A stretch of 64,000 nt of DNA from Cystobasidiomycetes sp. EMM_F5 (GCA_051047955.1 JBPGPT010000004.1:496001-560000); one strand, 5' to 3'. Numbered from the stretch's first letter, positions 1 through 64,000 are shown. Program-made: numbers and translations. The notes: generated by a model not told the origin, from the letters alone.

Positions 1-9
1 GTAACTTAC

Positions 10-2180
10 GACATTCTGCTTTTGTATTGCGAATATACTGAAGGATACATGGACCGCAAAAAACGTGTCCACAGGCTGTAGCTAGCACTTCGCCTTTGCG
101 CCACAGCGGGGAGATGCAAATTGCACATTCTGGTGCAGTTGTTATTCGCTTGACTGGAGGTGCGGACGTCCGCTTCTCGTCTACAATAGACGGCATGCAA
201 CGCGATGACAATGCTTGCTTGTCTGACTGCGTGTTGTCGCGTTGAGCTGTGTTTTCGTCCGCCAGAGACCGAGCATCCGTCGCCGCAGCGTGTGACCCAG
301 TAGACTCGTTGGACGATTTCTTCTTGCTCCTGTGGCGCGGACTGGATGGTTCGAGCGGAGCAGGCAGGCCAGGGACGACAAACTTTGGCTTGACGAGGGA
401 CGACGGTGGAGCTTCTTCTAGTGCTAGCGGCGGAATATCATCGATATCGGACTCGGTGCGGGCAGACAATTTCTTGAGCGCTTCCATTAGTCCAAGCTCG
501 GGAGATAGCTGCGACGGAGGAGCGTGCCACCACCGACGCGCATCCAATTCTGGTCTGCTTGACAAGTCACGGGAATGCGACATAGACGAAGCGGCTGCAG
601 TTCCACCATCGAGACACCTGCTTCCGCTGTGATGATCAGATGATTGCCGCTGCCTCGCATAAGCCTCGGTACGCTTGATCCGCTGCACGTCTTTCTGATG
701 GTCTGCCCAGATCTGCAGCAAACTTCGCGCTCCGTAAATGGTATCAACTGGGCGGCAAGGCACGTTTTGAGCAATGTGCTAAGCCAGGCATACGGAACGT
801 CAGCTGAAACTTCACCACACCTATGGGCTGTGAACGGCGCACCATCTGATAATCACTGAACCTGTCATAGTCAGTTGAGCAGCTTCTGCAGAAATACAGG
901 TGTTCGCGAGCGTTGCAAAGGTGACGATACAGCTTGTCGTGGGTGGGAAAATGGCGGCGACATTTCTCACAAAACGTCTGATATCGATCGTAGCAGAAAC
1001 AGCGTGGAGCAGGCATGAAAATTGGCGCATCGATTGGCGCAGTATGCTTCACTTGCGATTGGGATGGATTGTAGGCGTCATTTTCGGGTCGTAGTCGAGG
1101 GAGCATATCGCGCTTTGAATCATTATGATCGCGTTCATCTGTCAGCGTGAGATGCCCAGCCATAGGAGACAAGCGGTTATTCGGCTGGCGTCGCTGTTCT
1201 TGCTGCTGACAGCTGTCGTACTTGGTATGTAACCTCAAATCCACCTCACTCGCAAATGGCTTGCCACAGGATTCACACCACGAGGGAGTATACTCGTACG
1301 GGAGACGTGATGAAGTTTGAAAGCGCTGAGACGACGGTCCTGCCTGAGAGTATGTATTCCAGCCGTTTCCTCCTGACTCCAGTGACGGGGCCGGGGTAGC
1401 TTTTGCCTTGCCCTTACCATTGCCCTTACCAGTATCCTCGACATAACCGCGTTTGCCTTCGATGGCTTCCGCGTACGGCGGCGGATCATCTTCGCTACTC
1501 AGGCGAGCGTCATGTAGTCTATCGTATCCATCATACGGCAGATGGGTAGCCGAGCGAGGCGTGTCGGCCTGTGTCTGCGTGTACCATGACCAAGGGTCTC
1601 TTGCTCGCTGTATCATAGCCACATGATGTCCTGGCGACTGGGTGACGGACGGCACCTCTGTACGACTGGGCGAAACTTGCATGCCAGCTGCCTTCACCAT
1701 CCCAATGCCTCGGGGTGCCGGTGCGAGGCTAGTCAAGGTCGTATGAAAGGAATGATCAGATGAGCAATCAGACCGAGTCGGTGAAGATGGTCGGACCGGC
1801 GCTGCCTTCTCGCTTGGACGGGTGGCACGTGAGGATTGACTATGCATAAAATGGGAAAGAGTTGCATGTTGTAAGTTCGACGACGTAGTTTCAATGGCCT
1901 TCCAGGAAGCAGAGTCTCTGACTGAGCGAGGTTTCTCTGCATGGCGGGATTGTGACTTTGCGTTTAAGCGAGCAGGCGATGACTCAACGCTGCCTTGCGT
2001 GGAGCGTGTTCGCCAAACGCCCCACGGAGCTTCGTGAGGCTGATTATGATCCTCAGGCCACAGGTGTGAGGGGCTTGAGGGAATTGAGTTTGAATCCAAC
2101 TTGCCATGATGACTGGCGGAGTCTCCCTGTGTCCACCGCGCCCACTCCGCATCTGCGGCTGCGTCGGATTGAGAAGTCAT
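10..2180 (-). CDS. C2H2 zinc-finger protein with C-terminal C3HC4 RING finger (putative E3 ligase); 3' end runs off the window
   Basis: ORF 744-2180 has CESCGKPF..LRLH, CEKCRRHF..LYRH and CRSC. An intron at 842-779 (GT..gctgac..tAG) joins an open exon 778-10 ending PECAICISPLWRKGEVLATACGHVFCGPCILQYIRNTKAEC, followed by a gtaagt donor. Confidence 0.8.
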
Positions 2181-2707
2181 CTATCATCCGTCAAGGTCTT
2201 GATTGAGGATGGGTACGAATGCGGCTGTAACGACGGTGAACATAGAAACAGAGCCTTGATGCTGGCTAAAATAAGGCAACCGTGAGCAAAACGCGCAGTC
2301 CAGCAGCAACGAAGCCGTGCTCACCGGGAGAATACCTTTCGTATCTTGACGTTCGTTTGCGATAGTCTAGCTCGCTAAAACTTGTTGTATCACATATACC
2401 TGAACGGCTGCAATAACGGCAATACTCGAACATATGGCTTGCTTGACGCAAATGAGCGTGGAGCGGGACACAGCAGCAGTCTTCTTGCCTTGCAGGAAGT
2501 TGACAGCTTCAGAAAGCCTTAATTATATGTTTTTTTTGTTGGTTGAAACGGAACCAAGTTCCTGCGAATCCATCGGCTGAACGCCTGTCTTTCCCAGACC
2601 TACTGACAGCCAACACTGACTTGAACAGTCTACAACTGATGCATTAGCTGCTGATCCCGAGACTAATTCATACAGCGAATGTCCCTCGCGGTGCTTCATT
2701 CGCAATC

Positions 2708-4191
2708 ATGGCTCAGCCTGCCGATATGACGATGCAGACCGCTGGAAACAATTTGCGACAGAGCCTATTGTCTACGTGCACGCCGCTGTCGCCGAAAGAT
2801 GTATTGGATCAGGCCAACAATCTCGCAGGCAAAATCATTCTCGTGACAGGTATGCGCGTCATCGTGGAGACGTGTTGACGGCAATGACTAAGAACCCTTT
2901 GCAGGCGCAGGCAGCGGTATAGGGGCTGCTTTTAGTCTACTGGCTGCGTCTCTCGGGTATGTAGCCGTACATTTCAGACCTCGCGGTATTTTGACTGTAT
3001 CTAGCATAGTGCCAAAGTCGTTTTGGCAGACCGATCCCCAGACGGGCTCGCTCGAACCAAGAAGGAGATCATTGCATCTGGCATATCACATTCAGACGCG
3101 GTCATCCTCGCACCGCTCACCGATGTGACGGTATGGAAGCAGCAGCAAGACATGTTTGACTTTACGATCAAAACGCTCGGCTGTATTGATATTGTCGTCT
3201 GCTCTGCCGGCATCAGCGAGCATCAGCCCGGATTCTTGCTCGACAAATATGATAGTGCGACGCTCCGCTTGTTCTCAACAGTGTCTATACTCATAAATTA
3301 CCTTCAGCCAACGGCGCTTTATTGCCGCCCGACATCGCTACACTCAGCGTCAATCTGCATGGATCTATCTTCAGTATGTTTCTCAACTATTTCTTTGACA
3401 CTCGCTCAAGACCGGACAGCCACAAAGCTGGCCGACCATTACTTCAGACAGGCAGACAGACCTGGATCTATCATACTACTCGGCAGCCTTGCTAGCATGT
3501 TTGGCGTGCCTATGGGGCCAATGTGTGAGTGCTTACCTAAGAGTATCGAAGCCTTCAACATCACAGAATTGTGCTGAATCCCTGTCGCGGGTCGTGGCGG
3601 ACAGATGCTGTTGTGAGCCTGAAGATCCGCCGTCTAGTCTATGGATCAAGAGCTGACGCATGTGTATTGATAAAGGCCAAACATGGTGTACTTGGACTCG
3701 TCCGTTCGCTTCACTACACTTCGTGGCCACACAACATCAGTGTGTGCATGGTCGCGCCGTGGTTCACAGATACCCCGATATTGCCTTTACCGACTAAGCT
3801 CATACTAGCGGGGTTGCCGAAAAATGAAATGTCGGATGTCGTCAGAGCCATAATTTACGTACGTGTGTTTCTGGCCGATTGTGCATCAGCAGTCCAGCTA
3901 AAAGACATCACGCACAACTAGGCTGCCTCACGACCGAAACAAGCAGCCGGTGCAGTTTTGGCAGTCGATCCGAAAGGCATCTTACTGGTGCCGCACGACA
4001 CCTCTCAGTTCGGCCAAGGAGGGTTCAACGAAACGTTTGCTATGCGAGCCATGGGAGCCATCAGCGCCATCAATACTGCCAAAGAGATCGTATCGATACT
4101 GTCAAACGCAATTGCCGGATCTTCACTGCTCATTGGCCTAGGCGGCTTTGGGGCTGCCTGGGCTGCATACAAATACTTGTTGAGTGCGTAG
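2708..4191 (+). CDS. Short-chain dehydrogenase/reductase (classical SDR)
   Basis: Spliced KIILVTGAGSGIG (TGxxxGxG), IDIVVCSAGI, GSIILLGSLAS, catalytic YAVAK across a micro-exon, and VAPWFTDT. Confidence 0.88.
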
Positions 4192-4561
4192 GCCTTGAAA
4201 GTCTGCTTTCACGCAACAAGGCGAGCTTTGGATAAACAAATCGCACTGACTAGATTGACAAGATCATCGTTTTACGAGCGCCGGCGTACGATAGGCGCGC
4301 AGCGCGCAATTTCCACGTCCCTTGCTATGGCTAAATATGCAGTCACTACGTTCGGCCGGGTGTACAAGCCTTACCTACCGTCTCACATGCTTGTCCAAAC
4401 CTTGCCACCGACTCTTCGTATCGCCATTGCAAGTTTGCCAATGAGCACAGCCCGTACACGCAGACACAATGACAAACAAAGCTCAGAGACTCTGACCGTT
4501 TTCCGAACATGCTCTAGCTCCCGCTTTACTTTCCGCAGAACGTCATCGCCAGTTCTTGCCA

Positions 4562-5017
4562 ATGCGCTTCTCCGCAATCTGGTTCGCACTCTGCGCTTCA
4601 CTGTTGGCGTCTGCCCGCCCTGTCTACAGAAGGAGTAGCACGGCGTGCATGGTCGATGCAGATTGCGAAAAGACATATGTAAGTGAAGATCGTAATCATA
4701 ACCACACAGTGCGTTATACATTCGCTTACTTCCCATATCTGTCAAAGTGCCCAACTTGCCTCGACAGCGGTGTTTCAGCAGCCGTATGCCAGAACAATCA
4801 ATGTCAGCTAACATGCAGAGGCAGTTGGACACTACAGGATGGGCGATGCGTTGATCAGTGGAATAACATAAATACCTGCGGGGTGCCAAATACCACGGCG
4901 ACGGATGACGGGTGTAACTGCTTTGGCGACTTTATCGCAAGCCCCGTCGCTACATGCGCCTGTCCAGAAGGCAAGACGTTCATGGCGAGCCCAGATAGAA
5001 AGTACGTTTGTGCGTGA
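4562..5017 (+). CDS. Small secreted cysteine-rich protein (PriA/CPL1-like Cys spacing)
   Basis: Hydrophobic signal peptide MRFSAIWFALCASLLASA, a possible RR processing site, and many Cys including CQNNQCQLTCRGSWTLQDGRCVDQWNNINTCG. Confidence 0.7.
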   Translation: MRFSAIWFALCASLLASARPVYRRSSTACMVDADCEKTYVSEDRNHNHTVRYTFAYFPYLSKCPTCLDSGVSAAVCQNNQCQLTCRGSWTLQDGRCVDQWNNINTCGVPNTTATDDGCNCFGDFIASPVATCACPEGKTFMASPDRKYVCA

Positions 5018-5190
5018 ACTTCGACTACTATCCATCCCTGCGGACAATCCGAGCTTGGATCCAACGCCAGATGTACGCCAGCTTGACTTTGTGATGTTGT
5101 GCCAATGTATAAAGTTCGTGCTGCCAGTTGTGGCTCTTATATCAATTGATCAGTCTGGTCGTTGCCTTCACTCCAAAATAACGTCTGAAC

Positions 5191-6282
5191 ATGAACGTCG
5201 CCGGACCATCGACGATAGTGCTACGATGCTGTCAGCGCAGTCCAGCTGTGCCATCGCTGGGAACAGTGGCAGTCGCGAGCGCGTCCACTCTACGATTCGC
5301 AAAGAGCAGAGCAAAGACGGGCAGCAAGCACAAGACGCCGCCTGGAACAAACGCCAAAGGGGACCCGCACGGTCGACCTAAGCGGGACGATACGACGTAC
5401 GGTATCCCACCTTTGCATCCATCGCTGTACCTGCGCGGGAAACAAAAACTCAGCCAGGCCGACGTCGAGAGAGCGCAAAGGCCAGACTTTGAAGCGATAT
5501 GGGCAGCGGAGAGGAGTCTGGCTGTGCTGCAGGATACCGAACCAGAGTACAAGAAGGCAGCTCAGAAGTTGCATGAACTGCGCTCGTCGATGCCGAAGAG
5601 GCACCCTCTGTGGGCATTCTTCCACGAAAAGACCGCAAAGGACGCACAGGACGAGGTGGAAGCTCGTCGTATCAGACGCGAAAAGACTGGACATACAGCG
5701 ACGGAGCCCGATGAGTTTTCCCTGGCGTACGCACTCGAGCCATCGAGTACTACGCAATTCAACTCCGGTAAGCCTGGAATGCAAAGCAAGAAGCGAATGT
5801 TTCTGATGTGCAGCACCCTCCTTGACTGTCGTCTCAGGTCGTCCGTGGACCGTCGAGGAGCTCCGGAGGAAGTCTTTCGATGATCTGCACAAACTGTGGT
5901 ATATTCTGCTAGTCGAACGCAATGTACTGGCGACACAGAGAGCAGAAGCTAAGCGAGCACACCTGGACGTCAAAACCTTCAGCCACATCCTCGAATATGG
6001 CGGCAGAGTGAGTGATTGCCCATACAATATGCCATTTCTATGTTGAAGTATGTGCTTTGGTAGTTGCGCAAGTCCATGGCCCGCATAAAGTACACTCTCA
6101 ACGAACGACGAAGAGCAGCAGAGGAGGCTCAGGCCATTCTACAAGCAGCAGCGGAGCGGCACGGCACTGACAGCCTTACGGACACGCAGCAAGCCATCGC
6201 GAATCAGCGCGTTTCATCCTTCACGGAGCCGGGCATCGCTCCTGTTGCACCAGCGTTGGCAGAACAACGTGCCGCCTCATAG
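5191..6282 (+). CDS. MRPL4: Mitochondrial large ribosomal subunit protein uL29m (MRP-L47 family)
   Basis: [38 protein letters not shown] and [14 protein letters not shown]; two introns. Confidence 0.92.
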
Positions 6283-6432
6283 TCTTACTTGTCCGAATAT
6301 ATACGCATGCAGTGAGGAATGCCATACTGCACCTTCTACACACAGATCGCTATGAGCCTCGATTTTCAGGCTTCCGAGACCCATCTACTGTTCTGTTGAG
6401 CGTCCGAATGCATGCACTTCTAGTAGACTTCA

Positions 6433-8328
6433 TTACGCCGCAGGCGAGACGTCTGTTCCTGCGTCCACTTCCGCCTCCTCATTCCACCGCATAGCACGCT
6501 TGACTGCCATTTCCCAACCTCTATACCGGCGATTGCGTTCTTCATCGCTAATTTTCGGCTTGAATGTGTCTGACCCAGCAGTATTGACCTTTACGAGCGA
6601 ATCAGGATTATCCAAATCCCAGCCGAAAAGTTTGAGGGCAGCTCCGGCGCATAGAGCCGAGCCAAGTGCTGTCGATCTGTACGGACAGATCAATATAAGG
6701 ACGTCTACACAGAAGATTCTCAGGACTCACTCCCTCATCTGCGGCCGCACTACATCGACCCCAATGATGTCTGCCTGGAGCTGCATGCAGATATCGGAAT
6801 TCGTCATTCCTCCATCGACCATGAAGCTCTTGAGATCAGCCTTGGCGTCTTTCTTCATGCTGTCGAGGATGGCCCGTGTCTGGAAGCAGGTCGCCTCGAG
6901 AGTTGCACGAGCGAGATGCGCTTTCGTCGTATAACCCGTTAATCCTGTAGCAAGAACGCAGACATCCGTCATGGTGGGCTACATGTTTGCTTGGTAAGAT
7001 CACGTACCGATTATGGTTCCTGTGGCCGAGTCGTCCCAATATGGCGCGAAGAGTCCGCTGAAAGCGGTGACAAAGTAGACACCGCCAGTATCTTTGACAC
7101 TCTCAGCCAGATCACCGATCTCGGAAGCTTCCTTGATGAAACCCATCTGATCGCGCAGCCACTTCACCGATGAGCCAGCGACTGCGATGCTGCCTTCCAG
7201 TGCATAATGAGGCTGCGCTTTTGGTCCAGCTTTATATGCCACGGTCGTCAAGAGGCCGTGGTTGGACACTGCTGGCTTCTCTCCAGTATTGAACAGCATA
7301 AAACAGCCTGTGCCATACGTGTTTTTACCTTCTCCTTTTGTCAAGCATTTATTGCCGACTAGAGCCGCTTGCTGATCGCCAACAAGACCCGCAATAGGCA
7401 CGCCATCCAGCTTACATCCGACATTGATCTTGCCATAGACTTGCGAGTTTGAAACAATCTCTGCGAGAGCGGCTTTGTCAACACCGAAGAAGTCGAGCAG
7501 TTCTGGGTCCCATTCCAGCGTTTCAATATTCATAAACATTGTGCGCGACGCATTGGTCACGTCTGTCAAGAAGATGCCGCCTTTGCTCGCACCACCCGTC
7601 AGATTGTACAGCAAGAAGGTATCGACTGTTCCAAAGGATAGATTCTTGGCTTCGTGCGCTTTGCGGACTTGATCAACATTGTCCAGCAGCCATCGCAGTT
7701 TTACACCGGCAAAGTATGTAGAGATGGGCAGGCCAGTCTGCGAGGCGTTTTTTATGAAAGGTGCAGTGTGCTCAACGGTTTCGAGCAAGGCTTACCTTGG
7801 CCTTGAGCTCGTCAATACCTTTCGAGCCCTTTTTGGCAAGCGTTTTGACTGTTCCAGTTGTCCTCGTATCAGGCCACACCACAACATTATGCAGCTTCTT
7901 TCCAGTCTTCTTGTCCCACACGCATGTCGACTCGCGTTGATTTGTTATGCCGATGCCCTTGATATCGGCTATCTTGTACTGGCCGTCCTTCTCTAGCGCC
8001 TCGCACGCCTTGTCGATGCACTCTACGCAGGAAGCTAGAATCTCGTCGGGATCCTCCTCCATCCATCCTTGCTGAGGATACACCTGCTCAAACTCTTTCT
8101 GATGCGAGGCGACGACCTGGGGAGTTGTCTACGTCAGCCGACTGAATGGGTAGCATGCTCCAAACCTCAGCCTTTCAGCCTCACGTTTGCGTGTTCGTCA
8201 AAGACAAAGAAGCGTGTGCTTGTAGTCCCGCAGTCCAGCGACCTGTTTGAGTACTCAGATGCCAAGGTCTTTGCTCTTTCACTCCATCTCGCTCGCTTCA
8301 CCGATACTCACCCCACGAGCTCAGGCAT
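6433..8328 (-). CDS. GUT1: Glycerol kinase (FGGY family)
   Basis: [57 protein letters not shown] and VDGGMT. Confidence 0.96.
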
Positions 8329-8644
8329 CTTTCTGCTAGCGCTCAAGAGTCTTTGGATGGACGTGGGCTGCTTGTACGGTGCCTTGAAGCTGAAAAGAAG
8401 AGGTCTTCTTATAGCCGTTCTTTGGAGTATAGGGGCACCGGCAGCGGAGACGAGTCTGCAGGAAAACAGTTTGAAGATAGTTTTGAGCCTGAGTAGAGCT
8501 GGAAGTCAGTGTGCTCCAAGGCTGCCAGTCAGTGTTAGTCAGTGATGTTGGAGAATTGCTAGCAGTTGGAGGTGCAATATGGAGCGCTTTATGAGGCTGA
8601 TCGGGCAAACGGCTAGCGAACAGAGACTGGCTTGAATTCCAACC

Positions 8645-9680
8645 ATGACTGTCGCTTCTGACGAGCTCGAGGATGCACAATATGGTATCGGACAGGCTGT
8701 CGATGAGTTTCTGCAAAAGGTCTACCCTCCAAGCTTCTTCCAGCGAGAAAGCTCCCAGACCTGTGACGCAGTATCGCCTCGAGAAAGCCGGAAAAGAGCA
8801 TTCGTGACGCTGACCTATGCGCAGTCTCTGGACGCAAAGATTGGTGTCCGAGGTAGTCAGTTGCTGCTGAGTGGGCCGGAAAGCCTGCGAATGACGCATC
8901 GGTGAGCGGGGTTGCGAGTACATCTAAAGTATCTTGATTGAGATAGGAAACAACAGTCTACGAGCGATGCATTCTGCAATCCTCGTCGGAGTTGGTACCG
9001 TCCTGAACGAAGATCCGTCATTAACTTGTACGTCCCGCCCGCTCGAATCCTGCACATTTCGGGCAGCCCAGCTCAATACAACCCCATCTAACGCCAGGCC
9101 GCATACCACATCTCCTTCCACTAGCCCGTCAGCCATCTCCTTACGTACTCGATAGCACACTTCGAACTCCTCCCTCGTGCAAACTGATAACAAACGCAAG
9201 GAAGGGGATAAGCCGTCCTTTGACTATCATCTGTCTGCCTTTGCATACCGCGGGCGAAGCAGCCACTTTGCGAGCTGTTGCACTCAGGGCGGCTGGCTGC
9301 ATGTTACTCGAGATTGACAGCGATGACAAAGCTAGCCCACCAGCCAAACGCTCACCCAGCTTGGCTTCCTTCCTGGCTGCCTTGCCACCTGAGACGTCAA
9401 TGATGGTCGAAGGAGGGTCCACAGTCATATCTTCGTGCCTCTCCTTGCGAACTCAAGTCAATCGCATCGTCATAACGACTGCTCCAAAGTTCGTTGGTGC
9501 AAACGGCGTTGCTGTCTGCGTTGACGATCCAGACCGCCTTGTCAGTTCGTCTTCACTGTACATACGACTGGTGACTGAAGTGTTCGATCTGAACAGATGC
9601 CGGATTTGCAGCACATCGCATCATGCATTCTTGGCCAAGACACTGTAACAGCTTGTTCCACGCAGTTCTACGGAACATAG
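8645..9680 (+). CDS. RIB7: Riboflavin-pathway pyrimidine reductase (RibD C-terminal domain)
   Basis: FVTLTYAQSLDAKI, LSGPES..MTH, HSAILVGVGTVLNEDPSL, VLDSTLRTP and MMVEGGSTVISS. Confidence 0.9.
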
Positions 9681-9755
9681 TGAGGCAGCACTACGTCAAC
9701 GGCCGCGCAAAGCTCAGTCTTGGGGATTTATACAACGCAGGCCGCAGTATGGACA

Positions 9756-10928
9756 TCATATCCCGTAACCCCGCAATTTTTCGCAAATCGCCTTTTGGTT
9801 CGCTGGATCACTACTCCAAGGACTCGTGCGGACTTTATTCATACGTTGACCGAGGAAACGCCCCTCCTTTTCGATGAGACTTGTCTTGTCTGCACAGCTG
9901 TTGGCAGCCAGAAAGACTGGGATTTCTGAGTACGACTCTGCGGAATTGCCAATCGTACGGGAGATGATTGGGCTAGCGAGAGAATACAGTTGGGGAAGAG
10001 GGAAGGGAAAGCCTTGATTGGCGGCGCTGTTGGTAGTGACGGCTCCTGGGAACAGATGAAAGAAGGAGATGTTGGGATATTTCGCTTGCAAGCCCTGGGT
10101 GAAGAGGATGATTCAGTGGAGATCTGCACAATCAAACAGGCGAGTAGACTCATACCCTGGTATATGCATCGGTGATTGTGCTATCTGCATTTCCCTGTGC
10201 CATAATCTGGCTTAGCCGATTCTTATTTCTCCCCTTCCTCCCCTCGAGATCATCAACGTCAAAGGTCGTAGTCGAAGGTGCCATTCCCGGTGCGCAGACG
10301 TTGATGGACGCTTCTTTCAGCACTCCACTTTCGGACAATCTGTCTGCGATGGCGAAGCGCGATAGAACCTGTATGGCGAAATGATACTCTATGCCATGGT
10401 GATCTATCCATTTCCCGTTTGGCGGACCTCCCTGCGTCTGTACCAGGTAATTGACGCTCCCTTTGCTCTTTTCGGTGATGGATTTGATGGATTGCCGGAC
10501 TTCTTGAGGGCGACTAGATCTTTGGCGTCAGGGAGTAGTCAACCCAACAAGTACCACTAGCTCACCTTAGATCTCCCTTGATAAAGTCGAATGTCTGTGT
10601 GATTGGCAGAGGAATCAGCGATACTCTTCCTTCCCCGCTTGAACTAGTCTTGCTCGCCTTTCCATCAGGACCACCCTTTGCCACCTGTTTGCAGCGTTCG
10701 ATGACCTGCGACATGCGTTCTTCATTCCTTCCGACGATGATGACGCTGCACCCAGCCTGCAGGGATTGTCAGATGGATTATCCTCTCAAACATGGACACT
10801 CTTGAAAGGCTCACTTGAGCAAAGCGGACTGCCACTCCAGCTCCTATGCCTTGGCTTCCGCCTACGAGGACGGCCAGCTTTGACGTCAGGTCGAGATTGG
10901 CATTGAGCCGTCTTGCCAGAGAAGACAT
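9756..10928 (-). CDS. NAD(P)-binding SDR-like oxidoreductase (atypical)
   Basis: LAVLVGGSQGIGAGVAVRFAQ Rossmann motif and FFHLFPGAVTT; several short introns. Confidence 0.8.
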
Positions 10929-11126
10929 GTTGGTCACTGTGAAATGGTCAGAGGTAGAGAAAGCTGCCAGGGTGTAAGTCGCATCTACTCGCATCGGGCC
11001 CCGTCGCGCTCAAAATAGGAGTATGCATAATGACGCTGGATTCTTTCGAGTTTCTTAGACAACAAAGTGCGGTTTAATGTATGCACAGATGACTGATTCG
11101 CCTATGCACATACTCCAGCCCTTGTT

Positions 11127-13919
11127 TCATCGATAATCGTTCTCGTATGGATGCAGAACCGGACCCTCCGGCCGCAATGTTTTGCTTGGCGAGACTATCG
11201 TCGACATGCCGTCTTCAAAGCCATAGGGCTGCCTCGTCGCGGTATCTCCTTCAAAGATTTCTATAGGAGAAACGAGCGGCGATTTGCGAGACACTCGCCT
11301 GCTCGAGTTGCTCGTGATTGACGGGACCTTGTATCGTCGAGACGCGCTGTCATCGCCCAGATGCTGGCTCAACGACTGCCGAGTCAGTGGTTGATCCATG
11401 TGACCGTTGAGTGCGTCTTTGCCGAAAAAGTCTTGACGAGGGGATGCGGTATTTGGAGATACTGAAAATGATGGACCTTGCGACTGGGCACTGCTAATCG
11501 TAATCTCCCTTCCCAGCCCAATGAGGCCCCAGATCTCTTCCACAAGCCGCTTTAGTGACCATAGCCAGCCGAGCCCAAACACACCGCACGATAGCAGCAC
11601 ATTTAAAACAAGGAAGATATCTGGCAGATGAATCGGAGGCGTGATGACTGTGTCGGCGAGCAGTATGAGTACCGCAGTCGAGTACACGAGTAAGGAAAGG
11701 ATCTTTAACGCTGAGGCACCGGCTCTGAACGGATTGTGCCCGAGACCGAAGTTCCAGAACAGTGTGAGTGCGATGGTGGGCAAGGCCAGACCGTCCCGCT
11801 TCAGTAAGGGATACATACTGGCAGCCCAGAGAATGTCAGATCTGGTGCAGGCATCGTTTATACTACGAGAAAAAGCCCACCTAAAACAGCCAATATTGTT
11901 CAATAGCACTGCCCACTCATAATCCTGTCCCGGTAGCCCTGGCTGTCGGCCTGCTAGAAGGAGGGTAATGGGCATGAGTGGGAGTAGTATACTCTTTTCG
12001 TGGACTTGAAAGGAGAAGAGAAAGAACGCCATTGCACTACAAAACAGAGCATGCGGAAGAAGTTTTGCCGTAGGAGCTGGTCGTCGATGGGATTGAGACA
12101 GAGATGGCGTATGATGGGCGTCATCTATCCTTTGACGCAGTTGCCAGCTCGTCCAGACTACCCCAGCGATAATTGGAAGAACGGCAGTCAATGTGAGGAC
12201 GGCGCTGATGCGAGCCAGGGCTGTCACGGATAGCAAGTTTCGTAGCTTGACGACGACATTGACCGAGCACCAGACATTTGCGACCTTGTCTTCAAATAAT
12301 CCGCGAGCAAAAGGAAATATTCGGTGTAGAGCTTGTTGTAGTTGCGATATGGGCCACAAGAAGGGCGAGAAGATGGTCAATAACGCTGCAGTCGAGAAGA
12401 AGGCCAGAGATGTGAAAAGGTTGAGACTGGACAACACACACATCGGTCAATATTACTCTTATGATTGTTGTTTTGCAAAAGACGCATTGTATACGTACCC
12501 CTCAGCTCCGCCTAGCCAGATGCATTTTCCAAGCAAGTAGGCAAACCTGTCAAAATCTGTCAATGTCGCGGCTAGAATCGCAATTTGGAGGTCGTTGACG
12601 GCTTACACAGCAGGCGCATAGTAAATAGCCATCTGCTTGAAACACATCGAGCAGACAAAGCAGACTGCTCCAAGTGAGTCGTAGCCGAGTTGCATTGCCA
12701 GTACAGACATCAGCGTCAGGCCTAGCATGATGGAGTTGTATCTGCGTGCAATGAGCGTCTATCAGTCGAGTTCGCAGATGCAACATAATGAGCGTTGTAA
12801 TCTACTGAAAGTGACCTGAATCAATCATGATCAACCCAGGCTGAAGCATTATAGAATAGAAAGCGATAAACTGCAAAAATGACAGAGACGTTAGCTTTTC
12901 GTTTAGTCAAAGGATCGCTAGCTACACACAAGCGTCCGAGTGCTTCGCTTGCTTGAAGTATGTGATTTCCACCTGCCTAGCTCGACTGCGCAGTACGCCG
13001 CAACGGGGAGTGCCCATAGGAGCAGATCGCCAATGATAACAGTGTACCGCATGTAGAGCGCAGACGACTCTTCGTTGCGTACAATTCTCCCACTGGCATT
13101 ACCTACCAACTCGACCCAGGCTGGATTTCCAAATTTCTTTGCGATTTTGGCCAACAAGAGAGAATGATATGCGGTCAAGGGCGGGTAGTCTAAGCCCCAG
13201 TACGACAGATTGTGCCAGTACCATTGATTGACAGGCATGTGCAGTGTGAGTGACAGCCAATTGCGCTGTGCTTCCATGTCGCCAAACAGCGGTGGATGCC
13301 CTCTTCCAGACCAGCCCCCTAATCCGACTGCCCATTTGATCCATACGAGGGTACCGATGGCTATTGTCGACTCGATATACCTTGCTCGAGATGGTGGTGC
13401 GATACTGCCGACGTTGGCCGTCGCTGCTTTTTCGACTAGCCGAACCCACCGCCGGATGGGACTGTCGTGAGGGAGGATCGGAGTGCCGACTGACCTTTTG
13501 CGAGTCTCCACAGGGGATGAGACTGCTTTTGTGTTGTCGGAGTGTACTGGTTGCGTGTTATTCAAACTCGTCACCCGGTCGCGGCTTGTCCTCTGGTACC
13601 GGTTTGCGGAGAGGACTGTACTCGTCCGTGAAGCTTCAGACGACGTGCGCTTCTTGCTCCTGGGTCTAGGATACGCCGAGTTGAGGTTGTTGTCGGTATT
13701 ATTCACTGGCAGGCTTCCAGCTCCACCGGACAGCTGGCGGTCAGAGGGACGGAGCAGGGGAGCAGTAGCATCGCGGTACGAAGCAGAGCGGTGCGAGTGA
13801 GAGGATATGTTGCTGTGGTTTGACAGTCGCCGGCGAGGTCTTGAACTGGTGCTGGCTTGCATAGCTTCATCCAGCGAGCGAGCGTGGAGGCTGCTGCTCG
13901 ATATTGCCTGATACGACAT
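11127..13919 (-). CDS. ALG6: Dolichyl-P-Glc:Man9GlcNAc2-PP-dolichol alpha-1,3-glucosyltransferase
   Basis: FGDMEAQRNW, WGLDYPPLTAYHS, IDSGHFQYNSIML, HRIFPFARGLFEDKVANVWC and FSFQVHEKSILLP. Confidence 0.93.
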
Positions 13920-14320
13920 TGCAGGTCAGGTCATTAAAGGGCTATTCATTTCCACGACATTATCAGGTTTGTTTGACAACAAGGGGTGTTGTATGCTTCG
14001 GGTTGTAATAAATAAACAGCCATTCCAGTTGGATATTAGAGGCCATCAAGCAGCGGCGGGGTAAATGGTCATTGATTATTGTCGTCGTTGACTATCAATG
14101 CATTGGAAAGTCGGAAGCCAGCTCCATCCATGCCCAAGATAGCCAATTCGATCGATGTACATGCACCCCTTATCATCGTGTGCTTATCTCGACATCACCA
14201 ACTGCCATTGCCTCCCACACCTCTGCCCATCCTGGATCCCGTCACTGCCGCTGCCCCGTCCTCCCTTGACCGTCGAGTGATTCCGGGTTTCAGCTGACAC
14301 TGACAATCAAGAAGTCAGCC

Positions 14321-16887
14321 ATGTGCGGCTTTTCAGCAGTCTTCTACCTCAACGGGAGTGCCCCAGAGGAGAGTATCCGGGATGAGATGAAGAAATCGCT
14401 AGACAAGCTCAGTCATCGCGGCCCAGACTCGCACGGCATCTTTGTACACCCGTCCGGAACCGTCGGTGGGCAGGGCTCTGTAGATGTATCTAATTGATTG
14501 CATCTCGTTGATTATCCTTCATCCGTCGTCTGAATTAGCACTCGGTCATGTCCGCTTGTCCATCATCGACCTCGCAACAAGTCAGCAACCCCTGTCTGAC
14601 GAAGACGGCGTAATACAAGCAGTAGTCACTGGAGAATTCTACGATTTTGAAAAGACTCGGGAGGAGCTACAAGCCCAAGGATGCGTGTTCAAGACGAATG
14701 GCGATTCCGAAGTCCTGGTCCAGCTGTAATTGCATCTGATGCGATATCATCAAGACGCACCTGACGTATACCCACTATCTACAGATACAAATTATACGGA
14801 CTGAACGCAATCCTCCATCTACGTGGAGAGTTCGCATTCGTATTGTGGGACGACAGGCAGAAACGCATCTTTGCCGGACGTGACCGATTCGGTATCAAGC
14901 CTCTGTACTTTGTGCAGATTGGCGAGAAGCTCTGCATTGCTAGCGAGATGAAGGCATTTCTGCCTCTGGGATGGACGCCAGAGTTTGATGTACAGAGTAT
15001 AGCTGCATTCGGGCAGTACCACGATTCTCGAACAGTATTCCAGGGTGCCGAGAAGGTGCGCAGTCGAGTCTGCACCCGATGTGTGACGACTAATGTACAC
15101 CCCTTGCCACACTCGACAGCTACAACCTGGCTACTACATGCTTGCGCGTCGTCATACGCCAACGCATTTCCATCCCTACTGGGATCAAACGTATCCCGAT
15201 GCAAACAGGGTGGAGACTCGCAGTATCGAAGAGATGGTACAAGGTGTCCGGGAGCGTTTGATCGACGCCGTTCGTCTACGTCTCAGGTCGGACGTGCCGC
15301 TGGGTGTATATCTGTCTGGCGGTATCGACAGCTCATGCCTAGCTGGTATTGCAAACTACCTTCTCAAGAAGGACAATCCCGATGCCAAAGTCACTGCATT
15401 TACGTTGAGCTTTCCGGGAGGTGAAAGTAGATATGATGAAGGTCCTATCGCCAAGCGGACTGCAGAATTCATTGGCGCTGATATGCGGGTCCTGTCGCCG
15501 TCCGAAGATGACCTGATCCGAGCTTTCGAGGTGCGTAAACCCCTTCACATGTAAGCTCGTGGTCTTGTCTAATCTATTTCTACGACAGGGCTGTATCTGG
15601 CATTCTGAGCTGGCGCTTTCGGATCTGGGTGGTGCAGCCAAGCATTTACTGTCCGGCTTAGTGCAGGACGAGCAATTCCGGGTGGTACTCACGGGCGAAG
15701 GTGCCGACGAGATTGCTGCTGGGTACGCTACTGTCCGAATCACAAAAGTCACAAACAACACGCTGATGGTAGTCGACTTAGATACCCGTTCTTCCTACCA
15801 GACTATCTGAGAGCACCGGATCTTGCTTCTGCCAATCTCGGAATCGATTTACCTACTGCCGAAGAGCGAGCCGAGCTCATCAAAGGCTTAGAGGCAAAGT
15901 CTCTAGAAGCCGAGATGGGAATGACTCCGATGTCGTACGACGATGCAAAAGTAGCCAGATCTATGCTTGGTGGTATATCTCTGCACAGACATTTCGCGGT
16001 TGCAACACCTCCCGCTTCCATCTTTACAAAGCAGGCTCTAGACGCGTGCGGTGAGACGGATGGTGCACTCGCCATCGCCGAGTACATGAATGGCATCGTG
16101 CGTCAACATGCTATCGACGGGACGTGGCACCCGCTTCATGTAGCTCAATACGCGGAAGTGAAGACAAGTGAGCCTGCTACGGCACAGCTTTTGAGCGTAT
16201 GAGCTAATTTTCCTTTAGCTTTGGCCAACTCTCTACTCAACCAGCTGGGCGATAGGAACGAGATGGCTCACAGCATAGAAGGTCGTCTCCCGTTCTTAGA
16301 CTCCAAATTGGTCGACTACGTGACTGGCCTACCTCCGTAAGCTTGAGATAGCATGTTAGGCATACCGTCAAGCTGAGACGCAGCATACAGATCTGTCAAG
16401 CTGCGGCCATTCAAGGGAGAAGATGGCACGTGGAGCTTCTCTGAAAAGTGGATCTTGCGTGAAGCTGTCAAGCCATTTATCACTGAGGAGCTGGTAAGCA
16501 GCTAATTGAACAGACCTGAGGCAATAGACTGATCATACGCGCACGCGACAGTACAAACGCTCCAAGCAGATGTTTACGGCTAGCGTCAGTCGCAAAGCAC
16601 CTGCTCGAACGGAGGAAAAGTCCGCCGACAGTGCCAAGAAGCAGACTCAGCCTATCATAGACATGCTGACCAACAAGGTGACAAAGGAGAATATCGAAGG
16701 ACTAGGTTTCCTGTCTTGGCCGGAGATCGATAAGCAGTTCAAGCTCTATCTCTCTGGCGACTGGGAGGCTGGCTATGGCGGGCTTCCAAGATGCTTGCGG
16801 ATTTGTCTGCTGGCCTACTCTCTTATCATTCTCAAACAGAAATTTGGCGTCAAAACCTGGAAACCCGAGACTGAAACCGTACTGTAG
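14321..16887 (+). CDS. Asparagine-synthase-family (bacterial AsnB-like) class II glutamine amidotransferase
   Basis: N-terminal MCG, HRGPD, LGHVRLSIIDL, GRDRFGIKPLY, YLSGGIDSS, LTGEGADE and GDRNEMAHSIEGRLPFLD. Confidence 0.9.
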
Positions 16888-16933
16888 CACTCTAGATACC
16901 CGCATTATATTGATACACGGCTGCCGTGCTACA

Positions 16934-18688
16934 TTACACTTCATCATCTGCCATTAGCTCCGCAAGTTCGGCTTCTTCCTCGGCTGTCATGGAAGACGCT
17001 GTCTCCTTGACCATCCCATTCTTGATACCTTTCCGTATCGGATTCGACTTGGTAGAGACGGCTGGTTCGGCTGCTGCTTCTGCACCTGATCTGTTACCGC
17101 GACCTTCTAGTATCTCATTGACATGCCATCTGCGAAGCGTATTGTCCAGACCAGTACTAATCAAGTAGACATCGTGATCCGAAGTTGGGTCCGCTTCGTT
17201 GTTCTTTGGATACCTTCTCAACTTGTACCATAGTGCGAGACGGTTCACAGCGTGGGAGTGTCCTTCCACCTGAGCCAGCAGCCCAGCAGGCTGACATCCT
17301 GATGCATACGCCTCCGATGCGGTCAATGCTGTGGAGACGTGGCCGGCACTTGCTGATCGAGCAGACATAGCGGTGCTGCTTTCAACCGCAGTACTGGTGT
17401 TCCAAACACGTACATGTTCGTCGGAACAGCCAGTTGCCATCAGGTCCGACGCGCCACGGCTGACTTCGTTCGGCAGCGGCAGGACCGCTTGTACAAAGTC
17501 AGGATGAGGAAAAGTTGCAATAGCTCGCGGAAGATCTGCTGCTGCCGTCGGGTCAAGACACCACAGGGTAGCAAGCTGATCACCCGATGCTGCGAGGCAG
17601 ACTAAGCATGGAGCCAATATCTGGTGACGTCTAGTATGGCTTACCCGTCCATGCTTCGTCTTCGCCGATGTAGATGTCATGGACGGCAGTCTCATGAGCC
17701 AGCCAAGTCTGCCTGAACTCGTGCTGCAGCCTTTGATTTTCGTTGTTGCGCCACAGTTCCCAAGAACAGATACGACCCATGCTATCTGCGCTCCACAAAA
17801 TCACGCGCGAAGTGTCTTGCAGCTCATCATTCTGCCTTTTTTCCAGCAGTCTATACCACGCAAGCCGTTCAATCGGTCTTGTGTGATGCTTCTTCAAGCT
17901 GGCAAGGAAGGGTAGCGGGGACATTGGAGTGTAGCCTGTACCGGTGTGATGCAATGAAGCGCGAGATGATTCGCCCTCGTCATTGATCTGGACCTCCGTA
18001 TCTCTTGCATTCGCGTCGACGTTACATAGTTGACTCGTGTCCCAGATACGGATATCTTTGTCGGACCCGCCGGAAACGAGTATGTTTAGACTGGGAATGA
18101 TGGTCAGGCATTTCACAAAGTCGGTGTGGGCATTCAGATTTCGGCTCAAGAGTGCTCTATTCTGCGCAAAGGGAGTGTGTCCTATCAGTATATTTTGCGA
18201 GCAATTCAGCTGTTTACGCGAAATTTACGCGAGTGTCCCAAACGCAGATGGACTTGTCCCACGATGCCGTCAGCAAAAGTTCGGAGGGGAGGTGCTTCAG
18301 CCTGAGGAAAGCCAGGCTCGTCACTGGACCACTGTGACCGCGGTACAGCTGCAGAGTCTTGCCCGACTTTTCAAAGCAAAACAAGTCAGGCACGACGCGC
18401 AAGATATCCATACTCCCAGTCCAGCCCTACCTCGAGGTCAAGACGCCGTACGAGGAAGCCGCTCTCTGCCGTCCACGCTTCGCCCCGCCCGTCTTGGTAT
18501 CGTACAGCCAGATCCAGCGGTTTCGAAGACAGACGCATGGGCCAACCCAGCTCGGCTGTCCGGACAGACTTTGCCTGTCGAGCTGCAGCTTTCTCAATCT
18601 CGGCATCAGTCTGGAACAGGTTGTCCGTAGACGCCGTCTGCATTTCGGCGGTATATTGGCCGGATCCATGTTGCGGGACTGATCTCAT
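16934..18688 (-). CDS. WD40-repeat protein; start may be 18688 or 18643
   Basis: GHSGPVTSL..LLTASWDKSICVWD, AHTDFVKCL..VSGGSDKDIRIWD, HPDFVQAV..ATGCSDEHVRVWN and GHSHAV..STGLDNTLRRW. Confidence 0.88.
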
Positions 18689-18702
18689 ATCTAACATTTA
18701 CA

Positions 18703-20859
18703 ATGACCTGGAGCGCTCGACATGGCCAGATAGGCTGTCTTCTACCTGAGATTGTCCATATCCTACAGCGAGAACTGAACCGGCGCGATCTCTTGGAGAA
18801 GATTGGCCGCGACTCCGGGTATCTGATTGATTTGGCGCAACTGTCCTTGCACCGCAATACACAAGCTGGTAAGTTCCCATCCCATCTGCTTTGTGATACT
18901 ACCGGAAATCTAACGTCCACCACGAAGCCCATCAATCAATACATGACGTTGTGGATCTCAGCATTCACCTTGCAGCCGACTTTCGTGCTCTCCACACTCT
19001 CAGCTACAATGCTCAGACCGGGTCGATGGTGTGGTCGTGCGGCTTGTTGTTGGCTGCGAGCTTTCTGACGCCTTTCTGCAGGTAATGGTGGTGGCAAGCC
19101 AAAATCTGGGGACATCGAGAAGGGTGTTTGCGGCCAAAACAGTCACACGAGCTGCAGCATGCCGAACGCATGGAGTGAGTAAAAACCGTCTCGACTTGAC
19201 CCTGCTCGAAATGACTTATCCCGGCTTCTACAGCAGAACACTCTTCAAGCAGAGCGCGCCATACTCGCAGAGGCGCGCAGGCTGCGGCAGCCGTTTGTGG
19301 TACAAATAGTTGGCGCCTTTGCTAGCGAGAACGACTATACAACATTACTGGAATATCATCCCGCGGGTGATCTGGGCCAATTATTGGAAGAGCGGACAAC
19401 GTTTCCAATAGATTGGGCGCAACTCTGGATAGCCCAGACGTTGACAGCTGTGTTCTGGTTACACTCTGTCGGATACGTCCACCGGTAGGGCAAGCAGACG
19501 ATTTCTTGGCCGTTTTACTAAAGTTGTAGCGTAGTGACATCAAACCAGCCAATCTCCTCCTAAATGCTTGTGGTCACGTCGAGCTTGCAGACTTTGGCTC
19601 AGCGGCCTCAGTAGATCGTGGAACACTACGACTGCCGGAAAGCAGCTGCATGATACCTGTGGGAACTGTAGACTATGTAGGTGTATGTTGCAGCATTTCA
19701 GATGCTCGCACTCACGGCAATGTCAGATTGCGCCCGAGATTCTGCTAGCACACGCGGAACACCTAGATAGTGCCCACTCTAGCACTGCTCAACCGTCCTC
19801 TGCCGGTACTTACGGTGCTGAGGTGGATTTCTGGAGCGCAGGTGTCGCGCTATATGAGGTATGTTACCATATCAGACGCAGAGAGCAATCTGACGCTGAT
19901 ACACAGATGATTTGGGGATCGCTGCCATTCTACGCGGAAAGTATTCCGCAAACCTATGAGCGTATCGTAGAACACGAAGTACGTACACTCAAGAACATAC
20001 ATGTTCATTCCAGCTTCTTATTTTTAGTGATCTCGCAGGAATATCTGTCATTCCCGGAAAGTAGCGATTCTACCTCAAGAGCCAGAGACTTGCTTCGAGG
20101 GTATGTGTGGTGACATTTGCGCGTAGAATCATCGCTCAAGCAAATTAAGTGTGCAGTCTCTTGCGCTCATGTGCGCGTCGACTTGGTCATGATGACATTC
20201 CCAACCATTCCTTCTTTCGCGGCGTCGATTGGACCAGACTTGATGAAGGTAAGAGCTGTGCACAGCTCGTCGAAATCCGCGTATCATTGGCCTGAAGGTG
20301 CTTTTCCTAAGCGTCTACATCTTTCAAGCCGATCGTCCGCCCGCTTGGTCTGTCGAATGAGCCTGAGCAGCCCAACGTGACGAAAGTCTTTGATTTCTCT
20401 GCCCTTTTCTCTTCTCCGGGTCTGTCGATTCTCCGTGAAGAAGGAGAGAAGATCAGCGGTCATGATGGCGACCATACAAAGTGGCTCGGGTTCACACTAC
20501 TTCCTGACTCAGATGCTTTTGATCGGCGACTGGGCGAGATTCGGGAGAGCGAGATTGTTCTCCCTGCTGCTGCAGAAAAGCGAAATGGTATACCGCCGAT
20601 AACGCCCGCCAGAGCGTTCCGCTCTGCGTCGAAACCCCTTCAAAGTGACCGTAAGCAAGCAAACGGGAGTGCTCTGCTCGAAGTTGTCGATTACGGTATC
20701 CTGAAGACTGCTAGGAAAGCTACGGCATCGGCACGACGGGATATGGCCGGCAGCGGGGCATACGGCCGCTGGGAGGAACTGCAGCTTCGACACGACCGCC
20801 TTATGAGCGAGATGCAGCACGTGGAATCAAGGCTTGCGCAGCTGTCATCCTCCAAATGA
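18703..20859 (+). CDS. AGC-group Ser/Thr protein kinase (DMPK/MRCK-like catalytic domain)
   Basis: FAAK, LEYHPAGDL, HRDIKPANLLL, LADFGSA, GTVDYIAPE, DFWSAGVALYEM, PFYAESIPQTYERI, HSFFRGVDW and WLGFT hydrophobic motif. Confidence 0.88.
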
Positions 20860-21029
20860 TCACCAAGTATATCGCCTATGGTGTGCTATGCTACAAGGGC
20901 CTGACTATGACTTCAAGGCCAATTGATCGCGTACGAAGTAATTTACACTGAGATTCTCCGATGCATCCGGGCCAGATTAATGAGGATAGCTTTGCAAATT
21001 CATGATGGTGGCGTTCACAGCGCACGATT

Positions 21030-24000
21030 TTAGCTCTGGTGTACATCACGAGGCATCGCTGCTGACAGGTAATCTGCCCATTCGTCCGCAGACGGATCTG
21101 CAGAGAAAGGAACGCCAAAGAACGCAGCGTGTGACATATCGCCAAAAGGTGAGGTTGTGCTGTTCTGATTTTCAGGCGTACGTCCAGTCCCGAAAGGATT
21201 CACTCCTATGCCGAGAACGTCATTTCCCGAAGCGGCATTTTCGTGACTTGCGGTCGGCACAGGCATCTGCGACTGTGTGAATGACTGCCAGAACGGATCA
21301 AACATAAAGTCTGAAACGTTGGTATGCGTTTCCATAGACGAAGCGATCGGGGCGGGGTTGTTCCAAGCAGGTGGGAACAAACCCATATTTGTATCGCTCG
21401 AATATGCAGAAGCAGGCATACTGACTCCAACTGAAGTAGTGTTGTTGTTTGTCTGCGCGAGGATATTTTGCGAGAAATCGAAATCGCTCGTAAGCCCCAA
21501 GATGTTGAAGCTGTGCTGCTGTTGCTCCGGATTGGGAGGAGCGATGGCAATTGGAGAACCGATGCCGATGGAAGCGAACCCAGGCGAAGTCTGACCAGGC
21601 GTACTAGTGTGGCCGAAATCGAACATTGTGGGGACGGAAGCCGATACCGGCACGTCTTCACTGACTGAAGGCAGGATAGACATCGGAACGGCAGGGGACA
21701 TGAAAGTGAAATCGGATGATGGCAACGGTGCCGAAGGTAAGGGAGCGTTATTAGAAGTGGCGGACGCGGGTGTCTTGACAAATCGGTCATCAGGATTGCT
21801 GTTTCCGCTTCCACGCAGGGTAGCAGCTGTCACAGAATTGTGACGACGTCTGCTACTAACATTAGCGCTCGTCGAGCGCTTGACTGGCTGACCATCGCTG
21901 CTGGGAATCTGATTGAGAGAAGCACTGGCAAAAGCAGGCCGAGTATGGAATGTCGGAAGCCGTCTGAATGGTTCAGAGAGACCACCCGGTGCTTTTGAAG
22001 GAGTGTTGCGTCCAGATACATCGACATCTTGCGTTTCAGCCTGCCTCTTCCGACCGCGCGTATCGTCTTCGTCCATAGCACTTGCCGCCCGCTCGATTGG
22101 CTCAACGTCTGCATCTCGTAAATCTACGATGCCCTGCAGCAATTCGTTTTGCCGTAGTGCTGATGCCCAAGTACTGTCCATCTCTTTGAGGGCTCGCATG
22201 CATCTAAGCAGATGGAATTTTGCAGTGGGCGCTAAACCCTCATCATAAGTCGAGTTGTAAACGTGCATGATGCCAGCGCTGAAAAGATAGTACGTCAAGA
22301 AGGGAACGCATTGCCGGAGGGTGTATGTCTTGCTGTACAATGTCACGATGCTAAGCAAAATTGTCAGAACGACCATAGACAGCGGCAGATCACACGGCAG
22401 GAACTCACTTGCTGATTGCTGCAGCTGCCGTTGTGCAGATGGAATGAGAAGGGAACGCGGTTGCGGTTTTCGATGCTCCTTGGGCTGGTATAAAAGGTCG
22501 GTGGAGTAGAATGAGTGCCGCGAAGAACTGACAGTGCAAAGCCAAGACGTGCGGAGGAGGTGCGCGCTTGCTTGCAGAGTTGTACTGGAGGTGCGTAGGT
22601 AAGCTGATGTACCAATTTGCGAGTGCTTGATCGAGGTGAGCTAGTAGAGACTCGCTGTTCTGCCCAAGGACACGTACGCGGATAGCATACAGATTAGCAA
22701 TGATTCGCGAAAAGAGAACAGACAGCGTTGCAGAGTGGTTGAAGCACGAGATGGAATTGGACTTTACGCCTTGCGGGTATGATCGAATCTGAGCGAGAAG
22801 CGGTTCCGCCATGGTATTCATGATGGGTTGCTCAGACCAGTCTGTTCCGTCTGGACGGATGGGGCGCCAGATGTCATGCTCGTCCGGCTCATCTTCTGCG
22901 GGCAACGCAACGTCGTAGTCTCGCTCAAATATCATCATCGGACGACCAATGTATGCCGAGACGTATCTGTCGAAGCCAGCGTAAGCTGGACGCAAACCTG
23001 AAGAAGAGCAGTACTACTGACTTGTCAAGGACTATACACGCCCACCATACGCGCTTTCTAGTCTGCTTCTCCTCATAGCCAAAGGCGTTGACGGGCAAGA
23101 ACCACTTGTCCACATCTCTGAAGAGGCCGAGATCCTGTGCCATTCGAATGGCCATGCCGAGGTACGTCCAGCTCTGAGCGTTTGCCCCACATCCAATTTC
23201 GCGGTACGCTAAAAGCAGTAGGGCCTGCACAGTGGACAACCTGCTTGATCCGAAATCTTCATGAATCAATTCTTTTGCTTTGTTTGCGTAGCCGTCGCCT
23301 GCTTTCCAGTAGACGCCGTGTTTACGAATGCCACCGGTATCAGAGTGGCGTGCCGCTACGGAATAGATGGCAAACAGGAGGACAGCGGGCACACGCCCGC
23401 CGACTGCTTGAGCGGGGAGTGATCGACCATCCGGCCCGACTCCAGACGAGCCGTGTATCGTGTTTCGGTACTGCCGGACAAACAGAGATCGATAGAGGAG
23501 GGGTACGTGCGGATGAACGTAGATCCAGTACAGCTCTAAAAGATGATCGCTGGTGCGCTTGTCGGGAAGCGCTTGGAGTGCTTTAGTTCGAGCCATGATC
23601 TCATCTTCGGTCTTTCCGTACGGATACGGTGCGACACCTTCACCTTGTGCCGCAGATTCCCTATCTCGAGAAGGACTTGCTGCATTATCCGGAGCAGAAC
23701 CAGGGCTGGGTTCAGTCATGAGCGACAGTTGTTCCTGCTGTGTGGCACCTCCATCGTCATCGCTTCCCGGCTCCGCCGGGGGCCAAACACCAGCTTTTGG
23801 AAATCTCCAGAAAAAGTCTTTGTATCTCGCTGATTTGCTGATGAGGTACAAACCGGAACTTCTCCCATGATATCGCACCTCTTTGTTCTCGTCGAGCGAG
23901 AGCTGACCAACCACATCTGCAAGCTCGCTCAACGGGCCATCCGGCTGAGCCGGGTTGCCTGATTGATCGTTTGATGCTGCAGTGTGACCCATCGGGCTGA

Positions 24001-25323
24001 GCCCGTCTCCTGCGTTTGCATTGGCCATGAAATCGGGAGAACGATGCGAGCTGCTGGGTGATGTAGAGATGTGCGCATTTGCAGCGACAGGCAAACCTCC
24101 GCCTGCTGAAAGTGGCTGACTTACGGTATAGTATGCTGATCCGGTATGGGGAATCGTAGATGGTGCAGACACGCCTTGTGCATCCCTTGCACCAGCCTGT
24201 GATCGAACTTGGTTTGCAAATACCGAGGTTGCTGGATTTCTCGAGCTGGAGGAAGCAGAAGGGGAGGTTGCCATCTTGGATGATGGAGCATCGAGACGAC
24301 GTCGCTGATGCCGTGGAGAAGTAGAAAAGGACTTGGGTTGAATCTGCGAGGATGGAGTGAAGTTTGTGCTCATTCCGCCGCTTGTCGGAATAGGCAGTCC
24401 TTGAGGAGCATTACTACCAAACGTGTCGGCTGAAGCCGAGATTGTGCTTCTGTCCATGCCGTTGACGGAATTTGGATCAAACAGGTCATCTACCGTAAAC
24501 CACGATGGCTCTTGCAAGTTGGCATTATCGTTGCTCGACAATTGCGCAAGGGCACTCGAGAATGGACTGAGTGCTTTCCCTGGATCTCTGTACGCGGTAC
24601 TCGCAGTACTGGTAGCGTTATTTGCCAAGTCGAATCCACGTTGGGTGATAGGAGCTCTAGTCCCACTTGCGCCAGCAATGGCAGCAGCGGCAACAGCAGC
24701 TGCCGTCTGTGCGTCGGCGGAGGACGATGTAGATTGTGTGTCGAGAATGTACTCGGTGCCGTCCTCCTTCTTTGCCATGCGCTGCCACGATTTCAGAGCG
24801 GGTGGATTGTTTCGCCCGGTTGCGACGGCTGTCCGTAGATCCCGAGACAGCAGTTCGCGTGCTTCGATATCGCCGACCAGTCTACAAGGTGGGTCATACA
24901 CAGGGTGCCCTTTTCTCAACTGTCACTTGACTCACTCTTCCAGTAAGGCCTGAGCTCTCGGATCGTCATTGTGGAGGAGTCCACCTAGCAGCGCTTCCAT
25001 CCTGTGCATCCTGTTTTCGATTGCTTCGATGTAGCCTTTTGGGGGACCGCTGCATGACGACGAGTCAAATGTTAAAATGTCTTATTTGCAGTCGTTTGCC
25101 CGTCGTCTTTCCCTCACCGCTTCTTGCTCGCTCCCAAAAAGGTACACTCGTGCCCTGCCGCTCTGCAATTCACGCACGGCGCCTCCTCCCCCTGCCCATC
25201 CTCGCCGATTCCCTCCCTCACACACCTGCTCTTTGCCCTCCTGCAGTTGTCGCACGCCTTTGACGAGCGCTTCTTCTTGTCGTCGTTGCCGAGCGTGGAC
25301 ACGGAGTCTGTGGTTGTCGACAT
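21030..25323 (-). CDS. Zn(II)2Cys6 fungal transcription factor with middle homology region
   Basis: ACDNCRRAKSRC...PCVNCRAAGHECTF, RYHGRSSGLYL and MAIRMAQDLGLFRD..RKRVWWAC. Confidence 0.93.
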
Positions 25324-25655
25324 TGGGAGTGGTTAGTGAGTAAGTAGAGAAGGAGTGCAGTCATGGAGTGTACAGCGACATGGTCAGTGGGTGGAGTTGG
25401 AGCGGGTGCAAGGTGAATGCGAGCCATTAGCGTGAGTATTAATGATGACTTGTAATAATCTATACAACTGGAGTGATTGCTAGACTGGTGAGAGGGTAAT
25501 GCGTAACGACGATGCCCTTAGTACTCGGAAGAGTATTCCTATTCATCGACATTACAATTGATTACTATTACTCCTCCATACCCGGACACACCGTTTACCC
25601 GGTCCATACAAGTGGTAATCATATTCAAGTGAGCATACTAACGCTTGCATGTCGG

Positions 25656-25714
25656 TTGTAATGGATCCATTGTAATGAATGCCATTGTAATGAATGCCAT
25701 TGTAATGCTGCCAT
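25656..25714. repeat. Tandem ~15-bp repeat (GCCATTGTAATGAAT), about 4 imperfect copies, in a divergent promoter
   Basis: ttgtaatggatc cattgtaatgaatgc cattgtaatgaatgc cattgtaatgctgccat. Confidence 0.85.
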
Positions 25715-25842
25715 GCTCACTCGACGCTCAGAGTATACCGTTGTACATGAATGTCTTGCAGAGTATTAGAATGAAGATTATAATCTCGACTACTGACAAC
25801 AAACACAAACATGAATGAATACTCTAAAACATACAACACACA

Positions 25843-28800
25843 ATGACTGCTGCCATCATCAACAAGCTGCGCTTCAAGCGGAGCGAGAGCAGTATTGACA
25901 AGAGGGCCATTCAGCACACCCACGCAGAGACACACACCAGCCAGCGACCAGCAGCGTGGGCAGAGGATGCCCATATTGACACTGACGCTGCATCCCCTCT
26001 CCTCGATGTACCCCTCACGGCCGACTTTGACTTTCGAACCAGTGTCATTGTGGTGGGCATATACTGAATACGGTGTCATTGTCCAGACTGACGACGTCGA
26101 CAGCCCCAGCTCATATCCACCCAAGACAATGACGAGCTCGTCAACATGTCGGCAAGGTACAGGTCGCCGTATCGACGCGGAGCATGGCAGTCGTCGGTGC
26201 CGGTGAATGGGAGGGGAGGGGGCAATGAGGACTCTTCAACGTCCGTGTCCTCGTCAAAGGCATCTCGGAGCATTGATAGCGCATCCTCTACATCCCACTC
26301 GCACGCTGTGGTTCGAGCACAACCCACAGCAACCACGTTGACGGCCCGATATATATCAAGTTCGGCCACCCACTCGCACGCTATGGCTCGAGCACAACCC
26401 ACAGCAACCACGTCGACGGCCCGATATATATCAAGTTCGGACACTCACTCGCACGCCATGGCTCCTGCGCAATCCACAGCAACCACGTCGACGGCCCTCA
26501 CATTCTCCCTGTCAAGTTCGTCCACATCCACATTCGCCACGTGCGCTTCCTCACCCAGCACAGCATCACTCGCGCCCTCTCCGTCCACCGCCCAAGCAGA
26601 GTTTTACGCAGCGAGGGATGCTGCACGCGGACACGGCTTGTTTAGTGGGGGTGTGCTCGAGAGGGATGTACTGAGTAAATTGGGCATACATGAGGGAGGA
26701 GAAGAGAATGGGAGAGAGACACCGACGAGTGTGTCGAGTCGGAGCGGGTGGGTAGGTGGGAGTGAAAAAGGAAAGGGAAGGTCGAGAGGGTATAGTCGGG
26801 CGAGGAGTCCAATGCCGGATACGCTTGCAACGAGTCCTCCTCTCATGACAAATCCGATGCCATTAACGCTTGCAACCAGTCCTCCTCTCCCTCCCCTACT
26901 CACTACTCATGCTGGGTCGCCAGCGAAGACACAAGAATATGATCCATACAGACCGCCCATCAGTCCACAGCGGGATGGCACCAGCTCACATGCCAATCAC
27001 AACGACGACACAAACGACATACCAAGTAGCGCTTCAACAGTTTTGCCAAATCAACAAGGTATGATCCCCACTGCATCGACCAATGTAACTGCGCTAGGCA
27101 ATAAATTGTCAGACATCTCGAGCCCGACACAGTACTATATGCGGGCATTCGAGAGTAATCCAATGGACGGACGTGCACATTCCAGCACGTCGCACGAGGG
27201 TCAAGCTGGTCGCGCCTATTCTCAGTACGACTACGACTTTTCAGCATCCGAAGACGAGGGCAACAATCTCGTAAATTCGTACGTATACAGCCAAGATGGT
27301 ACACATTCAGAGCGAGACGCGTCGTCGGCGCACCACGAGGACGGAAATACGCTATCGTCAAACGAATTGACGATGCACTCTATATCGTCCGGCGCGGATA
27401 TGGACATGCATCCGTATAAGGCGTTTCGATACGACGACACCGCAGAGATTGACCCTCCTTTACGACGTGTACCATCAGAGCAGGACCTAGTGCAGCGGAC
27501 TCTTGCAGCGCAAGATCGTGTGCTTGTCTCCGGCGAAAAGCGACAGCCGCGCGAACAAGCTGATGCCGCTGTAGAGGTCGAAGTGGAAGTGATGACGGCT
27601 TCGCCCGACGTCTCTTCAGTGGGCTCGCCCGCTTTGAGTTATCTGCGCTTGTCCTCCGATACGACGCCGACTGTTCCCAACTCGTTTCTAGCAGCTCTCA
27701 ACGGAGCGAGTGCAAATGTCCGACAATCTGCTGTATCGGCAAATTCTGCAAACTCAGCTTATGGAGGTATACAACCCGCCAGTCCCCCCGCAACAACTCA
27801 GACGACCAATTTTCCCCCGCTCTCGCCCACGGCTTTGCCTCGATCTACGAGAACGTCAAGCTGGTCACAGCCGCGTACACCACCTCCATCTATGAGTCTG
27901 CCAGCAATACCTACGAGCTCGTCGCTCAACAAACTCGATACGGTAGCGGAGGGACCTTTGCAATCGCCCGTTAGACCAAAGCCGAAGAGTCACAGGAGTA
28001 GTGGACTGAGCATCCTTTCTGCCGGATCGTCATATCGTGGTCCATCACTTTCGTATGCTAGTGAAAACATACCTCCTTCGCCGACCTCGCCGTCTACAAC
28101 GCCCGGGACCGCACAACATGACAAATTGTCGGATCTTCTACAAGAAGCGCCCCAACGTTCCTGTCTGATTTTTGGAAACGATGAATCTATGGAGACGGAT
28201 GTACAGGACATGGAAGCGTTTCTCCTAAATCAGGTCGGAGGTCTGGATATACAGGACCTCGTTGCGATGCAGCATCAGCTCGCGACGGTACGTGAACAAG
28301 GTGTAGTATCCGAAGCGAAAAGCGATACTGTCGAAACTAGTGTGACGCTGGATGATGCGCCGAGCGCGCGGCTAGACAATGCGGACGAGGCCTTTGCTCC
28401 AAAGATAGATATGCGTGCCTCCGGTGACGACTCGCAGGCCACTGCGCCAGATGTCAGCGGCAAATCTATAGATCTGTCTGGCGAAGAAGCGGCTGGGACG
28501 GTACTGGCGATAACAGCCCCAGTAGATGCGCCAACGAAGCCCGACAAATTACTATACAACACATCTCCGCTGACAAGCCCCGAACGACAGCTTTCGCAGA
28601 AGATCTCGAGCACCTCGCATCCCTCCACTCCTGTTCAGCCATCAAATGGTCATGCAGAAGTCGATGCCTCGTTGAGCATCACTCAGCCGGGCGATATTTC
28701 GACAGATAGCTCGTTTCTCAGTCAACCTTATACTCCGCCAAGCACATTACGAGGCATGCCTCGGCGCGCTCCCAACTCGACCCCCTCTGTCCTCCTCAGA

Positions 28801-31093
28801 TCAGTCCAATTGCAAGCGCAGGAAGCTACGACAGCACTGAAGGGCAGGTCACCTCAGAATGACGCTTTCGTATCTCAGATGCCTTCCGAGCCCTCTCATG
28901 GGTTTCTACGAAAGCGAAGTCCATCCCTCGCTCGCAGCAAATCCGTCAAAAACCTTAAGATCTCCGATCCCAAACTCGTCAGTACAAGTGCAAATTTGCA
29001 AACCACAAAAGAATTGCCACATCCGGCTTCTATCAGCCGTGTTGCCCTCACTCCAGTATCTAGAGCTGTCACATCACCATCTGCGAGCGAGCAGAGCTTC
29101 GCAGGCCACGATGGTAAAGCGAGTCCTGCAGGTTTCTCGTTCAAGAAGCGCATTGCTCGAGCGGCATCTGCCAACAAATTATCACGCCAAGATGAGAGAC
29201 CTGACTCGCCTGCTTCTTCTGTATCGCATCTCCGTTCCGACTCGGCTAGCCATTCGCGAGGAAGTAGTGGCGATACGAGACCTAGCGACGTGCATACGGG
29301 CATTCGATCGTTAATGTCAAAACTGACCCGTCGTAAGCCATCTCTAAGACATACCGTCATGATCCCAGAACCTTTCGTCATCAGCCCTCGAGCTGCCACA
29401 TTTTCCAATAGCATCGCCAATGGTCAAACGCCAAGGGACGAGCAGAATGGAGACTTACAGCCTCCGAGCACGCCGTTCTCGACCCATCGAAATGGGAAAG
29501 GCGGTTCCTACACGGGCAGTGAGGCCGGCAGCCAGCTCGCAGATGTCAGTCCACTCAAATACAACGCAAAGACTTCGCCTGTGCGTGATGTCGGAAGTCA
29601 GTCTGCAGCGAATGAAAGCCAGGAGGGCAATCCTCGAGCGTCCGCCGCCAGTCTTGAAAGCATGCGCAGGCTTTACGAGGCTGCCAGTGCTCTCGGTCTG
29701 GACTCAGACAAAGTCAACGATTTGATCGATGCAGCCGGCTACAGTCGTAAATCTGCATCACTGCAAGCTGTGCTACAGGCATCTACACATGAACCTTTAA
29801 CTCCCGTCTCGAGTATGGTTTCTCCAGCGAGATCACCCGAATCGTCTCGTCCCTCTGGTGACTTGAGCCTCGCATCTCACGGAGAAGCAGAAGTAGATTT
29901 CTCAAATACATCTTTGGCAAGTCCGTTGCGAAGAACGCCTTCCTCACGACGCAAAATGCCCCCTATAATGAGTGGTCTACAGAGCAGCAGTCAGGCTTCC
30001 CCGTCAGCTCCATCGGAATATCATGCGCGAAACCAGTCCAATGTATCTTTGTCTGCTCCTGGTACTTCGACTAACACGAGCGAACATCGCCGCTCCATCC
30101 GGGACAGACCTGCTACGCCTCCACCCACTCGGTCGAGCGTACACCGTCGTCGCAAATCGGAGGCACAAGAGGCCGAAGGTATACTGCCCATCTCTGCTTC
30201 CAGCTCCAACAACGCCATCAATACGCCAAGTGCTATTAGACGAATGTCTACTGTTAATGCTGTCGTAAATGACGTCCGCTCAGATGTGCAGCCTGTACCA
30301 GTAGCCCGCACGGGCCTCGCTGCGCCAAACAACCCGCACGCACGGACGTCTGCGATGTCATCGAGAACACTTGGCTCATATGATGCACGCTCTATATACG
30401 GCATGTACGAGTACGACGACGACGAGCTACCGCCAATGTCGCATCTCAATGTCATCGTCGCGTCTGGTCATATCCCTGCTCCATCGTTCGCAGCCAAGCG
30501 TGCATCGATAAATCTGGCTCCCGGCATCGACCTCTGCAACTTCACTAAGGGTGCATCAAATCGTCATTCACGAGTCGAACTGACGGAATTTGCAAATGGC
30601 GATATTGCCTTCAACATTGTACAATCGTTGAGAAACAATGGCCAACTATCCGCTTCTCCTAGCGGACGCGATACATTCTTCCCGATTGAGCAACTGCATC
30701 GCCGTATTGAAAGTGGAAGCAGCTATGGCGAGCAAGACATAGACGATCACGCCGAAGAAGAACCATCACCCAATCCAGCCGAAGCAGATCCACTCCGGTT
30801 GCTGGTTCGTCGACATCAGAGGACGCATCCGTCTGGCGCAGGTCGGGAGTACCAACCAAAACGCCGTACGAATGTGGGAATGCCTTCGTCACACTCACAA
30901 CAGTCTATAGTACGTCTAGCATTGGGAACAATCACAAGTAAAGTATGTCGGATAGCAGCGGAGCTGACACGGCGCTTTGCAGGTTGATGTTTACGAGGCA
31001 AACGAAGATCAAGTCGCCGCTCTTATTGAGGAATTGACACGCGGACTTGACGAAGGGCAGTTCGATCTGTCACGCGCAAATCATACTGCATGA
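25843..31093 (+). CDS. Large (~1700 aa) Ser/Pro-rich, mostly disordered fungal protein of unknown function
   Basis: Upstream exon 25843-26052 splices in frame (DFRTSVIV|PQL) into the 1613-aa ORF. A last exon after an intron at ~30874-30982 ends GLDEGQFDLSRANHTA*. Confidence 0.75.
26294..26500 (+). repeat. Coding 75-bp (25-aa) tandem repeat, about 2.8 copies
   Basis: HSHAVVRAQPTATTLTARYISSSAT / HSHAMARAQPTATTSTARYISSSDT / HSHAMAPAQSTATTSTA. Confidence 0.9.
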
Positions 31094-31245
31094 ACTTGTA
31101 ATTTCCGCCGCGAAGGCCATTTGTGCCGTTACGACGCAAACGACGGAGTCCGCTCTTTCCTTGTGCTGTAGCGATTGCAACGCAACACCTGTAGCTTAGC
31201 ATAGGTACAATTTAATAATGATGCGCCGGGCGTGCAGCGTAAAGG

Positions 31246-33489
31246 TCAGGACAACTTCTCGTGATGTGCTGGAACCGGCCACAATGCCTCCTCCCATGCA
31301 AGCAGCCTCTGCTGGTGCTGTTTGAGCTCTTGAGCAGATATTTCGACGTCTAAGGCATCGTTAATTCCAATTAAAGTTTTGCCTGTGGCGTCTCGCAGCA
31401 TGGCCGTCGTTGTGTCTGGATTGCCATGCATTGCTCCAAAGTACGTCTCACTCTTTCCCATGACGTACGAATACCTCTGAATCAAACGTACTGCGTACGC
31501 TCGGCGTAGCCGTTCGTCTCGAAGCGTAGATGACGGCGTGAAGTCCGCATCTTGCCAAGTAAGGCTAGTTCCGCCAATGAACGCCTGCAGGGCCATGTTG
31601 TCCTCGGTTGATATCGCGCCTCGTTTCGGCGGCAGAAAGGCCTCGAGGCCTACCTCGCCAGATGCTCCCAGCAAAGCCACGATGATGCAATCTCCGCATT
31701 TTGGCCGTTGGAAGGCTATGCGTTTAAAAGTGGCTTCCGGCACATCAGACGTTTCTGCTCCAAAGAAATTACTGCCGAAGCAGCGGGTAAGTGAAACGCT
31801 GCAGGACACTGGGTATCGCCCATCAAAGGCGCCGAAGGAAGTATTTCGGCTGTCCGAATAGGGGTAGCCGTCCGCGCTGGTGTGTCGATACCAAGTCGTA
31901 GGTGGATGCAGCCCTGCTCGCCGAAACACAGGCTCGATAGACTCATTCGCTTCCGTATCGAGCGCTGCAAGTCGGTTAGGGGTGCGAAAGCCTAGCCTGT
32001 CACCGGCTCGCTGTCCGCCTAGAGACTGCAGCATAGTATGTTTCTCGCCTATCGACCAGCTGTTTGAGAGATCCGAGTCTGATTTGAGCATGATAAATGA
32101 CCAAAGTAGAGCTTCCCGATGTTTCTCAATATTCCAGAAAGCGCTGAGTAGAGGTGCGTAGATCTCGTTTCCCGTACCGCGGAATCTGACTGCGCTTGTC
32201 TGGACCAATGGCTGTCAGCACACTGTTTTAACACGATACAGCGATCACCAACCTCTGCTACCTCCGACTGCCAAACTTCACTGACTTCCTTAAGCATTGG
32301 CACATCGATCGTGTACGGTACGTGCTCGAACCAATTACGGAATCTCTTGCCGAAGCGGGCGTCCACAAGACTTGCTGTATAGGCGCTCACTCTACCACGA
32401 GCCTGAGACTTCAGACGAAGGAGCTCCTCAGGATTATCTGTACCCTCGAACCACTTTCTATAATCGAGGCGATAAACCGGGCCATATAAAGCGGATGCAA
32501 AATCGCTCTGCGCGACAGCTTTTGCAATGTACATGTCATCGTTAAGGTATACCTGATAAGAAAGTCAGTCAAGCCCCGGCCACAAGCTGCAGACAAAGCC
32601 ACACAAGAGTATCGCTGAGCCCGGGTACGTTGATCAATTGACTTTCTATTGCATGTGAGTTGAAGGTGGGAAGGGTCGTAATCCGATCTTTCAGAGAAGA
32701 GCTGAAGACATCCCAGTGAGCGATGAAGCGGATTTTACTGCTAGGACCTTCGCTGGTGAGGTTGTACCAGGGTGGGACTTGCATCTTATAGCAAGGTCTG
32801 TTTGGATCGACAGCTTCCGATGGCGCCGTCGCTTCGTTCGGTAAGGAGCAGGGAAGTGAGGTCGAGAGCACGGATCCTGTGCGAGCAAAGGGCATGTTTT
32901 GCGATACCGAGCGCATGGAATACTTTAATTGGCCAAGGTCCCGGAAATTTCGTGCCCGCCCACCTTGCGAGGGGTTGCTCAGCTGTGTCTTTCGGGCGAA
33001 TTCATCCTTCCAAGCCTGGAAGTATGGTGTATTCTGCACAAAGGTCCATACTACATCGATGGGTGCCTCCAGGTCGGCTTGCACCGGCTTGTTCAAGTCT
33101 GTGAGAAGTTCAGCGCACAGCACACCTTTGCTGATCCACTGATCAGCGCACTGCAATGACATAAGCCGCTGGCTGCCAGTCGGCAGCACAAAGTGGGTAG
33201 AGGCGATCGAACTATCGCCTGGCATAGGATGTCGAGTGACGAGGTTATCTTTGTAGCTGGACAATGGTCGACGAAGACCAAGGTAAACCTCTACACGAAA
33301 GTAGAGAACAAGACAGCAGAGTCCACCGCAGAGAATGATGAACGTCGGCAATTGGCGACCGCATCGCCTCGCTTCGTACAGGCTGATTGCTGACCCGCTC
33401 GACTGCAGCATGGGTATGTAGCTCGCATGTCTCTCGTCGTTATTAGCATCGTTGATAGTACCCACTTGTATGGGCAGAGCCAGGCTCAT
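31246..33489 (-). CDS. Stealth-family sugar-phosphotransferase (XPT1 xylosylphosphotransferase-like), copy A
   Basis: N-terminal TM segment; CR1 IDVVWTFV; CR2 FRDLGQLKYSMRSV..LPTFNSHAIESQL..YLNDDMY; CGDCII; CR4 IGINDAL. Confidence 0.85.
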
Positions 33490-33605
33490 ATCCGATCGCC
33501 TTTGTTCCGCGATCCCAGTAGCAGAAATAGGTGCGGACTTGACCCATGCATAGGGAGTATGCGACCGAGTACGTGGCTTTGGAGATGTCTCTAGAATAGC
33601 GAGAA

Positions 33606-36372
33606 TTACCGTGCATGCCCCAGGTTCTCAATCTCTGAAGGTATGGGCCACATAGCGCGATGCCAATCTTGTAGAATTCTCTCGTGTTCTTCCTCTTCTT
33701 CCGGAGAAATATAATCACTCAAACCGTCGTTAAGGGAGATGAAGGCAACAGGGTTGGTATAGAGCTGTGAAAGTAGCTGCTCCGTTGAAGCGGGCTGATC
33801 GTGCATCTTCTCATGGGCATAAGTTGATTCGCCTGCAAAGGCCGCAAGTTGTAAGCTTGAAATGCTGCTTACCATGCTTGACGCAGTGTAGAAAGCTTAC
33901 CCAGGACGTAGCTATATCGCTGTATCAAGCGTACGGCAAAGTCACGTTTGTGCCATTTTCCGAATTGCAACGCGGTATTCAAGGAGAAATCGCCCAATCG
34001 CCAATCGGACGAAGGACCGCCTATGAATGGGGCAGGATTTGCCAAGCTGTAGGAAGCCTCTGGAGGCGCATCTGAAGGGGGAAGGAACGGCTCCAGCCCA
34101 TCGATGCCAGCGCGATTCAACATTGCTGCGAGTATGCAATCGCCGCACTTTGGTTGAGCGAAGGCGACATTTTGGAATATCCACTGCGCAGGCGGACTCT
34201 CTGTTTCGTCTAAATCGAAGAAGTCCTCGCTTCCAAAGCAAACTGTGATGTTCAGTCTGCAGAAGACCGCATCTCTACCATCCAGTTGAGGGTACGCTTG
34301 ACGAGATCGCCAAAAGAAAGCATAGGTGTCCCTGCTGGTCCAGCGATAGACAGTTTCACGAGGCACTGCTAATCCAACGGAGTGCAAAAGAGCGTTGACT
34401 TCTCCATTGCGATCGGTTTGGGTTGCACTAGATCGCAGAGGTACGCGGACGACGATAGTGTCAGCTGAGCGCTTGCCTCCAATTGCACTGAGCAGTCCGC
34501 TTTTCTCGTCTGCTGAGAAGGAGTTCGACTCGTCTGCGTCGGTGCGCGCCATCAGCAGAGACCATAGTAATGCCTCTCTGTGCTTCTCCATGACGTATAG
34601 GCTGCTGAGAAGCGGAAGGTAATACTCTGTACCCCTCCCACGAAACCTGACTTCGGCGGTCTGACAGCCCCAGAATCAGTGACGAACGGCTGGAAAGTAT
34701 CATGAAGACATACCTCTTTTAGTTCACGCCCCCAGATCATAGAGCATTCTTCAGCCATGGGTATCGAGATTGTATGGGCAATGTGTTCAAGCCAAGGTCG
34801 GAGGCGATGACCGAAACGCTCGTCTGGAACACCAGCGGCATAAGTACTGGTTCGGTTCGGAGAGCGCAACTCACCTATCAAGCCGACAGTGGAGGCGCTG
34901 ACCCTGTTCCGCGTCTCTGGATCGTATCTCCACAAGCCCCGCCTACTCCTGCCGAGGACCCAATGTGTTGCGCGGAAGCGGATTACCGGTCCAAACAACG
35001 CCGAAGAAAAGTCGCTGGGCTCCATACGCTGTGATGAGGTCAGTATTAATCATTTTCATTACCAAACAGTCTTGCCCACCTTGGACAAGTATGCATCATC
35101 ATTTAGATATACCAAGGTCTCGGCATTGTCAGCTATATTCGCCAACTGACTCTCTATCGCATGACTGTTGAAGACAGGCAGTGTATTCGTTCTCCAATTA
35201 GTTATGCTGTGGGTGAGAGAGGTACTGAACGCATCCCAGTGGGATACAAGCTGTATGCGCGATGATGGGAGCACTGCCAGTGAGGCATTGAGCCAAAATG
35301 GCGCCTGCATGATCCTACAGGAGGCTGTGCCTTCCAGCGTCTGCTCAAACAGATGGGATTCTAAATCCTGCGACTCTGGGGGACCTGCAATTGGCAAGGA
35401 TGCCGAGAGCAGAGAGGCTTTGCGCATAAAGGGTGCATTCTTGATAACTGAGCGGATGCCATATCGTAATTGGTCATGGGATCGGAAGTTCTTGGTCCGA
35501 GTGCCCTGTTCAGCCTTGTATCGACGTTGTCCGGTAGCATAATAATCCTTCCACGATACCCAATGATTACTGTCTTCGACAAATGTCCATGCGAAATCAA
35601 CGACTGCTTCAGGTAGCGTACCATTCCTGCTGTTACCCAGTAGCTCGTCACACAATGTGCCGCGACTGATCCATTGATCGGCACAGGCTTGTGTGAATGT
35701 AGTTTCTCCGGCAGTCTTGCGGAGTTGTAAGCTGGGATGCTCGAATTGTTCTGATTGTCCCTCATTTGATGTTGTTGCGTGGACGATCCACCCGGGGTCA
35801 TGAAAGTCAACCTCCCGACATTCTGGAGGTTTCGGATAAGCATGCGGAACCGCAGCGACATCGTGATGTATCCGCAAAGGCGGAGATGCCCGCTTCAAGT
35901 CGTGCGGGAGTGGTAAATTGGCATGTATCTTTGCAGCAAGTTTATGCAGCGAATCGTAGCGCGGCTTGTCTAGATAGACATCAGTAGAGATGGAGGCTGA
36001 CAGGAGGAGCACTGCTGATAATATGCCTATCATGCCGCACATGCACAACCGGCTTTTGCGAGCCTGTACAAACGAGGCTGATCTTAGACGTGTCGAGACG
36101 TTAGAGAACGACCTTGTCCTGAAACCCTTGTCATCGACCTTTTCGTGATATTCCGGCAGAGGCTTAGTTGGAAAGGATGCCGTATAGACCGAGCCGTCAA
36201 AGCTTGGGAGCCTGCTAGGTGGTGTGTCGAGGGTGACTATCGACAAAGACGCTTCGAATGAGGAGGACGCGGTCGGTGTATGCTCAACGACGCCATCCGT
36301 ATACTTGGGCGGACGGCCAGAAAGACTGGCTCTTCGTACCGCTGTATCGTGAATGGCTTCCAGCTTCGGCAT
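33606..36372 (-). CDS. Stealth-family sugar-phosphotransferase (XPT1-like), copy B
   Basis: TM segment; VDFAWTFV; FRSHDQLRYGIRSV; LPVFNSHAIESQL..YLNDDAY; CGDCIL; FISLNDGL. Confidence 0.85.
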
Positions 36373-36912
36373 CAGTGCAGCTCAGGATATGGTCAAAATA
36401 GCGGTTGCGTCTTCTGTATGAGTACGTTCAGTCCCTCAGCGAGCCCACAAGGCGTGGGAGGTTTCCGAAACTCGTCGACAAAGGAAACACGGACTCTTGA
36501 CCACATCTTAGCATGCGTCACGCATTCTCGCAGCCACGCCAGCAAATGTAGACCTATCTCGCACTCTGGACAGCTGATTGCAATCAGTTCAGTTACATCG
36601 GCCTGACGAGCAAGTCGGAACGACGTTCGTGTCTTCAGATTAGCACAAGCATGGGTGGAGCAGCTGCATAGAGTCGTCTGAAGCCAGTAGTGCCGGCATG
36701 ATGTAGGTTAAAGCAAATTGGCAAACGACAAACAGCCATCATGCTCAAGGTCAACCAGGTAGTAATCAGTTTGAAAGACATCAATTACGCGGCTGCATTA
36801 GTGTTTATTCCTTATCGGTATGCGAGACTGACTATGCTAGACTTGAACAGAAAGCGACAATGAGGGGTCGCATGCAGTCTTCCCACCTTTCTTGCCTCCG
36901 CCCGAAAAGACC

Positions 36913-38402
36913 CTACGACCCTCCCACTTTCCAGAGTCTCCTGCTCTGTACTGGCTTCTTGACAATATTGACGTTACCGCTGCCAGCCCCGTTGCCAAAT
37001 CCAAAGGCGAGCACTACGGTCTCCTCGTAGTCTACGGGACCACTGGTGGATCCCTGACCTTTTTGAGCTAGCTTCTTGCGATCCGCAATACACCGCTTGG
37101 CTAACGCAAAGCGTGACTGATCCGTCAGTACGTCCCCTGCCCCGGCGCCGAGCGAGGGCGATTCGACGACGGCTTTGAACAGCTCGAACGGCAAGCACGA
37201 GTACACAAGTCGGAGAATGGATTGTGACTCCGTCGCTTGCTGTGGACTGGTTTGTGAGGCGGAGAATGCATGAAGTGACGTAGGAAGACTCGTCACAAGG
37301 CGAGACCTGCAGATCACTCTAAGCGGGTGCAGAAAGTCTGAATTTTAATGTATACTTACACCAGTGCTTGCTGCAGAGTATGCGACCAGCTTAGCTCTTC
37401 AGCACTTTGCGACATGGCCGCCCTCTGTTGCAAGCGTTCGTTGTAGTCTACCCAAAATTTGCATTGTGATGGCGACACGATGCCGTCGATGGTTTCCAAA
37501 CAGACTTGTCCTGCAAACCGGATGAGGCCAGGTAGTTGAAGGAGCAGAGCGGCGGATAGTACGCCAGGTGCATTGGCTGCGTTCAGACTGGCTAAGGAAC
37601 GGGTGGAGTATAAATAGCCAATGGCTAGCACGATTGCCTCTGCATATGTAACAGTCTCATTAGGACTGACGCTCATCTCTGTGGTGCAAAGTAACGCCTA
37701 CCATTGGTAACGTCGTCTAGGTTTTCCAATGGCAAGACCAGATCTCTCACACTGCCGTTACCTATACTGGCCGACTGGGGGATATTAGGGTAATGCTGTA
37801 AGAGTTCGGCTAACGTCGGTGATGTGCTAATGATGAGGGAGTGGAGCCGTAACGGTTGCTGGGAAGGGCGAGTGTGCAGGGCAACGTCTGCAAATTCCCC
37901 GCTAGAAATCGCGCAATGTTAGAAATACTCTGAGAAGGGAGGCACTGCCATGCTAACTTACCGGATGAAACCACGCTGATACTAAACATGCATCAACAGT
38001 CAAAGCGGCGCTCTTAAATCAGTAGTCGAGGTTCGGCAATAATCCAAAACGCACAATGTGATCCAAAAGAGCGCTCTCTTCCGACATTGACCCGTCTTCG
38101 ACTGTGCTCGACAAGCTCGACGAGGCCAAGCTCTCGTCCGCCCTCCCACGGTCCGTTGTGCTCGCAGAGGTTGTCGTTCTCGAGTGACCGTTTATTCCGT
38201 TTACGTTTGCGACGAGCCCGTCGATGATGCCGCTTCCAAAGTGACTGGCACTCCCAGCTGGCGACGGGCTGTCCGCTGAGCCCGTGTCCTTCGACTTACC
38301 CTTTGCCAGGCTGGTGCTCGTAACATTGTCTGGCGTCGAAAAGGCAGGCGAGGACAATGGGCCAGACGACGAAGAGGCACTCTGCTGCGGCATGATGGTC
38401 AT
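36913..38402 (-). CDS. BTB/POZ-like domain protein
   Basis: Spliced GEFADVALHTRPSQQPLRLHSLIISTSPTLAELL, then AIGYLYS..VLSAALLLQL, LPFELFKAVVES and C-terminal RRLWKV. Confidence 0.65.
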
Positions 38403-38664
38403 ATGCGATGCTCGAATCGGCGCTGGCAGCAGTCTGGTGATGGTGGGTGCAGGCAAAGGTCTTTGATCTTGTCGGAAAGGCAAAGAGCAAGCAAACGAGG
38501 TTTCCGAAATATGGCAATTTCCATCAAGCATTCTCACAACACAGTTTCAAGGCGAGCGTCTGCATTGCTCACGTCGGAAGCCCGTTAGACTACATAACTA
38601 TCCGCCAACATTCACTTCTCCCAAAACACCCACCCAAAGATTCCGAATTCTGTACGGAGACAAT

Positions 38665-40546
38665 CTACATCACCGCACTTGCAGCAACGTCAGCTGCGCT
38701 TGTTGAACTATCGCCCTCTTGTGCATCTGCGTCGGGCGCTGCAAAGACGACATTGTCATCGTTACTGTCGCGAACATTCTTGAGCAAACGCCCGTGCATT
38801 CTGCCCTTGATGTATTCTTCGCCTATGATCTCCACGCCCCGTCGAATGACGTCGACCATGATATCTTCGACCCACTCGTTGTCTTCAAATGGAATGTCGA
38901 GCCAGCTGCCCGGTATGGCTTGGGTCAAGGTACGATGTATGAGCGAATTTGTCGGGTCGCGAAGAATCAAGATAAAGTAGAGTTGCTTGTCCATGTCATC
39001 ACTGCTTGCTGCCGGAGCTACAGCCTCGTCCTCTGTCGAGTCGCTCTTCTCTGCCACGGCAGGTAGTGCGAAGGGTAAAGGTGCCATCACAGCCTGTATC
39101 CGCATGTAGACTGGGCATCTCGTTACTGGTACGGTGAGGGCAGATTGACTTCGACTTCTGCCATGGCTTGGCTTAGGCTTGTCACCTCCTGCTTCTGCGT
39201 CGAGCAACTCGTCAGGCTTCTTGTAATGCTGCTTGATCAACGCCTCAAGGTTCGCTTCCGCCAGCTTGTAGCCTTCGTGGAGTCCAGAAATAGTATTCAG
39301 GTTCCGTTCTTCGCCGTCGTCGTCCTCGTTGGTGGCTGCATCATCCGACTGCCCTCTGTTGACAACCAATTCACCACCTTCAACCTGTTCCATAATCTGC
39401 AGACGAAGCCCAATGAGCGCAATAAAAGAGCCAAGCATATAAATTTGTCTCACCTTTGAGAGCGCTCGGTAAACTAGCGTCTCCACTCCCTCGTAACCCT
39501 TCATGTCGTGACTGAGATTCACCTCTATGACTTCATGTTCGGCGATAGGCGGAGCAACGGCATCAATGACCTCCCTGAATGCCTTCATGCCCGTCTCGGC
39601 AATATCGCGGCGTAGCTTGTCGACATCAACTCCAACGGCTGAAGGCATGGATTGGATCATATTGAAGACACCGCTCCTCCATCGTGCAGCCTGTTCTGTT
39701 GCTGCCGAGACTGCAGCCGTTCCGCGCTCAGTAGCGGCCGTTGGCGAAGGAAGCGATGTGGGCAGGTTCTTGGGTAGATTCTTCGATACTTGCTGTAATG
39801 CGGCAAAAGAGGATCAGTTCTCAGTTAGATGAGCATTGTTTCCAAAAACTGACCTCTTCGGCGACCGTCCTGGCTTGTTGGACGACTGCGCTCGCGGCAC
39901 CCCACACGGAACCCCAGCCCCATCCGCCAGCTGCGGGCTGCTCTGGGTCGACCCTCGCTTGTGCAGACGTGGCAGGAGTGGCCTTCTGCTTCTCGGCAGA
40001 ACGCGTGGCCGTGGAGGAACCGCTTGCTTGCTGAGTTGCACTTGATGCAGGCGTTGCGGGACGACCTCCTGGCTGAAGATATGACGCTCGACCGGTTGAT
40101 GGAGAATTGACTGAACGAGTAGAAGAGGGAACACTAGTCGAGATTGCATTATCGCGCAGTGTCGTCCGGGAACTAGACCGTGGGATTGTGCTTGATGTGT
40201 TGGATCCGGCGGCACCAGCAGACGATGAACCAGACGCAGCGGCACCGTTCGAAGACGTAGATGCCTTCTTGCTAGTCAGAGCGGCAGAAGCTCGCTTGTC
40301 GCGACTTGCAACGATATCATCCAGAAAGTCAAGCACGCTCTGCGCATCATCCGCGTCCCCTTTGCCAGCAGCAGAGGCAGCTCCAGAATGTGAAGACGAG
40401 GCCTTTCCGTGCGTTCCAGCACTGCCTGACGGTGGTGGAGGTGCGACGGTGTCCAAATTGTCGAATTCATCAAACAGGTTCATGACATCCTCGCGCGACC
40501 GAGCCTGGACCGCGCCAGACTTGGAGGGCGTAGCTGGCCGTGACAT
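38665..40546 (-). CDS. MTC1: Maintenance of telomere capping protein 1-like
   Basis: SVLDFLDD, GGWGWGSVW, APPIAEHEVI..LSHDMKGYEGVETLVYRALSKIMEQVEGG, TLTQAIPGSW and EWVED. Confidence 0.8.
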
Positions 40547-40844
40547 GGCTGTGTGTCCACGACGCAGACAATCTGGCGTGGGCGTGAAGCAGTTGTTGAT
40601 GTTGTCAGATTAGATTGGGGCAAAGGTCAGCTTGGCTTCGGGTAATGATATCCTGCTATTTCGGCATTTGAAGTGATTCAGATACAACGACACAGGCTGC
40701 TACTTCTGTCTGTATATGCATCCTGTCCAACGCACGAAAGCCATACCTGCAGGCTGTAAACTACACCAGCCATGCAACCTGCTACGCGTGCGGAGAAGCA
40801 TGGACTCATGGCAACCAATTGGTCACTACAATATCGAGAGATGA

Positions 40845-41927
40845 TTACAGATCTATATTCATAAAAAGAGGAAGTCAGATCTGGGAGAACAGCACCTTGT
40901 ACTTGACCATACCCGGATTGAGGTCCAGATCGAATGTACTAAAGTCCTCTTCTTCGAGATATCTTGCAACCGACGCCAGCGATTTGCGGGTGGTCGATGT
41001 TTGATGTACGGGCTTGATGTCTGAACTGGGCCCTGATGCTGCCGCTTGCTCGCCTGTAATAGCAATTGCTGGTGCTGGTGGGGCTGTTCGGCCGCGATGA
41101 TGTATCGTCATTGTACGTTTAGTAACAGATACGGAGAGACAACCATGAAGAAACATCAATGACGACCCATTGCATATTCCTTAATGACAGAGACGACGTA
41201 CCTCCAGCGGCAGCCGTAGTCTCGCCAATTTCGCCAACTTCTGCAAAGGCTAAACGACCGCGTCGCATCACCTCCTCTGTTGGATAGGGGAGTATGGCAC
41301 CTGGGCCAAGGTCCGCCAAGCTTGCTGCCTGGTTTCCTTCTGGCAGTATACTGCGGGGCGGAGCAGATGTGAATGGAGCCAGTAGCCGAGCATATGAGAG
41401 GATAGTTGACGGTGTCAACTGTGCTGGATGAAGAAGTTCTTTAGGCGTGAGATAAGATGCAAACATCGACGTATATACTTACCCTTCTCAGCCTGCTGTA
41501 TGGCTTCCCTCTCCTTTGCGCCTTGCGTCAGTAGCTTTTCGAGCAAAACGCGGTTGTTTTCGAGCTGGATGACTTCGCTAGCCCATTCTTTCTCGTACAC
41601 TTCAAGTTGAGCTTCCAACTGCTCTATTCTCCGCTGATTCCGTACATGCTGTCCCGCTTTGTCTAGCAAGATTGCCAATCTTTCGTCAAGCTGACCCAAG
41701 GCGCGCAAGGAGGATATCGTCGATGGTGCAGCGCTGCTCGATGCGGCTTTTGCACTTGGCTGATTCGTTGCAGCTAAGCCAGTCCCGGCATATGAAGGTC
41801 GCGATAGATCATCAAAGATTGTACTGACATGTTCAGAGAATTGCGACAGAACTGCCAGCAACGACGCCGAGACGGGCACTTCGTCTGAAGCTACTCCATC
41901 AACTGGCAGTACAAACGGCGCCGTCAT
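40845..41927 (-). CDS. MED4: Mediator complex subunit 4
   Basis: Coiled coil, ILSYARLLAPFTSAPP and PYPTEEVMRRGRL; ends FDLDLNP|DL* via an 8-nt terminal coding exon (40845-40852). Confidence 0.85.
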
Positions 41928-42149
41928 GGCTGCAGATTGTACACTCTCATGGCAGTCGAGCGAGCATGATGTCGGCGTTCATGAATTGAAACAGAGACAA
42001 CACTCCAGTACAACAGCTAGCAAGTTGGCAGACGAGTGAAATGAACATGCACGTCTCGCTAAAAAAGATGATAAACGCCAGCACGCAGCTTATGGCAGAC
42101 TGCCCTGTGCGCGAAACACAGTACAGCCTGACGGGTAGAATTGTCACCA

Positions 42150-42371
42150 TCATCGATGGTTACGGACACGAGAGGCGCCTCGTTTGCGCTTCTTGGAATT
42201 CACCCCGCCTCCTGCTGGATTTGCTGCGGGATTGTCAGCAGCTTGAAGCCCGCCGGCGTTGCGGATTACGGCTTGTTGCAGTAACGACTGTTGTCGGGGC
42301 GTGGAGGAGGCAAGCAAGTGGTTCGGATGCACACTTGCGTATTGGAAAGGAGCACCGGGAGGAAGAGGCAT
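42150..42371 (-). CDS. Microprotein paralog 1 (73 aa; QYAS...KKRKRG)
   Basis: MPLPPGAPFQYASVHPNHLLASSTPRQQSLLQQAVIR...NSKKRKRGASRVRNHR*; clear similarity to 42807-43007. Confidence 0.7.
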   Translation of the reverse strand: MPLPPGAPFQYASVHPNHLLASSTPRQQSLLQQAVIRNAGGLQAADNPAANPAGGGVNSKKRKRGASRVRNHR

Positions 42372-42433
42372 GATCTTTCTTTGCGGTCGCGACGTGGATG
42401 GGGAAACTGCCAGTGCGCGTCAAGTGTGGAGAT

Positions 42434-42455
42434 GTCACGCAAGCAAGAGTGCGGC
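42434..42455 (-). promoter_or_regulatory. Shared upstream element (plus strand GTCA-N4-AGCAA-N4-GC), copy 1
   Basis: gtca cgca agcaa gagt gcggc, about 63 nt upstream of the paralog-1 ATG. Confidence 0.55.
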
Positions 42456-42806
42456 ATAGCGGCAGGAGCATTCATCACACGGTGTCACAGCTGGTGATGC
42501 ACAGCCGCGTGGTGCAGCAATGTATTGTAGTGACATGCCATCTATTTGCTGCTGCTTCAAGCTCGCAGCTACGCAAGTTGGTACAGATGAAACATCATGC
42601 TCACAGAAAACGTGGATGTGATAGTGCCGATGAGCTGACACGAAGGCGAGACTTAAAGTAGTATACCGAGGCGCGAGAGATAATCGAGGCGAGAGGCAGG
42701 CAGCCGCGCGAGGGTTTAATGTGTAGGCTAATAATGATGCTTCGCTATCGTACTATTCAATATGAAGCTGTTGGCCGTCGAAGCTTGTCATGATTGATGC
42801 CAGCTC

Positions 42807-43007
42807 TCATCGAATGAGGGAACTGGCCCCACGTTTGCGCTTCCTGGTGGGGACTACGCTCACAGGGGCGGGCAGCAGACTGTTGCGAGGTGCGAAGCCC
42901 GACCCCATGACAGCTCGACGTAACAGAGATTGAGATGTCTGGGCTGGAAGCAGTTGGCTTGGGTGCGCGCTTGCATACTGGAGTGGTAAGTTGTTGAAGG
43001 TAGGCAT
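42807..43007 (-). CDS. Microprotein paralog 2 (66 aa; QYAS...RKRKRG)
   Basis: MPTFNNLPLQYASAHPSQLLPAQTSQSLLRRAVM...PTRKRKRGASSLIR*. Confidence 0.7.
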   Translation of the reverse strand: MPTFNNLPLQYASAHPSQLLPAQTSQSLLRRAVMGSGFAPRNSLLPAPVSVVPTRKRKRGASSLIR

Positions 43008-43077
43008 TGTCAGCTGTTGATGTCACGAGTAGGAAATGGAGAATGATTGCGCATAACCGAAAGATGAGCGGAGAAGC

Positions 43078-43099
43078 GTCACTTCAGCAAAATCGCAGG
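43078..43099 (-). promoter_or_regulatory. Shared upstream element, copy 2
   Basis: gtca cttc agcaa aatc gcagg, about 71 nt upstream of the paralog-2 ATG. Confidence 0.55.
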
Positions 43100-43448
43100 T
43101 CCATCAGCGACGGATCAAGCAGTGCCGCAGCAGTACAAGCACAGCCATCCGTCAAGAGGAGGGAATTTGCCACCCGTTTGCTGATCAAGCCCCAGAACCG
43201 TGCAGAATCGCCAAAGGCATTGAGCTCCGAAAAGCCCTAGGGTTGGTAACACCCAGATGTTGGTTGATTCATTCGCAAGTACGCAAACTTGGACCAGTTG
43301 ATTTCCATATTCAGGCCTTTATTCATTGGTAAAACGAGACTCCGACAAAGTCATGTCTAGCATGCCAAAATGTTGACAGACTATGCTGTATGAGAAACGT
43401 GCTTACGAGATCTACTCGTCATCGAAAGCCTGACGCTTCCCGCTAGCT

Positions 43449-43610
43449 CTATCGCCGAAGATTTGGCACGACACCGCGTTTGCGCTTCCGGGATAGGGGT
43501 ATACCTACCGGACCGGCCGGAAAAGTGTTGGAAAGCGTGAAAGCATACTGTGGTTGGCCATGGGTTGCAGCAGCCTGGCTTGACCGGCGGCCGCTCACGT
43601 TCGAAGTCAT
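43449..43610 (-). CDS. Microprotein paralog 3 (53 aa, absent from the ORF track; QYA...RKRKRG)
   Basis: Hand translation: MTSNVSGRRSSQAAATHGQPQYAFTLSNTFPAGPVGIPLSRKRKRGVVPNLRR*. Confidence 0.6.
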   Translation of the reverse strand: MTSNVSGRRSSQAAATHGQPQYAFTLSNTFPAGPVGIPLSRKRKRGVVPNLRR

Positions 43611-43744
43611 ACTCGAGTATCGCAGTGACGAATTGATGGTGGAGTTTGTGATCGGAGTAGTGTGGAGTAGTGATGATAATGCGTACTGGTGTCACAAAAT
43701 GCGTGGATCAAATGACAGCCTAAGGTGAGATGCTAAGGAGAGAT

Positions 43745-43766
43745 GTCATCTCAGCAAATTGGCGGC
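43745..43766 (-). promoter_or_regulatory. Shared upstream element, copy 3
   Basis: gtca tctc agcaa attg gcggc, about 135 nt upstream of the paralog-3 ATG. Confidence 0.55.
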
Positions 43767-44192
43767 TATAAGTACATCACACAGTGCGCTGCCACAGCTA
43801 GTCAAACACAGGCAGACGCCGGAAAAGACCCAATTGAGTGACGTGTGCTTCGTGTGTTGCAGATAAGCTGAAGCGAAGACTGTGTGAACAAGATGTGGAC
43901 AGCCACCTCGCGTACCCTGTGCGGTGATCCCGCGAGGGCTGCACGGTAGCGATGTTAGCTAGGAAGTCAGTATACGTCTTCGACTCGCATCAGTCCACAT
44001 GTGGCAAACGGGGTAAGGAATAGGTCTGGACGACTGCGGGATAGATTGCATAGATGTCGATACTTGCGTTTAACGTATACATCGTGACATGGGATAGCAC
44101 ATCTATTAAGAGAGGAGAGGAATTAGGCACAAGCACTTTGCATGCACCAAATGCCTGAGGTGTAGTCGTCGAAAACGCTACAAGTTGCCCGC

Positions 44193-45322
44193 TCAAAGGT
44201 CGGCATCCTCCTCATCAGGCAGAGGCATGGCGGAAGCAGCCTCCATCTCCTTTGCGTATTGCTCGAGAAGCGCCTGGTCGACGACAGCTTCGGGTGGTGC
44301 AAGAGCAGCCTCAGCTACAAACTCGAGAGACGAGTTGCTTGAAGATCGGATCGTTAGCATCGCTCGCTTTTTGACTGGACAGATCAACATGGGACTTACC
44401 CAACCAATTTTCTTGCGAGCCAGAGGAATGGCTTTTCGAAATTGTAGTTTGACTTTGCGGAAATTTCATAGTATTGCAAATTCTTTTTGCGGTGGAAAGT
44501 GACTGTGCTCGTCTTGACTTTGCGCTCCTGAAAGATTATACAGGTGAATCAGCTCCGCATGAAATGTCCGTATCGATGCAGTCTGACTGACCTTTACGTC
44601 AACCTTGTTGCCGCATAGGACGATTGGAATATTTTCGCAGACGCGCTCGAGATCACGGTGCCAGTTTGGTACATTCTTGTAGGTAATCTTGGAGGTGACG
44701 TCAAACATGATAATTCCGCACTGTCCTTGAATGTAGTAGCCATCTCGGAGACCTCCAAACTTTTCCTGGCCTGCGGTATCCCATACGTTGAAGAGGATCT
44801 CTCCAAGGTTTGTGGTGAAGCTGTGGTAGAACATCAGCATGACTGCCGTGACGTTTCTACAATCGTGTCGAGGTTGATGTGCACGCACTTGATGGGGTGG
44901 ACCTCGACACCGAGGGTGGCTGTAGGGAAGACGACCCGGCAGATTGGCAGGTTTTAGCACTTGACGGCGTTTCGTAAGACTTCAACACGCGTTAAAGTCG
45001 CCTCACCGATGTCTGCAGGGCAGCAGAGAACGCACGAGTCAGCTTGGCTCCAACAAAGTCCAGTGAAAACCAGGCCTTGGAGGGGATGCCGTTCTTCACA
45101 TCGCTCAGCTAGCAGCTCACTCACATTTCTTTTCAAATTCTCCAGACAAGTGACGCTTGCAGTAGGTCGTCTTTCCTGTTTTGCGGTCGCCAGAGGGTTT
45201 GCAGAATGGTCAGCTCATCCTTTGATGGACCTGATACGCCTGGCTGGCTCTGAAACTTGGGTGGGCGCACCTGTACCGCCGTCACCGACGAGGACGAGCT
45301 TGAATGTTGGTGGTGTTGCCAT
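44193..45322 (-). CDS. GSP1: Ran GTPase
   Basis: [62 protein letters not shown] and acidic tail PDEEDADL; includes a 6-nt micro-exon at 45007-45012. Confidence 0.97.
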
Positions 45323-45607
45323 GATGTGCGAGATTGCTCGATATGACTGGGTATGTCCTGGGTAAGAGAGCTGCCGAGAGCAAAAAGACTTCAATTTTGG
45401 GAGCGCGAATTTGGTCGAATTGCAACAGCAAACGGCGAGGCGGGCGATATCGTGTGCAAGGTCGCGCAATACTTCACACGAACAAACATTCACCGTTGTG
45501 GGTCGTCCTTTGACGGCTTGAAGGCCAGTCCTACCCCTTGAGGTCAGACAACAGCTACAGACTGAAAGGTACATCGTATGCTACACAGACTGTGACTCGC
45601 TCATCCA

Positions 45608-46984
45608 CTAAACAACCATCTCCACGTCGCTTGTACTCTTCTTGCTATCGTCTTTCGTTGTTGTCTTAACTTGCATGTCCAGACTCGGAAAGTCTGCTCG
45701 TTCCGCCAACAAGATTTCACCCCACGCCAGCATGCGGAGCAAGTTGGGCAGCTTGGGAGTCGGTCCGTGAGACTGCGAGGTGAGAATAGCCGCATTCACC
45801 TGCGCAGCTGTCGATTGGCGATGCGCAGGATGTAGTAAGCTCGTGACGAAATCAGGTATACCACCCGTCTCCCCCTTTTCTGCACCTTTCGCAGTCGCAG
45901 AATCCATCGAGGCGGCACTCGCAGCAGCCGCAGCAGCCGCTTCTGCTGCCGCCAGATCCACATCGTACGCCAGCAGCGTCATCGTCCGCTCTAGTTCGGC
46001 TAGAAACTCGGGATGCTCTTCACCTCGTGGCGCTAGCTCCTGCTGAGCAAAGTCGAGAGCTTCGTCAATCTTCTTTTGACGGATGAGCTCAATCATTCGC
46101 TGCTGCTGCAAATGAAAGTAGAGAGAAGGGTTGTTGTCCAGAATCTGTCGCAGGGTACGACAGCGTCAGCAGCTGGCACTGAACATTACGTTATCCGGTT
46201 GATACGAGGGGTTGCGAGCTCATAAGAGACGTTATGGTTTGGTTGTGTCCTTGTCTGTCATCCTAGCTGAAGCCCACACCAAGTCGAGAACGATATGGTT
46301 TGAGCGCAGCTGAGAGTGGTGCATTGTTGTTGAATCATGGCGAAACGGGGAAGAGGAGAAGTTGCGCAGACACATTTATAGCAACTCACTTCTGGGTTCA
46401 GATCGTTGACGCGTTCTATAGCGTCCTCAATGTCGCCTTGTTGAATAGCGTTACGGATGGTCATCCGGGTCTGGATCGATTCAAAATCCGCCTGAGGATC
46501 CATGCCAGCTTCTCTTGCAAAGTTCTCGGCTGCTTCCTTGTACCCTTCGACGACAAGGTAGTCCATGACGAGCCTATTTAGGTCGCTGCAATTTTCGAGC
46601 AAAAGCAAGGTCGTCAGTCACCACAGCTGACATGACAGCAAAGACTCAGCGATGAAGATGGAGTGTGCATTCAGATACGAAGTAATGTTGTTTCCGCAGA
46701 GCCGCAGTCGCTGTGGACGTGCAGCCTTGGAGAGATTCCCACTTCTGTGTATATTTTCATCCGTAGGTCGCGGCGTTGGAAGCAGGCGAGAGGCTCGAGG
46801 GAAAGCTATCCCGCAAGGCTTTTTACTCACGATTTGTTGACCTGCACAGCGTCGAGTTTGGCATCCCAGTCTGATGGCCGGATTGCCAGGCGCTTGACGG
46901 GCGCAGCAGCTGTCGAGGCCGACTGCGAATATTTGCGAGCGAGTGTCAGTCCAGTCTTGGTGGTGGTTCATAAATGCACACCAT
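45608..46984 (-). CDS. GID8: GID/CTLH E3 complex subunit Gid8 (TWA1; LisH-CTLH-CRA)
   Basis: [67 protein letters not shown] and LERTMTLLAY; first exon appears to end at the ATG. Confidence 0.92.
46218..46342 (-). ncRNA. Intronic C/D-box snoRNA candidate, snR40/U32-like, SSU rRNA guide
   Basis: Lies in the 245-nt intron 46389-46145. C-like ATGATT, 9-nt guide ATGCACCAC complementary to 18S GUGGUGCAU, then T+CTCA (D'), C'-like GGATGA and D-like ATGA. Confidence 0.5.
46668..46767 (-). ncRNA. Intronic C/D-box snoRNA, SNORD79 (U79)-like, LSU rRNA guide
   Basis: Lies in the 245-nt intron 46830-46586. C-like GGATGA (46762-46757), 12-nt guide AGTGGGAATCTC (46743-46732) complementary to LSU GAGAUUCCCACU, D'-like CCAA, and D box CTGA (46674-46671). 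Confidence 0.65.
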
Positions 46985-47378
46985 CGCGCTCGCCTGGCAT
47001 GCCCTTGGCCAAGTTGTTGAGTTGTCTAAACGACAGCAAGGGCGACAAAGTTCAAGCTCTCTTAATGTCCGTAATCCTTTCTTTGCAATGCAACTCGTTG
47101 CTACGTCGTCCAAGTACATCTTCCTATGCACTCGGTATACTCATGCGTATGCTTGCCGTTTCCTGCTAATGTCTGTTCCCGATGCCAATAAAATGCGATG
47201 TGTCATAGGTTCCTCGCTTTTCGTTGCTTTCCTCCTCTATGCCCTCCTCCTTCCTGCCGTCTCCTACCATATTGCTGTATAAATGTCAACCTGCACATCA
47301 CTCCCTTGCCATACTTACGATTTTCTCCCCTCCTATAATTGGTACGAACTGGCTTAAAGCTTTCATCAGCTTCACAGA

Positions 47379-50300
47379 TCATCGTGTAGACGACGACAGC
47401 ATCCGCTCGCGATCCTTTCGACTGCCTCGGTCCAGCTGATTGAACGCAGATCGTACTCCGCCAAGATTTCCAGTACCGATTGCAGCATTGAAAGCCTCCA
47501 AGAATCGTCGACGCTCGAGTTCTCGCAAAGACTTGGGTGGTATCTGCGCGACAGCATTCGGCACCCAGACAGCTAGCTCCTGCGGGAAGCGCTCGGCTAT
47601 TAGGCGAGTGAGGGTAATGGCAGTCGGAGTGCAATCTTCGTGCAAGTCCGTGACTATCCGAGTGGTTATGATCTGAACCAACTGCGCGCCGATATCAGGT
47701 TGTACAAACGCCGATCGAACAGCGTTGGCATACGCCGTGTTGGCAGCGGCAGCTGCGGGATCTGCACCAGGCGGAGCGCGTGCTGACAGGCAATCGTGAC
47801 CAACGACTGACCGCATCGTGTCCAGGCCATCCAGAGCAACGTTCGCTGATAGTAGGGTCGTAGCTGCTACAGCTATCCGCAAGGCGTTGCTGAGTGAATC
47901 TGAAAGTAAGCCAAGCTCCGGGGCAGCTTCGATCAGATTTCTAGCAAAGTGCAGGTAGTCTTCTATGCCTGGACGAGCCAAACAGTCAGGTTCAATGCGC
48001 TTCTCGATGCCGCAGAGTCATATCTTACAATCTTGAATGTTGGCAGGATCTGCTTCTGCAGACAACATGGCCACGAGCTTATTGGTGATCTCGGTGAACG
48101 CCGTCTGTAGGTCGGCTTTGAGTTGATTGAGTGCGGCTTGGTCTATGTTCGGGAGCCGCAGAAGCTCTGGCACGCGACCAGCTATCCATACGTAGCCCGA
48201 TACACCCGTCTGCTGAAAGTTTAGCGTCATCCTGTTGAGCACCTGAGGTATCAGGGGTATGCATAGCGGTCCGAAGAAAGTCATGCCTCGTCGGATGGTG
48301 GAGCAAGCTCGCTCCGATAGCTTGGTGTTGCTGCCAAATTGGACCAGCAGGCTCTCCAAGATCTGCCATACTTGTTGCGCTGTTGCCGCACATTCAGATG
48401 GAAGACTCTCGCTGAGGTATGCATTGACGTGGAGATAAGTGTTGAGTCTCTCCAAAGAGTCTGTTGTCTACTGTCAGCCGTAAGAAACACATGCAGAAGG
48501 TATGAGCGTACCAGCTGCAGCTGTCAATTCAGCTTTCGTAGCTGTACCGTCGCTTCTTGCACTGAGCACTTGAACCTGCGCGAGTAGCGGTCCACAAAAG
48601 GTTTGCAAAGCAGCAACTGCTTCTGCGGGTGCCATCTTTGCAATGATATGGGCAAAGCCTTCCGTAATCTCTAGAAGGTCATCTTGGTGCAGCGATGAGC
48701 CATACTGCTGGGTGAAGTCGAAAAGGGCCGGTAAGTAAGTGACAAGATGCTGACTGCAGTCTTTGCACAAGTATTTCAGCGCGGCGGCACTTGCTACTGC
48801 CACATCATCTTGCTGCGTGTGGAAGCCAGCCAGGATATATTCTAGCATAGAAGGGATGAGTGTAGGATGAACCGATAGCCACTCAGTGTATCTGGACACC
48901 ACGAGGGTAGCGGCATATCGAATTTTGCTTTCAGACTGCGGCAGGCGAGGTATCGCAGCGAAGACCCGTGGCATTATTTGATCCTCTTGCAGGTCGACTC
49001 GCATACCCATCGCTCGCATACTGAACAAAGCAGCCTCAATGGCTTGCCAGCTTCCGGATGCACCCTTAGCCACTTCTGATTCGATGATGTCCAACGAACG
49101 GCCTAGACATGCAGCTGTGCCAAGGACAGAGCAGCAGTCTTTGAGAGTATCCCCGATATCGTGGCGGAAAGCGCGAAAGTCGTCCTTCTCCTGCCCAGTG
49201 AGGGTATTTAGGTCTTGAGGATACTGCAGGTGTGCGATGACTATATCGACCAGTCGTCCGATGACGGTCAAGAATGGCTGGCACGATGCATCGTTCAGAA
49301 AACCGCCTTTACGCAAGCCTACAGACAGCTTGTACCAAAAGTTTAGGGTAATTCCGACGACTTCGAGATCGCTACAAGCCGCGCAGTCGGCAATAGCCTC
49401 AACCAACGGCAGAAACTCGGCTGGATGCTGCAGCATGAGCTGAGCATACCATTCTCCCGCTTCGACCAGAACCCGGCAGTAGCCTTGTATCCTGTCTCCA
49501 TCTTCCGCAGCGATGTCTGCTGTCAATCGTGGCCGTTGTTGTACTAACCTCGGTACAATGGCTTGTATGACTTGCATGTTTTCACCGACTTCCTGAGTTT
49601 CGTGAATGAGGTCAACTAATGCATCGACTCCGTCGTCAAAGAGTTCTTCTGATGTCAATGCCGTAAAGATGAAGTCGAAGAAAGGCGTCTCCTGCACGTC
49701 TATGGGATCTACTTCGCCCGCTCGTAGCCATGCTCGTACAGTATTGAGAGTCTGCTTTTGCACTGCTGGCGTGATGCCTATCGTATCGCTGTCAGTAAGA
49801 GAAGCGAGGGCGCTATAGTTTACATACCTGGCGCTTGCAGGTACATCGACAGTAGGGACAGGACTTTCTCGCCGGCCCGTGCGTGCCTCCATGTGGTATC
49901 GTTCTACTCGAAAGCAAAATCAGTACGAATTGCGAGAATCGTAATGTGTCCCCCACTCACGGTCACTGTTATCCGACTGTTACTATTGTATTCTTCGGGC
50001 AATTGAAGCAGAAATTCGAGCAAGGCAGGCACGGTGGACGCATCGCTGCCAAGTACCTCCACCATCTCTTGCACAGGATTCTGCCAACTCGGCAATTGCA
50101 GCAGCAGATCCGCCAAGGCTAGACATAATTGCGTAAGAATTGCTTTAGGGCCGGTGACGGCCTGTCGAATGGCTGCCACGAGCGTGTCCTTGAGCGGATA
50201 CTGTTGCTCCTGCGGTAATTGGTCGAGGTCATATATGATCTAGTATAATTGAATGTTTGTGACAAGTTGGTCAGATTGGCTCTGGGAATGATTCGTCTGA

Positions 50301-50663
50301 GGAGGCAGCCTTCGCTGCCGAATGAGCCGTATAGGTCATCGCAGCATCATATCGCATGTACTGGGCTGCTCCCAGCTCGTCCGGGCGTAGATTCATTGCT
50401 GACCTTTGTTCTGAATGTCTGCGCTGCAAACAACTTGGGTTCTTGCGGAGCGTCTGGCGCTGCCAGTATGACATTTGCAGTCTCCCATGCTTCTGGCTGC
50501 TCAAAGTAGGGCGTCTCAGTCATCCAAGCTTGTTTCGTTCACTTGAATCCAGTAAATTGCCGACCTCTTTCTGAAACGCCTGCAGCCATTGATTTGCCTG
50601 TTCTTTCGCAGCGTTTGATGGGTCAGTGTACAGAGTCTCAAGAGCACTCAGTACAGCTTGCAT
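47379..50663 (-). CDS. MTR10: Transportin-SR / Mtr10 importin-beta karyopherin
   Basis: KEQANQWLQAFQKE..AWE, LFAAQTFRTKIIYDL, TQLCLALADL, LEFLLQLPEE, FRAFRHDIGDTLKDCC and WQAIEAALFSMRAMG. Confidence 0.92.
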
Positions 50664-50886
50664 GTTTATCGGCCGGTCATGGGTTGGAAGTGAAAGTAAA
50701 GATCTGACGTTGGACTTGGGTCAGCTTTACAACAACTGGATGTAATGTCAAGCCAGACTTGCGCGACGAACAAGCACACCAGTTAATGCGCATTCTGTAT
50801 ACTGCATTACGGCTAGACACGCCATCCGAGATCATCCAGATAAACCGATATATCGCTATGGACGGCATACCAATAAATATCCAGTC

Positions 50887-52113
50887 CTACACGACTGCCT
50901 CCCGCTGCTTTCCTTTCCCCTTGACGTCCTTCTTTCCTTTCCCAAATGTGTATGCTCTCGCAGCGCCGCCTCTTCCATACGCAGCGGTGACGAGTCCAGA
51001 CGCATTGGCTGCTGCTTCATGTTCTGCAAGCTTCTTTCGGGCATCTGCGAGGATTTGCTCCCTTCTCGTCTTTGTAACAGCGACTTCCTCAACAGTGGGT
51101 GCACTGCCGGCTCCACCTCGACCTACAATCGTGAATTCAGGTATAGCTGGTAGGGATGAGCCAGACGACTTGATGGACGGAGAACGCGAGCCTATCTGTA
51201 TAGATCTCCTCCGCAATTCGCCCAAAGATTCTGTACTGCTGGCCATACTTTTGCGTTGTAGATTTGACGAGCCGGGTGTATGCTGGAGTATCCGATCGAC
51301 AAAAGCTTTCCCCCCAGTTTTCCCGCTGCCTGATCCTGTTGACGATCTGGACCCTCCCGATGACATGGATGCCACATCGCTAATCACAGGCACAGCTACT
51401 GTCCTGCCTGCTCCTCCTCTTCCATAAGCAGGCACGCGTTCTTCGCGCTCACTCGCCTCTTTCCACACAGAAGTCTCCGTCACAGTCGTAAAGACTGTTT
51501 CTGCTTCTTCGACTGTTATTTCTCCATCGTCTGTATTCAGCGGCTGAACGACGAGTTTCAAGGTTCCCTGCGTCTGCTGTTTACGCTTATGCCGTTCACA
51601 AAAATCGGGTACAGATTTGGCGGAGAGAAGAGTCCGACCAGAAGGGTGATTGGGAGAAGTAGGACCTGACACTTCTGGTGAGCGCAGGCCTGGTACATGT
51701 CTGGCATTGTACATGTCGAATTGCGCAAAAGCGGTTGCCACAGGAGGCGGTGATTTAGGAGGATTGGAAGCGCCGGGAGATATCGGTGTAAGCTCGATGT
51801 TCAAGGCTTCCGGCTTTTGGCGTCCTTTGGAAGATATCCGAAGTTTGCTCAGTAGACTGCTCTTCTTTGGCTTGACGTGTCGTTCTTGTGATTTTTCCGA
51901 TAACGATGAGGAGGGTGTTTGCGGCAGGAACGCATCCCAGTCTACCTGTTGACGCGCAAGAGGCGCTGCGATGATAAATTTGGGAGGTGGCGCAGGAATG
52001 TCGGATGTAACTATCGAGTCGATAGATGGCGCGTACACGCTATATGCTTGCGTCGAGCTAGTCGATGCGAATGATTGGGTGCTAGTGCTCGAGCTACGAA
52101 GCCTGTTCATCAT
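50887..52113 (-). CDS. Hypothetical Ser-rich protein with three GRGGA(G/A) motifs (DUF3602-like)
   Basis: Single 408-aa ORF with YGRGGAG, VGRGGAG and YGRGGAA. Confidence 0.7.
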   Translation of the reverse strand: MMNRLRSSSTSTQSFASTSSTQAYSVYAPSIDSIVTSDIPAPPPKFIIAAPLARQQVDWDAFLPQTPSSSLSEKSQERHVKPKKSSLLSKLRISSKGRQKPEALNIELTPISPGASNPPKSPPPVATAFAQFDMYNARHVPGLRSPEVSGPTSPNHPSGRTLLSAKSVPDFCERHKRKQQTQGTLKLVVQPLNTDDGEITVEEAETVFTTVTETSVWKEASEREERVPAYGRGGAGRTVAVPVISDVASMSSGGSRSSTGSGSGKTGGKAFVDRILQHTPGSSNLQRKSMASSTESLGELRRRSIQIGSRSPSIKSSGSSLPAIPEFTIVGRGGAGSAPTVEEVAVTKTRREQILADARKKLAEHEAAANASGLVTAAYGRGGAARAYTFGKGKKDVKGKGKQREAVV

Positions 52114-52740
52114 GGTGGGCAGCGAGTGTGCGGTTTCCGAGATTGCATGCTCCGATGTCAGCGATTGAATATCACCGGCAGCGTAGATGATTCAGCAATG
52201 AATAAGGAAAAGGCAGACCCATCATCAAAATCTACAATTAGCCAATCCATCAAACGCGCACAAGCGCCCACGAAGTCAGTTTGTCAAACGGACCCCTTCC
52301 GACAGACCTCCAAGGGCCTCGCCTGCGTCAGGATCAAAACACGAACGGCATTGGAAGCCTTATCGTGCAGAGTTGTGCGGTGTTTAGCAGGACACGTCTA
52401 GGGTTCCGCTGCCACATGCGAGTGTAATTTGGACTTCAGCGGGCCGATGCCTTGACGGCTGAGAGCATTGCTCCAAGTTTGCGGGGATGATTTCTGGAGC
52501 GGCCAGCGCTGTTGAAAAGGAAGGACGATGTCATTATGCGATGCCAATGTCAGTTTGCGCCTGCAGCGTCCATTTGAATGATGAATTGCGAAACGGAGAG
52601 TCAATGCGACGGAGTTCTCAGAGACATACATCCATGTTGGGCGTCACACAACCCTTACAGCCGACTTGACGCGGGAGCAGCAGTCTGCCTGCACGGCATG
52701 GCTTTCTGACTCGAAAGACCGTTTGCAGTCGTATTCCAGG

Positions 52741-54670
52741 ATGTCTGATACTCCTGAAGTCCGCGTCCCCCAGTTCGAACCATCAGATGCAAGACCACAA
52801 AATGGCATCGGAGAAGATACCAACCTCGACTCACAGTATCCTCCGCCGCAAAGGGCATCCGCTGACGAAGACGCTGCTATTCCGCGAACTGATGGAGGGA
52901 GAGCAGCCTTGCAGTTCTTGTAGGCATCGAATAGCCGATACTGAAAGATAATGCCTGGGTTTATTCTGACTAATGTACTCAAAGAGCTGCCGCGTTCGTT
53001 ATCGAATCAGTGACATGGTCGCAACCCGTCTCTTACGGTGTTCTACTGAATGAATACCTGACAAAGTCCAGCGGACTTGACAATGGCAATCACGCAAGAG
53101 TCCTGCTATCGCTGGCCGGCACATGCCAGAGTGGACTTATATATTGTACAGCCCCATTGGTATGCTGGCTATATTACATAAGGGCGCCATGCTATTCTGG
53201 TTACTGAGCGAGTGATACATTTAGGTCTATCGGATGGTTGGAACGTATCCGCAATATTTGAAAACGTTGCTATGGGCAGGAGCAGCTGCTCTGTGCGCAA
53301 GCCAATTCCTGGCGAGCTTTGCGAATGAGGTACTGTAATAGTACACGCGTTGTCAATGACAATCTTCTCAATTGTCTCTCGTCAGCCCTACCAAATTGTT
53401 CTCACGCAAGGCATTCTGTACTCGCTTGGAGGAAGCATACTCTTCAATGGGACATTCTCTCTCATCCCAGAGTGGTTTGTTCGAAGGCGTGGTCTGGCAA
53501 GCGGTATTTGCTATGCTGGTAAGCCGAGACTCGGAGGGACTTACCACCCACTGATGCGGTTCTGGTGTGTTGCAGGCACGTCTGTGGGTGGTATATTCCT
53601 GCCATACCTACTTGCCGCACTGCTACCTAGGTACGGTTGGCGAACAACCTTGCGCTGTCTGGTAAATCAAATCCACCAGATCAGTATCGTGTGCTCACCA
53701 CATCCCTACAGGCGATCGGTAGCTGTGTCCTTTTGGCGCCCGCAGTATACTACATCCGAGGTCGTATGCCGGCCCGCCAGAGAGGCCGAGTCATACTCAA
53801 TAGCCCGCTCAAGACTAGCCAAATGCTCTCTGACCGGATCCTGTGGTTGTATTCTGCCTCGACTGTATTGCAGGGCCTGGGGTACTTTATGACGACATTG
53901 TATCTGCCTAGTATGTGTGATCACTCGAGCTTGGGATAAGGCGACTGAATTACACCTCAGCATTTGCGAGCTCGCTACGATTGAGTGGAGTGGAGTCTTC
54001 GACAACCTTATCATTGGTCAACGGTCAGTACATTTGAGTGCATGGTTGTATCTCCTCTTCTCGCTTACCTGCGACGTACCAGGCTCTGCACTCATTTCCC
54101 GCCTCACCGTCGGCGCTTTGGCAGACTTCTTATCCCCGTACATGCTGGCATCCCTCACTCTCGGGTGCAGCGGTTTAGCTGTGTTTCTGATCTGGGGCAT
54201 TGCTTCCACTAAGATTGCGCCACTAATGGCGTTCAGTGCTGTGTTTGGCCTACTATGCGGTGGCTTCACCTCGCTAGGCAGCGGACTAGCTAAGGATCTT
54301 GCTGGTAATGCATTGAGCGCACACTTCTAGATGCCTGCTGATCTGTGTCGTCATAGGCGATGACCTAAAGCAGAGCCATCTGATCTTTGGTCTTGTCAGT
54401 ATGATGCGGGGATTGGGAAACATTCTGACGGTACGATACTAGGAGGTCTTTGTCGATTCTTGTTATGCTGACGCGACCAATCGCGCCATACAGTCTCCCC
54501 TATCCTCACTCCTGTTAAAAGATCCCTCCAGGTCACAGGGCGAGCCAAGTACAGTCTATGCGACCAATTTCTCGGCAATAGTTATCTTTGTTGGCGTGTC
54601 TTTGACGCTATCAGCCCTGACGAGCATGACGGCCGGATTGCTCAGGCGTCGACGTCGAAAAGCAGAATAG
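52741..54670 (+). CDS. MFS monocarboxylate-porter-family transporter
   Basis: DGGRAALQFL, SYGVLLNEY, LTQGILYSLGG, IPEWFVRRRGLASGICYAGTSVGG, YGWRTTLR and GALAD; many introns. Confidence 0.87.
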
Positions 54671-54823
54671 CTTGCTTGATAGTGTGCCATACTGTGGTGT
54701 AATCAGACATGTAGCGAAACTCGACGAAATCAGCCTATTTCCGCGTCTCAGGCACAATTTCCAACGCGTAAACGAGATGCACTGCTGTTTTGCTCTGCAC
54801 CATCTCTGCATATCCAATCAAAC

Positions 54824-58114
<3,291 letters not shown>

Positions 58115-58644
58115 AGAAAGATTGGGATCTGTGTGGAGTTTCGTGATGGCAAGTCAGGGGATAATCGGGCAGCGTTCGAGTTTCATATTGTTGTTTCCTT
58201 CTTGCTTGCTACAAGACACTACATGTCATGCATCGGTTTCGATTGCTATATAAATCGACTGTCTCCGCGTTGCCGTGCGAGCACTGGCTCGTTTCCCGTG
58301 TCCAGCGCTACCAGAGGGGAGTGATGACAAGCTCTGTGCGAATTCAAGGCTACCGGCGATCAGCATCCACACGACTGATACGAGGATATGGACGCAAACA
58401 CTCGCATTCAAGCGTTTGGTGGGGCAATCTTCGCTTAGTCTTCGTGCTGAGAAGTTGTTCCCATGCTGCAACTTGTGATGTTGTTGTAATGCGGCGCAGT
58501 GAGTGGCACTATGTCCGCTATCTGATCGCATTGCGTGGTGTGAAACAGCGATACAGAAGACTGCCGAACTTTGCCGGGTAAGGTAGCCAAGAACAGCGGT
58601 GGAAGCCAGCTAGAGAGAGTTTCGGCAACGACCAAAATGGCTGC

Positions 58645-59417
58645 TCAGGTCTCGAAGGAAAGCATCTTTTTGTCTGCTTTCCGCTTAGCCTTCTTGGCCG
58701 CCTTCTCCTCCTTTGTTAGTGGCTTTGGGATTGAGGTGTCCAATGCGTCCTCCGCACTAGACGCGCCACTGGCAGATAGAGCAGGGGCAGAAGTATCTGT
58801 ACGCGCTCGTTTTGCCAGTTCTTCAAAAGTCTCGCTCGCTTCGGCATCGTCTCCCGTTTGAACCTTTCTTTTGCCTTCGGAGCTCGAGAAGCGGAGAGAA
58901 GCGCCTTTCTTTGCGGACGTAGTGCTTGCGCTTGTGACGGTCGGCGCATCTGTCAACATGAGCGGTAAAGTGTCAGCTGTGTTACCCACATACAATCTTT
59001 AGACTACCTTTCCGAGCCTCTTGGGCCTCTTGTTCAGTCAAGTCTCGCTTCTCATTCAGCACAACGACCTGCGGAAGCTCGTCTGCTGCATCTTGCTCGT
59101 CGAGTACGGTATGTCCATCGTCCGTTCGTCGTGGGGTACCACCTGGAGCTTCTGATGACGCCGACCTGTGACTCCGAGCAACACTTTCAAACTCAGTGAC
59201 CGCGCTGTGGACTGAGTTTGCCCACGCACTGCTGGCCGCTCAGTGCTGCAATTGCATTCTGCAGAAACTTGGGCTTGTTGTCGACGTAGCTGAGCCCTGG
59301 ATATCAGACATTTGCGCATCAGAGTCACACACGACACGCCTGTACCGCAAGACTACAATAACCACCTCTCAGCTGATTTTTGGATGGTCCCGCGTCATCG
59401 TCTCTGTTCTTGCCCAT
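58645..59417 (-). CDS. DUF4604 / KIAA1143-like small protein
   Basis: Spliced LSYVDNKPKFLQ, DELPQVVVL and a Lys-rich C terminus ending MLSFET. Confidence 0.7.
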
Positions 59418-59820
59418 GTTGGCGGAAGGTTGAGCAGTTAAAGATATTTGACATTGTGCTGGATTGCCTTTCAATTAACAATTTCATTGCTGGCTATGGC
59501 TGTGCGTAGTGCGTTACCCGCTCAGTGTCCAGACTAGGCTAGTATTGCGTTGTGGGATTATCTTTCTCCAATTGTCTGAATTGAAGCTTTATAGACCACA
59601 AACAAGTCACATCCACGTCGATTCAAATGACTACTAACCACTCAAATACTTTTAATCTCTGCTCTAGCACTGCTCCCCAGTCATCGATGCGCTCAATGTC
59701 AGCATCTGCATGTTTGGCTAGTCATCTGCTCAGCATGACTCGATGACGCTGCACACCTCAGACAACTGACAGTTGCTTTAAAAGCATTCTTGCCATCCTG
59801 GTTTCAGCGTCTCGCTACTA

Positions 59821-62000
59821 ATGCAACCTCAGATAAACGTACAAGCTCAGCAGTCCCGTTACCATGTGGATACCCTCAATTCAAGTCCAGAAATTGACTT
59901 GCGCGACGTGTCCATCACCGTGGGCGATACTCCCATCCTTGCATCTGCTCACATCCGTTTCAAAGAAGGTGTCCGCTATGCTCTGCTGGGACGAAATGGG
60001 ACTGGCAAGTCTACCCTCATGAAGGCCCTCTCGGACAACCTCATACCCGGTATCAACCCGGCTCTCCGTATCACTATGCTGTCTCAGGTTGGCGTGCCGG
60101 ATTTGGAGCAAGGTGCACAGACCAGCGTCATTCAGACCGTCCTTTTGGGAGACAAGGAGCGACAAGCATTACTCCGCAAACAAGCTATGCTCAGCGAGGC
60201 TGTCAACAACAACGAAGCCGAGCAAGTCGCTGCTACGCTAGCACAGCTCCTTCTCGAGCAGAGACAGCAGGAGTTGGTAGATGTCCGAAGAATAGCAACC
60301 AGGCGATCTGGTGCTCGAGGCAAAGTAGCTCGAAAAGAGGAGATAGCGGCTGAAGAGGAAGTAAAAGCAGCTGAACAACGGCTGGACGCCTCGCGATGCG
60401 CTCCCTCTGACGACAGCATGGAGAAAGCCGTACAGATGCTCGCGGACATGGAGTTGCAACTCAACCTCGTCAGTAAAGCTATTCACGTTGCTAACACGAA
60501 GCTGAAAAGCCTGAGCTTAACTAGCTGGAGAGCGCTTCGGCGGAAGCACGCGCGCGAGCTATTCTTTCCGGTCTGGGCTTCACCGACTCCATGCTAGATG
60601 GTCCGTATGCTCGCCTATCCGGCGGATGGCGAGGGCGATGCAGCCTCTCTGTCGCACTGCTTGTTCAATGCGACGTCTTGCTTCTCGACGAACCCTCCAA
60701 CTACCTTGATCTCGAAGCTTTGCTCTGGTTGGAGCGATACCTCGTTTCTAGACACGGTACTCTGGTCGTTACGTCCCATGATCAAACGTTTCTCGACCAT
60801 ATCGCACAAGAAACAGTCGTGCTCAAGAATGAGACATTAAAGTATTTTGACGGTACTCCCACCAATTACCAGATCGAGGAGAAGAAAGAGCGTCGCAACC
60901 TCGTTAAACAGCAAGCCGCGCTGGATAAAAAGAAGGAACACATTCAAGCTTCAATTTCACAAGGTATGGCGGCCGCACGAAAGACAGGTGATGACAATAA
61001 AGGGAAAATGGCTAAATCGCGGCAAAAGAAGCTGGACGAACGCTTTGGCGTTGAAAAATCAGCCAAGGGTACCAGATTCAAACTAAATCGAGATCTTGCC
61101 GGCTATCATCTGGCTAATCGAGCTGAGCTGGTTGTAGAGGAGGAAGAAGGCAGCTCGCGAATTAGCCTCCCCGAACCTGCATCTTTGCGCACCACTGGGA
61201 ATTTGATACACCTGGAAAAGGTTTCGCTCAAGTTCAAGGGCACGGCCAAACCTTTGCTGCAAGACGTGAACTTGACGATACCTCAAGGCGCAAAGCTGGC
61301 AATTGTGGGCCAGAACGGGCAAGGCAAGTCTAGTCTAGCCAAGCTCCTAGCTGGTCAGCTCCCACCATCCAGTGGCTCGATCGAGCGACATCCGACAGCG
61401 ACAATAGGTTTCTACTCTCAGCATCTATCCGAAGACCTTTCGTCGGTCGAAGATACTGCACTGCAGCACTTTGCCAAATGTTTGGCTGAAAAGGATCGGA
61501 AAGCGGACGAGCAGACCATCCGGAGAAGCTTAGCTGCGTTTGGCCTGCAGGGGAAAACAGTTTCAGCAACGCCAGTTAAGTCGTTGTCAGGTGGACAGAA
61601 AGTAAGGCTTGCAATGGCGTTAGTTGCATTCTGGCAGCCGTCCCTTCTCATTCTGGATGAGCCTAGCGCTCATCTTGACGTCTCCACTGTGCAAGCTCTT
61701 GGAAGAGCTCTTCGCAATCACAAAGGAGCATTGGTCATTATCACTCACGATCGTTGGCTGTGCAAGTACGCCATCGAAGGATGTTCGTTTACCCAGGCAT
61801 TTGGCGACGATGCAGCGTCAAGAGAAATTGAAGGCGAACACGATTCTAATGAATCAGATACAGCAGAGGACAATAGTCGCGGTCTTGTGCTGCGCATATC
61901 AAATGGCAAGGCGAAGCCAATGGACAAAGGAATTGATGGTCATGTAGAAGCAATCGAGAGGAAGCTTGCCAAGTTCGAAGCTATCTTGAAAAATGGCTAA
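59821..62000 (+). CDS. ABC-F family soluble ATPase (two ABC domains, no TM segments)
   Basis: GRNGTGKST, LSGGW and LLLDEPSN; GQNGQGKSS, LSGGQ, LILDEPS and ITHDR. Confidence 0.92.
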
Positions 62001-62071
62001 TTGTGGATACATTGGCGATGTCTTCAGTCAATAGCGTTTTACTTTCTGAGTCAAGCTACACCCTGTCTTCG

Positions 62072-63191
62072 TTATGGCTCGCCGGTACCCTTTCTCGTTC
62101 CTTTTGCCATATCGCTCTGTGCCTCATCGCGCAGATAGCGTCCATAGATTTCTTCGTAGTACTTTTCCTCACTCAGCGTGCGGACTACACTGTCCCGTTG
62201 CAAGATTGTCTTTCTCCAGTTTTTGAATCCGTCGTTTAGCAAATCGTCCTTCAAACCCCGATGTTGTTCCAGAATGTACAAGCGTGCTGCAAATGGTGCA
62301 AGGATAATGTCTGCAAAAGTAAGGTCCTCGCCCGCCCTGTTGTACAAAGACCAGCGTCAAGCGCTATGCCAACTTTTGCAAACTATGCTCACCAGTATGG
62401 CCCTTTCACTCCGTCACCGAAGTGGTTGAGCGCTTTCACCACATCCTTGAGGCCCTCGGCCTGTTTGTCGGCATCTTGTGCTTGGAGGCAGCGGAAGTAC
62501 GCTGGGATGAATGACTTGCTGGTGTGCTAGCAGAAACTACGAATCAGTAACTGCTAATGTTGGGCGGCCACACATGCTTACATCCACAGAGATCCTAGCT
62601 TGAGCGGCAGTATATGCATCATTGGACCGCAGGCGCGGAGTGTGTTCCGGATATGCTGTAATGGGAGCGACTATTTTCAGTGATGTTATCGCGACACCGC
62701 GGCTGTGAGGTTATATACCATCTTCTAGATATTCAAGAATGACTTGGGACTCATGTAAAGGCTTGCCCTTGATCGAAATTGCCTGAGAAGACGCTTTCAG
62801 TATGCGTTCTTGAAACGATGTAGGAGAGTGCGTACAGGGACTAGACCTTTCGGGCTGACTTTGAGAAATTGTTCATCCTTGTGATAGGGATTCTCCTCCT
62901 CTGTAGTGAGTTGTGATACTCGTCAGAAACGTACACGCAATGGATCGGCTCTTGCAGAACCTACTGTACTGATACGGTATCTTCTTTTCTTCCAATGCGA
63001 TCCAGACTCGTTGAACAAAGCTAACATGGAAGGTTTGATATGCGGCGTTTTCGAACAGTATACTGAATGAAAGCTTACGGGCAAAACCAACCGCTATAGA
63101 AGATAAGATCCTGCGGGTCTTGATGCGCGTTGACAGTCGAGATGGCTTTACCGGTGGCAGTAGGGTGGATATCAGCGTCTGGCATACCCAT
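62072..63191 (-). CDS. Glutathione S-transferase, omega-like (CPF active site)
   Basis: YSGWFCPFVQRVWIALEEK, ENPYHK, PKGLVP, HESQVILEYLED and LTFADIILAPF. Confidence 0.9.
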
Positions 63192-63220
63192 GATGATGAT
63201 GATGATGAATGATGATGAAT
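63190..63220. repeat. (ATG/CAT)n microsatellite abutting the GST start codon
   Basis: atgatgatgatgatgatgaatgatgatgaat. Confidence 0.85.
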
Positions 63221-63385
63221 TAGTGGTATTAGATCGTATTAGTTAGTTCGTAGCAGGTAAAGGTGCATTCGTTTGAAATGGCGTAATGCTGACAGATCAG
63301 CATGAATCACGTGCCTTGTCGCCACAAGCGGTACCGCTCGTTATGACGCGTCTTGCGTGCGAGTACTTGGTTTGATATCTCCACA

Positions 63386-64000
63386 TTACCCAAGGAAATG
63401 TGCGACGCGGTACATTGGCTCTTCATATGTGCCGGCATGATGGGAAAAGGTCGATGCACTCGGCAGTCCGTATGAACTAGCTGAAGGAAAGACAGGTGTC
63501 ATAGGCTCGTACATGCTGAAGGAACGAAATCTGTGGGGGGACACATCGCCATAGTCCGATCCAGTATCCGATTGTGACCATCGCCTCGTGGAGTACGAAT
63601 TTGATGAAGACAGCATATCGCCAAAGCTGCTTGATGGGTTCCCGAAAGAAGATCCGTACAGGCTTTGAAAAGGTCTCGGAGGATCCAACGCCAAGTCGCG
63701 CTTGAGTCTTGCGAAGTCGTCATCTGACAAGACCTCAACTACTTCACTTCAGCTGACAGTGCTTTCGTCGAACACTTCAACTCACGGTCACGCATGATAC
63801 TGTTTCCGAGCCAATCCCCGGCACTTCTCCGATCAGCCGACTGTCTTCGATCAGCTTCTCTGATCTCCTTCTCGAGAATCTCGAGACGATCTCGAGCGCG
63901 CCCTCTTCGTGTCCGCCACAACTCGTCCGTGACAAGCTCCTCACGCATACGCGCCCTATCAAGTTGCTTCTCCAGTTGCGCCTTCGCCCTCTTGGCGGTC
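63386..64000 (-). CDS. Hypothetical coiled-coil protein, 5'-truncated by the window edge
   Basis: Charged helical exon (AKAQLEKQLDRARMREE..LEILEKEIRE), a probable short intron, then ORF 63386-63730. Confidence 0.55.

Follow-up and report, generated by a model that had tools for sequence, protein, structure and literature searches.

Fungal genomes commonly contain small orphan genes. Import into the nucleus through importin-alpha depends on the monopartite NLS consensus K-K/R-X-K/R, and R-x-R-x-x-S/T is the site consensus of basophilic (AGC-type) kinases; proteins of 7 kDa cross nuclear pores without a signal. SML1 and HUG1, which encode small regulators of RNR in S. cerevisiae, are neighbouring genes. 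According to the excerpted text of one source, small open reading frames (sORFs) are often overlooked in fungal annotation (PMC7394265). The Spd1 protein of S. pombe is described, in excerpts of two reports, as holding the small RNR subunit in the nucleus (bioRxiv 10.1101/2023.05.11.540346; PMC4245953). [quoted passage not shown]

We performed a detailed inspection of an array of small ORFs in a stretch of 64,000 nucleotides of Cystobasidiomycetes sp. EMM_F5 (the 64-kb window; 52.3% G+C, no N). A first-pass annotation had listed three co-oriented ORFs, encoding proteins of 73, 66 and 53 aa, and both their coordinates and their spacing were verified. All three are located on the minus strand: copy 1 spans positions 42150-42371 (stop codon included), copy 2 positions 42807-43007, and copy 3, as listed, positions 43449-43610, with an internal ATG at 43610. 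The whole element of copy 3 is longer (43449-43691, minus strand), its homologous frame being open from stop to stop between positions 43452 and 43691. The starts of the ORFs lie 636 nt and 603 nt apart along the array, the unit spacing is ~650 nt, and the three ORFs are contained within the 2.27-kb interval that extends from the stop codon of a Ran/Gsp1 gene to the start of a Med4-like gene.

The Ran/Gsp1 gene, located upstream of the array, is also encoded by the minus strand (start at 45322, stop at 44195-44193). Its ORF at 44469-44981 matches Gsp1 and Ran chains (E=6e-45), and its last exon (44196-44390) corresponds to residues 168-219 of Gsp1, the very end of that protein (E=1.7e-14). The Med4-like gene (minus strand, ATG at 41927) is placed downstream of the array, and the ORF of copy 1 ends 222 nt before its ATG; the match to Pfam Med4 (E=3.5e-5) has a score of 24 bits, which is just below the 26.9-bit cutoff. 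The neighbourhood further includes a CTLH-domain gene (45611-46165) and, ~4 kb away, a TNPO3/IPO13 (Mtr10-type) gene (47382-49919). Comparison of 17 neighbouring ORFs with Pfam identified Ran, Med4, CTLH, DUF5427, TNPO3-like, Stealth, MCM6, ABC-F and other proteins. The array adjoins Ran and is near the TNPO3-like gene, a position that is not in itself evidence of function.

The paralogy of the three ORFs, which had been proposed on the basis of shared motifs, was supported by tblastn searches within the 64-kb window. Copy 1 retrieved copy 2 with E=3e-8 (43% identity over 67 aa), and copy 2 retrieved copy 3 with E=0.005-0.006 (29.5% identity over 61 aa); between copies 1 and 3 the similarity detected in this way is confined to the basic patch. 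A profile built from the three copies recovered just these three ORFs, and a fourth copy was not found when it was compared with the ORFs of the window, the next best ORF having E=0.39. As judged from these alignments, which exceed what chance would produce, the array is a tandem triplication of old date, most likely of a single-exon gene that encodes a small protein.

The (K/R)KRKRG sequence reported near the C-terminus of all three products is indeed present, 8, 6 and 7 residues from the end, respectively (in copy 1 as KKRKRG, residues 60-65, and in copy 2 as RKRKRG, residues 55-60). It is encoded by a recurrent block, a 23-mer of the minus strand located at positions 42174-42196 in copy 1, 42825-42847 in copy 2 and 43470-43492 in copy 3, i.e. 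at distances of 651 nt and 645 nt. The block comprises 13 invariant bases (GAAGCGCAAACG plus G) and two variable sites, each occupied by three different bases, all of them synonymous (Arg CGA/CGT/CGC and Gly GGC/GGG/GGT). The 14-mer AAGCGCAAACGNGG occurs exactly three times in the 64-kb window, once in each copy and without any mismatch. Read from the plus strand, the block falls into differing ORF frames in copies 1 and 2. These two copies also have in common, as first noted, the motifs QYASxHPxxLL and QSLLxxAV, in which nearly all synonymous sites differ and the residues are kept.

Two further features that had been ascribed to the whole trio held only in part. The string QYA does occur in all of the ORFs, but in the 53-aa ORF of copy 3 it stands at residues 21-23, a place that does not correspond by homology to that in the others; the QYA of copies 1 and 2 aligns instead with an RYS sequence in the open frame upstream of the copy 3 ATG. 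Similarly, a CGA codon directly precedes the stop codon of each ORF, but its homology is unsupported, the 3' flanks being unalignable above shuffled controls.

Six-frame translation of the alignment revealed that frame 0 of the minus strand is the sole frame free of stop codons in all three copies, and that it yields the highest aa identity of the six (29/66, 13/63 and 18/62 in the pairwise comparisons). In a frame-blind DNA alignment of copies 1 and 2, the mismatches at codon positions 1, 2 and 3 amount to 11/44, 10/44 and 24/45, respectively (Fisher p=0.0007), and a simpler count gives 15, 17 and 32 mismatches of 64 per position (chi-square p=0.002). The 230 nt located upstream exhibit no codon periodicity in any pair (p=0.53-0.86). 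The Nei-Gojobori method, applied to copies 1 and 2, resulted in pS of 0.68, pN of 0.41 and dS of about 1.8 (p=0.0008), values obtained from an alignment that was built on the frame-0 protein and is biased towards this frame, a bias removed by the frame-blind alignment. The resulting dN/dS ratio between these paralogues is 0.33.

In four of the five control frames the difference between pS and pN is not significant; it is significant (p=0.002) in the antisense frame that shares the wobble position. This frame is also the runner-up in aa identity (24/62), and as a coding frame it was set aside only because both copy 1 and copy 2 have a stop codon in the stretch that separates their conserved motifs. 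A 110-aa antisense ORF overlapping copy 1 was rejected as well: it is interrupted by four stop codons in copy 2 and one in copy 3, and its codon score is -5.9. The codon-usage log-likelihood, calculated with a model trained on the 14 ORFs of at least 300 aa present in the window, is positive in frame 0 only, and this in each copy (+10.4, +6.1 and +5.2 bits, versus -0.4 to -33 in the other five frames), the per-codon scores being only in the top 6-17% when ranked with all 157 window ORFs of 50-80 aa. In copies 1 and 2 the start codons align (ATG CCT in both), and position -3 is occupied by A. This evidence, which comes from a single paralogue pair of about 66 codons, shows purifying selection to have acted on the minus-strand frame of copies 1 and 2, whose synonymous sites and 3' flanks have been randomised, and we consider it likely that both are translated genes.

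The third copy presents a different picture. It reads ACC ATC where copies 1 and 2 have ATG CCT, and its ATG is internal and secondary because the ancestral start position carries this sequence. Comparison with copies 1 and 2 reveals no third-position excess, either in the frame-blind alignment (p=0.23) or in the second count (p=0.95-0.98). Features kept by copy 3 are the open frame, RKRKRG with its synonymous variants, the upstream blocks described below, zero acidic residues and a positive codon score. The 13-nt block of the basic patch and the upstream blocks are intact in this copy despite the lost start and the absent periodicity. Since the ancestral ATG has been lost and codon periodicity is missing, copy 3 is probably degenerating; it would be a truncated paralogue that evolves fast, or else a paralogue in decay. 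The coding selection originally suggested for the trio as a whole is therefore to be narrowed to copies 1 and 2, where it is indicated by the third-position excess, pS exceeding pN, the codon score and the open frame, and it is not supported for copy 3, with its lost start and lack of periodicity.

The products of the three ORFs are similar in their general properties: they have a mass of 5.7-7.7 kDa, a pI of 12.0 in all three cases and 9-10 K+R residues, and contain neither Cys nor Trp. The residues P, G, S, A, Q, N and T together constitute 56%-62% of their sequences. Acidic residues (D+E) account for 1 of the 202 residues of the frame-0 products, compared with 5-21 in the other frames and with 10.3% in the long ORFs of the window (P=7e-9). 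AlphaFold2, run on the three-sequence alignment, produced a model with a mean pLDDT of 58.9 and a pTM of 0.13, containing one short helix (residues 28-36, the QSLLQQAVI stretch) and leaving the basic tail outside any predicted structured element. The products are thus predicted by this modelling to be disordered proteins with short linear motifs. The sequence K[KR]x[KR] is found at residues 60 and 61 in copy 1, 56 in copy 2 and 42 in copy 3. In copies 1 and 2 it is overlapped by RxRxxS, in the form of RKRGAS (from residue 62 and residue 57, respectively), which is absent from copy 3 (RKRGVV).

The similarity between the copies is not limited to the ORFs. Three conserved blocks, designated A, B and C, precede each of them on the minus strand: (i) in copy 1, C at 42383-42395, B at 42422-42449 and A at 42480-42506, (ii) in copy 2, C at 43018-43029, B at 43071-43096 and A at 43120-43146, and (iii) in copy 3, C at 43686-43699, B at 43738-43765 and A at 43787-43813. 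In copies 1 and 2 their distance from the ATG is 11-139 nt (12-135 nt for copy 1 by itself), and in copy 3 they precede the aligned start by 46-173 nt. When compared with shuffled sequences, alignments of the CDS between copies gave z=8.6, 3.5 and 5.8, those of the upstream 230 nt z=5.2, 3.2 and 3.7, and those of the downstream 220 nt, which are not alignable, z=0.4, 1.9 and 0.8. The alignable part of the paralogues consists of the CDS and about 170 nt upstream. Since the downstream 220 nt cannot be aligned between the copies, neutral sequence has been randomised since the duplications; a retained CDS and upstream region next to a randomised 3' flank is what a gene would be expected to show.

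The upstream blocks are considered to be non-coding because they display no periodicity and no ATG-initiated ORF common to the three upstream regions was found. We infer that blocks A-C serve as parts of a promoter or a leader; the copies would then be co-regulated. Sites matching RTGACAYC are present on the minus strand at 42431-42438 and 42481-42488 (copy 1), 43019-43026 (copy 2), and 43688-43695 and 43742-43749 (copy 3). The 1.4-kb array contains 5 of the 13 occurrences of this sequence in the window, all on the gene strand; window-wide, 13 found versus 10.2 expected does not constitute an enrichment.

The conservation of the upstream blocks also bears on an alternative explanation, according to which the repeats are non-coding, i.e. 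cis elements or ncRNA with a role in the formation of the Ran 3' end, in the Med4 promoter or in a transcript that is unannotated, and the ORFs are incidental. It would explain why the upstream blocks (z=3.2-5.2) are conserved as strongly as the CDS in two of the three comparisons, and why the best-kept element of the array is a 13-nt invariant block of DNA; copy 3 has no coding periodicity yet carries this block, which would also fit an element acting at the DNA or RNA level. The concentration of RTGACAYC sites on one strand of the array, and the fact that no predicted protein in the databases searched matches the trio, are in agreement with such an explanation. However, the excess of third-position mismatches in copies 1 and 2 (p=0.0007) has no counterpart in the upstream DNA, one frame has remained free of stops throughout the trio although divergence is saturated, and the positive codon-usage score is confined to that frame, in which acidic codons number 1/202. 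In addition, a search of Rfam gave no matches at gathering thresholds, and RNAalifold predicted for the upstream blocks a weak consensus fold of -7.7 kcal/mol over 197 columns. Three sub-threshold Rfam matches (E 0.67-3.1) were to unrelated animal or viral families and were discarded. Overall, we regard a purely non-coding array as unlikely.

It is highly improbable that the ORFs encode precursors of processed peptides, composed of a leader, a variable core of ~20 residues and an RKRKR sequence cut before the G by a Kex2/furin-type protease, or else organised like a RiPP (leader, core and follower). The distribution of conservation would suit such precursors: the N-terminal motifs are conserved, the middle is conserved poorly, and the multibasic site close to the end is invariant. 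Moreover, a literature search for the string RKRKRG returned, among the matches listed, virus papers only, including, in excerpted text, the multibasic cleavage site of influenza haemagglutinin. The argument against this proposal comes from the termini and from the neighbouring genes. Kyte-Doolittle means over 9 residues reach at most 0.59-0.96 near the N-terminus, so that by hydropathy there is no N-terminal hydrophobic segment such as the signal peptide expected of a Kex2-processed secreted precursor or a dikaritin-type RiPP, and the product would therefore have no route to a Golgi protease. The products contain no Cys and no CAAX box (the C-termini are NHR, LIR and LRR), and the Pfam scan of 17 neighbouring ORFs detected no domain of a tailoring enzyme.

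Scarcely credible is the view that the ORFs, first described as intronless and here without any sign of splicing, are exons of a larger spliced gene (alternative first exons of Med4, or repeated internal exons): the trio shares its strand with Med4, whose ATG is only 222 nt from the end of copy 1, and the local genes are intron-rich (Ran is interrupted by several introns, each roughly 60-110 nt long, with the donors GTGCGC, GTGAGT, GTGAGG, GTGCGT, GTCAGT and GTAAGT), but (i) in copies 1 and 2 the aligned ATG is preceded by in-frame stops at a distance of 5 to 21 codons, (ii) no splice donor common to the copies follows RKRKRG, the candidates differing in both sequence and position, (iii) the downstream 220 nt are not conserved and offer no next-exon candidate, and (iv) the profile and "longer" searches yielded no larger protein with these motifs.

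We also searched for relatives of the products. The first-pass annotation had recognised no known family, and the Pfam, PDB, Rfam, homologue, metagenome and ESM Atlas searches were all blank; a match to a described family, which would have spoken against novelty, was looked for and none was found. Pfam assigned no family to any of the three ORFs, and a PDB profile search of the trio gave a best hit of E=0.012 (19 bits), which is not a relative. In the protein database, copy 1 had one candidate among proteins of near length and copy 2 had 70 among "longer" ones, none of them with E<=1. The three-copy profile, compared with 1.84 billion representatives, gave two matches with E<=0.001, both to long tandem-repeat proteins (12 and 5 stretches), which were dismissed as spurious. 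A metagenome scan with the trio alignment produced 104 pattern matches, none of which was confirmed. A further metagenome scan, aimed at syntenic loci and based on Med4 exon 1, gave 367 pattern matches and one locus (L001), also judged spurious: in its positions 1-1500, which were examined, the match covers residues 87-117 only and falls in a frame of 56 aa that runs antisense to ORFs of greater length. The ESM Atlas contained nothing usable for copy 1, and for copy 2 the best entry was an unnamed bacterial cluster at 0.76, below the 0.9 lead level.

Four sequences, namely those of the trio and of the 110-aa ORF antisense to copy 1, were looked up exactly in a collection of 15 billion proteins, and none was found. 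A neighbouring ABC-F ORF of the same contig is present in the protein collection at 100% identity; its next match, from a Sporobolomyces species, shares 54% identity, and is followed by proteins of Agaricomycetes and Microbotryomycetes (49-53%). As measured by this ORF, the host basidiomycete is without a close relative in the protein database. Because the nearest database relative of even a conserved ABC-F protein is at 54%, the blank searches say little about the spread of the family. Literature on basidiomycete small open reading frames and microproteins contained no such family among the matches listed. By these comparisons the family has no significant match among the curated families and is absent from the protein collection searched. 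It is probable, from the sequence evidence, that two of the three members of the array are unannotated, translated orphan small genes.

Concerning function, a mechanism can be proposed for the products of copies 1 and 2. The C-terminal KRKR cluster would act as a classical monopartite NLS, concentrating the peptide in the nucleus via importin-alpha. The Ser located three residues past KRKR in copies 1 and 2 (RKRGAS, RxRxxS) could permit import to be tuned by a basophilic kinase, and the QYASxHPxxLL motif and the short QSLLxxAV helix may form binding surfaces for a folded partner. Nuclear targeting via the KRKR motif is plausible. Provided that copies 1 and 2 are translated, we favour by a modest measure the view that the basic tail acts as an NLS. 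The full scheme, in which a gene for a basic disordered protein was triplicated, copies 1 and 2 are selected, copy 3 is decaying and the NLS operates as proposed, has in our estimation an even chance of being correct.

The earlier interpretation of the products as nuclear regulators, import adaptors or NLS decoys derives solely from the match to K-K/R-X-K/R, and a match of four residues says little about localisation. Any one specific partner or role for the trio is, at present, quite improbable. We consider very unlikely the idea of a lineage-specific family of NLS-tailed nuclear micro-proteins, co-regulated through the RTGACAYC sites upstream, that would modulate Ran/importin transport (Ran being the next gene upstream, with the TNPO3/Mtr10-like gene ~4 kb off) or, by means of a degenerate PIP-like helix, serve as disordered Spd1/Hug1-like regulators. 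The trio adds one orphan small-gene family and opens no long-standing question. If translated, its members are unannotated genes of a poorly sampled basidiomycete lineage, and show that comparison of paralogues can by itself tell real small ORFs from chance ones where neither relatives nor RNA data exist. With a pI of 12, a near-zero acidic content and an NLS-like tail, they would lend themselves readily to localisation and knockout.

Like classical monopartite NLS cargoes, all copies display K[KR]x[KR] in a C-terminal tail that is predicted to be exposed and disordered; such a cargo is, however, defined by a motif and not by a family, and the products of the trio are small enough for passive entry into the nucleus. 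A second likeness is to Hug1, Sml1 and Dif1 of S. cerevisiae and Spd1 of S. pombe, which, according to excerpts of the literature, are small disordered RNR regulators with short linear motifs; in the Pfam and PDB profile searches of the trio, which were blank, no sequence similarity to them or to the HUG/Sml domains came up. In copies 1 and 2, the sequence Q-S-L-L-(Q/R)-(Q/R)-A-V agrees with one half of the PIP consensus, Q-x-x-aliphatic, but it is not a PIP-box, since A-V stands at the two positions where aromatic residues are expected; copy 3 is without the motif, having Q-A-A-A-T-H-G-Q at the corresponding site. By analogy with Spd1, whose PIP-degron also lacks the aromatic residues, a role of the PCNA or RNR type may be taken as a lead and no more.

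The lipopeptide pheromone precursors of basidiomycetes are also encoded by short intronless ORFs, with several copies nearby. They are defined by a C-terminal CAAX, whereas the products of the trio have no Cys at all, and the Pfam scan of the 17 neighbours revealed neither a pheromone-receptor gene nor a homeodomain gene. With the taxonomically restricted orphan sORF genes of fungi the trio shares the lack of homologues, the short length, the disorder and the fact of having been missed by gene calling. It differs from most orphan sORFs in possessing internal paralogues, which show the signature of purifying selection.

Block B, one of the three upstream non-coding blocks conserved among the copies of the tandem array, contains in copies 2 and 3 a 13-nt near-palindrome centred on TGAC. 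The near-palindrome reads GAAGTGACGCTTC in copy 2 (block B at 43071-43096, minus strand) and GAGATGACATCTC in copy 3 (block B at 43738-43765, minus strand). The symmetry is retained between these copies, because the two positions that differ do so on both arms; it is not retained in block B of copy 1. The near-palindrome could constitute a binding site of a dimeric factor or a small hairpin.

A 110-aa ORF (42041-42373, plus strand) lies antisense to all of copy 1. The same frame is interrupted in the other repeat units, by four stops in copy 2 and one in copy 3, and is thus unconserved. Its codon score is negative, and it has no entry in the protein collection searched. This ORF is probably spurious.

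Directly upstream of the array is a complete Ran/Gsp1 gene (44193-45322, minus strand) with several short introns, whose donor sites are GTGCGC, GTGAGT, GTGAGG, GTGCGT, GTCAGT and GTAAGT. A TNPO3/IPO13 (Mtr10-type) importin gene (47382-49919, minus strand) is located approximately 4 kb from the array. Therefore, two nuclear-transport genes flank a family whose products carry an NLS-like tail, which may be a coincidence.

The window contains a further local duplication besides the array: a tandem pair of paralogous genes (31249-33627 and 33872-36381, both minus strand), whose C-terminal ORFs show clear similarity when their translations are compared. The second paralogue encodes a Stealth CR2 domain. 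In a 1631-codon open frame (26092-30984, plus strand), no Pfam domain was detected at E<=0.001.

The closest non-self protein to the product of the ABC-F ORF (60525-61997, plus strand), among 5.8 billion clusters searched, shares only 54% identity; this genome therefore represents a sparsely sampled basidiomycete lineage.
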